The notes under the pieces were generated by a model. That model saw nothing but the letters and a program-made list of their open reading frames with translations. It was not told the DNA's origin and did no database searches. Positions 1 to 64,000 of a stretch of 64,000 nucleotides of DNA are shown in pieces (positions within the stretch are counted from its first letter, which is position 1; the number at the start of each line of letters is the position of its first letter). The stretch is from positions 186,001 through 250,000 of IMG/VR virus record IMGVR_UViG_3300021137_000001, one strand, 5' to 3'. The translations under genes were made by a program, and so were the position numbers.

Positions 1-2
1 CA

Positions 3-152
3 TTAGAACTATTAGCAACAGACGAAGCTACACAGGCACGTATTGAGCAAATTGCTCGTACAATGCGTATGGACTTGTTTGCTGTTAGTTGCATGAACAC
101 AACAGCATTACCAGAAGCTGCAAAATTAATTGCTGACGCTTACGGCGCATAA
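3..152 (+). CDS. 3' end of a gene truncated by the window edge (helical, function unknown)
   Basis: Open frame LELLATDEATQARIEQ...DAYGA ends at TAA 150-152 and is followed by a terminator. Confidence 0.7.
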   Translation, partial: LELLATDEATQARIEQIARTMRMDLFAVSCMNTTALPEAAKLIADAYGA

Positions 153-171
153 TTAGTTATATAAGTTTCGC

Positions 172-196
172 AAAAGGGACTTTGGTCCCTTTTTTT
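172..196 (+). terminator. Rho-independent terminator
   Basis: AAAAGGGAC-TTTG-GTCCCTTTTTTT hairpin plus T tract. Confidence 0.85.
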
Positions 197-211
197 ACCT
201 CTAGGATTTCA

Positions 212-442
212 ATGAAAGATTATACAGTTATCATTAAATGGTGTTCAGCAACAATGATTTTATGTGCTATGCCATTGCATATATTAGGCATTACGCCATG
301 GAATAGCATACTACAAATTATCGGTGCTTGCGGTTGGGTATATGTAGGTTTTAAATGGAATGAGAAATCTCTTATTACTAATTTCTTGCCGCAGATTTTT
401 ATGATTATTGCTGGATTAATGTACTTCGCATACTTCAAATGA
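212..442 (+). CDS. Small membrane protein (about 3 TM)
   Basis: Hydrophobic ORF; ATG 212 follows AGGA. The track start at 182 lies inside the terminator. Confidence 0.7.
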   Translation: MKDYTVIIKWCSATMILCAMPLHILGITPWNSILQIIGACGWVYVGFKWNEKSLITNFLPQIFMIIAGLMYFAYFK

Positions 443-975
443 TTATAGCAATTTCGCAAACACAAACTAATATCAATGATACAATTTATGATTGTCTAGA
501 TCCTAGATGGTACAATTTCTTAGACAATCATAAATTGATTCCTATTCCGAATATTATAGATGTACATTTTAATGCAGATATGCTAATATTAACTGGTGGA
601 GAAGATACTCCGGAACGACTAGTAACAGAAACAGCTCTTTTTAATATAGCATTGACAAAAAATATACCTATCCTTGGTATATGCAGAGGTGCATTTATTT
701 TAAACAGTTATTACAATGGCATTAATAGAACAATCACAGGACATAGTAAAACGGAACATGTAATAGAGATGGAAGAAGAAACATTTATTGTTAATAGCTT
801 CCACAGTACATCCATTTACCTAGTAGGCGAGGATATCGAAATTATTGCAACAGCCGACGAATGTGTTGAAGCATATAAACATAAACAATTACCAATTTGG
901 GGACTTTCGTGGCACCCGGAACGAATGGAAGAACCTGTGTTACCAAAAGAGTTAAAGGAGTTATTACTTGTCTAA
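439..975 (+). CDS. Class I glutamine amidotransferase / peptidase C26 (PuuD-like)
   Basis: LTGGED, GICRG nucleophile, VNSFH, WHPE. Confidence 0.85.
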   Translation: MIIAISQTQTNINDTIYDCLDPRWYNFLDNHKLIPIPNIIDVHFNADMLILTGGEDTPERLVTETALFNIALTKNIPILGICRGAFILNSYYNGINRTITGHSKTEHVIEMEEETFIVNSFHSTSIYLVGEDIEIIATADECVEAYKHKQLPIWGLSWHPERMEEPVLPKELKELLLV

Positions 976-1594
976 AATGTTGATTTTAACTGGGCCTCAA
1001 GGTGCCGGAAATCATCTCTGGAGTAAAATATTCAGCTTGCATCCAGAAGTATACGGATGGAAAAGTCTATTAGACAATTACTGGGAAGCACATAGATTTG
1101 CAGAACCATTTTGCGAGCATTGGCGTGACCACAGTAAGTTAGCAGACTTTGATTGGGCGCAAAGCAAATATTTCTTTACAAGTATCAGTTGTCCATTAGG
1201 TATACAAGATAAGAAATGGATGCCTGATGTTGCTGGATTTGTACAGGCAATAGAGCAACAAGGAGTAGAAGTGCAGATTGTTGTGTGTGGGCGTGATCAA
1301 ACTATATTAACCAATCAGCAAACACGTATTAGAGATGAGCACACGTTTCCATTGTTTATGCAACAGCTACCTAAATTTAACAAACCAACATTCCTAAGTT
1401 ATGAATTGTTATATTTGTATAAAGAACAATACTTACACAGTTTATCTCTCAATATACCTATTGCGTGGAATGATCCAACTGTACATACTATTTTAGAAAA
1501 CGATAGTAATGCAAAATATATACACTATGTTGACGATTATATTTTAGATAACTGTAATAAGACGGGTATTCCGCTTAGTGAACTACCAAAATGA
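968..1594 (+). CDS. P-loop / sulfotransferase-like protein, paralog 1
   Basis: N-terminal ILTGPQGAGNH motif; similar to the next ORF; TTG start. Confidence 0.55.
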   Translation: MSKMLILTGPQGAGNHLWSKIFSLHPEVYGWKSLLDNYWEAHRFAEPFCEHWRDHSKLADFDWAQSKYFFTSISCPLGIQDKKWMPDVAGFVQAIEQQGVEVQIVVCGRDQTILTNQQTRIRDEHTFPLFMQQLPKFNKPTFLSYELLYLYKEQYLHSLSLNIPIAWNDPTVHTILENDSNAKYIHYVDDYILDNCNKTGIPLSELPK

Positions 1595-2241
1595 AGAAAC
1601 TATTAATTATTACAGGCCCACAAGGCTCGGGCAATCATTTGTTTAGTCGTGTGTTAAGCACACACCCACAAGTTGGCGGCTGGAAAGAATTGTTAAAACA
1701 ATATTGGGTACCTAGTGACGAAGAACCTTTTGCTAAGTTTTGGGTTAACCCAGACGAACTAACAGCAACACACTTTGAAGGCTATAACTATTGGCTTGCC
1801 AATGTAAGCTGCCCATTCTTTTATGACGGAGTGCGTCATGTACCAAAAATACTCGAAGTAGCAGAGCAAGCACGTGCGTTAGATATTGATGTACAGATTG
1901 CTATTATTGTACGTGATCAAAATATTAACGCAGAACAGCAACAACGTGTACGCAATGAAGTAACATTACCTATCGCACAAAATTACTATTATAATGTGTT
2001 ACTAAACAGCGATTTTCCTATTCATTTCCTCGATAATGAAGCACTTTTCTTACATAAAGAGCACTATTTGAAGTGGATAAGCAAACTCTTAGATTTTCCA
2101 GTGGACTATGCTAATCCTGAGATATTTAAGTTCATAACAGATGACCCAAACGCCAAATATGTTAAGTATGTCGACAAGTATTGGCTAGATGAGCAGGTGT
2201 GGCACGGTGTGCAATCAAAGCAAGCTCGCAGAATTGAATAA
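1591..2241 (+). CDS. P-loop / sulfotransferase-like protein, paralog 2
   Basis: IITGPQGSGNH, SCP, RDQxI..QQxRxR and NAKY shared with the upstream ORF. Confidence 0.55.
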   Translation: MKKLLIITGPQGSGNHLFSRVLSTHPQVGGWKELLKQYWVPSDEEPFAKFWVNPDELTATHFEGYNYWLANVSCPFFYDGVRHVPKILEVAEQARALDIDVQIAIIVRDQNINAEQQQRVRNEVTLPIAQNYYYNVLLNSDFPIHFLDNEALFLHKEHYLKWISKLLDFPVDYANPEIFKFITDDPNAKYVKYVDKYWLDEQVWHGVQSKQARRIE

Positions 2242-2263
2242 ATAACATAAAGAACCTAAACTT

Positions 2264-2797
2264 ATGACCAAAGCAATCTCAGACGTTATACAAAACACAA
2301 AAGAAATATTCATGACTGACAGCAGTTTGAATACTTTACTTGACTTTGAACGAGTATTAGACGAACTCGATCTATACGTGTTTAAACATTGGAAAGAAGG
2401 AGAGTTAGTACAAGGTCCACAATACGAAAAATATTTTGTAACTTGTACATTTATGTGGCCCGCTAAACGTATGCCAGATCCACGTGGCGGAGAGCGTTTA
2501 TTAAGTTATGACTGTGAAGTTTACTATAGTAAAGATATGCTATCATATCCAGTTAAAGTTAAAGACCCAGATGATTTTGAAGCTGGTACTAAAATGCCTA
2601 AATTGAAAAAAGTTCCAGTGTGGCTTGTTAAAATTGTTATGCCTAAAAAACTAATGCAAGAAATACAACAAGGTAGTTTGGAATTAGAAAGCGAAACATT
2701 AGACCTCGAAGATGTAAATCAAGCATATGAAGAAGGTGATGACGCTGCAGAGAATATTCAAGACGATACAACAGGTGAAGAACAAAATGTACAATAA
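2264..2797 (+). CDS. Hypothetical phage protein, acidic tail
   Basis: 177 aa ORF after an ATAAATA motif. Confidence 0.7.
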   Translation: MTKAISDVIQNTKEIFMTDSSLNTLLDFERVLDELDLYVFKHWKEGELVQGPQYEKYFVTCTFMWPAKRMPDPRGGERLLSYDCEVYYSKDMLSYPVKVKDPDDFEAGTKMPKLKKVPVWLVKIVMPKKLMQEIQQGSLELESETLDLEDVNQAYEEGDDAAENIQDDTTGEEQNVQ

Positions 2798-3365
2798 TCA
2801 GCTTAACGAAAACTTAGAAGGTGGCGATTTAAAACGTCTTGTTCACGATGAATTACACATTGATGAATATAAAAGTAAAATGGGCGATGATGCAGATGTC
2901 TGCGTTATTAGCTTTAAAGTATCAGGCAAAGAACCAGCAACAGACTTAGTTAGCTTTATTGAAAAGGGCTATGACTGGGTACTCGATGCTGATGTTAGCT
3001 CAGGTGAGAAAGAGGGTGGCGATTACTTAGTGTTTGTTGAAATCGATCGCACTCCAAATATGCCACAACAAATTTATGATATGATATCAGACCTTGTAAA
3101 CTTAACAGAACAAGATATTTCTGATTGGCGTGTGCTTTATTTTAAATCAAACAAAGAGCATGACTTAACTGTCGAAGCATTAAGTCAAATTATGCCACTG
3201 ACTCCAGCAAAATATCGTGCTAAGTACGAAAAAGATGCTGCAGAAGATGATGCACATGATAAAGAGTTAGATCAACTTAAAACAGCGGCTGGCGTTGATG
3301 TAACTACAACAGCACCAGTAAATGATTTTACAGAAAGTTTAAGACGGGCGGCGGGAATAAAATAA
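2787..3365 (+). CDS. Hypothetical phage protein with C-terminal LxxAAG helices
   Basis: Likely ATG 2787 overlaps the upstream gene; ends ESLRRAAGIK. Confidence 0.7.
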   Translation: MYNNQLNENLEGGDLKRLVHDELHIDEYKSKMGDDADVCVISFKVSGKEPATDLVSFIEKGYDWVLDADVSSGEKEGGDYLVFVEIDRTPNMPQQIYDMISDLVNLTEQDISDWRVLYFKSNKEHDLTVEALSQIMPLTPAKYRAKYEKDAAEDDAHDKELDQLKTAAGVDVTTTAPVNDFTESLRRAAGIK

Positions 3366-3382
3366 CAACGGGATTTTCAATT

Positions 3383-3994
3383 ATGCAAATTACAGCAGAT
3401 CAAATCAAGGTACTATATCCACAGAACAAATATCCAGACGATTTAGCAGAAGTGCTAAACGGAGCATTTGACAAATATCAAATTAATACAGTAAATCGAG
3501 CTGCAGGATTTTTAGCTCAATGTGGGCACGAAAGTAACGGCTTTACTGTATTAAAAGAAAACTTGAATTATAAAGCAGAAGGCTTAAACAAGATTTTTCA
3601 CAAATACTTTCCAACTGTAGAAAGTGCGCAACCATATGCTCACAACCCAGAAGCAATTGCTAATCGCATATATGCTGGACGTATGGGCAATGGTAATGAA
3701 CAATCAGGAGATGGTTATAAATTTCGTGGTCGTGGCGCTATTCAGCTTACTGGGCGTGATAGTTATACACAGTTTGCACAAAGCATGGGTGTAGACTTAG
3801 ATACTTGTATCGGCGATATGGAAACATTAGATGGTGCGTTGGAATCAGCTATGTGGTTTTGGAATACACACGGACTAAATGATATATGCGATCGTGATAA
3901 CATTGTTGCTATGACTAAACGTGTAAATGGCGGTACTATCGGGTTAGAAGAGCGTATTGCAAATTATAAAAAAGCCAAAGCGTTGCTATCATAA
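3383..3994 (+). CDS. GH19 (chitinase-like) endolysin
   Basis: FLAQCGHES, ENLNY, FRGRGAIQLTG, TKRVNGG motifs. Confidence 0.92.
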   Translation: MQITADQIKVLYPQNKYPDDLAEVLNGAFDKYQINTVNRAAGFLAQCGHESNGFTVLKENLNYKAEGLNKIFHKYFPTVESAQPYAHNPEAIANRIYAGRMGNGNEQSGDGYKFRGRGAIQLTGRDSYTQFAQSMGVDLDTCIGDMETLDGALESAMWFWNTHGLNDICDRDNIVAMTKRVNGGTIGLEERIANYKKAKALLS

Positions 3995-4473
3995 TGTGGA
4001 TACTACATTTCCTGCCCGACAGTTTAATACAGTTAGTTGTGATAGCAACTATGTGTACTGGTGCGGGCTTATACATATTAGGTTTATTCATTAACTTTGT
4101 GCCACCAGCACTTCCGTACAGAGAACCCATTCGCATTGTTGGCTCTGCATTATTAATAGCAGGCATATACTTTTATGGTGGTTACTCTGCTGAAATGCAG
4201 TGGCGTGGGCGAGTAGCTGAATTGCAGGCAAAAGTAGCAGTGGCAGAGGCGCAAAGTAAAGAAGCTAACGATGCAATAACAACTAAAGTAGTTGAAAAAA
4301 TCAAAGTCGTACATGATATCAAAGTTATAACCAAAGAAGTAATACATTCAATTGCTTCTCAAATCGATGCTGAATGTAGAATTACTCCAGAAGTAATTAC
4401 TATATTAAATGCATCAGCACATAATGTAGTACCTACAATAGACTTAACTATTCCAAAGGAGGAAGTAAAATGA
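3994..4473 (+). CDS. Inner-membrane spanin (Rz-like)
   Basis: N-terminal TMs then coiled coil; follows the endolysin and precedes a lipoprotein. Confidence 0.65.
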   Translation: MWILHFLPDSLIQLVVIATMCTGAGLYILGLFINFVPPALPYREPIRIVGSALLIAGIYFYGGYSAEMQWRGRVAELQAKVAVAEAQSKEANDAITTKVVEKIKVVHDIKVITKEVIHSIASQIDAECRITPEVITILNASAHNVVPTIDLTIPKEEVK

Positions 4474-4736
4474 AACGTTTACTAATTCTAATTCCTTTTC
4501 TATTTTTAATAGGTTGTGATGATGTGCCAGTCACAACAACATGGCCCGAGGTTCCAGCAGAGCTTAAAACTGCTTGTCCTGGATTACAAGATGTTAAGGA
4601 AGGTACAGTTAAATTAAGTGAAGTACTTGATATTGTTGTTGAAAACTATAGTCAATATCATACATGTCAGATTAAAGTTGATGCCTGGATTGAATGGTAT
4701 AATGCTCAGAAAAAAATACAAGAGGGATTAAAATGA
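4470..4736 (+). CDS. Outer-membrane spanin lipoprotein (Rz1-like)
   Basis: Lipobox FLIGC, Pro-rich WPEVP..CP, conserved-looking Cys. Confidence 0.7.
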   Translation: MKRLLILIPFLFLIGCDDVPVTTTWPEVPAELKTACPGLQDVKEGTVKLSEVLDIVVENYSQYHTCQIKVDAWIEWYNAQKKIQEGLK

Positions 4737-5134
4737 AAAAACTATTACTAATAGCGGTATTGACATCATTAAATGGGTGTGCATTAATTAGTGCATACAA
4801 TATGGCACATTTTGATAATAATGAATATGCACTAGTCAATAATGTTCGTACTACTGCTAATATCGGATTAACTAAATGCGGTACAGCAGACGAAATTGCG
4901 ATAGTAGATAGCTTGTACTATACAACAGAAGAATTAAAGAACTACTCAGCTGGTATTGGGAACAATGAGTTAACTGTAAAAATGACAACAAGTTTAGCTG
5001 TCATAGTAGCTGGGTTAGAAACTAGGTATCACGGTGATGAACCAGTTAGTCCAGCATATTGTAAAATTAAATTAGAAAGTATTGAAAAAGATGCAAAAGC
5101 AATTCAAACAGCGATAGGAGCTAAACCAAGATGA
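4733..5134 (+). CDS. Lipoprotein in lysis cassette
   Basis: Signal peptide with lipobox SLNGC. Confidence 0.7.
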   Translation: MKKLLLIAVLTSLNGCALISAYNMAHFDNNEYALVNNVRTTANIGLTKCGTADEIAIVDSLYYTTEELKNYSAGIGNNELTVKMTTSLAVIVAGLETRYHGDEPVSPAYCKIKLESIEKDAKAIQTAIGAKPR

Positions 5135-5373
5135 ACGATTTATTACAAGCATTAGCAGGTGTAGATCAACCTGATGTTGCAAACTTTACACAACAAGCAG
5201 TGCAACTTAAAAATTTATTAGAATCTAATTCACTTAATAGTGACGAGTACCAAGAACTTATGAGTGATTTAAGTCAAACAGCGCAAATTGCATCTGCAGC
5301 AGTTGATTTGCAAGTACAAGCTGCAATTAATCAAGTACTCAATGGATTGGTTGCTATCGCTGGAGCAGTATAA
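5131..5373 (+). CDS. Small helical hypothetical protein
   Basis: 80 aa, ATGA-coupled, SD GGAG. Confidence 0.7.
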   Translation: MNDLLQALAGVDQPDVANFTQQAVQLKNLLESNSLNSDEYQELMSDLSQTAQIASAAVDLQVQAAINQVLNGLVAIAGAV

Positions 5374-5378
5374 CCATC

Positions 5379-6179
5379 ATGGCAAGAACTACTAGAAGAA
5401 AAACAAAAAAAGTAGTCATTGACCAAACTGGAGCAGTAGATGAAGAACATTGGATGAACAGTAAATGGCGTCCGATGATGGGTTGGATGTACATGGCGAT
5501 ATGTTTATTTGATTTTATGATTGCTCCTATTTTATGGTCGTTAATACAGGCATATTTTCACGGTGGTATTGCTACTCAATGGCAACCATTGACATTGCAA
5601 GGTGCTGGATTATTCCATCTTGCTATGGGTGCAGTAATTGGCATTAGCGCATATGGTCGTACACAAGAAAAACTAAATGGCGCAGAAGGTGGTGGACTAG
5701 GTAGTGCGCCTGCTCCTAATTATGGCAGTTTTGGACCCAACGCCGGCACAACGTATGTTCCGCCAAATCAAATGAATAATAACAATGGCATGGGCAATAA
5801 TGGTATGAACGGCATGGGCAATAATGGTATGAACAGTAGCGGGTTTGGTGGAAGCACTGGCAGTTCGAATGGTTTTGGCAGTAGTGCTGGTGGATTTAAT
5901 AGCCCACTACCAGCAAGTACTGGCTTTGGTGGTGGCTTTGGAAGTACCACACCTCCTCCTGCAAGTGGATTTGGTAGTGGGTTCAATAGTCCGACACCTG
6001 CAAGCACTGGATTTAGTAGTCCGTCATCTGTGTCGACTCCGGCAGTTAATAGTACATTACCGCCAGCAGCAATTACTCCTGCTATGGCAGCTGCAAATGT
6101 CAATCCGGTAGATCCAAGTACAGTACCATTGGCAGATCCAACTGTAGACCCTAATAAACCACTACGTCGTGCAAAATAA
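5379..6179 (+). CDS. Holin (3-TM, GTA-type) with long low-complexity C-terminal tail
   Basis: WRPMMGW...GAVIGISAYGRTQEK signature; located in the lysis cassette. Confidence 0.75.
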   Translation: MARTTRRKTKKVVIDQTGAVDEEHWMNSKWRPMMGWMYMAICLFDFMIAPILWSLIQAYFHGGIATQWQPLTLQGAGLFHLAMGAVIGISAYGRTQEKLNGAEGGGLGSAPAPNYGSFGPNAGTTYVPPNQMNNNNGMGNNGMNGMGNNGMNSSGFGGSTGSSNGFGSSAGGFNSPLPASTGFGGGFGSTTPPPASGFGSGFNSPTPASTGFSSPSSVSTPAVNSTLPPAAITPAMAAANVNPVDPSTVPLADPTVDPNKPLRRAK

Positions 6180-6216
6180 TTAGTCACATTAAATAATCAT
6201 TAAATAAAAGGAGAGC

Positions 6217-6245
6217 TTGACAGTTTTCCTTTTTTCACATATAAT
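6217..6245 (+). promoter_or_regulatory. Sigma70-type promoter for dnaJ-clpA
   Basis: TTGACA-N17-TATAAT. Confidence 0.8.
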
Positions 6246-6252
6246 AACTACT

Positions 6253-7092
6253 ATGACAGATGCATATAAAACATTAGGCGTTGCTCGTGACGCAACAGAA
6301 GACGAGATTAAGAAAGCATATCGAGGCATGGCAAGTAAACATCACCCAGACAAGGGTGGCGATACTGCTAAGTTTCAAGAGGTGCAATCAGCTTACGAAA
6401 CGTTAACTGACCCAAACAAACGTCACGTACATGATAATCCACAACAATACAATCGTGGCCCACATGGTGGCGATAATAATTTCCATGAATTTAGCTTTAA
6501 TACAGGTGGCAACCCACATGATATTTTCAGTCAATTCTTTAGTCAACGTGGCGGGAATCCATTTCAACAACAAGCTCAACCCAGACGTAATAAAGATCTA
6601 CGCATAAACATCACAATTACATTAGCAGAAACACTAACGGGGCAGAAGAAAACAGTTAGCGTAACAACTACTAAGCAAGATAAGTTTAATGTTGATGTCA
6701 ATATCCCACAAGGTGTTGCGAATGGTACAACAATTAAGTACACACAGCTTGGGGATAACTTCTTTGAGTCATTGACACGCGGCGATTTGTATGTTATAAT
6801 TAATGTTATAGAGGATAGCAGATTTGAGATACACGGTATCAATTTAGTTGCTAACTTAGAAATTACTTCAATAGAAGCAATGACAGGTACAGAAAAAGAA
6901 GTACAAGGAATTGATGGTAACACGTTTTTAATTAAGATTCCAGTGGGATGTCAGTTTGGTACTAAGTTTGGTTTACAAGGTAAAGGCTTGTATCAAATGA
7001 ATACGCAACACAGAGGTGATTTAATTGTTAATACCGTAATTAAAACTCCAGTATTAACAGAAGCACAGATAGAAATACTTAAAACAATTTAA
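6253..7092 (+). CDS. dnaJ: DnaJ/CbpA-type co-chaperone (no zinc finger)
   Basis: J domain with HPD, G/F-rich linker, C-terminal GDLYV/GDLIV domains. Confidence 0.92.
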   Translation: MTDAYKTLGVARDATEDEIKKAYRGMASKHHPDKGGDTAKFQEVQSAYETLTDPNKRHVHDNPQQYNRGPHGGDNNFHEFSFNTGGNPHDIFSQFFSQRGGNPFQQQAQPRRNKDLRINITITLAETLTGQKKTVSVTTTKQDKFNVDVNIPQGVANGTTIKYTQLGDNFFESLTRGDLYVIINVIEDSRFEIHGINLVANLEITSIEAMTGTEKEVQGIDGNTFLIKIPVGCQFGTKFGLQGKGLYQMNTQHRGDLIVNTVIKTPVLTEAQIEILKTI

Positions 7093-7106
7093 TAAGTGAG
7101 GCACAC

Positions 7107-9419
7107 ATGGCAATTAATTCCAATCCTGAGATCGAAGAAATCATTGCGTCAGCTACAGAGTTAGCACGTGACTACAGGCATGAATACGTAACATTAGAGC
7201 ATTTGTTGATTGCATTAATTGAGTTTAGATCATTTAAAAAGTTACTAACTGAATACGGTGTTGATACTGCTCCGTTGCTAACAGACTTGTACGAGTATAC
7301 CGCACAGCAACATCACATTGTTGACTTAACAGACACAGAGAAAGAAATTGTTCCACAACGTACACACAGCTTAGAACGTGTGTTTAATCGTGCATTTACG
7401 CAGGTATTGTTTACAGCACGTGAGCAAATGGAGCCGGTTGATTTGTTCCTAAGCATCAGCCAAGAAACTAATAGTCACGCCGCTTACTTTATGCTTAAAT
7501 GGGGTATTGTTCGTAAAGACTTAGTTAAGTATTACGCTGAAAAATACATCGACAAAGGTGCTAAAGCGAAAGATCCAAAAATTAAGCAAGATTATGCAGA
7601 TGCAATTTTAGAAGAGTATTGCACAAACTTAAATGCAGTTGCTACTGATGGTAAGATTGATCCGGTTATTGGTCGCGAGTTCGAATTAGAAGAGATTGCG
7701 CAAGTACTTGCACGTCGACATAAATCAAACGTATTGATGATTGGTGATCCGGGTGTAGGTAAAACTGCTATTGCAGAAGGACTTGCATACAAAATCGTTA
7801 ACGGTGATGTACCAGCTTACTTGAAACCATACACAGTCTACAACTTAGAGATTGGTAGTTTACTTGCAGGTAGTAAATATCGCGGCGAGTTTGAAGAAAA
7901 ACTTAAAGATGTATTGGGTGCGCTTAATGAAAAGGGTAATGCAATTCTATTCATTGATGAAGCACATCAAATGCAAGGTGCTGGCGCAGGTAGTTCAAGC
8001 AGTGTAGACTTTGCTAATATGCTTAAACCAGCATTAGCCAAAGGTGGCATTAAAGTTATTGCAAGTACTACATACGAAGAATACACACAATCGTTTGAAA
8101 AAGATCGTGCATTAATGCGTCGTTTCTATAAACTAAACATTGATGAGCCAAGCCCAGAAGTAGCTAAAGATATTTTACTTGGACTTAAAGGACACTTTGA
8201 ACAATTTCATAATGGTGTAATTTTAGATGAAGCAATTGAACTTGCTGTTGATTTAAGTGTACGTTATCAAACAGACAAACGTTTACCTGATAAAGCCATT
8301 GACTTGATTGATATGAGTTGTGCTCGTCTTAAAATTAACAATCCAACTTGGGTTGTTGGTGCAGACGACATTATCGAAACACTTGCTAAAGCAACTAAGA
8401 TTCCAAAAGAGAACTTTGATAGCAAACATGCATCGACTTCATTGCCAAGTTTAGAAAGCAATATTAAAGATAAACTATACGGACAAGATAGTGCTGTTGA
8501 CGCAGTACTTGAGAAGATTTATGTTGCTAAGGCTGGTTTAAAAGCACACAACAAACCAATTGGTAACTTCTTATTCTTAGGCCCAACCGGTACAGGTAAA
8601 ACAGAGTTAGCTAAATTGCTTAGTGAAAACTTAGGTATGAAATTAATCCGCTTTGATATGAGTGAATACCAAGAGAAGCATGCAATGGCTAAACTTATTG
8701 GTGCTCCTCCGGGCTATGTTGGGTACGAAGATGGTAACTTAGGCGGCGGCTTGTTAATCAGTGAAGTCGAACGTAACCCACATTCAATTATCTTATTAGA
8801 TGAAATTGAAAAAGCTCACCCAGACATTAGTAACTTGTTGTTGCAAATTATGGACGAAGGCACAATTACTGGTAGTAACGGTAAGAAAGCGGATTGTCGC
8901 AATGCTATGCTAGTGCTAACAAGTAACTTAGGTTCAGCAGACAACGAGCAAAACAACATTGGCTTTGGGCGCGAGTTGCAAAAGTCAGGCGAAGATGATA
9001 GTGCTGTTAAAAAGTTCTTCAAACCAGAGTTTCGCAATCGTTTAGATGCAGTGGTTAAGTTTAACGGACTAGATAAGATTAGCATGAAGAAGATTGTTGT
9101 TAAATTCTTAAACGAGCTTAATGAATTACTAGCAGAGAAATCAATTAAACTACGTTCATCTGAAGCATTAGTCGATCACTTAGTCGAAGTTGGATTTGAC
9201 AGAGCAATGGGCGCACGTCCTTTAGCACGTAAGATTAGCGAGCTAATTAAAGTGCCATTAAGTAAAAAAATACTGTTTGAAAACATTAGTGTCGGTAGTA
9301 CAATTACGGCAGACTATAGCAACGAAGCAGTTGAGTTTATTGTTGTAGAACCAATTGATGAAATTGCATTATTGGAAAACAAAACAGTTGACGATAATGG
9401 CTTTATTATAGTAGAATAA
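7107..9419 (+). CDS. clpA: ClpA-type AAA+ chaperone
   Basis: Clp N-domain (HEYVTLEHLL), Walker A GDPGVGKT and GPTGTGKT, IGF ClpP-docking loop. Confidence 0.93.
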   Translation: MAINSNPEIEEIIASATELARDYRHEYVTLEHLLIALIEFRSFKKLLTEYGVDTAPLLTDLYEYTAQQHHIVDLTDTEKEIVPQRTHSLERVFNRAFTQVLFTAREQMEPVDLFLSISQETNSHAAYFMLKWGIVRKDLVKYYAEKYIDKGAKAKDPKIKQDYADAILEEYCTNLNAVATDGKIDPVIGREFELEEIAQVLARRHKSNVLMIGDPGVGKTAIAEGLAYKIVNGDVPAYLKPYTVYNLEIGSLLAGSKYRGEFEEKLKDVLGALNEKGNAILFIDEAHQMQGAGAGSSSSVDFANMLKPALAKGGIKVIASTTYEEYTQSFEKDRALMRRFYKLNIDEPSPEVAKDILLGLKGHFEQFHNGVILDEAIELAVDLSVRYQTDKRLPDKAIDLIDMSCARLKINNPTWVVGADDIIETLAKATKIPKENFDSKHASTSLPSLESNIKDKLYGQDSAVDAVLEKIYVAKAGLKAHNKPIGNFLFLGPTGTGKTELAKLLSENLGMKLIRFDMSEYQEKHAMAKLIGAPPGYVGYEDGNLGGGLLISEVERNPHSIILLDEIEKAHPDISNLLLQIMDEGTITGSNGKKADCRNAMLVLTSNLGSADNEQNNIGFGRELQKSGEDDSAVKKFFKPEFRNRLDAVVKFNGLDKISMKKIVVKFLNELNELLAEKSIKLRSSEALVDHLVEVGFDRAMGARPLARKISELIKVPLSKKILFENISVGSTITADYSNEAVEFIVVEPIDEIALLENKTVDDNGFIIVE

Positions 9420-9476
9420 TTTATGTGCATATTTGCCGTGATAAATAATTATATACAGTTATTATGAGGATATATC

Positions 9477-9641
9477 ATGGCAAAGTTACACGAAGAAGTA
9501 GTGATTATTAAAGTTAGTACGTTACTTAAAGATGATGCAGCTGCTTCAACTATCTTATCAGCTGACATATTAGCTAGTTTAGAAGCAGTAGTACAAGAAC
9601 TTGCTGGTGCAGGCGCACTAGTAGAAATTACAGTAGCATAA
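9477..9641 (+). CDS. Small hypothetical protein (54 aa, not in the ORF track)
   Basis: GAGGA SD, ATAAATA at 9441, MAKLHEEVVIIKVSTLLKD...VEITVA. Confidence 0.75.
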   Translation: MAKLHEEVVIIKVSTLLKDDAAASTILSADILASLEAVVQELAGAGALVEITVA

Positions 9642-9666
9642 TTCAATTTAAAAAGAGAGATTTTCA

Positions 9667-10515
9667 ATGGCAACTAAACCTAATTCAAAACGTATCAAAC
9701 CTAATCAGCCAGCAATGGTTAATGCCGCACTTCCGCAAGCACAACAAGCACAACCAGACTTTAGTAAGTATCATATTCACTTTGCAATCCCATGTTACGG
9801 TGGTATGGTAAACGAGCCAACTATGACTAGTTTCTTACGTTTTGTGCTTATGGCGCAACGTGCAGGACTACAATGGTCGCTTGATACTATGGTTAATGAG
9901 TCACTTGTAACACGTGCTCGTAACAACTTAGTTGCTAAGATGATGACTAATGAAAAAGCAACACATTTTATGTTTATTGACTCTGACATTAGATTCCAGC
10001 CAGAGTCGATCTTTCAAATGATCCTATGCGAAAAAGACATCATTGGTGGTTTGTATCCTAAAAAAGCATTACCAATTAGCTATGTAATTAATGTACAACC
10101 CGGTACTACAATTGAAAATGATATTTTTAAAGTAGACACAATGGGCACTGGCTTTATGATGTTTAAGAAAACAGTTGTTGAGAAGATGATTGAACATTAC
10201 GGCCCAACTACAAAATATGTAGATGATGTTGGTCTAGGTAAACAATACGAACCATATATGTACTCATTGTTTGATTGTGAAATTGATGAGAAAGGTCACT
10301 ATCTGTCAGAAGATTGGTTGTTCTGCAGACGCTGGCAGAAACTTGGTGGCGAGATTTATGCGCATAGTAAAGTGCTATTGAATCATTGTGGTCACTATGA
10401 GTTTGCAGGTGATTTAAGTGTATTGACTGGCGGTAAACCAACAATGCCAGATATTACGCCAGATCAAATAGCTGCAAAAGCTACAGCAGAACCAGTGCAA
10501 CACCAACCGGTATAA
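9667..10515 (+). CDS. GT-A-fold glycosyltransferase-like protein
   Basis: IPCYGG, SLVTRARN, FIDSDI (DxD), GTGFMM, LSEDWLFC. Confidence 0.75.
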   Translation: MATKPNSKRIKPNQPAMVNAALPQAQQAQPDFSKYHIHFAIPCYGGMVNEPTMTSFLRFVLMAQRAGLQWSLDTMVNESLVTRARNNLVAKMMTNEKATHFMFIDSDIRFQPESIFQMILCEKDIIGGLYPKKALPISYVINVQPGTTIENDIFKVDTMGTGFMMFKKTVVEKMIEHYGPTTKYVDDVGLGKQYEPYMYSLFDCEIDEKGHYLSEDWLFCRRWQKLGGEIYAHSKVLLNHCGHYEFAGDLSVLTGGKPTMPDITPDQIAAKATAEPVQHQPV

Positions 10516-10518
10516 ATT

Positions 10519-10965
10519 ATGGAACACGAATCACTAGAATTTGCGGTTACAGTTAGTGGAACATATTGGGATAGAAAACCACAGTTTTCTATCTGGTTAG
10601 ATGACCATGTTATTATCCAAACTTCAATTTCTAGTGAGTCGCAACAACCCCACAAGTTTACCCGCACAATAGATGAAGGTGAGCATACTCTCAAAATTCG
10701 TTTAGAAAACAAAACATCTAGTGATACACAAATAGTTAATGGTGAAGTAACTAACGATATGATACTTAACATTGATGATATCACAATTGATGATATATCG
10801 CTCGGGCAGTTGTTGTGGGACGCAGAATACAAATTAGATAAACCACAACAGTATAATGGCAAAGAGATAACTGAGTTAGATAATTGTGTCAATCTCGGGT
10901 GGAATGGCACGTATGTACTTAAATTCACAAGTCCTTTTTACATTTGGCTGCTCGAGAAACTTTAA
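10519..10965 (+). CDS. Hypothetical beta-rich protein
   Basis: 148 aa ORF in the operon. Confidence 0.7.
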   Translation: MEHESLEFAVTVSGTYWDRKPQFSIWLDDHVIIQTSISSESQQPHKFTRTIDEGEHTLKIRLENKTSSDTQIVNGEVTNDMILNIDDITIDDISLGQLLWDAEYKLDKPQQYNGKEITELDNCVNLGWNGTYVLKFTSPFYIWLLEKL

Positions 10966-11006
10966 AAAACTTTAAACTAAATATAGTAATAGCTACAGGA
11001 TTACTA

Positions 11007-12167
11007 ATGTTTTTATCACAACTTTTTGAATCAACAATTAAACATGCATCATTTTGCTTTGGTCGCATGAACCCACCTACTCTCGGGCACGGGCAATTAA
11101 TTGACACAGTAGCGCAAGCTGCACAAGGTGGAGATTACTTTGTGTTTGCAAGTGGTACACAAGATAAGAAAAAGAATCCGTTAGATTACGCTACAAAAAT
11201 TAAATTCCTCAGAGCTTTGTTTCCCGAACAAGCAAGTCACATTGTAAACGACCCAACACTAAAAACTATCATGCAAGTTGCTGAGTGGTTGTATGCACAG
11301 GGTTATAGATCAGTTACGTTTGTAGCTGGTAGCGATAGACTTGATAGCTTTAAACAATTATTAACTAGTTACAATGGTGTCGAAGGTAAAGATGTTTACT
11401 ACAAATTTGATGCTATTAACTTTGTAAGCAGTGGCGAACGTGACCCAGATGCTGATGGTATTGCTGGTATTAGTGCTAGTGGCGCACGTGAAGCGGCTGT
11501 TAATAGTGATATCAATGCATTTGCGCAAGCAACAGGCGCCGGTAAACTAACACAACCATTGTATGATGCAGTACGTAAGGGTATGTTGTTAGAAGGCTTA
11601 CATGAAAGTTTTCCGGAAGTCTACAGCAACATTGTTGATGCTGCTATTAATGCCAGACGAAAAGGTAAGAAAGTAGTTAAGTCAGCGGGCGGTTACTATA
11701 AAGTTACTGACAAGACTGATTTGGCGACCGAAATAGTTCCTAACGAAGAATACTTATTAAAACAAAGAACTATTATTGCTCGTGTTAAAACAATTGATTT
11801 TGAAATTATTAAAAATTTCGAAAGACCATTTGGACAAGAACGAGTAGAATTAGCACATAGTCTACCTATCGATCCAAAAACTAACAGGTTTATAAATGTT
11901 GACGACTGGGTCAATGGATTAGATAAGCTACGTCAAAAATATTTTGCCAAAGAATACGACGATCTTGAGACAGAAAAACGTAAACTTAGAACTGAACTTA
12001 AGATTCTAAGAAAAACTGAGAAAGCATATACAGAATTAGCAGAGTGCAGTGGCTACATTCCAAAGAATAAGAAAGAAGCAAAAGATCCACGCTGGAGTAA
12101 TTCTCTTACTGTAGATATTAAACCAGGTGCGATTAACAAAAATCTCAAAGCATTGCGCTTAATTTAA
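11007..12167 (+). CDS. Phage cytidyltransferase-like (HIGH superfamily) protein with appended modules
   Basis: FGRMNPPTLGH, KNPL, VAGSDR, ISAS..R; leader MFLSQLFE. Confidence 0.8.
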   Translation: MFLSQLFESTIKHASFCFGRMNPPTLGHGQLIDTVAQAAQGGDYFVFASGTQDKKKNPLDYATKIKFLRALFPEQASHIVNDPTLKTIMQVAEWLYAQGYRSVTFVAGSDRLDSFKQLLTSYNGVEGKDVYYKFDAINFVSSGERDPDADGIAGISASGAREAAVNSDINAFAQATGAGKLTQPLYDAVRKGMLLEGLHESFPEVYSNIVDAAINARRKGKKVVKSAGGYYKVTDKTDLATEIVPNEEYLLKQRTIIARVKTIDFEIIKNFERPFGQERVELAHSLPIDPKTNRFINVDDWVNGLDKLRQKYFAKEYDDLETEKRKLRTELKILRKTEKAYTELAECSGYIPKNKKEAKDPRWSNSLTVDIKPGAINKNLKALRLI

Positions 12168-12168
12168 T

Positions 12169-12480
12169 ATGAATGCAGTAAATCTTACAGTTGAAGTACA
12201 CTGTTTAAAGCCAAGCTGGGTCAATCACGAAAACAACAAATATCGCATATATGTCAATGATGATTTATTAACCGAACGCACATGGATATGGGAATTAAAT
12301 ACCTTAATCAATGAAAATATCTGGGTCATTATTCCCGCAAATAGTACTAATACTGTTAGACTCGAACAAATTCTACAAGATAAATCAGTAGCTCAATTCG
12401 CACTTCGTAATTTACAAGTTGCCGATGCGCCATTTACCTCAGAACAAATCAATGATCTAACCATAAGTTTTACATTGTAA
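12169..12480 (+). CDS. Hypothetical protein
   Basis: 103 aa, YRIYVNDDLLTERTW. Confidence 0.7.
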   Translation: MNAVNLTVEVHCLKPSWVNHENNKYRIYVNDDLLTERTWIWELNTLINENIWVIIPANSTNTVRLEQILQDKSVAQFALRNLQVADAPFTSEQINDLTISFTL

Positions 12481-12491
12481 TAAATACATAT

Positions 12492-12665
12492 ATGAAAATA
12501 AATGACATTATTCAACGACCAGACTTAACCGAAGATGCAACAGGCGGCGGTACAAGTGCCGGCGCAATTGCTACAATCCCAGGTGTTGGTACAGGTGCTA
12601 AAGTGGGCGCACTGTTCGGTGGCACTTATAAACAACCTAAAACTAAAAAGAGAAAAACGAAATGA
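12492..12665 (+). CDS. Small Gly-rich protein with basic tail (57 aa, not in the ORF track)
   Basis: Follows ATAAATA at 12480; MKINDIIQRPDLTE|DATGGGTSAGAIA...; stop overlaps the next ATG. Confidence 0.75.
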   Translation: MKINDIIQRPDLTEDATGGGTSAGAIATIPGVGTGAKVGALFGGTYKQPKTKKRKTK

Positions 12666-15544
12666 TGCGTAAACTATTAGAAGCTATGACTAAATTTGCT
12701 AACCCTGAACAAAAACCGGGTGAGCAGTGGAAGGGTACAGATAAGGGTACTCCGGGCAATAAATTAGTAGGTAGCGCAGATGAAAGTGTGCTTAAAGATT
12801 TAAGCAAAGGTCAAACTCCAAAAACTAAAGAAGAAGAATTAGCTGAAGCATTTGCTAACTTTAACGAAGATGACTTAGGTGTAGAAGAAAAACGCCCACA
12901 TCGCACTGGTTCACGTGCAGATAGAGTTGGCGAACGTGGACATAAAGAACAACCTCGTTACACAACAGTTAAAGACAATGTAGACGAAGCAACTGCTGCA
13001 GAACTTAAAGTAGGAGATCACGTTACAGCAAATACAAGTAAAGGTGAAAAGTGGAATGAATCTGCTGATATGTTTAAAGCTGGACAACGTGCTATTAAGA
13101 ATATAAAATCTACAGAGCAACAACGTAAAGCAGAAGCAAACAAAATGGCGCAAGCGCAATCACAGATTGATGTAGATAAAGAAAACGAGCGTGATAGATT
13201 TAGTCAAGAAGAATTATACCCATCAGATGACTCACATGATTTAGATGAAGGTGCTGCTGACGTTTACTCAATAACATCAGAAAGAAATGGTAGAGAGCGT
13301 AGTAAGTCTGGTACGTTAGCTGAACTTATTGAATACTATGGCTACACATTAGAAACTGGTAAATCATACGAACATGAACGTGGTAACAGCAAAATCAATC
13401 TTAACCCGAAAAATATTGAATCATTGGTGCAAAATTTAAACAATGCTAAAAGCAATGCAGCGGCTAATGGACAAAGTAACGAACGCTTTTACGTAGATAA
13501 TGGTAACATGGCAGAAGGTAAACACTTTAAAACAGCTTACGGTTGGGCAGGTGGACGTAATGAAAAGACTGGTAAAATGTACAAACATCCAGATCAAATC
13601 AAAGCAGACCGAGAAGCAAACAAAATGGCACAAGCTCAAGCACAAATTGATGCAGACAGAGAAAAAGAACGTGACAGATTTAGTCAAGAAGAACTATATC
13701 CATCAGATGACTCACACGATTTAGATGAAGCAGCTTATGATCCAACTATGGGATATTCTGGCAGCAAATGGAATTATACTCCATCTAAAATTGAGCGACA
13801 AAAAGAAAAAAGAGTGCCGCTACGAACATTCCAAGAATTGTGTGATATGTTAGGTATAAGCCGACACGCCATGGCAAATATTGCAAAAAAAGTATCCGAC
13901 TTTCCGAAACCAATCCCGGGTATTGGCGGTAAAAAAACATATTATGATCCACAAAAATTTATACAGTGGGCTAAACAAAACGATATAAAAAAATATCTAC
14001 CTAATCAATCTAACGCAGAAGTAGCGGAAGGATGGGGTGCTGATACACAGAAAGCTGAATCAAGTCGCAGTACTGCGGCATGGGATACGCTACGTGCTAA
14101 GTACGCCAATGATCCGGCAATTATCAAAAGATTAAACTATCTTGAGCGTATGAACTGGACAGCAGCCGCAGCAGAAAAGAAAGCTAACGCTGGTGAAATT
14201 AAAGGTGTTGCTGAAAGCAAAGCAGATACAACAGGTTCGTGGGTTGTACATAGTGGTAGCAAAGTAAAGAAATTTAAAACACGCGATGGTGCTAAAGCCT
14301 ATGCTGAAAAGAATGGCGGTAAAGTAGCATCAAGCGAATTCTATGCAGACAAAGTACAAAAAGATATTAACGAAGATGTATCTTCAACAGATCCATTAGA
14401 AGGTGCGTTACTTAATGCTATCCAAGAGTTAGTTAGTCAAGGTCATAAAGATGTAGACCCGATGGTGTTAACTAATATGGTGGTTGCGGCTACAAGTCAG
14501 CCATTCTTACTTAAAGACTTAGTTGATGCTAATAACAACAGTTTAGCAATACAGCATTATATTGATAGTATTAGCCCAAGCAAAGTTAAGTTCTCAACTG
14601 ATACATTAACAGTTAAGAATGAAGATCCAAGTAAAGACAAAGCTAAATCACAAGCTGGTGTAAGCAGTATGGCCAGCAGAGCTGCAAATCGTAGCAGACT
14701 TGGTGAAGGTACAGAAGGTTTGCCAGCTAAAGCAATTGATATGATTAAGAAAATTGCAATGTCAACAGCAACACCAGAACATAAAAAAGCCGCAATTGAT
14801 GCTATTGTTGCTAAGTTCAGTAGTGTGACAGAAATGCGCCCAGATGCTGTTCCTAGTGATAGCACTGCAAGTCCATTGACTTATGCAGAGGTAACTGAAG
14901 GTATCGAAACTCCTTTACAAAATAAAGAAGATTATACTGCTAAACGTAAAGCACTACAAGATATACAATTAGATCCAGATACCAACAAAGATCCACAACT
15001 TGCAGCTGAATTAGCACGTAGATTGGGTAGTTTGAATCAACAGTACACAGACTTGCAAAGCAAATTGCGTGAATTTAAAGAATCACGTGGGCATAAAGCT
15101 ATTGCTACTAAGTTAGGTAATATAGATCGTATGCAGAATGTGCAAATTCCTACACCAGCAGAACGTAGAGAACAATTACGTATTGCTAAAGCTAAGGAAG
15201 AAGTTGGTAAAAAGCAAGTTAAAGAATTTGCGGCTCCAGGTGCTAATCCTGCTCCAGTAACAAATGCTACTCAACCAGTTGTTGATCCAGCCGCAGCGCA
15301 AAAGGTGGCAACTGCAACAAGTACAATTAAAAGTGCAACTGGTTCTACTGTAGCGGCACCTGTATTAGCTACAGCACTCGATGCTGCAAGTCAAGGACAA
15401 GCAAATCCGGCGCAAGTAAAAGCAATTGCACCGATTGCTAATGTAGTTGATGCTGCAACTAAAGATCCTAAACTAGCTGGACAGTTTAAGACACTGGCGA
15501 CGCAAGCACAACAATCACTAAAAGCACAACAAAAACCGCAATAA
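12662..15544 (+). CDS. 960 aa modular protein, putative internal head polyprotein
   Basis: Short modules separated by hydrophobic-x-E|small-residue sites; internal 40 aa duplication; HTH-like module. Confidence 0.7.
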   Translation: MMRKLLEAMTKFANPEQKPGEQWKGTDKGTPGNKLVGSADESVLKDLSKGQTPKTKEEELAEAFANFNEDDLGVEEKRPHRTGSRADRVGERGHKEQPRYTTVKDNVDEATAAELKVGDHVTANTSKGEKWNESADMFKAGQRAIKNIKSTEQQRKAEANKMAQAQSQIDVDKENERDRFSQEELYPSDDSHDLDEGAADVYSITSERNGRERSKSGTLAELIEYYGYTLETGKSYEHERGNSKINLNPKNIESLVQNLNNAKSNAAANGQSNERFYVDNGNMAEGKHFKTAYGWAGGRNEKTGKMYKHPDQIKADREANKMAQAQAQIDADREKERDRFSQEELYPSDDSHDLDEAAYDPTMGYSGSKWNYTPSKIERQKEKRVPLRTFQELCDMLGISRHAMANIAKKVSDFPKPIPGIGGKKTYYDPQKFIQWAKQNDIKKYLPNQSNAEVAEGWGADTQKAESSRSTAAWDTLRAKYANDPAIIKRLNYLERMNWTAAAAEKKANAGEIKGVAESKADTTGSWVVHSGSKVKKFKTRDGAKAYAEKNGGKVASSEFYADKVQKDINEDVSSTDPLEGALLNAIQELVSQGHKDVDPMVLTNMVVAATSQPFLLKDLVDANNNSLAIQHYIDSISPSKVKFSTDTLTVKNEDPSKDKAKSQAGVSSMASRAANRSRLGEGTEGLPAKAIDMIKKIAMSTATPEHKKAAIDAIVAKFSSVTEMRPDAVPSDSTASPLTYAEVTEGIETPLQNKEDYTAKRKALQDIQLDPDTNKDPQLAAELARRLGSLNQQYTDLQSKLREFKESRGHKAIATKLGNIDRMQNVQIPTPAERREQLRIAKAKEEVGKKQVKEFAAPGANPAPVTNATQPVVDPAAAQKVATATSTIKSATGSTVAAPVLATALDAASQGQANPAQVKAIAPIANVVDAATKDPKLAGQFKTLATQAQQSLKAQQKPQ
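13132..13730 (+). repeat. Imperfect ~119 nt direct repeat (13132-13250 and 13612-13730)
   Basis: Both copies encode EANKMAQAQxQIDxDxExERDRFSQEELYPSDDSHDLDE. Confidence 0.95.
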
Positions 15545-15549
15545 GTAAA

Positions 15550-16008
15550 TTAATCGTCAATTTCCTCAGGTGCTGCAATTGCTGTACCATCTGAGGATAA
15601 TTCGTGATCTACTTTCTTCAAATATACTTTAACTGCTGATAGCTTAGTAAACATACGGGCAACACGTTTCTTGTTAAGATATACGCAAAACTTACCAGAC
15701 AAATCTTTCTTAACTTCGGCAAGTGTATCACGCTTATACCCAATGTTTGCTGTATATACTGGTTCAATGTCTGCAATTGTATCAAAGCCAAGTAATATAC
15801 TATCACCTTTGTTGCCCACTTTAACTAACTTTGTATCAAAGTAACCACTATTATTTGCCTGTCGCATAATCATTGCCGCGAGCTTAACATTGTTCTCGGC
15901 TACTTGAATTGTGCCATCCGTATCAATCCAATAATCTTCACCCTCGTATGGTCCGTCGATTGGATCACCAATAATGTTACTTAGTTGCTCGGATATAGTT
16001 TGCGTCAT
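15550..16008 (-). CDS. Hypothetical protein with its own sigma70 promoter
   Basis: 152 aa ORF, GAGA SD, promoter at 16039-16067 on the minus strand. Confidence 0.75.
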   Translation of the reverse strand: MTQTISEQLSNIIGDPIDGPYEGEDYWIDTDGTIQVAENNVKLAAMIMRQANNSGYFDTKLVKVGNKGDSILLGFDTIADIEPVYTANIGYKRDTLAEVKKDLSGKFCVYLNKKRVARMFTKLSAVKVYLKKVDHELSSDGTAIAAPEEIDD

Positions 16009-16038
16009 AGTTGTTCTCAGTTGTTGTAATATAAAGCT

Positions 16039-16067
16039 ATTATACTACCATTTGTGTCAAAAGTCAA
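16039..16067 (-). promoter_or_regulatory. Sigma70-type promoter
   Basis: Minus strand TTGACT-N17-TATAAT. Confidence 0.8.
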
Positions 16068-16137
16068 GTCTTTTCGTAAGTTTTACTTAGAATTAAATTA
16101 GCATAAATATCTTATATGAGTCAGTCTGAGAGAAACT

Positions 16138-16809
16138 ATGCGAATACAAGATTTTAATCCAGTAATTAAAGAAGATAACGAAATGTCCGATGTTGTTACA
16201 GCACACGGGCTAGTGGGCAAATCATTGCATAATCCTACTGCACGTCAAGAATACTTTGATTATATGACACACTTGCGCAACAAGCATGGTAAAGAATATA
16301 GCACACGTGTACATCAAAAAGCAACGGCACTTGCTAAACCAGTAGAAGAAACAATTGTAAAAGTGGGCAGTCAATATGAACTTAAATCACACACTGGTAA
16401 GAACTTGGGCAAGTACCCAACTCGAGCTGGTGCTGAGAAACGTGAACAACAGGTTAATTATTTTAAGCACGTTAAAGAAGATGCGTGGACTGGTGATAAT
16501 CCAGCATGGAACAATGGCACAGATCAATGGCATAGTGCAGATGATGGATCTGGCGGTGGAGTTAGTGGTGGTGCGCCAGCAGCTCCATTAACTGGGGCAT
16601 TACCAATTGAAGAAGATTTTAATCCACAAGATGTTGTTAGTGTTGATGTTCCACTATTAATACGTTTACTTGAATATGCTCGTGAAGATGCAAAAACAGA
16701 CATGGATTTACATAATGTAACAGAACGTTTAATTGCCTTAAGTCAAGAAGGCAATACACTAACAATGCAAGATTATGACACAATTTGCAACACCAAGGAA
16801 ACTGATTAA
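16138..16809 (+). CDS. Modular hypothetical protein, putative head-internal
   Basis: Leader MRIQDF..IKE|D; junctions VEE|T, VKE|D, IEE|D; ATAAATA at 16103. Confidence 0.7.
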   Translation: MRIQDFNPVIKEDNEMSDVVTAHGLVGKSLHNPTARQEYFDYMTHLRNKHGKEYSTRVHQKATALAKPVEETIVKVGSQYELKSHTGKNLGKYPTRAGAEKREQQVNYFKHVKEDAWTGDNPAWNNGTDQWHSADDGSGGGVSGGAPAAPLTGALPIEEDFNPQDVVSVDVPLLIRLLEYAREDAKTDMDLHNVTERLIALSQEGNTLTMQDYDTICNTKETD

Positions 16810-19142
16810 TGGCATCATTACTGTATACATATATTATTAATACATCAGGACCGCGAGCATTTACTATGCCCGATGGTTTTAAAGATACCGCAGTACTTCA
16901 TTTATGGGGTGCAGGCGGTGGAGCAGGTTCAAATGCCGTAGGCGGTGGCGGTGGTTATTCCAGAACAACAGTAACAATACAAAAAGGTGACATAGTCGAA
17001 CTTGGAGTCGGCTTACCAGGTAGTCCAGCAACTGGAAACACTCCCGGCACAGGTGGCGGCAGTTCAATCGGTCTACGTTATAGTGGAGGTCCTGGAGGTC
17101 CCGGTAGTACAATATCTGGCGATGATAATATCGGCGGAGCAGGTGGTGGTGGTGGCGGCGCAACTGTTGTTATGGTTAATGGCATTGCGGTCGGAGTTGC
17201 CGGCGGCGGAGGCGGTGGGGGCGGTGGAAGTGGTTACCAAACAGGTGCGGCTGGATTGGCCGGTGGAGTATACACTGCATTAACATTAAACACACAAGGC
17301 GGTGCTGGCGCTGCTGCGTATGCAGCTGGAGGCGGTGGTGGTGGTGGCTATTTTGGCGGCGCAGCTGGTGCAGGCAAAGGTGACGATGTTGGTGGTGGCA
17401 ATGGCGGGTCTGGCGGTGAAAATTACGGCACAATTGCTATTATAGGGTCGGGAACAATTAGTGGTGGCGTAGGACAAACTTACGCACCAACAGCAAACTT
17501 TGGACACGCTGGTTACGGCGGTTATGCAGTAATTGAGTTTACCCGTAAATTCCAAATATACACAAAAGATTCAGGTACATGGCATCAAATATTAAATGCG
17601 TGGGTTAAAACACCTGCACATCAAATTCCAGCCACAATAGTACATCAACCAGAAACAGTATCATTTACTACTAATTCAACTTTTACAGTACCGGCCGGAG
17701 TAACTGCACTTACTGTAACTGCTATCGGTGGTGGAGGTGGTGGTGGAGGTGCAGATGGTAATGCAAGTGGCGGATATTACTATGATGAAGCCGGTGTATT
17801 AAAAGGTGGCTACCCGGGTGAGAAAGTGTCAGGTACTATCGCAGTCGCCCCTGGCCAAATATATACAATAACTCCGGGTAATGGTGGTGAAGGTGGACAA
17901 GGTAGAGCTAGTAGTGCAGTCGGTGGTGCAGCAGGTACTGGTTATTTTCCGGGTGGTAGAGGCGGATATGCTGGTGCATCAGGATCATCGGGAGCAGGTG
18001 GTGGCGGTGGCGCAGCAACAGTAATATTACTTGCTGGCAATCCGTTATTAGTAGCCGGTGGTGGCGGAGGCGCTGGTGGATCAGGCAATGGTGCCTATGG
18101 TGTTGCTACAATCGGTACATATACATCTGGAACAACTGGTGCACAAGGACAAGACAAATCAGGCGATGGTGGTGGAGGCGGTGGCGGAGGTGGCGGTCAC
18201 ACACAAGGCGGTTCTGGTGGACCAACACGTGGTGGCGACAGTGGCGGATATTCAGGTCAAACTGGTAAATCATTAGCACCATCAGGAACAACAGTAGGTG
18301 TTGGAACTAACGGTGGTTTATATGCAAGTGGCAACGGTGGACGTGGATCTGTCACTGTAACATACACATTACCAACTGAATATATTACTATTGCAGACGG
18401 TGGCTGGAAAGAAATTGAACAAGTATATGAAAAATATAACGGTGTATGGAATCCAGTATTAAGCATAGAAACAGTAAATGATAAACGTGGTGCACGTTAT
18501 ACTACACCTGGTACGTATGTATGGGTATGCCCTAGTGACATTGTTAGAGTTAAAGCAATGGTATACGGTGCTGGTGGTTCAGGTACTGGGGGTGCTGGTG
18601 GAGCAGGTGGATTTACAACTGATTATACAACAGTAACTCCAGGTGCGCATTATGCAGTGGTAGTCGGTGCTGGTGCAGAACCAACAGGCTCGGCAGCTGG
18701 TCAAGATAGTAGTTTTAATGTAACAGTAGTTGCCCATGGTGGAGCACACGGCGCGGCACAATCAGCTGGAACAGATGCTGGTGGTGCAGGTGGTATATCA
18801 GCAGGTGGAGATATAAATCTAACTGGGGTGGCTGGTACAGCAGGAAACGCTCTTTATTCATACTACTACTATTGGTGGGGTGGCTGGAATAGCTACTACG
18901 GTTGGGGAGGTTATAACTATTATAACTACAATGGTATCGGTAATTACGCCAACGGGTATTATGGCTATAATTATAACTACGGTTATAACAACTATGGTTG
19001 GGGCGGATGGTATGGCTGGGGATGGCCGTACTCTTATCAATCTGGTTATAACTATGGTACGCCAGGAGTTGGTTATGATGGAATCGGTGGTGGGGCAGTT
19101 ACTACTACAGGCGCACCGGGTGCAGTACTTATTGTGTACTAG
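16809..19142 (+). CDS. Glycine-rich virion, tail-fibre or adhesin-like protein
   Basis: Three Gly-rich domains each opening with a xGxGG poly-Gly run; Tyr/Trp/Asn/Gly-rich C-terminal insert. Confidence 0.7.
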   Translation: MASLLYTYIINTSGPRAFTMPDGFKDTAVLHLWGAGGGAGSNAVGGGGGYSRTTVTIQKGDIVELGVGLPGSPATGNTPGTGGGSSIGLRYSGGPGGPGSTISGDDNIGGAGGGGGGATVVMVNGIAVGVAGGGGGGGGGSGYQTGAAGLAGGVYTALTLNTQGGAGAAAYAAGGGGGGGYFGGAAGAGKGDDVGGGNGGSGGENYGTIAIIGSGTISGGVGQTYAPTANFGHAGYGGYAVIEFTRKFQIYTKDSGTWHQILNAWVKTPAHQIPATIVHQPETVSFTTNSTFTVPAGVTALTVTAIGGGGGGGGADGNASGGYYYDEAGVLKGGYPGEKVSGTIAVAPGQIYTITPGNGGEGGQGRASSAVGGAAGTGYFPGGRGGYAGASGSSGAGGGGGAATVILLAGNPLLVAGGGGGAGGSGNGAYGVATIGTYTSGTTGAQGQDKSGDGGGGGGGGGGHTQGGSGGPTRGGDSGGYSGQTGKSLAPSGTTVGVGTNGGLYASGNGGRGSVTVTYTLPTEYITIADGGWKEIEQVYEKYNGVWNPVLSIETVNDKRGARYTTPGTYVWVCPSDIVRVKAMVYGAGGSGTGGAGGAGGFTTDYTTVTPGAHYAVVVGAGAEPTGSAAGQDSSFNVTVVAHGGAHGAAQSAGTDAGGAGGISAGGDINLTGVAGTAGNALYSYYYYWWGGWNSYYGWGGYNYYNYNGIGNYANGYYGYNYNYGYNNYGWGGWYGWGWPYSYQSGYNYGTPGVGYDGIGGGAVTTTGAPGAVLIVY

Positions 19143-19180
19143 ATTGTACACACTATAAATAAAACAAAAGGAGTAATTCA

Positions 19181-20005
19181 ATGAAAAGATTTCTAATAGC
19201 AATAGCATTAATCGCAGTAAGTTTTAACAGTTATGCATGGAATCAACGTGCGCCAGGTACAATACAACAATGTCAACAACATATTCCATATGGTGCCGAA
19301 TCATCAGCAATGCCATTACAACCAATATGCCGTCAAGCATATCTAGTTGAATACGATGTTGCAAATAAGATTCCAAACAATGTAAGTTGGACACTACAAC
19401 CACAAAATGCACTTGGTTGTGTTGCTCGTTCAAATGCATTTGCAGCAGATCAAAGTGTTCCGAATGGTGCATCACCTGCAGAGTATGCAGGTACAAACTA
19501 CGATAAAGGACATATGGCTCCAGATGGTGATCAATCGTGGGACCAACAAGTTGAATTTGAATCATTCTTAATGACTAACATGAATCCACAAGCAGGTTCG
19601 TTAAATCGTGGTATTTGGAAACTATTAGAAACATCATTTCGTGGCTGGGCATATCAATTAAACACACCATTTACAGCATACGCAGGTGCGTTATACAATG
19701 CACAAGATAAAACAATTGGTAAAGGCATACGGGTAAGTCATGCATATTATAAAATTGTAATCAATGATAAAACTGGTGAAGTAGCAGGTTGGTTATTTCC
19801 ACATGTTGCACCATATCCAAATCTTGGCAACGACTTAACTAAATTCCGCACACCAATTGCACAAATCGAACAACAAGCTGGTGTTAAGTTTGCATTTCCA
19901 GCAAATGCTAAAGAACTTGCTCCGGGACAAGAGTGGAAAGTTGACTTTGGTGCACTAACAAACCAAAAACGTAAGTTATGTGGTGCTAACGCAACAACTG
20001 ATTAA
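19181..20005 (+). CDS. Secreted DNA/RNA non-specific endonuclease (NucA/Serratia family)
   Basis: Signal peptide, YDKGHMAP, ESFLMTNMNPQ, LNRGIWKLLE. Confidence 0.9.
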   Translation: MKRFLIAIALIAVSFNSYAWNQRAPGTIQQCQQHIPYGAESSAMPLQPICRQAYLVEYDVANKIPNNVSWTLQPQNALGCVARSNAFAADQSVPNGASPAEYAGTNYDKGHMAPDGDQSWDQQVEFESFLMTNMNPQAGSLNRGIWKLLETSFRGWAYQLNTPFTAYAGALYNAQDKTIGKGIRVSHAYYKIVINDKTGEVAGWLFPHVAPYPNLGNDLTKFRTPIAQIEQQAGVKFAFPANAKELAPGQEWKVDFGALTNQKRKLCGANATTD

Positions 20006-20008
20006 TAG

Positions 20009-20054
20009 TTGACATAACATCAACGAAGTGCTACACTTAATAAAGTAGCACTTC
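20009..20054 (+). promoter_or_regulatory. Sigma70-type promoter overlapped by a 10-bp inverted repeat
   Basis: TTGACA-N17-TACACT; GAAGTGCTAC (20025-34) / GTAGCACTTC (20045-54). Confidence 0.55.
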
Positions 20055-20072
20055 ATTTTAAAGGATTCTTCA

Positions 20073-20462
20073 ATGGTAGACACAACAACTGCACCACCAA
20101 CAACAGATACACGCCCGTGGGGATTTCATGCAATCATGGATTGTGCTAACTGCAATTCAGCAAAAATTACAGATTTATCTAATATTTCTGCATGGTTAGT
20201 AGATGTATTACAAAAAACTAACTTAACATCAGTAGGTACTGCAACAGTGGTTGCTACAGATGCTGGTTATACCGCAGTGCAAATACTTACAACTGGCACA
20301 ATTACAGCACAGTTTGTAGACACACACAATCAAGTTTATATCGATGTGTTTAGTAATACCGAATATAACCCAGTCGAACTTGAAACTTCAATCAAAACAT
20401 TTTTTGATGTTATTGATACAGACATCAAAAAGATATTAATTCCTCGTAACGCCACAGTATAA
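20073..20462 (+). CDS. S-adenosylmethionine decarboxylase (SpeD)-fold protein, apparently catalytically degenerate
   Basis: WGFHAIMDC..C, GYTAVQ, YIDVFS present, but the self-cleavage Ser, His and Cys appear replaced. Confidence 0.65.
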   Translation: MVDTTTAPPTTDTRPWGFHAIMDCANCNSAKITDLSNISAWLVDVLQKTNLTSVGTATVVATDAGYTAVQILTTGTITAQFVDTHNQVYIDVFSNTEYNPVELETSIKTFFDVIDTDIKKILIPRNATV

Positions 20463-20494
20463 ACTCATTGTAGTATTTTAAATAAATACTTAAT

Positions 20495-21859
20495 ATGAGA
20501 ATAATTGACCTATTAACCGAAGCCGTGAGCAGTGTAGTATACCACTACACTAATCTCGATGCCGCCGCAAAGATACTTACAACAGGGCAGTTTGCACTTA
20601 GCTCGACTCTTGGAAGTATAGAAGAAAAGTTTGCTCCGAAAGGTCTGCCATACTTTCTAAGTACAACACGTACAAGACGCGGAGGATATCACTCTAACGC
20701 AATCGGTGATGGTGCCGCAATGTTTAACTTAGATGGCAACTATTACAATCAGCGTTACAAAGGTGGCCCAATTGATTATTGGGGCGACAGACATAATGAC
20801 TATGGTCGTACCGCAGAAGCCGAGGATAGAATATTTAGTAAAGAACCAACAATGCCTGCTGGTGGCATTACATCAGTACATATATTTGTTAAGCCATTAC
20901 CGGTTGCAGCAGTACCGGGTTCATCAGTTGACATACGTGCCCGTGAATCGATATCTAGTTATGCCGCACGTGCTCGTACTGCATTGTTAGCTGCTAAGAA
21001 AGCCGGCATACCTGCATACTTGTACGAAGATAGACTAGGTTGGGTAAATCAAGACCCTACTGCACGTATAGCAATCACTGGTTCACGTGATACATTACGT
21101 GGACAAATTCCAATGTACAATCCAAGTCACCCACCAAGACAGTATATGGCTAAGTGGTTAGAGTTAATGTACAAAGATAGCACTAAAGCACTTAGCACAC
21201 AAAACTTTGGCGATTTACATTCGTTAATATACAATGATCCATATTGGCTTAAAGAGATGGTTACAAGTTTATCATCCGATTTAAGTAATGCTCGCAAACC
21301 ATCAGCTGGGGCAGATAGAGAAGTTGCTGTTAAAATTATTTCGTATATGAATCGACATGGCTTACATACAGTAACAGACTTTATTATGGCATTGCGTAAA
21401 AAGTGGACGATAATTAAAAACAAAGAGCAAGAAGCAAAGTATGATGCTGAACAAGCCGACTACGCAAAGTTTCAAGCAAAAGAAAAAGCAGCACAGCCAG
21501 AGTTAGCAGAGTCAACCAATCCTAAGTCAGCATCACCTGATGAAATTTTTGATTATATAGAAAGCATACACACTGGTCCGGGTTTACACGATACTAACGA
21601 TGATGAACTAAGTACAGAAGAATGGGTACATCAGTTTGATTCATTTGAATTACAACCAGTCAACTTATCAACACTTGCGTTAAAAGCAGGTTCAAACAAA
21701 CAAGCAAAAATAGATCAATACGCACAAAGTCAAGAAGAGTTCCCACCAATTGTAATAGACGGTTCAAGTGATTGGATTATTGATGGGTATCATCGTGCTA
21801 ATGCAGCCGCACAACGTGGCGACACAACAATAATGGCATACGTAGGAGTAGGAAGATGA
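20495..21859 (+). CDS. Two-module protein with C-terminal ParB/Srx-like domain
   Basis: Leader MRIIDLLTE|A; junction LAE|S; PPIVID..IIDGYHRANAA. Confidence 0.7.
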   Translation: MRIIDLLTEAVSSVVYHYTNLDAAAKILTTGQFALSSTLGSIEEKFAPKGLPYFLSTTRTRRGGYHSNAIGDGAAMFNLDGNYYNQRYKGGPIDYWGDRHNDYGRTAEAEDRIFSKEPTMPAGGITSVHIFVKPLPVAAVPGSSVDIRARESISSYAARARTALLAAKKAGIPAYLYEDRLGWVNQDPTARIAITGSRDTLRGQIPMYNPSHPPRQYMAKWLELMYKDSTKALSTQNFGDLHSLIYNDPYWLKEMVTSLSSDLSNARKPSAGADREVAVKIISYMNRHGLHTVTDFIMALRKKWTIIKNKEQEAKYDAEQADYAKFQAKEKAAQPELAESTNPKSASPDEIFDYIESIHTGPGLHDTNDDELSTEEWVHQFDSFELQPVNLSTLALKAGSNKQAKIDQYAQSQEEFPPIVIDGSSDWIIDGYHRANAAAQRGDTTIMAYVGVGR

Positions 21860-22593
21860 AAATAACAGAAGGTGGAAATGTATTTAAGTTAGCTGACGGT
21901 TCTCCTGCAACACAACGAATAAACAAAGCCGATGTATTGCCTACTGTACAATGGTTAGAACAACTAACTGGACTTAATTTAGTCGATAATATGCTTGGGT
22001 CTACTGGATACAAAGAAACAAGTGGTGATTTGGATCTTGCTGTTGACGGAAGTAAAATTAGTAAAGATGTACTTGTACAACAATTATTAAAGAAAGGCAT
22101 CGAGCCAACTGATATTAAAAAGACTGGCGATAGTGTACATTTAAAAACTCCAATCAATGGCGAAGGAAAGTTCGGATTTGTACAGACCGACTTTATGATA
22201 GGAGATCCAAACTTCCAACGTTTTAGCATGACAGGTAGCCCAGAAGGTAGTCCATTCAAAGGTATGCATCGTCATGTATTACTTGCTAGTATTGCCAAAG
22301 CACAAGGCATGAAATGGTCATACAAAAATGGCCTAATGGATAGAGCAACTAACGAAGTTATTTCAAAAGATCCATCTGAAATAGCACACAAATTATTTAA
22401 TGGTAGTGCGGCTGATTTAGCATCAGTTGAAACTATACTTGCTAAGATTAAAAATCGTCCCGACTACAATGCACTAGTAGCAGACGCAAAAGAAACACTA
22501 GGTAAAGAAAATGTACAATTGCCAGAAACACAACAAGCAACAGTAAGCGAAGGTTCGGCAGCATGGTTTAAAAACTGGAAGGCAGTGCTGTGA
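21856..22593 (+). CDS. Pol-beta superfamily nucleotidyltransferase-like protein
   Basis: LGSTG..SGDLDLAVD, VQTDFM; leader MKITE|GG. Confidence 0.7.
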   Translation: MKITEGGNVFKLADGSPATQRINKADVLPTVQWLEQLTGLNLVDNMLGSTGYKETSGDLDLAVDGSKISKDVLVQQLLKKGIEPTDIKKTGDSVHLKTPINGEGKFGFVQTDFMIGDPNFQRFSMTGSPEGSPFKGMHRHVLLASIAKAQGMKWSYKNGLMDRATNEVISKDPSEIAHKLFNGSAADLASVETILAKIKNRPDYNALVADAKETLGKENVQLPETQQATVSEGSAAWFKNWKAVL

Positions 22594-23045
22594 GAGCAAG
22601 AGAGTTTATTATAGAAGGAAAGTTTAATTGGAATGAGTATGCAAGTATTCCAATTAAAGATCGGATTACTATAATCGAATCATTGTTAACAAATAAAAAT
22701 CTACTAGAATCTAATGATATTGAGTATGCAGATTTTTTTCAAGAATTGATCAATTCATCAATTCACGCAGTCAACGGAAATTCGTATATAGTATGTGTAA
22801 TAGCATTAGTAAGTAATACCGTTATCTTAGTAGAACCACCTGTAACCGGCGAGCTCGTTGACACCCTAAACGATGAATATAAAATCAAAACAAGTACTGG
22901 TATTAAAGATTTTCCAGACAATTATCACTGGAGGGAGATGTTAGCTCATACTTTCTTTTTTAATAATCGGGATGAATATAATAAATTTAGAACAGTAATA
23001 AAATTAAGATTTAATAAAGATTTACCGGATACAGGTATAAAATAA
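22590..23045 (+). CDS. Hypothetical protein, paralog of 24806-25309
   Basis: GTG start, leader MRAREFIIE|G; C-terminal FFFN..EYNKFRTVIKLRFNKDLP. Confidence 0.75.
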   Translation: MRAREFIIEGKFNWNEYASIPIKDRITIIESLLTNKNLLESNDIEYADFFQELINSSIHAVNGNSYIVCVIALVSNTVILVEPPVTGELVDTLNDEYKIKTSTGIKDFPDNYHWREMLAHTFFFNNRDEYNKFRTVIKLRFNKDLPDTGIK

Positions 23046-23047
23046 TT

Positions 23048-23878
23048 ATGAGAGCGATCGAATTCATTATCGAGGATTATAAAACTGCAAAAGTAGCTTT
23101 TGTCAATCAGGGTATAAATCCAGATGACGTAACACAAGCGTTAACTGATTATAAATCATTAGTAACTAGAAATCAATTTAAAGATCAAGAAAAGAATATT
23201 GATTGGTGGGTAAAAAATAAACCGTGGGCAGAATTTAAGCAGGCTGTTGAAAAGCAAATTATTACTCCATCTACTACGCAAATTAAACGAGCAACACTAA
23301 GCGGTAATGCAATCGATTTATCCAATGAGTTAGGCTTACAAGGCAAATGGCAAATTGTTGTCCCACTTGATATTGATGCTAGTTGTCATTATGGTAAAAA
23401 CACAGATTGGTGTACTGCTAAACGCACACCGTTGTATGGTTCGTATATTGCAAAAGGCACTATTTTAATATATTGCCAATATCTAAAAACTAATAAAAAA
23501 TGGGCAATTAGTGTAATTGGTAATAGAGCACAAGCATACACAGCAAATGATTATCCAATGGAAGATGGGCAATTTGATAAAGCAACTGGTCTTAATATTG
23601 ATACTATTGTATCTGCTGCAAAGAAACATTTAGGTGAGATTTTATCCGCCAGAGACAAATTAATAAAAATTGACCCGTGGGTTGCATATCCGTATGTGAG
23701 AGATATACTTAAACAACGTAGTCCAGAATTAGAAAAAGTAGTTATGCAAGATCCAATGGCAGCGGCAAGATATGCTCGTGATGTTATTAACGGTGAATGG
23801 CCCGAAGCTGAACAACTAATTAGTTCTGATCCAACCGCTGCTGCATTTTATAATAAGAATACAGGACGTAGCGAATGA
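23048..23878 (+). CDS. Hypothetical protein with CxYGxxTxWCT domain and C-terminal helical repeats
   Basis: Leader MRAIEFIIE|D; IVVP..ASCHYGKNTDWCTA; DP..A..YARDVI.G.WPEAE repeats. Confidence 0.75.
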   Translation: MRAIEFIIEDYKTAKVAFVNQGINPDDVTQALTDYKSLVTRNQFKDQEKNIDWWVKNKPWAEFKQAVEKQIITPSTTQIKRATLSGNAIDLSNELGLQGKWQIVVPLDIDASCHYGKNTDWCTAKRTPLYGSYIAKGTILIYCQYLKTNKKWAISVIGNRAQAYTANDYPMEDGQFDKATGLNIDTIVSAAKKHLGEILSARDKLIKIDPWVAYPYVRDILKQRSPELEKVVMQDPMAAARYARDVINGEWPEAEQLISSDPTAAAFYNKNTGRSE

Positions 23879-24816
23879 GAGCAAGAGAATTTATCTTAGA
23901 GGGTGGATGGGCAAGTACTTTAACACAAGGTACACACATTACACCTGCGTTAGTTGATGTTGTAGTACAATCAATGCCTGCGTTACAACAAGCACTAAAT
24001 GCCTTCTTAAAAACTAAAGACCTGGCACCTGTTAAGATTGGCACACCTGTTGGTAGTACAACATACTACAAGAGAGATCTTGCGCAAAATCCAACTCGTG
24101 AGTACGGCGATATTGATGTTAACTTCTTTGTGCCTCGTTTACCCAATATGTCAGACAATGCAAATGAACAAACATACAGTGCCGCAATTAAAGAGTTTTG
24201 CGATAGTAATCCAAACTATTCAACTAACAACGGTACGAATGTTATAATTAGAGTGGGCGATCAATATGTACAAGTTGACTTTGTTACTTCGTACTATGAA
24301 AATGAACAGTGGAGTCGTGCATTAGGTCCAGAATACAATGTCAAGGGTGTACTAAGCGCAAGTTTATATTCATCATTGGCAGAAGCATTAAATCTTAGTT
24401 TTGGCGGACGTGGTGTACAAGTTAAATTACAAAATGGCGTTCCGGTTAGTTTTAGACAAACTAAAGATACAGAGCTTAAAACCGTAACAAACAATCCCGA
24501 CACTTGGGCAATTGATATTGCTAAGTTTCTTGGCGCAAAAACTATTAGTCCACGTTTAGCCAAATATCCGGGCATGGGCGACGAAATAAAGACACTAAAC
24601 ACTATTAACAGTATTGTTGGCATTGCCGAAAGTTTAAACAAACCTGAGTTAATAGAACAGGTGAAAGCAATCTACATAAGTAAAATAAGCAAGGCAGTTA
24701 ATAGTAGTAAGTTTGACAAGGCGGCTACTCCAGAAGCAATTAAAAAAGCCGAAGATACTAAAGCATTATTGACTAGAGAAGCACAACGTATATTAGGACA
24801 GTTCGATGCGATTTAA
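23875..24816 (+). CDS. Pol-beta superfamily nucleotidyltransferase-like protein
   Basis: VGST...YGDIDV, VQVDFV; leader MRAREFILE|GG. Confidence 0.7.
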   Translation: MRAREFILEGGWASTLTQGTHITPALVDVVVQSMPALQQALNAFLKTKDLAPVKIGTPVGSTTYYKRDLAQNPTREYGDIDVNFFVPRLPNMSDNANEQTYSAAIKEFCDSNPNYSTNNGTNVIIRVGDQYVQVDFVTSYYENEQWSRALGPEYNVKGVLSASLYSSLAEALNLSFGGRGVQVKLQNGVPVSFRQTKDTELKTVTNNPDTWAIDIAKFLGAKTISPRLAKYPGMGDEIKTLNTINSIVGIAESLNKPELIEQVKAIYISKISKAVNSSKFDKAATPEAIKKAEDTKALLTREAQRILGQFDAI

Positions 24817-25320
24817 AGAGATATTAAACGAAGTTACAGTGTGTTGGGATGGGATATCAATATCATCAATGAGCGATAAACTGAAATTTTTTGAACAATA
24901 TTGCTCAAAAAAGTCATATCTTAGAGAATCAATTGATACATCCGATGTAGAAATATTTGAATCATTATCACATTATGCCACATCTCCTGTTGTAAATAAT
25001 TGGTATATCGGTGCGTTATTAATGTTATTAGAGAATAATAATGTTATTCCATTCAATGACGCACAAATTTTAAAATACACAGGCACAAGTACAGGAGCAG
25101 ACGGTATTATCATTATACATTTTCTTAAAGAAGATGGTACCAAAGGAACATGGCCGGATTCGGTCCTCTCAGAGAAAAGTTATTATAAATCATTTCTATT
25201 CGATTCAACCGCACAGTATGATATATTTAGATCAGCAGTAGCATTAAGATATAGTAAACCATTGCCAAAAATTGAGTCGGACAAATTAGGAAAGCAAGAT
25301 GCGATTTAAAGAGATATTAA
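24792..25320 (+). repeat. Direct repeat covering SD, start and leader codons (24792-24827 and 25285-25320)
   Basis: Identical 23-mer GATGCGATTTAAAGAGATATTAA at 24805 and 25298, each preceded by ATTAGGAxAG. Confidence 0.9.
24806..25309 (+). CDS. Hypothetical protein, paralog of 22590-23045
   Basis: Leader MRFKEILNE|V; FLFD..QYDIFRSAVALRYSKPLP. Confidence 0.75.
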   Translation: MRFKEILNEVTVCWDGISISSMSDKLKFFEQYCSKKSYLRESIDTSDVEIFESLSHYATSPVVNNWYIGALLMLLENNNVIPFNDAQILKYTGTSTGADGIIIIHFLKEDGTKGTWPDSVLSEKSYYKSFLFDSTAQYDIFRSAVALRYSKPLPKIESDKLGKQDAI

Positions 25321-26633
25321 GAGAGTATAGTAGAGAGAAAACTGCTAACGTGTTTGGCAAGAAACTTATTGCGGCACTACTAGCAGAAAAGGGATTGAAC
25401 TATGGTGGAGCGGGGTTTCATCAAATCTTATCTGACATTAGATTTAGAATACAACAAAAGTTAAAGATTGGCTCACCGCTTGATGCCGAACAAGAAGACT
25501 TAACTGCTAAACAAATACTACACGCCATCGAACAAGGCGATCCAACACCAAATAAAGAGTATGTACAGTGGCTGGCAAAATGCTATGCAAATGAAGGCGT
25601 AAAGCTGGAAGATATCGTCAGTAAAGGGGCAGATTGGCTCAAAACTTACGCTCAATTGAAGGTTAAACGTCTACTACCACCAAATGTCACAAACATAATG
25701 AATTTGAAGTTTGCACAGTTGCCAGACGTTGTATTCGACGAAGAGCTTGTTAGCAAACTACAAGCGGCGGAAGATAAGACAGCAGACAAAGGTAAGGCAA
25801 CTACAGTATTTGAGAATGGCGCAGTACGTATTATTGTACCACAAGATGAAACTTCAGCTTGCTACTATGGACAAGGTACACGTTGGTGTACTGCGGCACG
25901 TGCAAACAATATGTATGATAACTATGCTCGTGATGGCGACTTATATATAATGTTGCCAAAACAACCTAAGTATGATGGCGAGAAGTATCAATTGCATTTT
26001 GCTAGTGGACAGTTCATGGACGAGGGTGATAGTCCAGTGAGTGATATGATTGCGTTATTAACTGGTCGCTTTGGCGATGATGTCATGACGTTTTTCTTTA
26101 ATAAAGAGCCAATGATTAAACAATGGATTGTAGTTACTCCAGCAGAAATATTACAACCATTAATAGATCAAATTGCTGACATCGCTAGCGACTACATAAA
26201 CGATAAAATAAGTGATTGGGAAATGGAAGATGACTATTACTACAACGAGCTACGTGAAAAGGGCTATGTTGACGAAGATGGTGATGTTGACTGGACCAGA
26301 GTTGAAAAAGATGGCATGTCTTGGTTAGAAACTAATGATGAGGCGCAGGAATGGCTTAGTAGAGCACAAGATGCTGTTAGACCAAGTATTGATAGATTAC
26401 GCGATGCGGCACAAGAGTGGGCTGAAGACAATGGTGAGGAATGTACGCTACATCAGTTAGATAGTTTAGTGGCCAGTATTGTTATAGAAGAATTTACATC
26501 ACGTCGTGGCAATACTGAAGATGGTGGGCTATCTGAGTGGATGGAAAAACATATTCAAATACGTGCATCAACTCCATCACAACAAGCTGCGGGCGAGCCG
26601 CAGTGGAAAGCTGAATATACTAAAGGGCAATAA
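25299..26633 (+). CDS. Hypothetical protein with CxYGxxTxWCT domain, paralog of 23048-23878
   Basis: Leader MRFKEILRE|Y; IIVP..SACYYGQGTRWCTA; acidic C-terminus. Confidence 0.75.
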   Translation: MRFKEILREYSREKTANVFGKKLIAALLAEKGLNYGGAGFHQILSDIRFRIQQKLKIGSPLDAEQEDLTAKQILHAIEQGDPTPNKEYVQWLAKCYANEGVKLEDIVSKGADWLKTYAQLKVKRLLPPNVTNIMNLKFAQLPDVVFDEELVSKLQAAEDKTADKGKATTVFENGAVRIIVPQDETSACYYGQGTRWCTAARANNMYDNYARDGDLYIMLPKQPKYDGEKYQLHFASGQFMDEGDSPVSDMIALLTGRFGDDVMTFFFNKEPMIKQWIVVTPAEILQPLIDQIADIASDYINDKISDWEMEDDYYYNELREKGYVDEDGDVDWTRVEKDGMSWLETNDEAQEWLSRAQDAVRPSIDRLRDAAQEWAEDNGEECTLHQLDSLVASIVIEEFTSRRGNTEDGGLSEWMEKHIQIRASTPSQQAAGEPQWKAEYTKGQ

Positions 26634-27742
26634 TGAAATTATCAGACGTACATCGTAAAACAAACAGAGTTGACTGTACATTTGACGGCAGTTGGACAGC
26701 ACCATCTACGATTGTAGTTAAAGCAGTGCTTAAACAAGAACACAAAGATTGGACTAACGAGTGGGAAAAAGAAGTTATGCGTGGAGAAGCATTATTAAAT
26801 GTTTCATCACATACACTTTATGTTAGTCGCATCGACGCTCGACCATCGGGACAAGGCTTCGGTGGTGAAATGCTTAAATGTATTATTGAACATGCACGTG
26901 CGCATAAGATTCCCCGTATTGAAACATACGTTGAAAACAACAATGCTGATTCACGTAACTTATTTAGAAAAGCGGGCTTTGAAGAAATGCCCGGAACAGA
27001 TGGCGGAAGATGGCGTCTGGACTTAACAACTAACGAAGCACGTATACCTAAAGATGTTGTAAAGAATAATGTTGCTTATCACAATGAACTTAATCCAGCG
27101 GCATGGGATGGTGATCATTTAAATCCAGAAGTAAAAGATCGTTTACTAGAAATTGCTGAACGTTTTGTTAGTTATTTAGAAATCCCAGACTTTAAAGTAT
27201 TAGACATTGTACTAACTGGTAGTATGTCTAACTATAACTGGACTAAGTTTAGTGACTTTGACCTACACGTAATTACAAATTATAGTGATTTAAAATGCGA
27301 TAACATTGTAGCAGAGTTTTATCACGCTAAGAAAAAGATATGGAATGATGATCACGATATTACTATCTATGGTTATGATACTGAGTTGTATGTTGAAGAT
27401 TCTAAAAACCCACCAGTTAGTGAAGGTGTGTATAGTATACTAAATGACGAATGGGTTAAGACTCCTACATATAGTCCGCCAAGTATTAACAACAATGCTG
27501 TTAATGCCAAGGTTAGAGATTTAATTAATCAAATCGATACTGCTATTAGTACAGCAGATGACCCAGCAGACATTAAACGTATATCAGACAAACTTGCTAA
27601 AATGCGCAGAGCAGGCTTAGATGAAGCCGGTGAGTTTAGTACAGAGAACTTGGCGTTTAAAATATTACGTAACATGAAATACATTGATAGATTACACAAA
27701 GCATATCATCAGCAACAAGATGATGAACTTAGTTTGAAATAA
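26633..27742 (+). CDS. GNAT acetyltransferase fused to a nucleotidyltransferase
   Basis: SGQGFGGEML, NADSRNLFRKAGF (GNAT); LTGSMSNYNW..SDFDLH (NTase); junction TNE|A. Confidence 0.8.
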   Translation: MKLSDVHRKTNRVDCTFDGSWTAPSTIVVKAVLKQEHKDWTNEWEKEVMRGEALLNVSSHTLYVSRIDARPSGQGFGGEMLKCIIEHARAHKIPRIETYVENNNADSRNLFRKAGFEEMPGTDGGRWRLDLTTNEARIPKDVVKNNVAYHNELNPAAWDGDHLNPEVKDRLLEIAERFVSYLEIPDFKVLDIVLTGSMSNYNWTKFSDFDLHVITNYSDLKCDNIVAEFYHAKKKIWNDDHDITIYGYDTELYVEDSKNPPVSEGVYSILNDEWVKTPTYSPPSINNNAVNAKVRDLINQIDTAISTADDPADIKRISDKLAKMRRAGLDEAGEFSTENLAFKILRNMKYIDRLHKAYHQQQDDELSLK

Positions 27743-27747
27743 AATTA

Positions 27748-27834
27748 TCACCTTAGGACCGGTAATTCGTTACCGCAGGTGGGGCGGCTACTGCCCTGGG
27801 GAAACAATTCGCTACTGCGTACCCTAAAAGTAGC
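27748..27834 (+). ncRNA. Candidate structured ncRNA with rRNA-complementary segments
   Basis: GC-rich island in an AT-rich intergenic gap; CACCU/AGGUG stem, CGGUAA-UUCG-UUACCG hairpin, GGGC/GCCC hairpin, possible GCUACU/AGUAGC pseudoknot. Confidence 0.65.
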
Positions 27835-27849
27835 AACTTGATTTCTGTA

Positions 27850-27856
27850 ATAAATA
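27850..27856 (+). promoter_or_regulatory. T4-late-like (T)ATAAATA promoter motif, representative copy
   Basis: ATAAATA sits shortly upstream of starts at 2238, 9441, 12480, 16103, 19155, 20482, 27850, 55928 and 57429, and on the minus strand before all five endonuclease genes. Confidence 0.65.
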
Positions 27857-27877
27857 CACTATAATAAGAGAATCCTG

Positions 27878-30800
27878 ATGCGCTTTAAAGAAATCAAAAA
27901 ACTATTTGAAACTACACAACTTGATGAAGTTTCAATGAGTCCAACTAACTTACAAAAATTCCTTAATAGTCCAGAAGCTATTGGTATGTTAATTGGTATC
28001 GAGTTTGAAATGGCTGTGCCTAATGTAGACGGTAGCGATGATGAAGATTCGAACTACGAGCCAGATTATAGTTACAATGAAAGCTGTACTGACATTAGCG
28101 AGATTGTAAACTTCTTTCAGCATGGTGACTTTGCTAGCATGGGCCGAAGTGATGCAAATCGTGTACGTGATGATTTGTTTGAAGAATATATGAATTGGTC
28201 GTATGATGCCGCAGAAGATTATGTAAACGATCACGATGATGACTTAACCAGTAACATCCGTAGTCGCTTATTTGACAATGAAGTTGATCGTGATGATACC
28301 GCAGAAGAAGCACACACACGCTGGGTAGAGGAAAATCCAGACGGCGACACAGCATCAGAAGAAGCCAGCGAAGAAATACGTAATCTAACATTGCAAATGA
28401 TGGAAGATAAATTAGATGCTATGATGGAAGATATTGAAAGTAGTGAATATCAAAATGCGTACGATGAAGCAAAACAAGAAATGGAATATGACTTTCGTAA
28501 TAGTGGCGACGGAGACATGGAAGCATGGCTAAGTGATATAGGCGTCAACGATATGCAAGATGCTGCTGGACAATGGGGACTTGATTGGCCGCACATGGAA
28601 GACACTAACTATAACAATGGTGGTGCTTCTATAGAAACTGTAGCAGACGAGTTTGCCGAATGGATGGGATTAAGTAATGTAAACAGTTCAAGTAAATATC
28701 ACGGTGCTAGAAGAGATGGCAAATCTTGGTGTATTGAACCGGATGGCAGTATCGATCACGATGAAAACGAAGCTGGGTTAGAGTTTATTAGTCCACCACT
28801 ACCATTGAAAGATGGCTTAGAGCAAATGACTAAAATCATTGCGTGGGCAAATGATAAAGGTTGTAGAACTAATAGTTCAACTGGTCTACACATGAACATT
28901 AGTGTGCCTGATTATAATTTCGACCATTTAGACTTTGTTAAACTTGCATTGTTTATGGGCGATGAACATATATTAGAACAGTTTGGCCGTACTTACAATA
29001 ATTTTTGTAAGAGTGCGTTAAAAATTGTTAAAGAAAAAATTGATAAAGAAGGTGTTGCTGGGCCATTACTACAAGCAATGCGTGACCATTTGAACGTTGC
29101 CGCAAGTAAAGCAGTACACAATGGTACAACACAAAAGTATACAAGTATCAACACACAAACTGGTTATGTGGAATTTCGCGGCCCGGGTGGTGATTATTTA
29201 AATCAAGACATTACGCAACTAATTTCAACAGCATTACGTTTAGCACAAAGTTTACGTATAGCTACAGATCCGTTAGCACATAAACAAGAGTATGCTAAAA
29301 AATTATACAAACTTGTAGTACCAACCGATAAAGATACAGACGATGATAACAGTGTTGCTATGTTTACTCGTTATGCAATGGGTCAGATTAAGAAAGATGA
29401 CTTGTTAAACAGTTTACGTCAGGCGCAATCAACTCGTAAAGCTAAAAAATTCCCACATGGTCCGAAACGTGAATGGACAGTTGTACGTAAGAGCAATCCA
29501 GGATACAAAGTATCATTCAACGCATCATCTGCAGCAGAAGCATTACAGTTAGCTAAGAATCAAATTGGTGGTTGGCAAGGTGTAGCAGATGAACACTTTA
29601 AAGTAACAGCAGATGCTAGTGGTGATTCTGCATACAATAAAGCAAGAGAGGAACATTATCTATCTACAATGAATCCGGTGTGGCAGAAGTTTATTCGTGA
29701 TATCGCAACTATAGATACTGATAGATTGAAAAAACGAAAAGCTGAATTTGAAACGAAATCTGAAAGTACACCGTTAGAAGAGTGGGAAAAAATAGCACTT
29801 ACTAAAATCAATAATGAATTAGCAACACGTAAAGACGATGTTGCAGCTACTGGTGCAATAGATGATTTAGAAGAATTACCACAACAACATCGCGAGTATG
29901 CGCAAGATATACAAAATAAATCAGAAGATACATTAAACCGTATTAAAGCCGAGATAGAAGCTGGCGACTTTAGAAATGCGTTAACAAACATACAAGCATC
30001 AATTTTCCTCGGCGTTGTTGTAAATGAACTTGCTCGTCGTGCTGGATTAACTGCTGATATGGCTGACTTAGATGGCTTTGTTAATACGCTTGGACAAACA
30101 AGCACGTGGCAGTTGTATAATCCTGCAACAGACGAAGTATTAGCTACATACACTGGATTAACACAAGGGCAAGCAATAGACAGACGTTCAGCAATGCGTT
30201 CGAATCAAGGCAATGAAAATATTGAAATGCGCAACTTAGGTAGTGCAGAACAATCAACAGCGCAAGCCAATGCTACTCCCTCAACACTATGGGATAACTG
30301 GATACGTACACTTCCAACTAGAAATACAGACTCTATTAATAGCTTTAGAGATCAAATACGTGGCGGTGAGCACAATAATACATTGCCATCAGAACATGAA
30401 AGAGATGTTGTTATTATTGCTATTGATGATGAACTACGTAGCAGAATGGCACGAGGCGAAGGTTCGGGCACAAGAACTTATACAATATACGATGGTACAG
30501 GCAGAATTGTAAATACTATTCGCTCAACATCAGTGGCAAGGGCATTAGATGACTTTGGTGAGAATAATGATATCGATACAACTCATTACACCGCTCGCGA
30601 ACTTGGAGTTACATATAATAATTATGGCGATGCGCAAGCGGCTGCGGATACACAAAATTCAGCACAACGTCTGGGACCGGGTCAATCAACATACAGTGTT
30701 GAACATATTCCAACCGGACAAGTTACTAGTCAGATAGGCAACGATGCTGCAGATGCTATACAACGTGTTGCTAGACTAACTGGCAGCACTCCTAATAATT

Positions 30801-31075
30801 TTAGAATTGCACAAGCAGCACCAGCCAACAACTTAAAACGATATAGAGTGGGCAATCATACATACGGTCGTGAAATTATACATGCAGCAAATCGTGAAGA
30901 AGCTATTCGTTTGTTTGCTTTCAACAATAACATATCAGTTGATGACGTTACTTCGGGACCGAGCTTTGTAGCAGATTTAGTAGATGACGAACAGTCACAA
31001 GATGCAGCCGCACAGTTAGCAACTCAAGTAGCAGAATCACTCAACCGTATGCGTAAACTAGCAGGGCTGAAGTAA
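27878..31075 (+). CDS. Putative amidoligase (COOH-NH2 ligase type 2) with long C-terminal extension
   Basis: IGIEFE, IEPDGSI, LEFISPP, TNSSTGLHMNIS, KYTSIN, VEFRGPGG; leader MRFKEIKKLFE..LDE|V; ends ESLNRMRKLAGLK. Confidence 0.8.
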   Translation: MRFKEIKKLFETTQLDEVSMSPTNLQKFLNSPEAIGMLIGIEFEMAVPNVDGSDDEDSNYEPDYSYNESCTDISEIVNFFQHGDFASMGRSDANRVRDDLFEEYMNWSYDAAEDYVNDHDDDLTSNIRSRLFDNEVDRDDTAEEAHTRWVEENPDGDTASEEASEEIRNLTLQMMEDKLDAMMEDIESSEYQNAYDEAKQEMEYDFRNSGDGDMEAWLSDIGVNDMQDAAGQWGLDWPHMEDTNYNNGGASIETVADEFAEWMGLSNVNSSSKYHGARRDGKSWCIEPDGSIDHDENEAGLEFISPPLPLKDGLEQMTKIIAWANDKGCRTNSSTGLHMNISVPDYNFDHLDFVKLALFMGDEHILEQFGRTYNNFCKSALKIVKEKIDKEGVAGPLLQAMRDHLNVAASKAVHNGTTQKYTSINTQTGYVEFRGPGGDYLNQDITQLISTALRLAQSLRIATDPLAHKQEYAKKLYKLVVPTDKDTDDDNSVAMFTRYAMGQIKKDDLLNSLRQAQSTRKAKKFPHGPKREWTVVRKSNPGYKVSFNASSAAEALQLAKNQIGGWQGVADEHFKVTADASGDSAYNKAREEHYLSTMNPVWQKFIRDIATIDTDRLKKRKAEFETKSESTPLEEWEKIALTKINNELATRKDDVAATGAIDDLEELPQQHREYAQDIQNKSEDTLNRIKAEIEAGDFRNALTNIQASIFLGVVVNELARRAGLTADMADLDGFVNTLGQTSTWQLYNPATDEVLATYTGLTQGQAIDRRSAMRSNQGNENIEMRNLGSAEQSTAQANATPSTLWDNWIRTLPTRNTDSINSFRDQIRGGEHNNTLPSEHERDVVIIAIDDELRSRMARGEGSGTRTYTIYDGTGRIVNTIRSTSVARALDDFGENNDIDTTHYTARELGVTYNNYGDAQAAADTQNSAQRLGPGQSTYSVEHIPTGQVTSQIGNDAADAIQRVARLTGSTPNNFRIAQAAPANNLKRYRVGNHTYGREIIHAANREEAIRLFAFNNNISVDDVTSGPSFVADLVDDEQSQDAAAQLATQVAESLNRMRKLAGLK

Positions 31076-31716
31076 TGAACATATTTGAAATGTTCGACGA
31101 GCCAAAGCAACTAACGCTGATTGATGCGTTACGTGACTTTTTACCTATCGCTATTGCATACTTAGAGTTAGATCACATTCCTAAAATTAAGTTAGTTAAA
31201 TCATTAGACGATACAACATTTGGGCATTTCAATAGCGAAGAACAAGTAATATATGCTGTAGTTGCTAATCGTAACCCAGTTGATATTTTACGTACTATTG
31301 CACACGAAATGACACACTACAAGCAAGGACAGGAACATCAACTTACTAACGACTCTGGTGAAACAGGTAGCACAGTTGAAGACGAAGCAAACGCAGAAGG
31401 TGGTGTTATTATGCGTGAGTTCAATGAGCAATTCCCACAATACTTACAATCTAGTTCAGTACAGTTAGCAGAAAGTGTTAAGTATGAAATTAAAAGTACA
31501 AAAGAAAATGGGCAACTTGAATTCTTCGGTACTACTGTAGACTTTCGCGGGTCAGCAATGAATAGAGCAATTAACGCATTAGATAGAACTAGCCGTCCAG
31601 TACAAGTATCTACTATAGAATACAGCAGTGAAAAGAAACGTTTTGTACCTATTAAAACAGTAATTATTAATCCGGGCGAGAATGTTAAGACTAAAATACT
31701 AAGTCTAGATGACTAA
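31075..31716 (+). CDS. Zincin-like metallopeptidase (HExxH) plus a C-terminal module
   Basis: LRTIAHEMTHYKQ..EDEANA; junction LAE|S. Confidence 0.75.
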   Translation: MNIFEMFDEPKQLTLIDALRDFLPIAIAYLELDHIPKIKLVKSLDDTTFGHFNSEEQVIYAVVANRNPVDILRTIAHEMTHYKQGQEHQLTNDSGETGSTVEDEANAEGGVIMREFNEQFPQYLQSSSVQLAESVKYEIKSTKENGQLEFFGTTVDFRGSAMNRAINALDRTSRPVQVSTIEYSSEKKRFVPIKTVIINPGENVKTKILSLDD

Positions 31717-31719
31717 CTC

Positions 31720-32043
31720 ATGAGAGCAACTGAATTTATAATCGAAACAAAAGTCGGCACGTTACATATCAACGGGTTAATTATTGATGTTGATGATCAT
31801 TCATTTGAACGTACAGCAGGGCGCAGAGTAAATACTGCAATGATTGACAGAGTTGTGCGCAGACTAGTTAACATACAAGATCAAATAATCAAAATAGAAG
31901 CTGGTCAGAAGTTTTGGGTTTATAGTCAGGCATTTGATATAGGACTTGGCTTAAGAAAACAATCAGATTCAAATCGTATATTACTAAAAACTGTAGTAGG
32001 TGATCGCCCATGGGATAGTGATATTCCAGTCTTAGAACTATAA
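31720..32043 (+). CDS. Hypothetical protein with CTS-like leader
   Basis: MRATEFIIE|T. Confidence 0.7.
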   Translation: MRATEFIIETKVGTLHINGLIIDVDDHSFERTAGRRVNTAMIDRVVRRLVNIQDQIIKIEAGQKFWVYSQAFDIGLGLRKQSDSNRILLKTVVGDRPWDSDIPVLEL

Positions 32044-32044
32044 C

Positions 32045-32464
32045 ATGACTAACTGGGAAACTTACGTTAAAGAATCCTATTCGCTAATCAAAGAAGCAGA
32101 GCAAGCACTATCAATTACATTAGAACATAATGTCGAAGCATATCTTGTGCATTTGTTTGCACACTTTATGGATAAACCCAACATCAACACAGAACCCGTT
32201 TGCATTAAATTAATGGCAAGTGCTAATCTACCTATTGCGCAACGTAAAGTATTACTCAAAGATGTAGGTGATGAGTGCTTGTTAATTAACGCAATGGAAT
32301 GGAACAAACGTCGTTGGCCAAGCAATAACTACTATGCAGAGATGGGGCAGATGGCTTACATGAATCGTGCGTTTGTAGTAAGACCTATTGAAGATATCTA
32401 CGATGATTTGTCAATGGAATTTACAACAGTTACCCAAGTTCTACGCAAGTGTAGAATATCTTAG
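32045..32464 (+). CDS. Hypothetical helical protein
   Basis: 139 aa; VEAYLVHL, LKDVGDECLL, YYAEMGQMAY. Confidence 0.7.
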   Translation: MTNWETYVKESYSLIKEAEQALSITLEHNVEAYLVHLFAHFMDKPNINTEPVCIKLMASANLPIAQRKVLLKDVGDECLLINAMEWNKRRWPSNNYYAEMGQMAYMNRAFVVRPIEDIYDDLSMEFTTVTQVLRKCRIS

Positions 32465-32473
32465 CCATACCGC

Positions 32474-32502
32474 TTGACTCCGATAAGTAATTCGTATATA
32501 AT
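32474..32502 (+). promoter_or_regulatory. Sigma70-type promoter opening the replication block
   Basis: TTGACT-N17-TATAAT. Confidence 0.8.
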
Positions 32503-32528
32503 ATATTTTTAACTAAAGGAATGACATC

Positions 32529-32786
32529 ATGGCATTAATGTTTTCAGCTGAGCAAAAGGCAAAACTTATTCAAATCGTTAACGAAGGCGTACAAGTACTA
32601 CAAGAAGTAGAAGATTTAAGTGCTGGCCTTAGTGACACAATTAAAGCAGTGGCAGAAGAATTAGAAATCAAACCGGGCTTACTTAAAAAAGCAATTAAGA
32701 TTGCACAAAAATCTAAATTTGGTGAAACAAATGAAGATCACGAAACTGTTACTGACATTTTAGAAACTGTTGGTCGTACACTATAA
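32529..32786 (+). CDS. T4 DsbA-like dsDNA-binding protein
   Basis: 85 aa helical protein, ..DTIKAVAEELEIKPGLLKKAIKIA.. pattern; close to the polymerase gene. Confidence 0.6.
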   Translation: MALMFSAEQKAKLIQIVNEGVQVLQEVEDLSAGLSDTIKAVAEELEIKPGLLKKAIKIAQKSKFGETNEDHETVTDILETVGRTL

Positions 32787-33076
32787 TGAAAGCAAATTGG
32801 CACAAAACTGTTAAGTTTATTCAGGACGATTGGTATAGCCACCCTGGCAGATTGTGTATAGAAACAGTTAATTGGGTACTGAATATTGTAATTGCTTCGG
32901 CGGTTTCATTTACAGTGCCTGATACTAATTGGTTGATAGTATATCCGTTATTTTTTACTGCGTTAGGCATTAGTATATATTCTGCTATTAGTCGAGGCAG
33001 TTTCGGCATACTAATAACAAGTATAACTATATTGTTAATCGATATAGTAGGATATATACGAATAATAATGTTATAA
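32786..33076 (+). CDS. Small membrane protein
   Basis: Three hydrophobic segments. Confidence 0.7.
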   Translation: MKANWHKTVKFIQDDWYSHPGRLCIETVNWVLNIVIASAVSFTVPDTNWLIVYPLFFTALGISIYSAISRGSFGILITSITILLIDIVGYIRIIML

Positions 33077-33143
33077 TAAAGAATCGTACACTTTACGTAC
33101 AAGTACAAGGTTAACCGGCCATAAGCGGTAAAAGGAGTTTCAA

Positions 33144-35834
33144 ATTTCATACGTCGACGCATTATTCGATAGAGCAAAAGATCGCATCTATGTCGTAGAA
33201 AGAAAAGAAGGCATACGTGAGTATGTCGAGTATCCAGCAAATTATGTTATGTACACAGATGATCCAAAAGGCAAGTATCGCACAGTATATGACACACCTG
33301 TAAGTCGTTTTAGCACTCGCATTGGTAAGGAATTCCATAAAGAAACGCGAGTCAATTCAAATAAGAAGATATGGGAAAGCGATATCAATCCTGTATTCCG
33401 TTGTTTATCAGACAACTATCTCGGAGCAACATCCCCTAAGTTACAAACTGCGTTTTGGGATATTGAAACAGACTTTGACCCAGCACGTGGATATGCGCCA
33501 ACTAGCGACCCGTTTAATCCTATTACTGCTATTTCAGTATACTTGGATTGGCTAGACAAGATGGTTACACTTGTTATTCCACCTAAGAGCTATTCATGGG
33601 AAACTGCACAAGAGATTTGTGACCAGTATGAGAACTGCTTTTTGTTTGAGCGTGAAGCAGATATGCTGGATACGTTTCTTAATTTAATCGATGATGCAGA
33701 CGTATTAAGTGGATGGAACAGTGAGGGTTATGATATTCCATACACAGTTGGACGTATTGTACGTGTATTAAGCAAAGATGACACACGACGTCTTTGTCTA
33801 TGGGGTCAGTATCCAAAACAGCGTGAATTTGAACGTTTTGGTGCCACAAGTGTCACCTTTGACCTCATTGGACGTGTCCATTTAGACTACATGCAGTTAT
33901 ACCGCAAATACACATACGAAGAACGACATAGCTATGCGTTAGATGCAATTGGCGAGTATGAGTTAGATGAGCGTAAAGTTGCATACGAAGGTACATTAGA
34001 TCAATTGTATAACAAAGACTTTCCAAAGTTTATTGATTACAACAGACAAGATACTATGTTGCTGGCTAAGTTAGATAAGAAGTTACGCTTCTTAGATTTA
34101 GCTAACGAACTTGCGCATGATAATACTGTATTGCTGCAAACAACAATGGGCGCGGTAGCAGTTACCGAGCAAGCTATCATTAACGAAGCACATCAACAAG
34201 GTCTGATTGTTCCAAATCGCAAGGGCAGAGATGACATGGGCGATACGCAAGCGGCTGGTGCGTATGTCGCAACTCCAAAAGCAGGCATGCATGATTGGAT
34301 TGGGTCAGTCGATATTAACTCACTGTATCCAAGTGCAATTCGTGCGCTTAACATGGGACCAGAATCAATCATTGGACAGATTCGTCCAATTATGACAGAC
34401 CATTATATTACTGAGAAAATGGCAGACAAAATAGTTAATGGCAAAAAATCTAAAGGCTCAAGTTTTGCAGATGCGTGGGACGGACTATTTGCTACATTAG
34501 AATACACCGCAGTCATGGAAGGTAAGACAGGTATTGAGCTTACTATCGATTGGGAAAGCTCAGGCGAGAGTACTGTACACACTGCGGCAGAAGTATGGAC
34601 CTTAATCTTTGATAGTAATCAACCGTGGATACTTAGTGCAAACGGTACTATCTTTAGTTTTGAGAAAGAAGCAGTTATCCCAGGTTTGCTAAAACGTTGG
34701 TATGCTGAACGTAAAGAACTACAGGCTAAAATGCGTTCATGTACAGATCCGGAAGAGATTGCATTTTGGGATAAGCGTCAGTTAGTTAAGAAGATTAACT
34801 TGAACAGTTTGTATGGTGCCTTACTTAATCCGGGCTGTCGTTTCTTTGATAAGCGTATCGGACAGAGTACTACCTTAACAGGCAGAACTATTGCTAAACA
34901 TATGGATGCGTATATTAACGAATGTATTACTGGCACGTACGATCACGTTGGTGATGCAATTATTTACGGTGATACCGACTCATGTTACTTTAGTGCATGG
35001 CCATTAATTAAAGATGAAGTCGAATCCGGTAAGATGGAATGGAGTCCCGAGATTGCAATTCAATTGTATGATGGTATCTCAGACCAAGTTAACGAAAGTT
35101 TTCCAGCAATGATGGAACGTGCATTTCACGTGCCACGCAATATGGGTAATGTAATTAAAGGTGGGCGTGAACTTGTTGCAAGTAAAGGACTATTCATTAA
35201 GAAGAAACGTTATGCTGTATTAATTACAGACTTAGATGGTAAACGTTTAGATACACACGGCAAGCCCGGCAAAGTTAAAGCAATGGGCTTAGACTTAAAA
35301 CGTTCAGATACTCCGAAGATTGTACAAGACTTCTTAAGTGACATCTTACTCGATGTGCTAACAGGTGTAGATAAGACAGATATTATTGATAAGGTGCGTG
35401 AGTTTAAAATTGCATTCCAAGATAGACCTGCATGGGAGAAAGGTACGCCGAAACGTGTAAACAATCTTACTAACTACACAGCGGCTGAAGTTAGAGAAGG
35501 TAGAGCTAATATGCCCGGGCATGTACGTGCGGCAATGAACTGGAATAACTTAAAGCGTATGCATGGTGATAACTATTCAATTAACATTGTTGATGGTATG
35601 AAAACTATTGTGTGTAAACTTAAAGATAATCCAATCGGGTTTACTAGTGTGGGCTATCCAACAGATGGGACACATATTCCGCAATGGTTTAAAGATTTGC
35701 CGTTTGATAATGACTTAATGGAGTCAACAATTGTTAATCAGAAAGTAGAGAACTTATTAGGTGTGCTTAACTGGGATATTGCCGGAAGCACAGACATTAA
35801 GACTACATTTGATGCATTGTTTAGTTTTGACTAA
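33144..35834 (+). CDS. Family B DNA polymerase (gp43-like), probable ATT start
   Basis: ExoI WDIETD, DINSLYPS, KINLNSLYG, YGDTDS, KKRYA; frame open to ATT 33144, which is 6 nt after AAGGAG; the track starts at ATG 33249. Confidence 0.93.
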   Translation: MSYVDALFDRAKDRIYVVERKEGIREYVEYPANYVMYTDDPKGKYRTVYDTPVSRFSTRIGKEFHKETRVNSNKKIWESDINPVFRCLSDNYLGATSPKLQTAFWDIETDFDPARGYAPTSDPFNPITAISVYLDWLDKMVTLVIPPKSYSWETAQEICDQYENCFLFEREADMLDTFLNLIDDADVLSGWNSEGYDIPYTVGRIVRVLSKDDTRRLCLWGQYPKQREFERFGATSVTFDLIGRVHLDYMQLYRKYTYEERHSYALDAIGEYELDERKVAYEGTLDQLYNKDFPKFIDYNRQDTMLLAKLDKKLRFLDLANELAHDNTVLLQTTMGAVAVTEQAIINEAHQQGLIVPNRKGRDDMGDTQAAGAYVATPKAGMHDWIGSVDINSLYPSAIRALNMGPESIIGQIRPIMTDHYITEKMADKIVNGKKSKGSSFADAWDGLFATLEYTAVMEGKTGIELTIDWESSGESTVHTAAEVWTLIFDSNQPWILSANGTIFSFEKEAVIPGLLKRWYAERKELQAKMRSCTDPEEIAFWDKRQLVKKINLNSLYGALLNPGCRFFDKRIGQSTTLTGRTIAKHMDAYINECITGTYDHVGDAIIYGDTDSCYFSAWPLIKDEVESGKMEWSPEIAIQLYDGISDQVNESFPAMMERAFHVPRNMGNVIKGGRELVASKGLFIKKKRYAVLITDLDGKRLDTHGKPGKVKAMGLDLKRSDTPKIVQDFLSDILLDVLTGVDKTDIIDKVREFKIAFQDRPAWEKGTPKRVNNLTNYTAAEVREGRANMPGHVRAAMNWNNLKRMHGDNYSINIVDGMKTIVCKLKDNPIGFTSVGYPTDGTHIPQWFKDLPFDNDLMESTIVNQKVENLLGVLNWDIAGSTDIKTTFDALFSFD

Positions 35835-36760
35835 TGGGTAAATTAGCAGACTTAGTTAAGTATAGAAACGAGTTAACCAGTGCAGTCAACTCGTTAAATC
35901 TGCAGAAAGCAATCACTAAGAAAATTACGTTATTAGACCAAGTACAAGGAAATAATGCCGTAGCGTATAATGTCGATCATATTACTAACAATTATAAACA
36001 ACTAATACTAGATAACGATAGTAATATCAATCAGCTAAATGAATTAATAGAATTAGTTAATTTGGATATTACTATCCTAGCAACAACATTATTTGCGAAT
36101 AGAGAATTATTAGCATATACTGGCCGAATCGACTTGCCGTTTGAGTCGGATCTCAGACTACTTGTTAAAACTAAAATTAAACAATATTGTGATTGGCATT
36201 ATCCAGGTTTACAAATTAATTCCGACAAAAAAGAATGGGTCGATTGTATGGTAACTTCTGATCCGCTGTATCTCGCTAATTCGAATGAGGCTACGGCAGT
36301 TAGAGAATTAACGGATATAATTAGTGAATATCCAGATCAATATCAAAATCGGTTACGATTATATCCAATCGATGGTCGAGATTTTTCTATACTACCACAA
36401 GAACAGTTTAGTGTTATAGTGTGTTGGAACTTCTTAGATTATATTGAACTCAAAGGTATTACAGAATATATGCAACAAATGTTTAAATTGCTACGAGCAG
36501 GCGGTGTGTTTATGTTTAGCTATAACAACTGCGATATAGTTGAATCTGCTAGATTAGCAGAAGAGAATGGTATGAGTTGGGTAAGCTCACGTGCAATCAA
36601 ACAACTATGCAATGATATTGGGTTCGAAGTTATTACATTTGAGGATCACGAAACTGGCGATGCGTACATTACACAGATTAGTTGGGCAGAAATACGCAAA
36701 CCGGGCGTGTTAACAACAGTAAAGGCGCATCAAGTCGCTGGAAAAATACTTGAAAAATAA
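35834..36760 (+). CDS. Coiled coil plus SAM-dependent methyltransferase-like domain
   Basis: LPQEQFSVIVCWNFLDY..LLRAGGVFMFSY. Confidence 0.6.
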   Translation: MGKLADLVKYRNELTSAVNSLNLQKAITKKITLLDQVQGNNAVAYNVDHITNNYKQLILDNDSNINQLNELIELVNLDITILATTLFANRELLAYTGRIDLPFESDLRLLVKTKIKQYCDWHYPGLQINSDKKEWVDCMVTSDPLYLANSNEATAVRELTDIISEYPDQYQNRLRLYPIDGRDFSILPQEQFSVIVCWNFLDYIELKGITEYMQQMFKLLRAGGVFMFSYNNCDIVESARLAEENGMSWVSSRAIKQLCNDIGFEVITFEDHETGDAYITQISWAEIRKPGVLTTVKAHQVAGKILEK

Positions 36761-36832
36761 TTACCATATGACTTGCATTTTCTAAATACATCATATACAC
36801 TATACATTACATTACTTTATTAGGAGAACTAC

Positions 36833-37564
36833 ATGCGTGATCAATTATTAGACATCGTTAAAAATACTTACGGACTGGGTATTATCGATTTAGTTAAAGT
36901 AACAGGAACAGATTCAGAAACAACAATCGAAGCAATTGCAGAAGATCGTAGTGTTATAGTGCAGGCAAAAGTAAACAATCCAGTACCGGAGTTCATCGGT
37001 ACATTTGGTATGCCAAACTTAGGTAAACTAAGTACAATTCTCGGTATTCCAGAGTACAAGGAAGATGCTAAGATTAGCTTAACTAAACAAGATCGTAATG
37101 GCGAATCAGTTCCGTCGGGCTTACATTTTGAAAACAAATCAGGTGACTTTAAAAATGATTATCGTTTTATGACATCTGAAATTGTTAACGACAAACTTAA
37201 AACAGTTAAGTTCAAAGGTGTTAAATGGAATGTTGAATTTCAACCAACAGTTGCTAACATTCAACGTTTGAAATTCCAAGCAAGTGCAAACAGTGACGAA
37301 ACTACGTTCACTGCTAAAACAGAAGGTACTGACTTAAAACTATTCTTCGGTGATCATAGTTCACATGCTGGTAACTTTGTGTTTCAAGCAGATGTTGTTG
37401 GTACGTTAACTAAAGGTTGGTCATGGCCAGTAGCGGCAGTTATTAGTATCCTTAGTTTGCCAGGTGATAAAACATTCCGTATTAGTGACGAGGGTGCGGC
37501 ACAAATTACTGTTGATAGCGGTATGGCAACTTATAACTACATTTTACCTGCACAAAGCAAATAA
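36833..37564 (+). CDS. Probable sliding clamp (gp45-like processivity factor)
   Basis: 243 aa, two-lobed beta/alpha pattern, FGMPNL, ends YNYILPA; located beside PolB. Confidence 0.6.
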   Translation: MRDQLLDIVKNTYGLGIIDLVKVTGTDSETTIEAIAEDRSVIVQAKVNNPVPEFIGTFGMPNLGKLSTILGIPEYKEDAKISLTKQDRNGESVPSGLHFENKSGDFKNDYRFMTSEIVNDKLKTVKFKGVKWNVEFQPTVANIQRLKFQASANSDETTFTAKTEGTDLKLFFGDHSSHAGNFVFQADVVGTLTKGWSWPVAAVISILSLPGDKTFRISDEGAAQITVDSGMATYNYILPAQSK

Positions 37565-37906
37565 ATGATCAAGTCAATCCAATCATTGTCGCCACATGTA
37601 ACTGTTGACCATTATAGTCCACCATATGTTGGTGGTAATTCTCAGTCAGCTGGGCAGATGCGGTTTAATACTAATACGCAACAAGTAGACGTATACGATG
37701 GCAATAGTTGGATTAGCATGAGTCAAAATGTTAATGTTAGAATGAGTTACACTGCCGAAGAAGCTATTCGGTGGGCTACTATTAAGATGCAGGAAGAGAA
37801 CGAACTTAAAGCTAAAATGGAAAAATACCCAACGTTAAAATCAGCTTATGAACAATATAAGCTAGTTGAGGCGTTGGTTTATGAGGATGATAAAGTTGGA
37901 ACGTGA
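37565..37906 (+). CDS. Hypothetical protein
   Basis: GQMRFNTNTQQVDVYDGNSW motif plus a helical tail. Confidence 0.65.
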   Translation: MIKSIQSLSPHVTVDHYSPPYVGGNSQSAGQMRFNTNTQQVDVYDGNSWISMSQNVNVRMSYTAEEAIRWATIKMQEENELKAKMEKYPTLKSAYEQYKLVEALVYEDDKVGT

Positions 37907-39590
37907 TAATTTAACAGCAAAACAACTCGGAGAAAACAATACATCGGGGTTGAGTCAGTGGAGTGTCTTTTTACCAGCACTGTCTGGCTTTTATGCAACG
38001 TATGTGGGAAAGCAACGCTTCCCTGATCCAGTAAAAGGATTGTATGTTGATGCAACTCGTATGCCGCCAGACTTTGAAAATGGTATGGAAGGGCTCAACT
38101 GGCTTAATCCAGAACAAGCATACTTTCCGTATCATTGGTCATTATATTCTGCAGGTCATGCTGAATTAGATGTTAACAAGTTTAGTCCAAAAGAAGATAT
38201 GGTTCGTAACAGAGATCGTAGTAAATCGTTTATTCTCGGTGACAGTGGTGGGTTCCAGATTGGTAAAGGTGTATGGGAAGGTGATTGGAAGAATCCTAAC
38301 TGTCCTAAAGCACAAAAGAAACGTGAGCTAGTGTTAACTTGGATGGATGCATATATGGATTATGGTATGTGTTTGGATATTCCAGCGTGGGTTGCTCGTA
38401 GTCCAAACGGTGCTAAAGCTACAGGTATTAGCACATACGAAGAAGCTGTACAAGGCACATACATTAATAATGATTGGTTTATTAATAATCGTACAGGTGC
38501 TTGTAAGTTTCTAAACGTATTGCAGGGCGAAAACCATACAGATGCAGACGATTGGTATGATCGTATGAAGAAGTATTGCGACCCTGTACAATATCCAGGC
38601 CGCCATTTTAATGGATGGGCAATGGGCGGGCAAAATATGTGTGATGTACATTTAGTACTTCGCAGACTTGTTGCATTACGCTTTGATGGCTTGTTAGAAA
38701 AAGGTTTGCATGATTGGATGCACTTTTTGGGTACAAGTAAACTAGAGTGGGCAGTGCTATTAACTGACATTCAACGTGCTGTCCGTAAATATCACAACCC
38801 TAACTTTACAATATCATTTGATTGTGCTAGTCCGTTCTTAGCAAGTGCTAACGGACAGATTTATACTCAAACAGAAGTTGAAGATGGTAAGAAATGGGTA
38901 TATCGTATGGTACCAAGTGTAGACAATAAGAAATATGCACTAGATACACGTAGATTCCGTGATGCAGTATTACAAGATGGTAAATTTAAAACGTTTACTG
39001 AAAGCCCAATTAGCGCACGTATTCAAATTAATGATGTGTGTGTATATCACGATGGTGTGCGTAAAACTAAAGCAGAATTAAACGGTGAAGAGTTTGATGT
39101 AACTAATCAAAATCATTATAGCACACCGCCAGCACTTAATAAGATTAATAAGGTTGGCAAAACATCATGGGATAGCTTTGCGTATGCTATTCAAATGGGT
39201 CATAATGTTTGGAGTCATCTTACTTCTGTACAAGAAGCAAACAGACAATATGATAAAGGTATTCGTCCTGCAATGATGTCAGCAATTACAGCAGATAAGA
39301 AATCACATAGAGCATATGATTTAATCTATTTTAGAGACATTGTTGATGCTATATTTGCAATCGACAATAGAGCCGATGCAGAAGCACTAATCGAACACTA
39401 TAATCAATATTGGATGGCTATTCCTGGTTCGCGTGGCGCAATTGGTAAGAAAACAATGAATGCCAGTACTACGTTTAATAGCTTGTTTGATGAAGTTGCA
39501 GTACCAGAAACAGAAGAAGAGCATCACATAGATGACAGTGGATTTGACGAAACTAATCTTAATAACTTAGAAGCAGGTTTGGAGGAATAA
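37887..39590 (+). CDS. dpdA: TGT-family transglycosylase, DpdA-like (7-deazaguanine insertion into DNA)
   Basis: LGDSGGFQ, LDIP, NVLQG, GWAMGG, HFLG, SFDCAS; clustered with folE/queD/queE; start may be TTG 37896. Confidence 0.75.
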   Translation: MIKLERDNLTAKQLGENNTSGLSQWSVFLPALSGFYATYVGKQRFPDPVKGLYVDATRMPPDFENGMEGLNWLNPEQAYFPYHWSLYSAGHAELDVNKFSPKEDMVRNRDRSKSFILGDSGGFQIGKGVWEGDWKNPNCPKAQKKRELVLTWMDAYMDYGMCLDIPAWVARSPNGAKATGISTYEEAVQGTYINNDWFINNRTGACKFLNVLQGENHTDADDWYDRMKKYCDPVQYPGRHFNGWAMGGQNMCDVHLVLRRLVALRFDGLLEKGLHDWMHFLGTSKLEWAVLLTDIQRAVRKYHNPNFTISFDCASPFLASANGQIYTQTEVEDGKKWVYRMVPSVDNKKYALDTRRFRDAVLQDGKFKTFTESPISARIQINDVCVYHDGVRKTKAELNGEEFDVTNQNHYSTPPALNKINKVGKTSWDSFAYAIQMGHNVWSHLTSVQEANRQYDKGIRPAMMSAITADKKSHRAYDLIYFRDIVDAIFAIDNRADAEALIEHYNQYWMAIPGSRGAIGKKTMNASTTFNSLFDEVAVPETEEEHHIDDSGFDETNLNNLEAGLEE

Positions 39591-39591
39591 C

Positions 39592-39777
39592 ATGGATAAA
39601 GGCAAACTCGAAAGTCATATCGAACGCTTAGTACAGCACCACGCAGATCTCGAACTGCAAATTAAAGAAGGGCGTAGTAACTATGTTGGCGATGCTAAAC
39701 TTAGCAAAGTTAAGCAAGAAAGATTAATTGTTAAGCGTCAAATTGAAGAATCTAAAACAAAATTAAAGGCACTATAA
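39592..39777 (+). CDS. Small coiled-coil protein (YdcH/DUF465-like)
   Basis: L..H..LE..I...K.ERL.VK..IE pattern; GGAGG SD. Confidence 0.6.
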   Translation: MDKGKLESHIERLVQHHADLELQIKEGRSNYVGDAKLSKVKQERLIVKRQIEESKTKLKAL

Positions 39778-40658
39778 TGAAAAGTTTAGTTATTGGTATG
39801 GGTATTGGTAATTTGTATCATGAAGTACTTACAAATTTAGGATATGAAATCGTAACCGTAGATCAAGATGCAACAAAAAATGCAGACTTTACCAGTGTTG
39901 CACTTGCACTAGCATCACATGAATATTTTGACACAGTGCATATCTGCACACCAAACTTTACACACGAAGCTATCGCGAGAGAAGTTGCTACCCATGCTAA
40001 ACTTGTATTCATCGAAAAGCCAGGAGTTAAAACTTCGGCAATTTGGCAACAGCTAGTCAAAGACTTTCCATATACACGTTTTATGATGGTTAAGAACAAT
40101 CAATGGCGTGAAAATATTGCAGAGTTACAAGCACTTGCGCAACGTAGTGTTAAAGTGGAACTTAATTGGATTAATCGTAATCGTGTTCCTGGTCCAGGTA
40201 CTTGGTTTACTACTAAAGAGTTAGCATATGGCGGTGTTAGCCGTGATTTGATGACACACTTGTTAAGTCTTTATATAGCACTTAGCGAAGATTATACTAA
40301 GCCAGCATTAACTCATTATAACGTAGCACAACGTTATACATTGGCAGAAGTGTCTGATACAGAATACGGTACGGTTAAGGCAGATGGTATATATGACGTA
40401 GATGATTTATGTGAATTTATATTTGAATCTCCCGAGCGTAAGTGGCGTTTAGTAGCAGACTGGCGCAATTTAACTGACGATGACCGCGGTATTAACTTTC
40501 ATATGGCAGACGGTAAAGTCGAACGTTTTGAATTAGGATTGTGCCCAGCAGAAGCATACCAAGCAATGATTAAAGATGCTGTTGAAAACATTGACAACGA
40601 TGCTTGGTTTAGTGTACAATTAGACTATGACTTATGGATTCATGGAAAGGTAGAATAG
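39777..40658 (+). CDS. Gfo/Idh/MocA-family NAD-dependent oxidoreductase
   Basis: IGMGIG, ICTPNFTH, IEKPG, GGVSRDLMTH. Confidence 0.85.
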   Translation: MKSLVIGMGIGNLYHEVLTNLGYEIVTVDQDATKNADFTSVALALASHEYFDTVHICTPNFTHEAIAREVATHAKLVFIEKPGVKTSAIWQQLVKDFPYTRFMMVKNNQWRENIAELQALAQRSVKVELNWINRNRVPGPGTWFTTKELAYGGVSRDLMTHLLSLYIALSEDYTKPALTHYNVAQRYTLAEVSDTEYGTVKADGIYDVDDLCEFIFESPERKWRLVADWRNLTDDDRGINFHMADGKVERFELGLCPAEAYQAMIKDAVENIDNDAWFSVQLDYDLWIHGKVE

Positions 40659-40659
40659 C

Positions 40660-41556
40660 TTGAGAGTTAAATTATTATGCACAGATGGCCTAGGCACATT
40701 CCAAGAAATTGCGTGGGATAAGCCAGCAATTAACAACAACGAAATTGAAGTTAAAGCAGTAATGACGGGTGTTTGTCGTAGTGACATCGATATGATGAAT
40801 GGCGAGTTTGGCCCATTGCCTATTCATATGCACGGACACGAAGGATTAGGCATTGTAACTAAAGTGGGTGCTAACATAACTGATGTAGAAGTAGGCAATT
40901 ATGTTGCTACCCGTGGTGAACCTGCTTATGCGGATTATTACAATGTACGCAAAGACGAATATGTCGGGGTACCCACATCAGAACCTAAATACATATTAGA
41001 ACCTGTTGCTTGTGGTATCAACGTAGTAAATCAAAATTTACGTGATGTTGCCGAACGTGCTGGCGAAGGTCGACGCTTGTTGATATTAGGCAGTGGCTTC
41101 CTTGCGTGGGTTGCGTATAATACATTGTTGATTAACCATTTAGAATTCGATATTACAGTGATTGGTCGTAGTAATCAAGACTTATGGCAAGGTAAGCTAT
41201 CTCATGAAATTACTGGTGTTTATGATGTTATTATTGACTTAACTGAACGCACTGATTACTTACAGGGCGATTGTGTTGCAAATAATGGCTTAATCATTAT
41301 TGGTACAGACAAGCACATTAATCAAACGTTCGGACAGTTAATTTGGAAAGCAGTTACTATTAGTTTTCCAAGTCCACGTACACCACGCTTTTATGAAGCA
41401 ATGGTAATGGCACGTGACTGGGTCGCTAGTGGTCAATTAAATGTTGACAAATTCTGGACAAAGTCGTATAATCGTAATACAGAGTGGCAATCTGCATTTG
41501 CAGATGGCCAAAACAGACCAGTAGGCTACAGCAGAGGATATATTAAGTGGGATTAA
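40660..41556 (+). CDS. Zn-dependent MDR alcohol/sugar dehydrogenase
   Basis: GVCRSD, GHEG.G.V..VG, LEPVAC, ILGSG; TTG start. Confidence 0.85.
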   Translation: MRVKLLCTDGLGTFQEIAWDKPAINNNEIEVKAVMTGVCRSDIDMMNGEFGPLPIHMHGHEGLGIVTKVGANITDVEVGNYVATRGEPAYADYYNVRKDEYVGVPTSEPKYILEPVACGINVVNQNLRDVAERAGEGRRLLILGSGFLAWVAYNTLLINHLEFDITVIGRSNQDLWQGKLSHEITGVYDVIIDLTERTDYLQGDCVANNGLIIIGTDKHINQTFGQLIWKAVTISFPSPRTPRFYEAMVMARDWVASGQLNVDKFWTKSYNRNTEWQSAFADGQNRPVGYSRGYIKWD

Positions 41557-42068
41557 ACACAGAAGAAAGACAGGAGGTAGTTTACTTTACAGGATTTGAA
41601 GTAGAGCATACTATTTGCTATGGTATGAAAACTTTGTTTGTTGTAGGTACTCCGCCAGTGGCAGAAATTATAGAAAAAGCTGAAACAAACGAATGTAAGC
41701 ATATTTACTTTGGCACAAGTCAAAGTTTCAATCCTACAGCAATGACACAGGAAGAATATAAACCATGGGATGATGTCATTATTGAATGTTTAAAGAATGA
41801 CTATTGGGTTAGCTTAGACTTTGGTGTTGAACATATCGAAGGTGTTATCGAAAGTGGCTATTCAGAATACGCTAGATTTGTTCCTATGATTAGTGTTAAA
41901 TTGCCGTATATCAGCTTACTTAATTATAATGCAACACTTAAACTTGATGACATTACTTGGGGCAAAACAAACCCTGGTGTATGGACACATCATTTACAAA
42001 CGCTAATGGGTAAAGATAAATTTACCCATTGGGATCAATATACACAAGATACTTCAATCGATCTATAA
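41547..42068 (+). CDS. Hypothetical protein in the modification cluster
   Basis: GTG start; EVEHT, HIYFG, KLDD..NPGVW. Confidence 0.7.
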   Translation: MGLNTEERQEVVYFTGFEVEHTICYGMKTLFVVGTPPVAEIIEKAETNECKHIYFGTSQSFNPTAMTQEEYKPWDDVIIECLKNDYWVSLDFGVEHIEGVIESGYSEYARFVPMISVKLPYISLLNYNATLKLDDITWGKTNPGVWTHHLQTLMGKDKFTHWDQYTQDTSIDL

Positions 42069-42079
42069 AGGATTGCAAA

Positions 42080-42592
42080 ATGAATAAAAGTTTCTTTTTA
42101 TATTTACATAATGATTTAAGCGGAAACCCGGCTTGGAAAAAGGTGGGAATAGGAATGACTCCGTATTCCGTTGTGAGATCTAGACAAAAATTTTGTTCTG
42201 ACAGATTTGGATTAACTCATTTATTTTTCGGTGATCCTAGCCATATTGCTTTTTTAGAAAAAGAATTTAAAGATAAATTTTTTCATAATTCGGGTACATA
42301 CATTAATAAAATAAGTGCGCAAACAGAATTATTTAATATGGCAGAAGAAGATATTTTGTTAGCAATTAACAATATCATTAAAATTAATGAATTACATATA
42401 AAGAAATTAGATTTAGCAGTACCGTATTCTGCTGCAAATAGTGGCGAATGTCCGTACAATATACCTTCAGAAGCCGAGTCTCATAATCATTTACGAGATT
42501 TGATTATCGAAGAATGGGATACTATAGTAGTAAGAGGTAAAACATCAAAGGCATCTATTAGATTTTCAAAATTATTCGAGGAAGTAGAATGA
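42080..42592 (+). CDS. GIY-YIG/T5orf172-like hypothetical protein
   Basis: FLYL..WKKVGI..R, TELF; AAGGA SD before ATG 42080. Confidence 0.5.
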   Translation: MNKSFFLYLHNDLSGNPAWKKVGIGMTPYSVVRSRQKFCSDRFGLTHLFFGDPSHIAFLEKEFKDKFFHNSGTYINKISAQTELFNMAEEDILLAINNIIKINELHIKKLDLAVPYSAANSGECPYNIPSEAESHNHLRDLIIEEWDTIVVRGKTSKASIRFSKLFEEVE

Positions 42593-42993
42593 TACAAGCA
42601 GAACGTGAAAAGATAGAACGTATTAAGTCTAATGGAATACGTACAACTTATATTAAAGTTAGAACTGAATTTGAGGGATTTCATTACTACCCTAACGCAG
42701 GTACTATTGATTCGCGTATCAAATTTCTTGAGAATGAACATCGACATATATTCAAAGTTGAAGTGAAAATATCAGTTACGCACCTCGACCGTGAGTTAGA
42801 ATTTTTCTTAGTTAAATGGGCGTTACAAGAATTTATTAAAGCAGGTAATCAAAATCACAAATCGTGTGAGATGATTGCTGTTAACATTTTAGAAAATCAT
42901 TTAATACCATTGTATGGTAATAGATCGTATACTGTAATAGTGTCCGAGGATGGGGAATCAGATGGTATCATTGAATTTGATCCACAGATTTGA
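42589..42993 (+). CDS. Divergent QueD/PTPS-like T-fold protein
   Basis: FEGFH, HRHIF, RELEF, SCEMIA, VSEDGE. Confidence 0.6.
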   Translation: MIQAEREKIERIKSNGIRTTYIKVRTEFEGFHYYPNAGTIDSRIKFLENEHRHIFKVEVKISVTHLDRELEFFLVKWALQEFIKAGNQNHKSCEMIAVNILENHLIPLYGNRSYTVIVSEDGESDGIIEFDPQI

Positions 42994-43705
42994 TTAATGC
43001 ATCTAGAGTAATAGAACATTGTGTGCGTTTAGACCTATTGTCTAATTTCGGAAGTAATTCTAAATTAACATAATGACCTATAATCTCCGGAGAAATATTT
43101 TGTTTAAATCCTTCTGTAATGCTAAATTTGTGATCTAATTCAAATTTTGTACCTCTTTCTAAATTTTGAGGATTAATTTTATTTTGATGATGCGTCCAAC
43201 TCTTATAAGTATGATTAAGGACTTGTTCTCTATATAATTCCCATTCACTTTTTTGTTCTTTAGGAATAGCAATGCCATTTTTAATTTTTGTATTAGTTGC
43301 TTCTGAATAACATACAGGATCTCGACCATTGGCTTTAGCAGATTGTTTTTGTTTAGTTTCGATGCTATGAGTTTTTCCGTACATTGGATTATTAACTCCG
43401 CTGTGCCCGCCACGAAACCTAACTGCTTTAGAGATAGTACTTCCTTTATTCGCAAGCCAGTCGCTATCAGTATGGAGTTGTTTAAGAACAGCATTGCCTT
43501 TCTCGCTCATCTGTTTCATATGAGCTTTCCGTTGTTCAGGAGTAGTATTTTTATCCCGAGATGCTTGCGCTTTTTTAATAAATCCCGGGCATTGGGTAAT
43601 TTTTTCAACACATCTCATTTTTTTGGAGTTATAACTTATGTAAAAGGCTTGACATTCACACAAATAACATGTATTATTAACATTAACAGTAGTAAGTTTA
43701 GGCAT
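42968..43705 (-). mobile_element. Free-standing HNH homing endonuclease with NUMOD3
   Basis: N-terminal Cys cluster, NNPMYGKTHSIETK, ELDHKFS..NLELL..DNRSK; overlaps the 3' end of the neighbouring gene. Confidence 0.75.
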
Positions 43706-43764
43706 AGTTCTATCTCTCTATTGTTATTATTTATCAGTCTGTCACTATTTAAGGAGATTTTTCC

Positions 43765-43992
43765 GTGGCAAATCCAGTTTGGCTTAAGAAGTACCTAGTA
43801 ATGAAACCAGATGTAAGACAAATTTTTAACGATTTAGATGCATGGTGCAACTATTGTCGCTTCCATATGATTAAGTATGATGAAGCAGACTTGTACACGT
43901 CACAAGCGTACAAGGAATGGCAAGAGAAGCGCAAACGCCGTGAGCAATGGCGTCAGCAACAAGGGCATCCAGGTTACCAAGGACGTAAATAG
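43765..43992 (+). CDS. Hypothetical protein
   Basis: AAGGAG SD, GTG start, IFNDLDAWCNYCR..YDEADLY. Confidence 0.75.
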   Translation: MANPVWLKKYLVMKPDVRQIFNDLDAWCNYCRFHMIKYDEADLYTSQAYKEWQEKRKRREQWRQQQGHPGYQGRK

Positions 43993-43993
43993 T

Positions 43994-45085
43994 ATGACCG
44001 TTTACATCGTTGATTTAGAGGCGGTGGACAGTAGGTACACGGGTCAATGGAAAACTCATGTGCCTACTTTGCTTGAAGAACATGGTCATGAAGTATATGT
44101 GATTAATGGTCCTCACGATATTCCGGCTGCAACAACTCCTGGTGCATTCCTTAACTTTGGTGGTACTAACATTTACAAGGCCGCACAGGTTGAGAAAATG
44201 GCTAGACTATTTACTGAAGGACAAATTCATAAAGGTGATCACTTCATCTTTACAGATGCATGGCATCCTGGCATTATCAACTTGAAGTATATGAGTGAGC
44301 TATTACAGATTCCTGTAACTATTCACGCACTATGGCATGCTGGCAGTTACGACCCGCAAGACTTTTTAGGTCGTTTGATTGGTAATAAATCGTGGGTAAG
44401 ACATGCAGAGAAAAGTTTCTTTGCGGCAATTGATCATAACTACTTTGCAACAGACTTTCATATTGATATGTTCTGTGCTAACTTACTTAATGATGGCTTA
44501 TGTGAAAATCCGTGGGCGGCTGAAGATCGAGCAGATATGATTGCTGAAGGTAAGATTGTGCGTAGCGGTTGGCCTATGGAATATATGCCAACAGTACTTG
44601 CGCCATTTAAGAATTTAGAGAAACGTGACTTAATTCTGTTTCCGCATCGTATAGCACCAGAGAAGCAAGTAGAAATCTTTAAGAATCTTGCAAAAACATT
44701 ACCGCAATATGAATGGATTGTCTGTCAGGAAGAACAACTCACTAAAGATGAGTATCATACATTGTTAGGTGAAGCTAAGTTAGTGTTTAGCGCAAACTTA
44801 CAAGAAACACTTGGTATTAGTATGTATGAAGGTGCGTTAGTAAGTGCTATACCGATGGTGCCCGATAGACTCAGCTATCGTGAAATGTTCGATGATACGT
44901 GGAGGTATCCAAGCAAGTGGACTGAATCGTTTGAAAGTTACTTACATCATAAAGAATGTGTGTGTAATTTGATTAATGAATATATGAATAATTACAGTGA
45001 ATATGCTCCGTTAATTCCACAGCAAGCACACAATTTGCATACTAATTTCTTCTCAGCAACTGAAATAATAAAGAATGTCATTTAA
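43994..45085 (+). CDS. GT-B (GT4-like) glycosyltransferase
   Basis: FPHRIAPEKQ, QETLGISMYEG, PDRLSY; ATG 43994 preferred as start. Confidence 0.8.
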   Translation: MTVYIVDLEAVDSRYTGQWKTHVPTLLEEHGHEVYVINGPHDIPAATTPGAFLNFGGTNIYKAAQVEKMARLFTEGQIHKGDHFIFTDAWHPGIINLKYMSELLQIPVTIHALWHAGSYDPQDFLGRLIGNKSWVRHAEKSFFAAIDHNYFATDFHIDMFCANLLNDGLCENPWAAEDRADMIAEGKIVRSGWPMEYMPTVLAPFKNLEKRDLILFPHRIAPEKQVEIFKNLAKTLPQYEWIVCQEEQLTKDEYHTLLGEAKLVFSANLQETLGISMYEGALVSAIPMVPDRLSYREMFDDTWRYPSKWTESFESYLHHKECVCNLINEYMNNYSEYAPLIPQQAHNLHTNFFSATEIIKNVI

Positions 45086-45656
45086 TGCAATAGCAAAGTT
45101 TGAACAGGCTTTAGGTGAACTTACAGGCGCACCTTTTGTTGTTATGACAGATTGTTGCACACATGCACTAGAACTGTGTCTACGTTACGAGAAGGTAAAA
45201 CGATGTCGTTTTAGTGCATTTACCTACCTTTCTGTGCCAATGACCATGCATAAACTGAACATTTCGTATGGTTTAACAGCCGATAATGAATGGGTCGGAG
45301 AATATCCTATACTTGGTACACGGATATGGGATAGTGCAAGATTGTTGCGTATGGGTATGTATCGTGCGGGACAAATGCAGTGCTTGAGCTTTGGATATAG
45401 CAAACCGTTAGACATTGGGCGTGGTGGTGCAATACTCCTAGACGATGAAGTTGCGTATAACAAACTTATACAGCAACGCAGTGATGGCCGAGACCTGCGT
45501 ATTGCTCCGTGGCAAGATCAAAAAGTATTTGAAGTGGGTTATCATTATAGACCAACTATAGAAGAAGCAGTAAGAGCATTAGAAAAATTACTAACCATCA
45601 ATCAAGAACCTAAATACATTAAGTATCCAGACTTACGTGAAATTATTATCAAATAA
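45075..45656 (+). CDS. Short DegT/DnrJ-family PLP aminotransferase
   Basis: CTHALEL, TYLS, IWDSA, LSFGYSKPL..GRGGAI. Confidence 0.8.
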   Translation: MSFNAIAKFEQALGELTGAPFVVMTDCCTHALELCLRYEKVKRCRFSAFTYLSVPMTMHKLNISYGLTADNEWVGEYPILGTRIWDSARLLRMGMYRAGQMQCLSFGYSKPLDIGRGGAILLDDEVAYNKLIQQRSDGRDLRIAPWQDQKVFEVGYHYRPTIEEAVRALEKLLTINQEPKYIKYPDLREIIIK

Positions 45657-45733
45657 CTTGACGTGACCTAAATAATAGTGTTATACTAATTTATCAATCG
45701 CCAATATCCACTGGCTTAACATAGGAGCAGTAC

Positions 45734-46435
45734 ATGTCAGACATAAAATATTCAGTAAGTCAATCAGTTCGCGAAAACTTAAAAGCACACAATAAACGTT
45801 TTTGGGCAGGTGACAACATCTCAGAATTCATCAGTGAATCTACTAAAGAAATGCTTATAGACGAAGCCACCGTAGCGTTTGAAGGTGTATTAGATGCATT
45901 GCTAATTGATCGCGAGAATGATCCAAACAGTAAAGGTACAGCACGTAGACTTGCTAAGATGTACTACACAGAGATTATGGCTGGACGTTACGAATTAGCA
46001 CCAGATGCAACAGCGTTTCCAAATGATTCAGAAGATCGTTACGAAGGTATGCTAGTTGTACGTAGCGAACTTAAAAGCATGTGCAGTCATCATCACCAAC
46101 CAGTTTCCGGAGTCGCATACATTGGTATTATTGCTGCGCACAAACTAATCGGACTTAGTAAGTATACACGTATTGCACAATGGTGCGCCACCCGTGGTAC
46201 ATTACAAGAAGAACTATGTAATGATATCTCAAAAGAAATTATGAATGCAACAGCAAGTGAGAATGTAGCAGTTTATATCCAAGCGACACACGGTTGCTGT
46301 GAGAATCGCGGCATTATGGCACATAGTTCATTGACTCAAACTACAGTACTCAAAGGTGCGTTTAATACTGATCCTGGTACTAAGCAAGAATTCTTTGATA
46401 ATGTAAAACTACAACAGCAGTTTGCTCCAAGATAA
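45734..46435 (+). CDS. folE: GTP cyclohydrolase I
   Basis: SMCSHH, IGLSKY.R, LQE, HGCCENRG. Confidence 0.95.
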   Translation: MSDIKYSVSQSVRENLKAHNKRFWAGDNISEFISESTKEMLIDEATVAFEGVLDALLIDRENDPNSKGTARRLAKMYYTEIMAGRYELAPDATAFPNDSEDRYEGMLVVRSELKSMCSHHHQPVSGVAYIGIIAAHKLIGLSKYTRIAQWCATRGTLQEELCNDISKEIMNATASENVAVYIQATHGCCENRGIMAHSSLTQTTVLKGAFNTDPGTKQEFFDNVKLQQQFAPR

Positions 46436-46444
46436 GGAATAAGT

Positions 46445-46804
46445 ATGTTTAAGAGATGGTTAATACGTTTAGCAGATAAATGGCGCATAAATGACTGGGA
46501 AGATACTGTGCCAGAACCCAAACAAGTCTGGGGCGGTGGGCGTAAACAGCGTAAGCAGACACTTAGTAGTGGGATGAATAGTTCAACACTAACATCTAAG
46601 TCACATCACCGGGTATCACACAACTACGACGACGATGGAGTAATTACATTTAAAGTGTATAGTGCAAATGGTGGCAAGATAGTTGAGGCATCACGTTACG
46701 ATAACAATCGAGACAACGAAGTTATTAAACTGTATATTATTGAAGAAAATGCAGACTTTACAGAATCGTTGGCTAAAATTGTTACAATGGAGTATTTACG
46801 ATGA
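46445..46804 (+). CDS. Hypothetical protein
   Basis: FKVYSANGGKIVE..YD. Confidence 0.7.
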   Translation: MFKRWLIRLADKWRINDWEDTVPEPKQVWGGGRKQRKQTLSSGMNSSTLTSKSHHRVSHNYDDDGVITFKVYSANGGKIVEASRYDNNRDNEVIKLYIIEENADFTESLAKIVTMEYLR

Positions 46805-47295
46805 ATAAGATTGAAAAAGTATATTATGGTGATGTACACGTTAGAGATATGATTAGCGATATCTCTATGAAAATGCATCGTGACAATTGGAAACCCGATT
46901 ACATTGTTGGGTTAACACGTGGCGGATTGATTCCAGCAGTGTATCTAAGTCACTATCTTGATGTTCCAATGGAAACATTAAAAGTAAGTTTGCGTGATAA
47001 TGCAGATACCGAAAGTAACTTATGGATGGCAGAAGATGCGTTTAATGGTAAAAACATTCTTATCGTAGACGACATTAATGACACCGGTGCTACGTTAGAT
47101 TGGATTATCAATGATTGGCAAAGCAGTTGCTTACCAGATGACCCACATTGGGAACATGTGTGGGGAGATAATGTTAGAATAGCGGTATTAGTTGATAATT
47201 TAAGTAGTAACTTTAGTTGTCAAGTAGACTATTGTGCTGTTGAGATTAACAAAGCAGAAAAAGATGTATGGATTGTTTACCCATGGGAAAGATAG
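46801..47295 (+). CDS. Type I phosphoribosyltransferase (Gpt-like)
   Basis: GLTRGGLIP, LIVDDINDTGAT, WIVYPWE. Confidence 0.92.
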   Translation: MNKIEKVYYGDVHVRDMISDISMKMHRDNWKPDYIVGLTRGGLIPAVYLSHYLDVPMETLKVSLRDNADTESNLWMAEDAFNGKNILIVDDINDTGATLDWIINDWQSSCLPDDPHWEHVWGDNVRIAVLVDNLSSNFSCQVDYCAVEINKAEKDVWIVYPWER

Positions 47296-49368
47296 ATGTC
47301 TGCAGCATATAAAATAAGATTAATTAATAAAACAGGTGCTATCCGTTATCCTCTTTCACTACTATGGGCCACAGCAAAAACATATTACGAAGAAAATAGC
47401 AAACATGCCGACTTATGGGATTGGGGCGAAGCCGATTACGATTATTCAGACATCGACGCACTGATTAATCGATTGATAGATGAACAGCCAACTATTGTTG
47501 GATTTAGTGTGTACCTTTGGAATGAATCTGTTGTTTTACTTATGTCGGAAAAATTAAAAGATGCAATGCCCAATCTCATTATTGTATATGGTGGGCCACA
47601 GCAAGATATAAAATTCAATGGTGATTATTTCAAAGATCGTCCTTATACTGATTTGATTGTTCCTAGTGATGCATACGGCGAAGGATCTATATATGATATA
47701 TTAGAAAACATCGTTAATAATAATGGTATACTAGATGCACCGTTAGTTCCGTATTCGTATTGGCCAAACCAATCTCGCGAAGTACAGTTCAACAGTTTGT
47801 CTCCGAAGAAAAGAGATTTTAAATGGCCAAAAAATGCACTCAGGGCACAAGAGAAACATATAATTCCGTTAATTAAAAAAGCCAAAGATGCAAACATAGG
47901 CAATATTTGGATACAGATGGAAACCAGTCGAGGATGTCCATATAAATGTAGTTTTTGTGACTGGGGTGGCGGAACATTTACTAAAACAGTTAAGAAAGAT
48001 TTTGGTTTTGTCATGGATGAAATAACATGGGCAGGCGAAAACCAAATTGATGGGTTATTCTTTTGTGATGCAAATTTTGGTCTTTTTTCTATAGATATAG
48101 AATATATTAAACATTGCATAAAAATGAAAGAAAAATACGGGTATCCTAAGTTTGTAAATATACAACCTACTAAGACTAAAATTGACAATTTATATCAAGT
48201 ATACTTACTATTATCAAATGCAGATATGCTAGCGTATTATAGTATCTCAATTCAAGACCTGAATGACGATGTTAAAAAGAATGTAGATCGAATTGACTTT
48301 AGTTTCGAAGATCAGGTACAGATGTTTAGAAAATTACAAACAAATGCAGACAGATATTTGCCAGTTTGGATCGAAACTATTATGGGTTTGCCGGGATCTT
48401 CAATCAATACCATAAAAGAAAGTATACATCGTATTAATTTAGAAAAATTACCATTTCCGATTGGCTATGTATGGGCTCTGCTGCCTGCGGCGCCCGCATA
48501 TGATCCCGAATACAGAAAACAATATAAAATAAAAACAATCAAAGGTAAAACATCAGCCGGTATGGGCAGCGGAACACCGTTGAGGGAGAAACCAAATAGG
48601 ACTATGGACCCTGGTGTTAATAAAACAGTAGCCGATACTGCTGATACAATGACAGAATATGTAGTAGAAACTATGTCGTATAATTCCAACGACTGGGTCA
48701 ACATGAATATGCTGTCAATATTTACTGCATCTACTCAATCATCTGAAATTTTAGATCTAGTATCACATTATATGTGGCAAGAACATAAAGTTAACTACGG
48801 TGATCTTTTTCATGAAATAATGAATACAGTACTTTATGACGAGCGAGTAGATTATGAATTTAGAAAGGAAATGTCTAATTTAAAACTAGCATACGATACT
48901 TGGTTAACTGATAGTAAAAGTGATGTCTTTTGTGATTTTAAAGATGAATTTGCATTTACTATTTCTCCAGTTATCTATTATATTTTTATTATTCTTATTA
49001 ATACTGATAAGTTTTTTGACGGAGTAATACTTGCTATTAGTAAATTTGTCGAAGTAGATGATCGTATCTTAGATCTATGTCATTTTTCAAAAAATAGATT
49101 ATTGGATATCACTTATCGTCCAGGAAGAATTTTTAGTACACAATACGATTGGCCTAAATATAATAAAGAAGGTATATTAGATCATACACCAAAAACTTAT
49201 CAAATTACTGATACAGAAGTATTTACTGGGAAGGTGTGGTTTCCAATTGATTGGGAATTATATGAAGGTACCCTTAATTATTATTCACATTATATCTACA
49301 GAGTATGTTATGATATGCGATCCAAAAAAACTTCAGTCAATATGAATGAACTTGACTTAACAGTTTAA
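47296..49368 (+). CDS. Radical SAM enzyme with N-terminal B12-binding-like domain
   Basis: GFSVYLWN, YGGP, ETSRGCPYKCSFCDW, DANFG, IMGLPG. Confidence 0.85.
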   Translation: MSAAYKIRLINKTGAIRYPLSLLWATAKTYYEENSKHADLWDWGEADYDYSDIDALINRLIDEQPTIVGFSVYLWNESVVLLMSEKLKDAMPNLIIVYGGPQQDIKFNGDYFKDRPYTDLIVPSDAYGEGSIYDILENIVNNNGILDAPLVPYSYWPNQSREVQFNSLSPKKRDFKWPKNALRAQEKHIIPLIKKAKDANIGNIWIQMETSRGCPYKCSFCDWGGGTFTKTVKKDFGFVMDEITWAGENQIDGLFFCDANFGLFSIDIEYIKHCIKMKEKYGYPKFVNIQPTKTKIDNLYQVYLLLSNADMLAYYSISIQDLNDDVKKNVDRIDFSFEDQVQMFRKLQTNADRYLPVWIETIMGLPGSSINTIKESIHRINLEKLPFPIGYVWALLPAAPAYDPEYRKQYKIKTIKGKTSAGMGSGTPLREKPNRTMDPGVNKTVADTADTMTEYVVETMSYNSNDWVNMNMLSIFTASTQSSEILDLVSHYMWQEHKVNYGDLFHEIMNTVLYDERVDYEFRKEMSNLKLAYDTWLTDSKSDVFCDFKDEFAFTISPVIYYIFIILINTDKFFDGVILAISKFVEVDDRILDLCHFSKNRLLDITYRPGRIFSTQYDWPKYNKEGILDHTPKTYQITDTEVFTGKVWFPIDWELYEGTLNYYSHYIYRVCYDMRSKKTSVNMNELDLTV

Positions 49369-49380
49369 TTATAGTATAAT
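49352..49380 (+). promoter_or_regulatory. Sigma70-type promoter for queE
   Basis: TTGACT-N17-TATAAT. Confidence 0.8.
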
Positions 49381-49408
49381 TAATTATCAATAAGAAAGAG
49401 ATACAATT

Positions 49409-50257
49409 ATGAAATTAAAAGTTAGTGAGATATTTTATTCAGCGCAAGGTGAAGGACGCTTTATTGGCGTTCCGTCGTTATTTCTGCGTACATTTGGCTG
49501 TAACTTTACCTGCGGTGGCTTTGGTATGCCACGCGGCACAGTTAGTGCAGAGCGCAATGTAATTAAAGTCGAACAATACAAGTCGTACAATGACCTACCA
49601 CTTGTTAATACAGGGTGCGATAGTTACGCAAGCTGGGATCCGAAATTTAAAAGTTTAAGTCCGTTATTATCTATAGACGAAACAGTTAAGCAAATGCTTG
49701 ATGTTATTCCCAATAACAATTGGCAACAAACAAATGGTAATAACGTGCATTTAGTTATTACAGGCGGTGAGCCGTTATTAGGATGGCAACGTGCGTTTCC
49801 TAAGTTGTTAGATCATGCTGATATGGCAAACTTACAGAATCTTACGTTTGAAACAAACGGCACACAGGCGTTACATGCAGACTTTGCTAGATATTTACAA
49901 GTATGGTCTGCTACACGTGGAGAAGTTACATTTAGTGTAAGCCCTAAACTATCAGCAAGTGGGGAAACTTGGGAAGATGCTATTAAACCCGAGATTGTAA
50001 ACAGTTACGAGTTTGCTGGTACAACGTATCTCAAGTTTGTTATCGAAACACCAAATGACTTCGATGAAGTTGATCGCGCTGTAGTTGCATATAGAACAGC
50101 AGGCTTTACTGGTATGGTTTATGTTATGCCTGTTGGTGGTGTTGTTAGCGTATATGATGGTAACAAGTTCCATATTGCAGACGAAGCAATGAAACGCGGT
50201 TATTATTACAGTCCACGACTTCATATCGAACTTTGGGGCAATTCTTGGGGAAAATGA
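49409..50257 (+). CDS. queE: 7-carboxy-7-deazaguanine synthase
   Basis: EIFYSAQGEG..G.P.LFLRTFGCN..C, GCDS, VITGGEP, FETNG, SVSPKL, PRLH. Confidence 0.9.
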   Translation: MKLKVSEIFYSAQGEGRFIGVPSLFLRTFGCNFTCGGFGMPRGTVSAERNVIKVEQYKSYNDLPLVNTGCDSYASWDPKFKSLSPLLSIDETVKQMLDVIPNNNWQQTNGNNVHLVITGGEPLLGWQRAFPKLLDHADMANLQNLTFETNGTQALHADFARYLQVWSATRGEVTFSVSPKLSASGETWEDAIKPEIVNSYEFAGTTYLKFVIETPNDFDEVDRAVVAYRTAGFTGMVYVMPVGGVVSVYDGNKFHIADEAMKRGYYYSPRLHIELWGNSWGK

Positions 50258-50379
50258 TGTTTAAACGATTTATAGCATGGGTTAAAGAATGGCACGAGAC
50301 GTTAAGTGATCCAACAAATTGGGATGATAGCAACGATCCTTGCCCGTATAAATGTAATTGTGATAAGGACAACAAATAA
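50254..50379 (+). CDS. Small hypothetical protein (41 aa, not in the ORF track)
   Basis: Exactly fills the gap with ATGA and TAATG coupling at the two ends. Confidence 0.55.
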   Translation: MMFKRFIAWVKEWHETLSDPTNWDDSNDPCPYKCNCDKDNK

Positions 50380-50828
50380 TGTGGAAAAAAATTAAAGCAA
50401 CACTAGGTTTAAACAAAGCAGAGCTAGCAGAAGCCGAAGCCAAAGCGATGGCCGCGAGCGAAGCACGAACTAAACGTGCAGAAGCAAAAGCCGAAGCTAA
50501 AGCAGAGAAAGCCAAAGTTAAAGTGCTATCGGCTAAAGACGAAGCAACTGCAAACGGTCAGCCGTGGGTAGAAGTACTTGGCATTGAAGTAGACGAAGCT
50601 GATCCAGGACAAGGTGCGTTTGAACTTGACTGGAATGATGTGTTTATCACTAAATTGGTACGTGCAGGCTTCCAAGGTAAAACAGATCAAGACTTAGTCG
50701 ACAACTGGTTTAAAGCAGTATGTCGCAATGTAGTAACAGAAACATACGAACAAGATCAAGCCGACCCAGAAAAACGTGCAGAATCACGTAGACGTGACTT
50801 AGGTAACGGCAGAACAGAAGTATCTTGA
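50379..50828 (+). CDS. Hypothetical protein with Ala/Glu/Lys-rich N-terminus
   Basis: PWVEVL..GAFELDWN..VDNWF..VCRN. Confidence 0.75.
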   Translation: MWKKIKATLGLNKAELAEAEAKAMAASEARTKRAEAKAEAKAEKAKVKVLSAKDEATANGQPWVEVLGIEVDEADPGQGAFELDWNDVFITKLVRAGFQGKTDQDLVDNWFKAVCRNVVTETYEQDQADPEKRAESRRRDLGNGRTEVS

Positions 50829-50831
50829 CAT

Positions 50832-51413
50832 TTAACTGGCGTTGTTTATTAGGAAATTCTTATATTGTTCGTGTGTTCCAGCAAATCTTAAAATCATTTG
50901 ATAGTTAAGTTTATGCTCCGTGCACCAAAGTTTTAATTTAGAAGTAATGATAGTATTTCCACTGATAGTATCAACTATATTCCATGTTTGACTGTTTGAT
51001 CTACTTATGTTCTGTTTGTGAGTATTAGTTTTAGGCTTTGATACGGCTTCAATCACTGTTTGTGGGCGCGGTTTTCCTTTTTTGGACTCTGAAATTCGTT
51101 TACGTCCTTGCCAAGTAATTCCAGTGTCTCCGCCGGTTTCTCCGTTCTCTAACATTAGATTAGCCCACTCAGATGATTCTACAATTTTATTCTTTTCCGA
51201 AAAGTTTATAGCAAATTCTGTTAATTCTTTTTTGTTGTTAAATAGTTTGCACCAAATAGTTTCTATATTATATCCGTGCTTTTTTAAGTGATTATTCCAA
51301 TACACACCTGATCCGGTATATTTATATGGGTCTTGTTTTGTTTTACCAAAGTACTTTAATCCTGTTGCGGTATGTTGTTTAATATACAACCAAGTTGGGG
51401 TATAAATAGTCAT
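50832..51413 (-). mobile_element. Free-standing GIY-YIG (Seg-like) endonuclease
   Basis: WLYIKQH..GLKYFGKT, YTGSG, WANL..E.G..GG. Confidence 0.75.
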
Positions 51414-51480
51414 GCTGACATAGTTCCTTTATGTTAGAGTAGTTGGATGTTGTCGCATCGCGAACTACACTTCTATTTAT
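51411..51480 (-). promoter_or_regulatory. Conserved 5' leader element of GIY-YIG genes, copy 1
   Basis: ATAAATA, then GUAGUU-CGC-GAUG-N6-CAUC-C-AACUAC hairpin, then SD/AUG hairpin. Confidence 0.8.
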
Positions 51481-51555
51481 CCAAAATACTAGTTGACTTA
51501 ACCATAGTAATGTGCTATTATATACTATAATTAAGTGTTAAGGAAGTAATAAATC

Positions 51556-52578
51556 ATGCGTTATTTAATCGTAGATGCAGCAAACACATTCTTCAGAGCC
51601 AGACATAGTGCGCACAGACAAAGTGACACGTGGGATAAGCTGGGCTTTGCCATTCATGTTACCTTAGCTAGTATTAACAAAGCGTGGCGGGATCAAAAAG
51701 CTGACCATGTTATTATTTGTTTAGAAGGGCGTAGCTGGCGTAAAACTTTCTACACTCCTTACAAAGCGAATCGTGCTGTTGCCCGTGCCGCTAAGACAGA
51801 AGCAGAGCAAGAAGAAGAACAAATGTTTTGGGACGCTTTTGACGCTATGAAAACATTCCTAAGCGAAAAGACTAACTGCACAGTATTACAACATGGCGAG
51901 TTAGAAGCAGATGACTTAGTTGCTGGCTGGATACAAACACACCCAAATGACCATCACACTATTGTTTCTAGTGACACAGACTTCTATCAGTTACTAAGTG
52001 AAAATGTTAATCAGTATAATGGTATTAGTGATGAATTACATACTCTTACTGGTATTTTAGATAAACGTGGTAAACTTGTTATAGATAAGAAAACTAAATT
52101 ACCTAAAGTTATTCCAGATCCTAAGTATATTCTATTTGAAAAATGTGTACGCGGTGATCCAACTGACAACATCTTTAGTGCATATCCTGGTGTGCGGTCT
52201 AAGGGTACTAAGAACAAAGTTGGGTTAGAAGAAGCATATGGAGATAAAGATAAACAAGGATATGCGTGGAATAACTTAATGCTACAACGCTGGACTGATC
52301 ATAACGGTGTAGAACATAGAGTATTAGATGATTATAATCGCAATGTTACCCTAGTTGATTTAAATGCACAGCCTGCACAGTACAGAGTATTCATAGAAGA
52401 AACTATTAAGTCCAATGCAGTTGCATTAAATCGTCCAATGATTGGTGCACAGTTTCTTAAGTTCTGTGGCAAATATGATCTTGTTAAACTTAGCGATAAT
52501 GCAAGTGCAATGGCGCAATGGATGGGCGCAGGTTATCCACCAGAAGCAGTTACAATGTATCACTTAATTAATACGTAG
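51556..52578 (+). CDS. rnh: T4 RNase H-like 5'-3' exonuclease / flap nuclease
   Basis: LIVDAAN, YKANR, LEADD, SSDTDF, GDPTDNI..PGV. Confidence 0.9.
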   Translation: MRYLIVDAANTFFRARHSAHRQSDTWDKLGFAIHVTLASINKAWRDQKADHVIICLEGRSWRKTFYTPYKANRAVARAAKTEAEQEEEQMFWDAFDAMKTFLSEKTNCTVLQHGELEADDLVAGWIQTHPNDHHTIVSSDTDFYQLLSENVNQYNGISDELHTLTGILDKRGKLVIDKKTKLPKVIPDPKYILFEKCVRGDPTDNIFSAYPGVRSKGTKNKVGLEEAYGDKDKQGYAWNNLMLQRWTDHNGVEHRVLDDYNRNVTLVDLNAQPAQYRVFIEETIKSNAVALNRPMIGAQFLKFCGKYDLVKLSDNASAMAQWMGAGYPPEAVTMYHLINT

Positions 52579-52579
52579 A

Positions 52580-52744
52580 ATGAGCCAAGATACAGATTTT
52601 TCAGGATTCGGTGGATGGACGTGGATAGCATTAGCGGCACTCGATGGGTATTTTTTTCATTTTACGTATACTATAATGATAGTAAAGTTAGCATGGGCAC
52701 TTCTGTCTATAGGGTGGATGTTTTTTAGTTGGTTTTGGTTTTAA
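52580..52744 (+). CDS. Small membrane protein (54 aa, not in the ORF track)
   Basis: Trp/Phe-rich ORF filling the gap. Confidence 0.55.
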   Translation: MSQDTDFSGFGGWTWIALAALDGYFFHFTYTIMIVKLAWALLSIGWMFFSWFWF

Positions 52745-52757
52745 TGAAAGAAAATAA

Positions 52758-53348
52758 ATGATAGAAAAGTCACAAAAGTTTTTAGCGTTAGACTTAGAAT
52801 TAAACCAACCGAGTGGTAAGATCATTCAGGTTGGTATTGCCATTGGCAGTGCAAATGATAAGTTTGAAAATTACATTGTTAAGAAGTGGTATATCGATCC
52901 AAAAGAACCAATTAGTGACTTTATTATTGGCTTAACTGGCATTACCGACCACGATATTAGATTAAATTGCGTAAGTCACGAAACAGTTGCACGTGAGCTT
53001 AGTGAGCTAATTAAACAACATAACACTTGGATTAACCCAATTACTTGGGGTGGTGGAGATAGTAGAGAACTATTAGATGAGTTCTGCAAAAACTATGCCG
53101 ACTTCCCACACTTTGGCCGTCGTTGGATCGATACAAAGACTTGGTATACGTTTATGATGTTTGCACGTGGCAAGAATCCAAGCGGTGGACTTGCAAGTGC
53201 TATGGGTGCGTTTAAAATGCATTTTAAGGGCACTGCACACAGAGCAGATATCGACGCAGTTAATACACTTGCATTATTCTTCAAGCTAATTGATCGTCAA
53301 CGCAAGATGGAATATCTACTATCTGCCGCACATGATATTAAATCTTAG
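52758..53348 (+). CDS. DEDDh 3'-5' exonuclease (DnaQ-like)
   Basis: ALDLE, LTGIT, WG..D, IDTK, AHRADIDA. Confidence 0.88.
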   Translation: MIEKSQKFLALDLELNQPSGKIIQVGIAIGSANDKFENYIVKKWYIDPKEPISDFIIGLTGITDHDIRLNCVSHETVARELSELIKQHNTWINPITWGGGDSRELLDEFCKNYADFPHFGRRWIDTKTWYTFMMFARGKNPSGGLASAMGAFKMHFKGTAHRADIDAVNTLALFFKLIDRQRKMEYLLSAAHDIKS

Positions 53349-54015
53349 TGCGGCCCAATACAAAACCGTCAGCGGGACATTCTTTAGAAAATTTTTGAAT
53401 GTCCCCATTAGTCCACCATCGCTTTTCTTTGTTTACGGCAGCACCTAATGCGGCACCCACATTGTTGAATTTTAATCTACCTCGTATATACGAACTATCT
53501 GGAGCAGTCGGAGTAAAACATTGTTCCACGCCGTTGTTCCACCATTTATTATTCTTACGCTGTATACCCATTTCTATTTTTTGTTCTTCTGTGAACTTTT
53601 GTAAACCTTTATGTGCTCGTCCTATTTTTAATTTAGTAGCATCTGTCATCGGTAGACGCTGTAGATGTGCTGCCACTAACTTTGCTCGCTTACTGTCGGT
53701 GATTTTAACATTCGGTGCTCCGTCACCTCCATCTGTTAAATTAAGCAATATACCAGTGCCCAAATCCTTACGTCCATACCACGCAATTATTCTACGCTCA
53801 ATAGCAAACGCACCGATTTCAGTTAAATTAGTTTCAAGTATTGTGATATTCGATTTATCAGCAGGCACAGCAACACCTCGGGGGCCGTTACGATGCTGTT
53901 GATATGCTCTATTGTTCTTACCTTTGCCTATATAGTAAGGAGTGCCTGCTTTGGCTGTAGTGGAATCTTTATCTCGCAGGTATGCGTAGACGTAATAAAT
54001 AGTATTGCTGAACAT
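53338..54015 (-). mobile_element. Free-standing GIY-YIG endonuclease
   Basis: YYVYAYLR..PYYIGKG..R, E..II..YGRKD..LLNLTDGGDG, two WWxNG repeats. Confidence 0.8.
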
Positions 54016-54080
54016 ATAACCCTCCCAGGTTGTTTAGAGTAGTTGGATATTTCCGTATCGCGAACTACACTATTATTTAT
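54013..54080 (-). promoter_or_regulatory. Conserved 5' leader element of GIY-YIG genes, copy 2
   Basis: ATAAATA, then GUAGUU-CGC-GAUA-N6-UAUC-C-AACUAC hairpin. Confidence 0.8.
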
Positions 54081-54151
54081 CAAAAATACTTGCTCTTCTT
54101 CTTTTTTTCGTATATACTAACAGTTAAATCAACTAATAAAGGACATCAAAT

Positions 54152-54703
54152 ATGTTATGGACAATAGACAAAGAATTTCACTTCGAAATGGGGCATCGGG
54201 TATGGGCACAGAAATTAGATCGCCCAGATTTAAGTATTGAAACAGACTGCCAGTGCCGCCACCTCCACGGTCATTCCTATTCTATTAAGGTATTCCTAGG
54301 AGCAGATACCTTAGACCAAAGTGCTATGGTTACAGACTTTAAGAACTTAAACTTTATGAAAGAGTTTGTGGATAATGTATTAGATCATAAGTTTATGATT
54401 GATATTAATGATCCAAACTTTGAAATTATTACAAGTGTTAGCCCAAAGTTTACTGATAATATTGGAGAGTTTAAGAACTTTATAAACTTAGGTGAAGTAT
54501 TTGGCGTAGGTATTCCTGGTTTAGTAGACGCAGATAGACAATTACATATGAACAGCTTCGTATTAGTAGACTTTGTTCCTACAAGCGAAAACATCTGTAA
54601 GTATTTGAAACTGTATGCTCAAGAGCGTATTGGCGATTTTGCCACAGTAACAGCCGTTGAACTTTGGGAAACTAAAAAATCACATTGTAGATACGAGGAT
54701 TAA
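54152..54703 (+). CDS. queD: 6-carboxytetrahydropterin synthase
   Basis: FEMGHR, CRHLHGHSY, VTDF, LDH, PTSEN, WET. Confidence 0.9.
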   Translation: MLWTIDKEFHFEMGHRVWAQKLDRPDLSIETDCQCRHLHGHSYSIKVFLGADTLDQSAMVTDFKNLNFMKEFVDNVLDHKFMIDINDPNFEIITSVSPKFTDNIGEFKNFINLGEVFGVGIPGLVDADRQLHMNSFVLVDFVPTSENICKYLKLYAQERIGDFATVTAVELWETKKSHCRYED

Positions 54704-54786
54704 AATGTCAGCATTAAATGTTAGAGTAGATCGTATTGACTGGTGGGAAACTCCCAAGTCACGTAGTACTTTTATTAGGGGTTAAT

Positions 54787-55149
54787 ATGAACACAACTGC
54801 CTTTATCTTACTAGCATTATTTGGCGTTAAGCACTTTATTGCCGACTTCTTAATGCAATCTGAATACATGCTACGTGAGAAGGGTACATATGGTGCTGAT
54901 GGTGGTATTCATCATGCAGCGGTACATGCGGCATTTACTTTCTTAATTCTTGTGTTCTTTGCGCATAGTGCTAACGATATTATTATGCTTGCACTAGCAG
55001 ATGGTGTTATACATTATCACATCGACTGGGTTAAGCAAAAACTAAATAAAGGCCTCAGCCCTGCTGATCGCATGTTTTGGGTATGGATGGGCGCAGATCA
55101 AGGGTTACATTACTTAACATATATTGGAATTATCTATGCAGTTGCTTAA
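54787..55149 (+). CDS. DUF3307-like membrane protein
   Basis: KHFIADF..Q, H...H, HYHID..K, DQGLH. Confidence 0.75.
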   Translation: MNTTAFILLALFGVKHFIADFLMQSEYMLREKGTYGADGGIHHAAVHAAFTFLILVFFAHSANDIIMLALADGVIHYHIDWVKQKLNKGLSPADRMFWVWMGADQGLHYLTYIGIIYAVA

Positions 55150-55216
55150 ACAAAAAACAAAAGAATGCCCACTTACAGCTACTTGCCCTGAAGTGGCTAC
55201 TTGCGGAGGACCAGTT

Positions 55217-55723
55217 ATGACATTACTAGCAAGATCAGTGGTTAAGAATAAGTGCTGGATTGTTGAACAAGATGGTACTAAGATTGCAACTATTCATGCA
55301 AACGAACAAGGTGTAACTTTAGTACAGAATACTACCCGTGAACAGTTTCCTAATCTTAAAACACTTAGTGATAGATATAATATCATTATTGACAAATCCA
55401 AGCCAGCTAAAGTAGCAAAAGAAACGCATAACGTTCATGGATATCCTTGCGATAATAAACCACAGAATGAACTATGGGATTTGCATCATAAACTACCAGT
55501 GTTTACCAAAGGTAGTAAAAGCAAAAGTTTCTTCTGTGCTGGATATTATATTGTACAGTTTAACAACGGATGGGTTAAAAGTTATTGTCCTAAGTTTATT
55601 ACACTTAATAGATATCCGTATCAAGGACCATTTAAAACAGTCGAAGAACGAAATGCACAGTTAAAAATAGCAAACGGAGGTTACGATGGAGAATCAACTA
55701 AGTCTACACTTAAAGGCATTTAA
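55217..55723 (+). CDS. Hypothetical protein
   Basis: GGAGGA SD before ATG 55217; SKSFFCAGYY..CPK. Confidence 0.7.
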   Translation: MTLLARSVVKNKCWIVEQDGTKIATIHANEQGVTLVQNTTREQFPNLKTLSDRYNIIIDKSKPAKVAKETHNVHGYPCDNKPQNELWDLHHKLPVFTKGSKSKSFFCAGYYIVQFNNGWVKSYCPKFITLNRYPYQGPFKTVEERNAQLKIANGGYDGESTKSTLKGI

Positions 55724-55904
55724 CAATCGGGTTAAAGTAATGAATCAAACTAACAGCAAGGACTTAACATTATCTGCGCTGGATGCACGTAATCTACATA
55801 ATGATTTGTTTGAATTGCTTACACAGATTGCGGCGCTGACTGCAATTAAAGAAGCAGAAGAAAGTACAGTAGTAAACGTAGAGATGGATGGTGGTGGATT
55901 TTAG
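55686..55904 (+). CDS. Hypothetical protein
   Basis: GGAGG SD; ends MDGGGF. Confidence 0.75.
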   Translation: MENQLSLHLKAFNNRVKVMNQTNSKDLTLSALDARNLHNDLFELLTQIAALTAIKEAEESTVVNVEMDGGGF

Positions 55905-55954
55905 TATAAAGTATGTAGTTAATTGGCATAAATAACTGTAAGTAGGAATTATTA

Positions 55955-56242
55955 ATGTCACGCCCAAAACCAACAGTTCTATTAGAGCATGTAAACAAAA
56001 CAAACTATAAAAGCGACCAGATACTAGATTCAGAAGGTATCTGGGCTGTATTCTTTGATGCACAACCAATCAATCTAAAAACACAAAACATACTTGTGGC
56101 ATATCCTGGACCAAAGTATAAGAAAGTTTCATTTAGTAACAAAGGACATGCAATCAACCTTGCTAAGAAACTCAATGCACTGTTTAAGTCAGATAAGTTT
56201 TCAGTTGTGCTATTAACCGGTGGAACCCAAATCTACCCGTAA
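55955..56242 (+). CDS. Hypothetical protein
   Basis: Follows ATAAATA; MSRPKP, YPGPKYKK. Confidence 0.75.
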   Translation: MSRPKPTVLLEHVNKTNYKSDQILDSEGIWAVFFDAQPINLKTQNILVAYPGPKYKKVSFSNKGHAINLAKKLNALFKSDKFSVVLLTGGTQIYP

Positions 56243-56959
56243 TTTACAATTGTTACCATGCCATCTAGTATACATAGCAATAGCACAATCTCTCCCACAA
56301 TACTCGCATATCTTCCTAGGATGTACTATTCCTAATTTTGCTCGACGCATCTTTTCTTTAGTGTCAGTCGATCGCTGTATATTAGCAGATAGCATAGTTT
56401 CAGAAGTTTTCTTTTTTGTAGACATCGACGGGGTTCTAGTTTTGCCAAACTCTGATAATCTTTTTCTAGTTTCTAGCGAATGAGTTTTGCCAAGCATAGG
56501 GCCTATTCTTCCTTTAAGTTTTTGTTTTTGCTCATCGGTTAATTTTGTTCCTTTTTTCTGTAAAGACATTTTGGCCCGAGTCTCGTCGGAATGTTTCTTA
56601 CCATAAAAGTGATTTCCGTGTCCGATCATTTTATTTTTCAGATACTTACTACGTTCTTGTTTTATAATCGTATAAATTCTAGAATTTATACATCTACCAT
56701 TATGATCATTTGCTAATCTTAAGGCAGCATTTACCATTTTTGCTTTATTTTCGCCTGTTAACATTTTAGTTAGTAATAAGTGACATACAAAATGTTCGCG
56801 TGGCATTAGTTTAACAATATTATCTTTCTTATTTGTGCCGCCTAAACTTTTAGGAAGAATATGATGTTTTTCTATATAAATCGATGATTCGAGTTCTCTT
56901 ATTTGTGCCGCTTCTATAATATTAAAATAATATCGAGTATATTTATTGTGTAAATACAT
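56213..56959 (-). mobile_element. Free-standing HNH homing endonuclease with NUMOD3 repeats
   Basis: EKHHILPKSLGG..N...L..REHFVCH; GKKHSDET and GKTHSLET repeats; C-terminal CEYC. Confidence 0.85.
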
Positions 56960-57012
56960 TATGTTTAATCAACCTTTAATTAGTAATACATACTTATTTA
57001 TACAAAATAATC

Positions 57013-57369
57013 ATGGCACTCATTAAGTCACGTGCCGAATCTCCGCAGTCAATTTGGCAAGATAAGTTTTATCAAATAATCCCATACGCAGTAAATCCAA
57101 GTATGTGGTGGTATAATCCAACTAATCACAATAGTCTACGTCTTACGCAAAATGCGTATCTCACAATGCGTAAGCACATTAGATTTTATAAATTCAAATT
57201 ATTACACGAAATACGACCCAAGACCTTTGTACAGTTAGAACGCTACTTTGCAGAGCCTTACTATGTACAAAATCGTTCCACTATCCATATTGTCAGTGAC
57301 CGTGATGCTATGATGTTAGGGTTACATGCCAACGATTTACAACAATATTTAGATAACCAAAGTCTGTAA
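57013..57369 (+). CDS. Hypothetical protein
   Basis: WWYNP..SLRLT, PYY. Confidence 0.7.
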   Translation: MALIKSRAESPQSIWQDKFYQIIPYAVNPSMWWYNPTNHNSLRLTQNAYLTMRKHIRFYKFKLLHEIRPKTFVQLERYFAEPYYVQNRSTIHIVSDRDAMMLGLHANDLQQYLDNQSL

Positions 57370-57469
57370 AGTTTTGTAGGAATTTGTAACAAGCATTGAC
57401 TTTTTGGTATATTTCATGTATAGTTACTATAAATACTGCTTTATACAGTATACAACGGGGTAGGAAATT

Positions 57470-57805
57470 ATGAAGAATATTTTATTAGTAGCATTGATTG
57501 CAAGTATCGGTATTTCATCTTTTGCTAATGCTGAAGGACGTGAAGGTGGACGAGGCGGTTATTATCGCGGTGGTTATTATCGCGGGGGCAGTGGTATGGA
57601 ATGGATCGCTCCATTGGCAATTGGTGGATTGATTGGTTATGAACTTAATCGTCAACCAACTGTAACTGCACAGCGACCACCTATAATTTATCAACAAGCA
57701 CCAGCAATAGTGAATGTTCAACCTAACCAACCAATCTATCAATACCAGAACATTTATGACACGAATTGTGCTTGTTATCATCAAGTTTTAGTTCAAATCA
57801 ATTAA
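57470..57805 (+). CDS. Small secreted or membrane protein with GGYYR repeat
   Basis: Signal peptide, GGYYRGGYYRGG, hydrophobic segment. Confidence 0.7.
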   Translation: MKNILLVALIASIGISSFANAEGREGGRGGYYRGGYYRGGSGMEWIAPLAIGGLIGYELNRQPTVTAQRPPIIYQQAPAIVNVQPNQPIYQYQNIYDTNCACYHQVLVQIN

Positions 57806-57817
57806 TAAAATGATTGG

Positions 57818-57846
57818 TTGACTTTTCCTTGTTTTGACTGTATAAT
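57818..57846 (+). promoter_or_regulatory. Sigma70-type early promoter
   Basis: TTGACT-N17-TATAAT. Confidence 0.8.
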
Positions 57847-57879
57847 GTTACACATACACTAACAACAAGGAAGAAATAA

Positions 57880-58272
57880 ATGGCTTATATTAGCGCACAA
57901 GATGTAAAAGCAATACGCGACGAACTTAAAGTAACTTTTCCTAACTTCAAGTTTGGTGTACGTAAAGGTTATAGTGGCAGTTCAGTTGATGTTACTATTA
58001 AGCAGGGTCCAGTTGACTTTGCTGAAGTATTTAAAGGTGAACGTAATGCTTATGCACAAATTAATGAATTTCATTTGTACTTTTACGGTAAGCACGAAGC
58101 GTTCTTTGAACAAGTATTAAACATTATCAAGACTGCTCCAGCTAATGCAGGTGGACGTGCTTGGTTTGATAAAAGCGATGCGCAAACAGATTATTTCTCA
58201 ATTGCGTATTACATTCATTTAAACGTGGGCGAATGGAATGCTCCATACGCTTGCACCAAGGAGTTTGCATAA
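57880..58272 (+). CDS. LPD29-like early protein
   Basis: IRDELK..FP..KFGVR...DKSDAQTDYF...YY pattern. Confidence 0.55.
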   Translation: MAYISAQDVKAIRDELKVTFPNFKFGVRKGYSGSSVDVTIKQGPVDFAEVFKGERNAYAQINEFHLYFYGKHEAFFEQVLNIIKTAPANAGGRAWFDKSDAQTDYFSIAYYIHLNVGEWNAPYACTKEFA

Positions 58273-58448
58273 TGTCATCAGCTTATTTCGTAAATTATCA
58301 CAAGAGTCGTATTTCTATTTTGTCAGATGACGATTTAGAAGTTGCATTTGAAACATATAAAACATTACAGGCACGTTCAGTTAACGATGAGATTGTTACT
58401 GAATTGCTTGCCCAAGAATTAGACAACAGAGAAAAGGAATTAGTATAA
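58272..58448 (+). CDS. Small hypothetical protein
   Basis: TAATG coupling, AAGGAG SD. Confidence 0.65.
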   Translation: MSSAYFVNYHKSRISILSDDDLEVAFETYKTLQARSVNDEIVTELLAQELDNREKELV

Positions 58449-58612
58449 TGAATACAAGAATACAACGGTTGGTACTTGCAGTCTTATTAATCATCGGTTA
58501 CGTAGCAATTGGTTACTGTGGTGAGGTTGGTAAGGTGATTAATGGTCTACTTGGTAACTTTGCAGTAGGTTGGTTGGTTATGGACATTGCAAAAGCAATC
58601 ATTAAAGATTAA
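58448..58612 (+). CDS. Small membrane protein (54 aa, not in the ORF track)
   Basis: TAATG coupling, AAGGA SD, two hydrophobic segments. Confidence 0.6.
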   Translation: MNTRIQRLVLAVLLIIGYVAIGYCGEVGKVINGLLGNFAVGWLVMDIAKAIIKD

Positions 58613-58619
58613 ACAGTAC

Positions 58620-58648
58620 TTGACAAGAACATAGTTTGGTAGTATAAT
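58620..58648 (+). promoter_or_regulatory. Consensus sigma70 promoter
   Basis: TTGACA-N17-TATAAT. Confidence 0.85.
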
Positions 58649-58690
58649 ATGTTTTGTTACGTTAAGTTAATAATTAATTAGGAGTTACAA

Positions 58691-59788
58691 ATGGCAACAA
58701 TTACTGAAAATAGAACTGTTACTGCAACAGAAGCAAAGGCGGCAATTTTACGTTGCTTTACAAAACAACGCCCACTATTTTTATGGGGTCCCCCAGGCAT
58801 TGGTAAGAGTGAATTAGTAGAAGGCATTACTAAAGATATGGGCGGGTTGATGATTGACTTGCGCTTGGCGCAGATGGACCCGACGGATATACGTGGTATT
58901 CCTTACTTTAATAAAGACTTGGGTGTGATGGATTGGGCTCCCCCAATTGACTTGCCCGATGAAGCAACAGCGGCGCAATATCCGATTGTTGTATTGTTTT
59001 TAGATGAGATGAACAGTGCGGCGCCAAGTGTGCAAGCAGTTGCGTATCAACTTATTTTAAACAGACGTGTTGGTAAGTATAAACTTCCCGACAACGTTGT
59101 AATGGTTGCGGCAGGTAACAGAGAAGGTGACAAGGGTGTTAGCTACAGAATGCCTGCTCCTTTAGCAAACAGATTTGTGCATTTGGAAATGCGTGTTGAC
59201 TTTCAAAGCTGGTTACAATGGGCTACTGAAAATCGCATTCACAAAGATGTGATTGGTTACTGTTCTTTTGCTAAACAAGATTTGTACGACTTTGATCCGA
59301 AAAGTTCAAGTCGTAGTTTTGCAACACCTCGTAGCTGGACTTTTGTTAGCGAGTTGTTAGACGATGGCATTGCTGATAGTACAACTACTGATATGGTAGC
59401 TGGTACAATTGGTGAAGGTACTGCTGTTAAGTTTATGGCGCATAGAAAGATTGCAGGACAAATGCCGTTGCCAGAAGACATTTTAAGCGGTAAGATTACA
59501 GAGCTTAAGATTAAAGAAATTAGTGCAATGTATTCTTTAACTATTAGTATGTGTTACGAGTTGAAAGATGCGTATGCTAAGTTTGGCAAAGAAGATAATG
59601 CTAAATGGCACACTATGGCAGATTACTTCTTTAAGTTTATGATGGAGAACTTTACTACTGAAGTAACGGTAATGGGGGCCAGGGTCGCACTTACGACATA
59701 CAACCTTCCGTTTATTCCTAACAAGTTGAAAAACTTTGATGAGTTTCACAAAAAGTTTGGTCGTTACGTGGTTGCAGCTGTAGCATAG
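58691..59788 (+). CDS. MoxR-like AAA+ ATPase
   Basis: WGPPGIGKS, DIRGIP, LFLDEMN, AAGNR, LANRF, TPRSW. Confidence 0.88.
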   Translation: MATITENRTVTATEAKAAILRCFTKQRPLFLWGPPGIGKSELVEGITKDMGGLMIDLRLAQMDPTDIRGIPYFNKDLGVMDWAPPIDLPDEATAAQYPIVVLFLDEMNSAAPSVQAVAYQLILNRRVGKYKLPDNVVMVAAGNREGDKGVSYRMPAPLANRFVHLEMRVDFQSWLQWATENRIHKDVIGYCSFAKQDLYDFDPKSSSRSFATPRSWTFVSELLDDGIADSTTTDMVAGTIGEGTAVKFMAHRKIAGQMPLPEDILSGKITELKIKEISAMYSLTISMCYELKDAYAKFGKEDNAKWHTMADYFFKFMMENFTTEVTVMGARVALTTYNLPFIPNKLKNFDEFHKKFGRYVVAAVA

Positions 59789-59798
59789 TAGCATAAAG

Positions 59799-59823
59799 AT
59801 AATAGGGGCTTAGGTCCCTATTA
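59799..59823. terminator. Probable bidirectional terminator hairpin
   Basis: AATAGGGGC-TTAG-GTCCCTATT between convergent genes. Confidence 0.65.
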
Positions 59824-60477
59824 TTTTGGCTCACGTTTCTTATATGGTCCAACAATTTTACCCTTACGATGCGACACACGACCTTTTAATGTAGCGGAAC
59901 GTTTAGCATTAGATTCAGCTGTTTGTGCTTTACCAGTAAGTGCGTCACTAATCTTTTTACATGTTTCATCGGAACGATTATTGTGTATTGCCACCATCTT
60001 TAACTTCTGTTCATCCGACATTGGCTTGCCTTTATTGTGTGCTTCTCTCCCAACTAATTTAGCCGAGGCCGTTGCCATACTTGCATTAGTATCTTTAGTT
60101 AATCCTTTATTCCAAGATGGATAATTGCGAGGTTGGTTTAATCCTTTATTCCACGGAGCAACACCGGCGGTGCTAAACTTACCATCACCATTGTGTTGAT
60201 TGTAGCTTAAAGGGTCGTTTTTAGCGTCTACAAGCGTTAGTAATGCGGTCTCTAATGCTAACATATCAACAGCGTGGCCAATGCACAGCACAGTTCGAAT
60301 CCAGTTGGTTTGGTTGGATTCAACCAACGGTTTGACTATACGACTACTACAAATATAACCATCTGCGGGGTTACATCCGTGCTTAGTGCGAGATCCGATA
60401 TACCAACGTCCGGTCGATAATTCTGTCCACTTATAAACATAAGCATAGGTAGGTGAGGTTAAATACATTGCTGACAT
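59821..60477 (-). mobile_element. Free-standing GIY-YIG endonuclease with NUMOD3-like repeats
   Basis: YVYKW...WYIGSR, YICSS, SYNQHNG, PWNKG/SWNKG/HNKG repeats. Confidence 0.8.
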
Positions 60478-60535
60478 AGTCCTTTATGTTAGAGTAGTCG
60501 GATAGTGAGATATCGTGGACTACACTTCTATTTAT
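60466..60535 (-). promoter_or_regulatory. Conserved 5' leader element of GIY-YIG genes, copy 3
   Basis: ATAAATA, then GUAGUC-CAC-GAUA-N6-UAUC-C-GACUAC hairpin, then ACAUA-AAGGAC-UAUGU hairpin. Confidence 0.8.
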
Positions 60536-60546
60536 CATTTCTCCAA

Positions 60547-60575
60547 TTGACTTCCCCAAACTTCTATGTTATAAT
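60547..60575 (+). promoter_or_regulatory. Sigma70-type promoter
   Basis: TTGACT-N17-TATAAT. Confidence 0.8.
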
Positions 60576-60601
60576 ATGCTTTACAATAATACGGTAACGA
60601 T

Positions 60602-60919
60602 ATGGCAGAATTTAAAATTAAGAAGACGGATAGTCGATACAATGGACATAGACACTTTAAGTACATTATTGATTATGGCGGCAAGTATGGTGATAGCCTA
60701 ACCTTCCAACTACATCGAAATTGGTGGTGGGAAGGGTTTGGTTCAAGTTGTGAGATTGAGGCTTGGAAACGATTATATGAACGTAACGCTGTTGCACTTG
60801 CACTCGATGATACTATTATTGCTAAGACGTGGGCATGGAACACAGAGTTTGGTAACAGAAAGATTTATGTTAAAGACGACGACACACTTAGTTTCTTTGT
60901 ACTTAAATTTTCTGCGTAG
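60602..60919 (+). CDS. Hypothetical protein
   Basis: 105 aa, Trp-rich. Confidence 0.7.
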   Translation: MAEFKIKKTDSRYNGHRHFKYIIDYGGKYGDSLTFQLHRNWWWEGFGSSCEIEAWKRLYERNAVALALDDTIIAKTWAWNTEFGNRKIYVKDDDTLSFFVLKFSA

Positions 60920-60953
60920 TAATATAACACGTAAATATTAATTTAGGAACAAT

Positions 60954-61937
60954 ATGATATTACTTGTCGGTACTGCTAATGAATATTTAGTTAATATTGC
61001 TAAATCATATTCGGCCGATGCAGTATTAATTACCGAGGATAACTGGAACAAGCTGTCGCGTCTACCACTCGTCGGTTACACAGGTATAGAAGAGTTTAAT
61101 GATAAATTATTATTATTAAATGTATTACTTTCGGCAACTGAGATAATATATTACTCAAATAACACATTAACTAAATTTGATTTAAGTTTCCCTACCGAAA
61201 GTTCACGTGGATGGTTAGAAAATATCTTATTAACTGTTAATCAACATATTCCTGTTACTAATTTAAAATCACAATTGTTAGGCACAGAAAAAGTTAAGTC
61301 TGATAGTAGAATGTTTTTAGAATTAGCAGATTGTAGACAAACAGAAAAGCCACAATTATGGGGAGTCGGCTGTAGCTTTACATACGGAACAGGAGTAGAA
61401 TCACACCAACGATATATCAATTTAATCGAATCAGCAATACATAAACCTATAAGTTGCCTTGCGGCACCCGGCGGATCAATTTCGTGGGCTGCAGATCAAA
61501 TTTTGAGATCCGATATCAGAAAAAATGATATTGTAATATGGGGAGTAACAACTAAAGAAAGATTGACATGGTGTTATCGAGATACTATATATAATATTAC
61601 AGTAAATGCATACACTAAGTATAAATGGTTAGAAAAACTTGTACCTCAAAAAATAATAGTCAATGAAGAAAATGCATTATATCAATCATTGATACATATA
61701 CATCAGGTTATAAATTTTTGTGATAAGATTGGTGCAAAATTATTATTAGTTGGATTATTGACTAACTCAACAGACTTGTTATATTTGCATAATCTTCCAA
61801 ATTTTTATCAATACTACAATAAAAATAGCAATGATTACATCGATCTCGGGCACGATAACGAACACCCAGGATCATTGCAACATCAACTGTATGCAGATGC
61901 TATTATCGAACAGTTGCAAAAACGCAACTGGATTTAA
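60954..61937 (+). CDS. SGNH/GDSL-like hydrolase domain protein
   Basis: GCSFTYG, APGGS, D.GHDNEHPG..QH. Confidence 0.65.
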   Translation: MILLVGTANEYLVNIAKSYSADAVLITEDNWNKLSRLPLVGYTGIEEFNDKLLLLNVLLSATEIIYYSNNTLTKFDLSFPTESSRGWLENILLTVNQHIPVTNLKSQLLGTEKVKSDSRMFLELADCRQTEKPQLWGVGCSFTYGTGVESHQRYINLIESAIHKPISCLAAPGGSISWAADQILRSDIRKNDIVIWGVTTKERLTWCYRDTIYNITVNAYTKYKWLEKLVPQKIIVNEENALYQSLIHIHQVINFCDKIGAKLLLVGLLTNSTDLLYLHNLPNFYQYYNKNSNDYIDLGHDNEHPGSLQHQLYADAIIEQLQKRNWI

Positions 61938-61946
61938 ATTCTCCGC

Positions 61947-61975
61947 TTGACAACGACAGAAAATGGTAGTATAAT
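61947..61975 (+). promoter_or_regulatory. Consensus sigma70 promoter
   Basis: TTGACA-N17-TATAAT. Confidence 0.85.
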
Positions 61976-62006
61976 AGTCTTTATAGTAAACGATTAGGAG
62001 CAGGCA

Positions 62007-63290
62007 ATGGCAACAGCAACTACAACAGCAGAAAAGAAAAAAACAGTTACAGTAACTGATGCACGTATTGATGGTATAGTACGTGAAAAACTTATTACGG
62101 CACGTATTGCGCTGTTACTTAAAGCGCCGTTTTTCGGTAACTTAGCGACACGTTTAAAACTTGTTAATGCTGATGAGTGGCTAGGTACTGCGGCTACAGA
62201 CGGGCGTAACTTTTATTACAATAGTGAATTTGTAAACAGACTGCCGCAAAAGCAATTGGAGTTTTTGGTTGGGCATGAAGTGTTACACGTAGTTTACGAT
62301 CACATGGGACGTAGACAAGATAGAGATGGGCAGTTGTATAACATTGCGGCAGATTACTGTGTTAACGCTGACTTAATTGATAGCAAGATTGGTGAGAAAA
62401 TTACAGTTGTGCCTGTGTTGTATGATAGAAAATATGCGGGTATGAGTAGTGAGCAAGTGTACGATTTGCTGTTTGAAAACGCAGACAAAATTGATATGGC
62501 TGAACTAATGAAACAAGTGCTTGATGAGCATTTGGATGAAGATGGTGACGGCGATGATGAAGGTGAGGGCGGCGAAGGAAACAAAGAAGGTAAAGGTGGT
62601 AGCGGTCCGGACAAAATGACTAAGGAAGAACGCAAAGCATTGCGTGATGAAGTACGCGAAGCTATTTTAAATGCGGCAGAAGCGGCAGGTGCAGGTGGCG
62701 TTCCGGCTGGTGTTAAACGTTTGATTAAAGACTTAACAAACCCACAATTAAACTGGCGTGAGTTGATTAGACAACAAGTGCAAAGTTTAGTTAAAAGTGA
62801 CTTTACTTGGGCACGTCCAAATCGCAAGGGTCAACACATGGATGCAATTTTGCCGGGCAATAGCTTTGCAGAAACAATTGACGTTAGCGTTAGTATTGAT
62901 GCGTCGGGTAGTATGAGTAGCGAAATGTTACATGATATCTTAAGTGAAGTTAAAGGTATTATGGAAGCGTTTGATGACTTTAAACTTGATGTATGGACAT
63001 TTGATACTAAAGTATACGGTTACGAAAAGTACACTCCAGATAACATTGATGATATCGATGATTATGAATTACAAGGTGGTGGCGGTACAGACTTTGAATG
63101 TAATTGGGACTTTATGCGTGAAAATGAACTTACGCCAAAATTGTTTATTATGTTTACAGATGGTTACCCGAATGGTGGTTGGGGCGATGCAGACTTTGTA
63201 GATACATTGTTTGTTATACATGGCACTACAAGTATCGAAGCTCCGTTCGGAATGACTGCTTATTATGATTTGTCTAAAGGAACTGACTAA
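62007..63290 (+). CDS. DUF2201-type metallopeptidase plus vWA domain (MoxR partner)
   Basis: TAATDG, HEVLH, NIAAD; MIDAS DASGSM, GGGGTDF, FTDGY. Confidence 0.88.
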   Translation: MATATTTAEKKKTVTVTDARIDGIVREKLITARIALLLKAPFFGNLATRLKLVNADEWLGTAATDGRNFYYNSEFVNRLPQKQLEFLVGHEVLHVVYDHMGRRQDRDGQLYNIAADYCVNADLIDSKIGEKITVVPVLYDRKYAGMSSEQVYDLLFENADKIDMAELMKQVLDEHLDEDGDGDDEGEGGEGNKEGKGGSGPDKMTKEERKALRDEVREAILNAAEAAGAGGVPAGVKRLIKDLTNPQLNWRELIRQQVQSLVKSDFTWARPNRKGQHMDAILPGNSFAETIDVSVSIDASGSMSSEMLHDILSEVKGIMEAFDDFKLDVWTFDTKVYGYEKYTPDNIDDIDDYELQGGGGTDFECNWDFMRENELTPKLFIMFTDGYPNGGWGDADFVDTLFVIHGTTSIEAPFGMTAYYDLSKGTD

Positions 63291-63595
63291 TGGCAATATA
63301 CGAAAGTTTTACACATACTCCGGCTGAGTATGCAGGTGCGCTAACCAATCAAACTCATGCCACACTTGATTGGTTAGTGAATAACAAGTATATCACCTCA
63401 GAACAATGGAATAAGTTAACTGGTACACTTGTAGTTACTGCGATTCAAAATAATAAAACTTGGGGCACAAAGCTATTGGAACGCTTCTTTAAAGAGGCTG
63501 AAACTAACACTTATGTATTTCCGCTTGCACAGTTAGATGAGTATGTTGCTCCGACTAAAGCCAAACCAACCAAACCAAAGTTAGAGATTGTATAA
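63290..63595 (+). CDS. Hypothetical protein
   Basis: TAATG coupling, AAGGA SD. Confidence 0.7.
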   Translation: MAIYESFTHTPAEYAGALTNQTHATLDWLVNNKYITSEQWNKLTGTLVVTAIQNNKTWGTKLLERFFKEAETNTYVFPLAQLDEYVAPTKAKPTKPKLEIV

Positions 63596-63753
63596 TGATT
63601 AGACTATTTGAATTTTTATGGCATGGTTGTTGGCATCGCTGGGAAGAAACAAAACAATATAAAGTTGTAGACAATGATGGCATTGATATTGGATTTGCAA
63701 TGATTCAACAATGTACAAAGTGTGGGTATGCTAAACGTACTGATTTATATTAG
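63595..63753 (+). CDS. Small Cys/His protein (52 aa, not in the ORF track)
   Basis: TAATG coupling; CWHRW...CTKCG. Confidence 0.6.
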   Translation: MIRLFEFLWHGCWHRWEETKQYKVVDNDGIDIGFAMIQQCTKCGYAKRTDLY

Positions 63754-63782
63754 TTGACTTTTAGTTAAAGTTCATGTATAAT
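63754..63782 (+). promoter_or_regulatory. Sigma70-type promoter
   Basis: TTGACT-N17-TATAAT. Confidence 0.8.
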
Positions 63783-63810
63783 AGCTATATTGAAATTAGG
63801 AAAGCTGTAT

Positions 63811-64000
63811 ATGACAATTAACGCTTACATTTTTGCATGGGACAATACGGGCATTGACAGCATTATCCCAATTACGCAATATGAGCAACATGACCGCGAT
63901 AACACAATGCGCATACTAAACGATGAGCCAGTTGTACGTAATCCGTTGAATAGTATTGTGCAAGGGGTAATGCTTCGCGCTCGTTACAATGCACAACGTT
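63811..64000 (+). CDS. Hypothetical protein running off the window
   Basis: MTINAYIFAWDNTGIDSIIPIT..., open to the end of the window. Confidence 0.7.
   Translation, partial: MTINAYIFAWDNTGIDSIIPITQYEQHDRDNTMRILNDEPVVRNPLNSIVQGVMLRARYNAQR

Follow-up and report, generated by a model that had tools for sequence, protein, structure and literature searches.

Homing endonucleases are abundant selfish genes in phages and act as weapons in phage-phage competition, yet how their potentially toxic expression is restrained is known only for a few T4 examples, all of which are sense-strand hairpins or autorepression. In T4 (I-TevI, I-TevII, I-TevIII, segB and mobE) a hairpin in the sense RNA sequesters the Shine-Dalgarno sequence (SD) and is bypassed by a late promoter located inside it, so that late transcripts lack the 5′ arm (PMC2988022). 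FinP of F-like plasmids is a short cis-antisense RNA with two stem-loops and a 3′ tail, fully complementary to the 5′ UTR of traJ mRNA, with the complementary stem-loops and the ribosome binding site (RBS) region as the target and translational inhibition as the outcome (PMC3105414). In IS10, face-to-face promoters at the 5′ end of the transposase gene yield RNA-IN and RNA-OUT, the latter a stable single-hairpin antisense RNA with imperfections in the stem that covers the RBS and gives copy number-dependent inhibition. CfrI of cyanophage S-PM2 (~225 nt, of unknown function) links a homing endonuclease gene to psbA, runs antisense to the endonuclease gene and is co-expressed with it (PMC2984593, citing Millard et al. 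2010). PeSLs of T4-like phages are small repeated cassettes (stem-loop terminator plus sigma-70-like promoter) that travel with accessory genes and mediate modular shuffling (PMC2839356, PMC4122927).

The window analysed here (64,000 nt; positions 186,001 to 250,000 of IMG/VR record IMGVR_UViG_3300021137_000001) contains three minus-strand copies of a repeat, each at the start of an endonuclease gene (Table 1). The initial annotation described these as a covarying ~70-nt RNA leader shared by three divergent GIY-YIG endonuclease genes, and this observation was confirmed. A degenerate pattern allowing up to 3 mismatches found exactly these three copies in the window and 0 in 100 dinucleotide shuffles. 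The compensatory changes in the first hairpin (HP1; HP1′ when read on the opposite strand), GUAGUU/AACUAC versus GUAGUC/GACUAC and GAUG/CAUC versus GAUA/UAUC, are present, as are the C-R-C/Y internal loop, the 6-nt loop and a second hairpin (HP2; HP2′ on the opposite strand) with the SD in its loop in copies 1 and 3. The two HNH genes in the window lack the element, as the annotation stated. Its GIY-YIG assignment holds best for copy 1, where the N-domain matches the I-TevI catalytic domain (1mk0; Z 8.5, rmsd 2.9 Å over 86 of 97 residues, followed by other GIY-YIG domains); Foldseek alone did not recognise this protein, while a second structural aligner did. Copies 2 and 3 gave only sub-threshold GIY-YIG profile hits, together with homing endonuclease PHROGs and relatives with weak GIY-YIG/SegE hits.

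Table 1 Features of the three copies of the repeat in the 64-kb window (transcripts, start sites and promoters are predicted from sequence).
Copy	Coordinates	Strand	Feature	Remarks
1	51474..51479	-	TAAATA late-promoter-like motif facing the endonuclease gene	Genome-wide promoter motif; predicted sense start G at 51468, spacing calibrated on TAAATA-N5-ATG leaderless genes
1	51436..51471	+	Hairpin HP1′ (36-nt core)	3′ terminator-like hairpin of the predicted antisense RNA, followed by UUCUAUUUAU
1	51415..51437	+	Hairpin HP2′ (9 bp including G·U pairs)	Loop GUUCC holds the complement of the gene's SD
1	51403..51408	+	Second TAAATA motif, inside codons 2-4 of the endonuclease gene	Predicted antisense start G at 51414
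1	51414..51480	+	Predicted ~67-nt antisense RNA	Folds at -18.9 kcal/mol, z -2.9; transcript inferred
1	50832..51413	-	Endonuclease gene (193 aa)	N-domain with I-TevI GIY-YIG fold
1	51493..51521	+	Outward sigma-70-like promoter (TTGACT-17-TATTAT, with TG) inside the inserted cassette	Faces the RNase H-like gene at 51556
1	50837..51540	.	Approximate extent of the inserted cassette relative to empty sites	Insertion splits the resident TTGACA-N17-TATAAT promoter; a contig of one sequencing run (X16) joins 50835 to the empty-site sequence
2	53994..54081	+	Whole module: antisense TAAATA 53996-54001; predicted antisense RNA 54007-54080; HP2′ 54008-54037; HP1′ core 54036-54071; sense TAAATA 54074-54079 (- strand)	Antisense RNA also covers the AUG (54013-54015)
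2	53338..54015	-	Endonuclease gene (225 aa)	
3	60458..60536	+	Whole module: antisense TAAATA 60460-60465; predicted antisense RNA 60470-60535; HP2′ 60471-60492; HP1′ core 60491-60526; sense TAAATA 60529-60534 (- strand)	
3	59821..60477	-	Endonuclease gene with NUMOD3 motifs	Family pattern suggests start at the second in-frame ATG, 60466-60468
3	60547..60575	+	Outward sigma-70-like promoter (TTGACT-17-TATAAT, with TG)	Just beyond the U-rich tail

The repeat is widespread in uncultured aquatic jumbo phages: the 329-kb genome containing the window holds nine copies, five other jumbo-phage genomes hold 2-13 each, and viral and metagenome contigs hold hundreds. No match was found in 50,697 cultured-phage records (megablast with 11 kb, blastn with the element) or in Rfam, with no gathering-level hit across the window and only chance hits in E-value mode for 51380-51500 (E 5 and 8.8). 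The model found no copy in 404 kb of related RNase H loci other than in loci identical to the window. Three copies alone could not prove covariation, but larger sets do, both hairpins covarying strongly (96-97% of cells paired against 77-79% after shuffling). Three collection scans gave 179 distinct cores, and in a 121-sequence alignment 96.0% of cells were paired versus 76.9% in shuffles, with 405 versus 102 double-sided changes, none of 500 shuffles reaching the observed values, and 28-50% in slid controls. In a pattern-independent set of 46 copies from six genomes 96.9% were paired, with HP2′ 100% paired. The sequences are related by descent and these counts do not represent independent events.

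In both hairpins the non-Watson-Crick pairs are A·C when read on the gene strand and G·U when read on the opposite strand, and the selected fold is therefore antisense to the gene. On the gene strand, HP1 positions left free by the search patterns gave 55 A·C versus 2 G·U, the central R/Y position being G-C in 125 cases, A-U in 24, A·C in 30 and G·U in 0, while HP2 gave 107 versus 17; in the pattern-independent set the counts were 64 G·U versus 2 A·C in antisense reading. Read on the sense strand the same pairs drop to 91.5% paired, with 30 G·U against 127 in antisense reading, and the antisense RNAs have predicted folding energies of -16 to -19 kcal/mol, against -11 for the sense leaders. Mutation bias is an unlikely cause of the A·C excess, as the wobble state is the commonest state at one HP2 pair, both transition types are seen and copies lie on both genome strands. 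A K-turn reading of the 3x1 internal loop was rejected because the G-A after the bulge forms Watson-Crick pairs and the central R/Y position covaries as a pair, and an autorepressor operator (as for I-TevI) was rejected because unrelated proteins share the element and the stems covary rather than keep their sequence.

The ~80-bp cassette is bounded by two inward-facing TAAATA motifs, matching the genome's gp55-type late-promoter motif. ATAAATA occurs 126 times in the genome, 76 of these in the 8.75% that is intergenic and 65 within 100 nt upstream of a same-strand gene, and precedes the portal and tail fiber genes; TAAATA is the rarest hexamer of its composition inside genes, and the genome encodes a late sigma factor (phrog_12791, 4e-79). 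The sense motif lies 0-5 nt (mostly 2) upstream of HP1 and about 55 nt before the AUG, outside HP2. The inner motif, seen as TATTTA on the gene strand, was not part of any search pattern but occurs 25-50 nt after HP1 in 91% of 216 distinct elements, and at 26-30 nt in 166 of them, in all three reading frames relative to the start codon (91, 24 and 15 cases for the three commonest arrangements), so that unrelated proteins all begin MxIY, MYL or MIFI. An SD triplet lies in the HP2 loop in 176 of 187 elements, and the antisense RNA is complementary to this region by construction. In 86% of elements 6-8 of the 10 nt after HP1′ are U, although this tail is partly forced by the sense TAAATA, and HP1′ is AT-rich, has an A·A mismatch and two bulged G near or within the stem, and was not called by a simple terminator scan.

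The interpretation in the initial annotation was only partly supported. A portable regulatory module attached to divergent homing endonuclease genes, with real covariation and not in Rfam, was borne out, while a structure acting primarily in the mRNA leader was not supported. GIY-YIG specificity was also not supported, as family-wide the element precedes HNH, HNH_3, HNH_5 and other genes as well, and identical or near-identical leaders sit on HNH and GIY-YIG genes, including an identical 58-nt leader on an HNH gene and on a GIY-YIG gene. Sequestration of the RBS as in T4, to which the annotation referred, was not supported, given an SD in the loop, sense stems carrying A·C mismatches and a late-promoter motif outside the hairpin. 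The alternative of a mobility or end signal was likewise not supported, since in copy 1 the element lies about 60-140 bp inside the inserted DNA, the right end of which carries a sigma-70-like promoter.

The cassette most likely encodes a small antisense RNA that holds the nuclease in check, a reading we consider somewhat more probable than not. In this view, the repeat is a portable expression-control cassette at the 5′ end of free-standing homing endonuclease genes in a clade of jumbo phages related to Atu_ph07 and the Serratia BF group. The outer TAAATA would start the endonuclease mRNA and the inner one, in the first codons of the gene, a ~65-nt antisense RNA, with a 5′ hairpin displaying an anti-SD loop and a 3′ hairpin plus U-rich tail acting as terminator. 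This RNA, fully complementary to the ~55-nt mRNA leader, would pair with it, probably starting by loop-loop contact, and block ribosome binding or trigger cleavage, thus limiting endonuclease synthesis late in infection. The analysis itself establishes the anatomy, the covariation, the strand on which the fold is selected, conservation of the inner TAAATA at the nucleotide level, the promoter-motif statistics, the association with endonuclease genes and the position inside the inserted DNA, while the existence of the RNA, firing of both motifs, termination at the U tail and repression by pairing are inferred. Start sites are extrapolated from T4 and from leaderless genes, and both promoters would be of the same late class, so timing alone does not explain the regulation. 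A search of sequencing runs listed no RNA run, and a wider search gave freshwater DNA runs and a single RNA-labelled wastewater run, whose unstranded contigs touch only the gene body (51120-51270) and carry no information on strand or ends. If this reading holds, it identifies a new, very widespread structured RNA family and a different control logic, an antisense RNA gene packaged with the nuclease gene and exchanged among unrelated GIY-YIG and HNH nucleases; wobble-pair asymmetry also assigned the functional strand from sequence alone and overturned the obvious mRNA leader reading.

An alternative that is possible but less likely is an insulator for the host strand, in which the hairpin and U tail terminate transcription of surrounding phage genes running antisense through the inserted endonuclease gene, and the inner TAAATA and sigma-70-like promoter restart transcription of the next host gene, repairing the damage of insertion as PeSL cassettes (PMC2839356) or the embedded promoters of T4 seg/mob genes (PMC2988022) do, with any antisense effect incidental. 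About 65% of elements have a divergent neighbor (101, versus 55 co-oriented), so that the antisense direction leads into a host gene, and a strong outward sigma-70-like promoter (at least 10 of 12 positions) follows the tail in 53 of 213 elements, including copies 1 and 3, versus 14 of 213 on the control strand; copy 1 split a resident promoter and carries a replacement. However, the module is kept in the 35% with a co-oriented neighbor, where an outward promoter would be useless or harmful, only a quarter carry the sigma-70-like promoter, and a promoter ~60 nt before its own terminator makes a short RNA rather than a restart. HP2′ covariation, the anti-SD loop, the conserved GCUG start and the tight promoter-hairpin spacing also remain unexplained by this model.

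Folding in the sense leader, with HP1 as a 5′ stabiliser or protein-binding site and HP2 presenting or sequestering the RBS, would fit the predicted sense start (G at core position 4, invariant in 179 of 179 cores), which puts HP1 at the very 5′ end of the mRNA, the fully Watson-Crick HP1 of copies 1 and 2, able to fold on either strand, and the leader hairpins of T4 endonuclease genes (PMC2988022). It appears very unlikely given the wobble asymmetry and the SD in the loop, and does not explain the TATTTA conserved in three frames. A DNA-level signal, either a strand-specific single-stranded hairpin or a shared homology block promoting recombination, cassette swapping or mobility, is also unlikely. 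Identical leaders on unrelated nucleases do show recombination within or at the edge of the module, there are several copies per genome, G·T wobble is tolerated in DNA hairpins and PeSLs are thought to mediate such shuffling (PMC2839356), but homology-driven exchange needs no base-pairing, yet pairing is maintained through many stem identities, and homing by double-strand-break repair needs no end signal. The module is not at the ends of the insert, and the promoter motifs, U tail and anti-SD loop are left unexplained. A more speculative and improbable possibility is that the antisense RNA acts in trans as well as in cis. The lower stem of HP1 is nearly identical among copies in a genome and among different phages, and each RNA could also pair with leaders of other endonuclease mRNAs, giving copy number-dependent 'multicopy inhibition' of the whole endonuclease load and, during co-infection, silencing of a competitor phage's related endonucleases, an RNA-based immunity against homing endonuclease attack.

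Compared with the described systems, the predicted RNA resembles FinP in its two stem-loops, 3′ tail and full complementarity to the target leader, but there is no sequence relation, the target is a homing endonuclease gene in a lytic phage, the promoters are gp55-type late motifs, and no FinO/ProQ-domain gene was found in the genome (a search for RegA also gave no hit, but is uninformative as its control gave no hit anywhere). The face-to-face arrangement of predicted promoters at the 5′ end of a mobile element's nuclease gene recalls IS10, although RNA-OUT is a single hairpin, belongs to a transposase and uses host sigma-70 promoters. CfrI shares the antisense orientation to a homing endonuclease gene, but is not a repeated portable 5′ cassette with covarying hairpins. 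As in T4, a late-promoter-driven endonuclease gene would be limited through RNA structure around the RBS, but here the SD is in a loop, the fold is selected on the other strand and the promoter motif lies upstream of both hairpins. In PeSLs a G/C-rich stem-loop lies within or overlaps the sigma-70 early promoter and the cassettes flank ORFans, while here the hairpins sit between two late-type motifs at an endonuclease start codon, and the sigma-70-like promoter, where present (about 25%), lies 5-15 nt beyond the hairpin rather than around it.

The three minus-strand repeats described in the initial annotation are real. Each has the same layout, with a TAAATA motif, a 2-nt spacer, a 36-nt hairpin (HP1), a second hairpin (HP2) with the Shine-Dalgarno (SD) sequence in its loop, YCAGC and then the start codon, and a degenerate pattern found exactly three matches in the window and none in 100 shuffles. 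Rfam searches returned nothing, either at gathering thresholds or in the permissive mode on the element. The interpretation offered in the initial annotation was partly supported: the element is portable, but a fold in the sense leader is disfavoured and the element is not an end signal.

The window is bases 186001-250000 of a 329,321-bp IMG/VR virus record with direct terminal repeats (genome G000), the DNA polymerase of which is 45-52% identical to those of Sinorhizobium phage Phosso and Agrobacterium phage Atu_ph07 and about 44-45% identical to those of the Serratia BF, Erwinia and Yersinia jumbo phages. The genome encodes a late sigma factor of the T4 gp55 type (phrog_12791, E 4e-79), and DNA runs that hold the sequence are freshwater and lake metagenomes. 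In the window the endonuclease genes are inserted among a 6-pyruvoyl-tetrahydropterin synthase (QueD-like) gene, an RNase H/5'-3' exonuclease gene and an RNase T-like exonuclease gene; the QueD-like gene hints at 7-deazaguanine base modification in this phage.

Three pattern scans of the viral contig collection returned 79, at least 120 and at least 119 loci, and the hits of a metagenome scan included some marine assemblies. A covariance model found nine copies in G000 and 4, 13, 5, 2 and 13 copies in five other 317-372-kb phage genomes, but none in 404 kb of related DNA around the RNase H-like gene, apart from loci identical to the window. None of the cultured-phage records searched matched. 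The element also occurs on three short contigs (1.7-3.0 kb; loci L363, L364 and L365) binned into MAGs of Haliscomenobacter sp., an uncultured Bacteroidetes bacterium and a Terrimicrobiaceae bacterium, probably mis-binned phage DNA and at most a weak hint about the host. Metagenome contigs from other family members (runs X10 and X14) break or switch exactly at the edges of the HP1 core, which therefore behaves as a dispersed repeat that fragments assemblies.

Each scan left some positions unconstrained, allowing a fair test of covariation. With the inner stem free, 109 of 113 distinct cores form 4 of 4 pairs, using more than 15 different stems, and with five outer pairs free, 80 of 102 form 5 of 5. 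On a 121-sequence alignment 96.0% of cells pair, against 76.9% after shuffling, with 405 double-sided changes against 102; none of 500 shuffles reaches the observed values and slid controls give 28-50%. A pattern-independent set of 46 copies from six genomes gives 96.9% paired (HP2 helix, 100%; HP1 core, 99.2%).

The central result concerns the strand that folds. Non-Watson-Crick pairs are almost all A·C when read on the gene strand, which means G·U on the complementary strand. At HP1 positions that the patterns left free on both sides, the count is 55 A·C to 2 G·U. The middle of what the initial annotation took for a 3x1 internal loop is G-C in 125 cores, A-U in 24, A·C in 30 and G·U in none, and is therefore a base pair on the other strand, flanked by two invariant bulged G. 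For HP2, which no pattern constrained, a strand-neutral stem finder gave 107 A·C to 17 G·U, and one HP2 pair has U·G (antisense reading) as its commonest state. In the pattern-independent set the tally in antisense reading is 64 G·U to 2 A·C, leaving out the outermost position, which does not behave as a pair. Although these counts are on related sequences and are not independent events, the asymmetry recurs at many positions, in many stem backgrounds and in copies on both genome strands. Read on the sense strand, the same pairs drop to 91.5% paired. The predicted antisense RNAs of the three window copies fold at -18.9, -16.1 and -18.4 kcal/mol, against about -11 for the sense leaders. The selected structure is therefore on the strand antisense to the endonuclease gene.

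From its distribution in the sequence, TAAATA behaves as the late-promoter motif of the phage (the T4 late consensus is TATAAATA). ATAAATA occurs 126 times in the genome, 76 of these in the 8.75% that is intergenic and 65 within 100 nt upstream of a same-strand gene. Spacing to the ATG is typically 19-25 nt, while a class of thirteen genes, none in the window, has TAAATA followed by exactly 5 nt and then ATG, implying a start 6 nt after the motif and leaderless mRNAs from late-type promoters; the three of these genes that were checked are homing-endonuclease genes. Perfect TATAAATA precedes the portal gene and a tail-fibre/virion gene. Inside genes, TAAATA is the rarest of the 15 hexamers of its composition and its complement TATTTA is the second rarest of the complement set.

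TATTTA sits just after the start codon of the endonuclease genes. It is present in 91% of 216 distinct elements, mostly 26-30 nt from HP1, and in all three reading frames (ATGnnTATTTA, 91; ATGTATTTA, 24; ATGnTATTTA, 15), with the result that unrelated proteins all begin MxIY, MYL or MIFI. In the whole genome only 10 of 394 genes have TATTTA in their first 16 nt, and 8 of those are endonuclease genes. This is a nucleotide-level signal which, read on the other strand, is a TAAATA motif facing the outer one.

The inner motif would start an RNA at the G of the conserved GCUG. This RNA would first form HP2', with a stem of 9 bp in copies 1 and 3, as GCUG pairs with UUAG through a G·U pair, and a 5-7-nt loop carrying CCU/UCC, the complement of the SD; an SD triplet lies in the HP2 loop in 176 of 187 elements. 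HP1' follows, and then a tail with 6-8 U in 10 nt in 86% of elements. The predicted RNA is complementary to the entire ~55-nt leader predicted from the outer motif, and in copy 2 also covers the AUG.

Of 202 ORFs downstream of the cassette, falling into 103 clusters, a motif classification gave about 134 GIY-YIG-like, 42 HNH-like and 26 other. A Pfam scan of 40 representatives matched NUMOD3 (18 members), HNH (8), HNH_5 (6), HNH_3 (2), GIY-YIG (8) and SegE_GIY-YIG (7), and PHROGs gave homing-endonuclease families. An identical 58-nt leader precedes an HNH gene and a GIY-YIG gene, and pairs differing by only 1-5 nt are common. In two pairs of loci (L178 versus L153; L132 versus L135), leaders that are identical or differ by 1 nt over 58 nt are fused to HNH and to GIY-YIG genes with the join right after ATGTATTTA, direct evidence of recent recombination at the edge of the cassette. 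The cassette is thus exchanged among unrelated nucleases, and the junction lies at TATTTA. The copy-1 protein has an I-TevI-like catalytic fold by structure comparison (Z 8.5). As the initial annotation noted, the HNH genes of the window lack the hairpins, although one of them still has TATAAATA, a 35-nt spacer and then ATGTATTTA. G000 carries at least 17 endonuclease-like genes (the nine cassette copies and eight others) with three different 5' architectures, namely the predicted antisense cassette, a short 19-36-nt leader, and leaderless; three genes without the hairpins still keep TAAATA, ATG and TATTTA in that order. Two cassettes lie back to back about 290 bp apart, driving divergent endonuclease genes, and their predicted antisense RNAs would converge on each other. 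A terminator-like hairpin (9 pairs, then CTTTATGCTA) overlaps the stop codon of the copy-3 gene, suggesting that the cassette gene has its own 3' terminator.

Relatives with an empty site have only 3-35 nt between the upstream gene and the RNase H-like gene, and this gap holds a TTGACA-N17-TATAAT promoter with a -35 box overlapping the upstream stop codon. A DNA contig from metagenome run X16 shows the same empty junction. In the window about 700 bp are inserted after TTGACATTTAAC, within the spacer of this resident promoter, comprising the endonuclease gene, the cassette and an outward TTGACT-17-TATTAT promoter that replaces the split one. The stop codon of the endonuclease gene lies in the retained flank. 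The element is therefore internal to the insert and is not an end signal. Other relatives carry a different, co-oriented 650-760-bp insert at the same site, so this is an insertion hot spot. Family-wide, a strong outward sigma-70-like promoter follows the tail in 53 of 213 elements, against 14 of 213 on the control strand, and the upstream neighbour is divergent in 101 cases and co-oriented in 55.

Coordinates of features in the window and in the whole genome (G000)
Sequence	Position	Strand	Feature
Window	50826-50840 and 51493-51555		Copy-1 insertion in the spacer of the resident promoter (loci L288, L298, L300, L302, L307, L320)
Window	50832-50834		Stop codon of the copy-1 endonuclease gene
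Window	50835		Empty-site junction in a contig of run X16
Window	51414	+	Predicted antisense RNA start, copy 1
Window	51433-51471 and 54034-54080		Breaks or switches of contigs from runs X10 and X14 at HP1 core edges
Window	51556-52578	+	RNase H/5'-3' exonuclease gene
Window	52758-53348	+	RNase T-like exonuclease gene
Window	54007	+	Predicted antisense RNA start, copy 2
Window	54152-54703	+	QueD-like gene
Window	56213-56959 (G000 242213-242959)		HNH gene without the hairpins, retaining both motifs
Window	59799-59824	-	Terminator-like hairpin, copy 3
Window	60470	+	Predicted antisense RNA start, copy 3
G000	69119-69200	+	Cassette of back-to-back pair
G000	69487-69566	-	Cassette of back-to-back pair
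G000	73855-73868		TAAATA-N5-ATG
G000	119172-119185		TAAATA-N5-ATG (gene at 119183, homing endonuclease)
G000	133573-133586		TAAATA-N5-ATG (gene at 133584, homing endonuclease)
G000	323518-323531		TAAATA-N5-ATG (gene at 323529, homing endonuclease)
G000	8528-9241		Endonuclease-like gene
G000	85003-85659		Endonuclease-like gene
G000	119183-119794		Endonuclease-like gene
G000	133584-134201		Endonuclease-like gene
G000	141978-142628		Endonuclease-like gene
G000	262786-263568		Endonuclease-like gene
G000	323529-324278		Endonuclease-like gene

The evidence best fits a portable antisense-RNA governor of homing-endonuclease expression, a reading that appears somewhat more likely than not. The layout, the covariation and the strand on which pairing is selected come from the sequence comparisons themselves, whereas the existence, the ends and the effect of the RNA are inferred, in the absence of transcript data. 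The main rival, which seems unlikely, is that the hairpin plus tail insulates host-strand transcription and that the outward promoters repair polarity, in line with T4 precedents (PMC2988022) and PeSL cassettes (PMC2839356, PMC4122927). However, this does not explain the third of copies with co-oriented neighbours, the placement of a promoter immediately before its own terminator, or the HP2' covariation with an anti-SD loop. The sense-leader model is disfavoured by the wobble asymmetry, and a DNA-level recombination role may coexist with the RNA role, but does not explain why pairing is maintained.

The only comparable phage case found is CfrI of cyanophage S-PM2, a 225-nt antisense RNA of unknown function over a homing-endonuclease gene (PMC2984593). 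The predicted two-hairpin, U-tailed, 5'-UTR-complementary design is that of FinP acting on traJ (PMC3105414). It also recalls the face-to-face pIN/pOUT arrangement of IS10.
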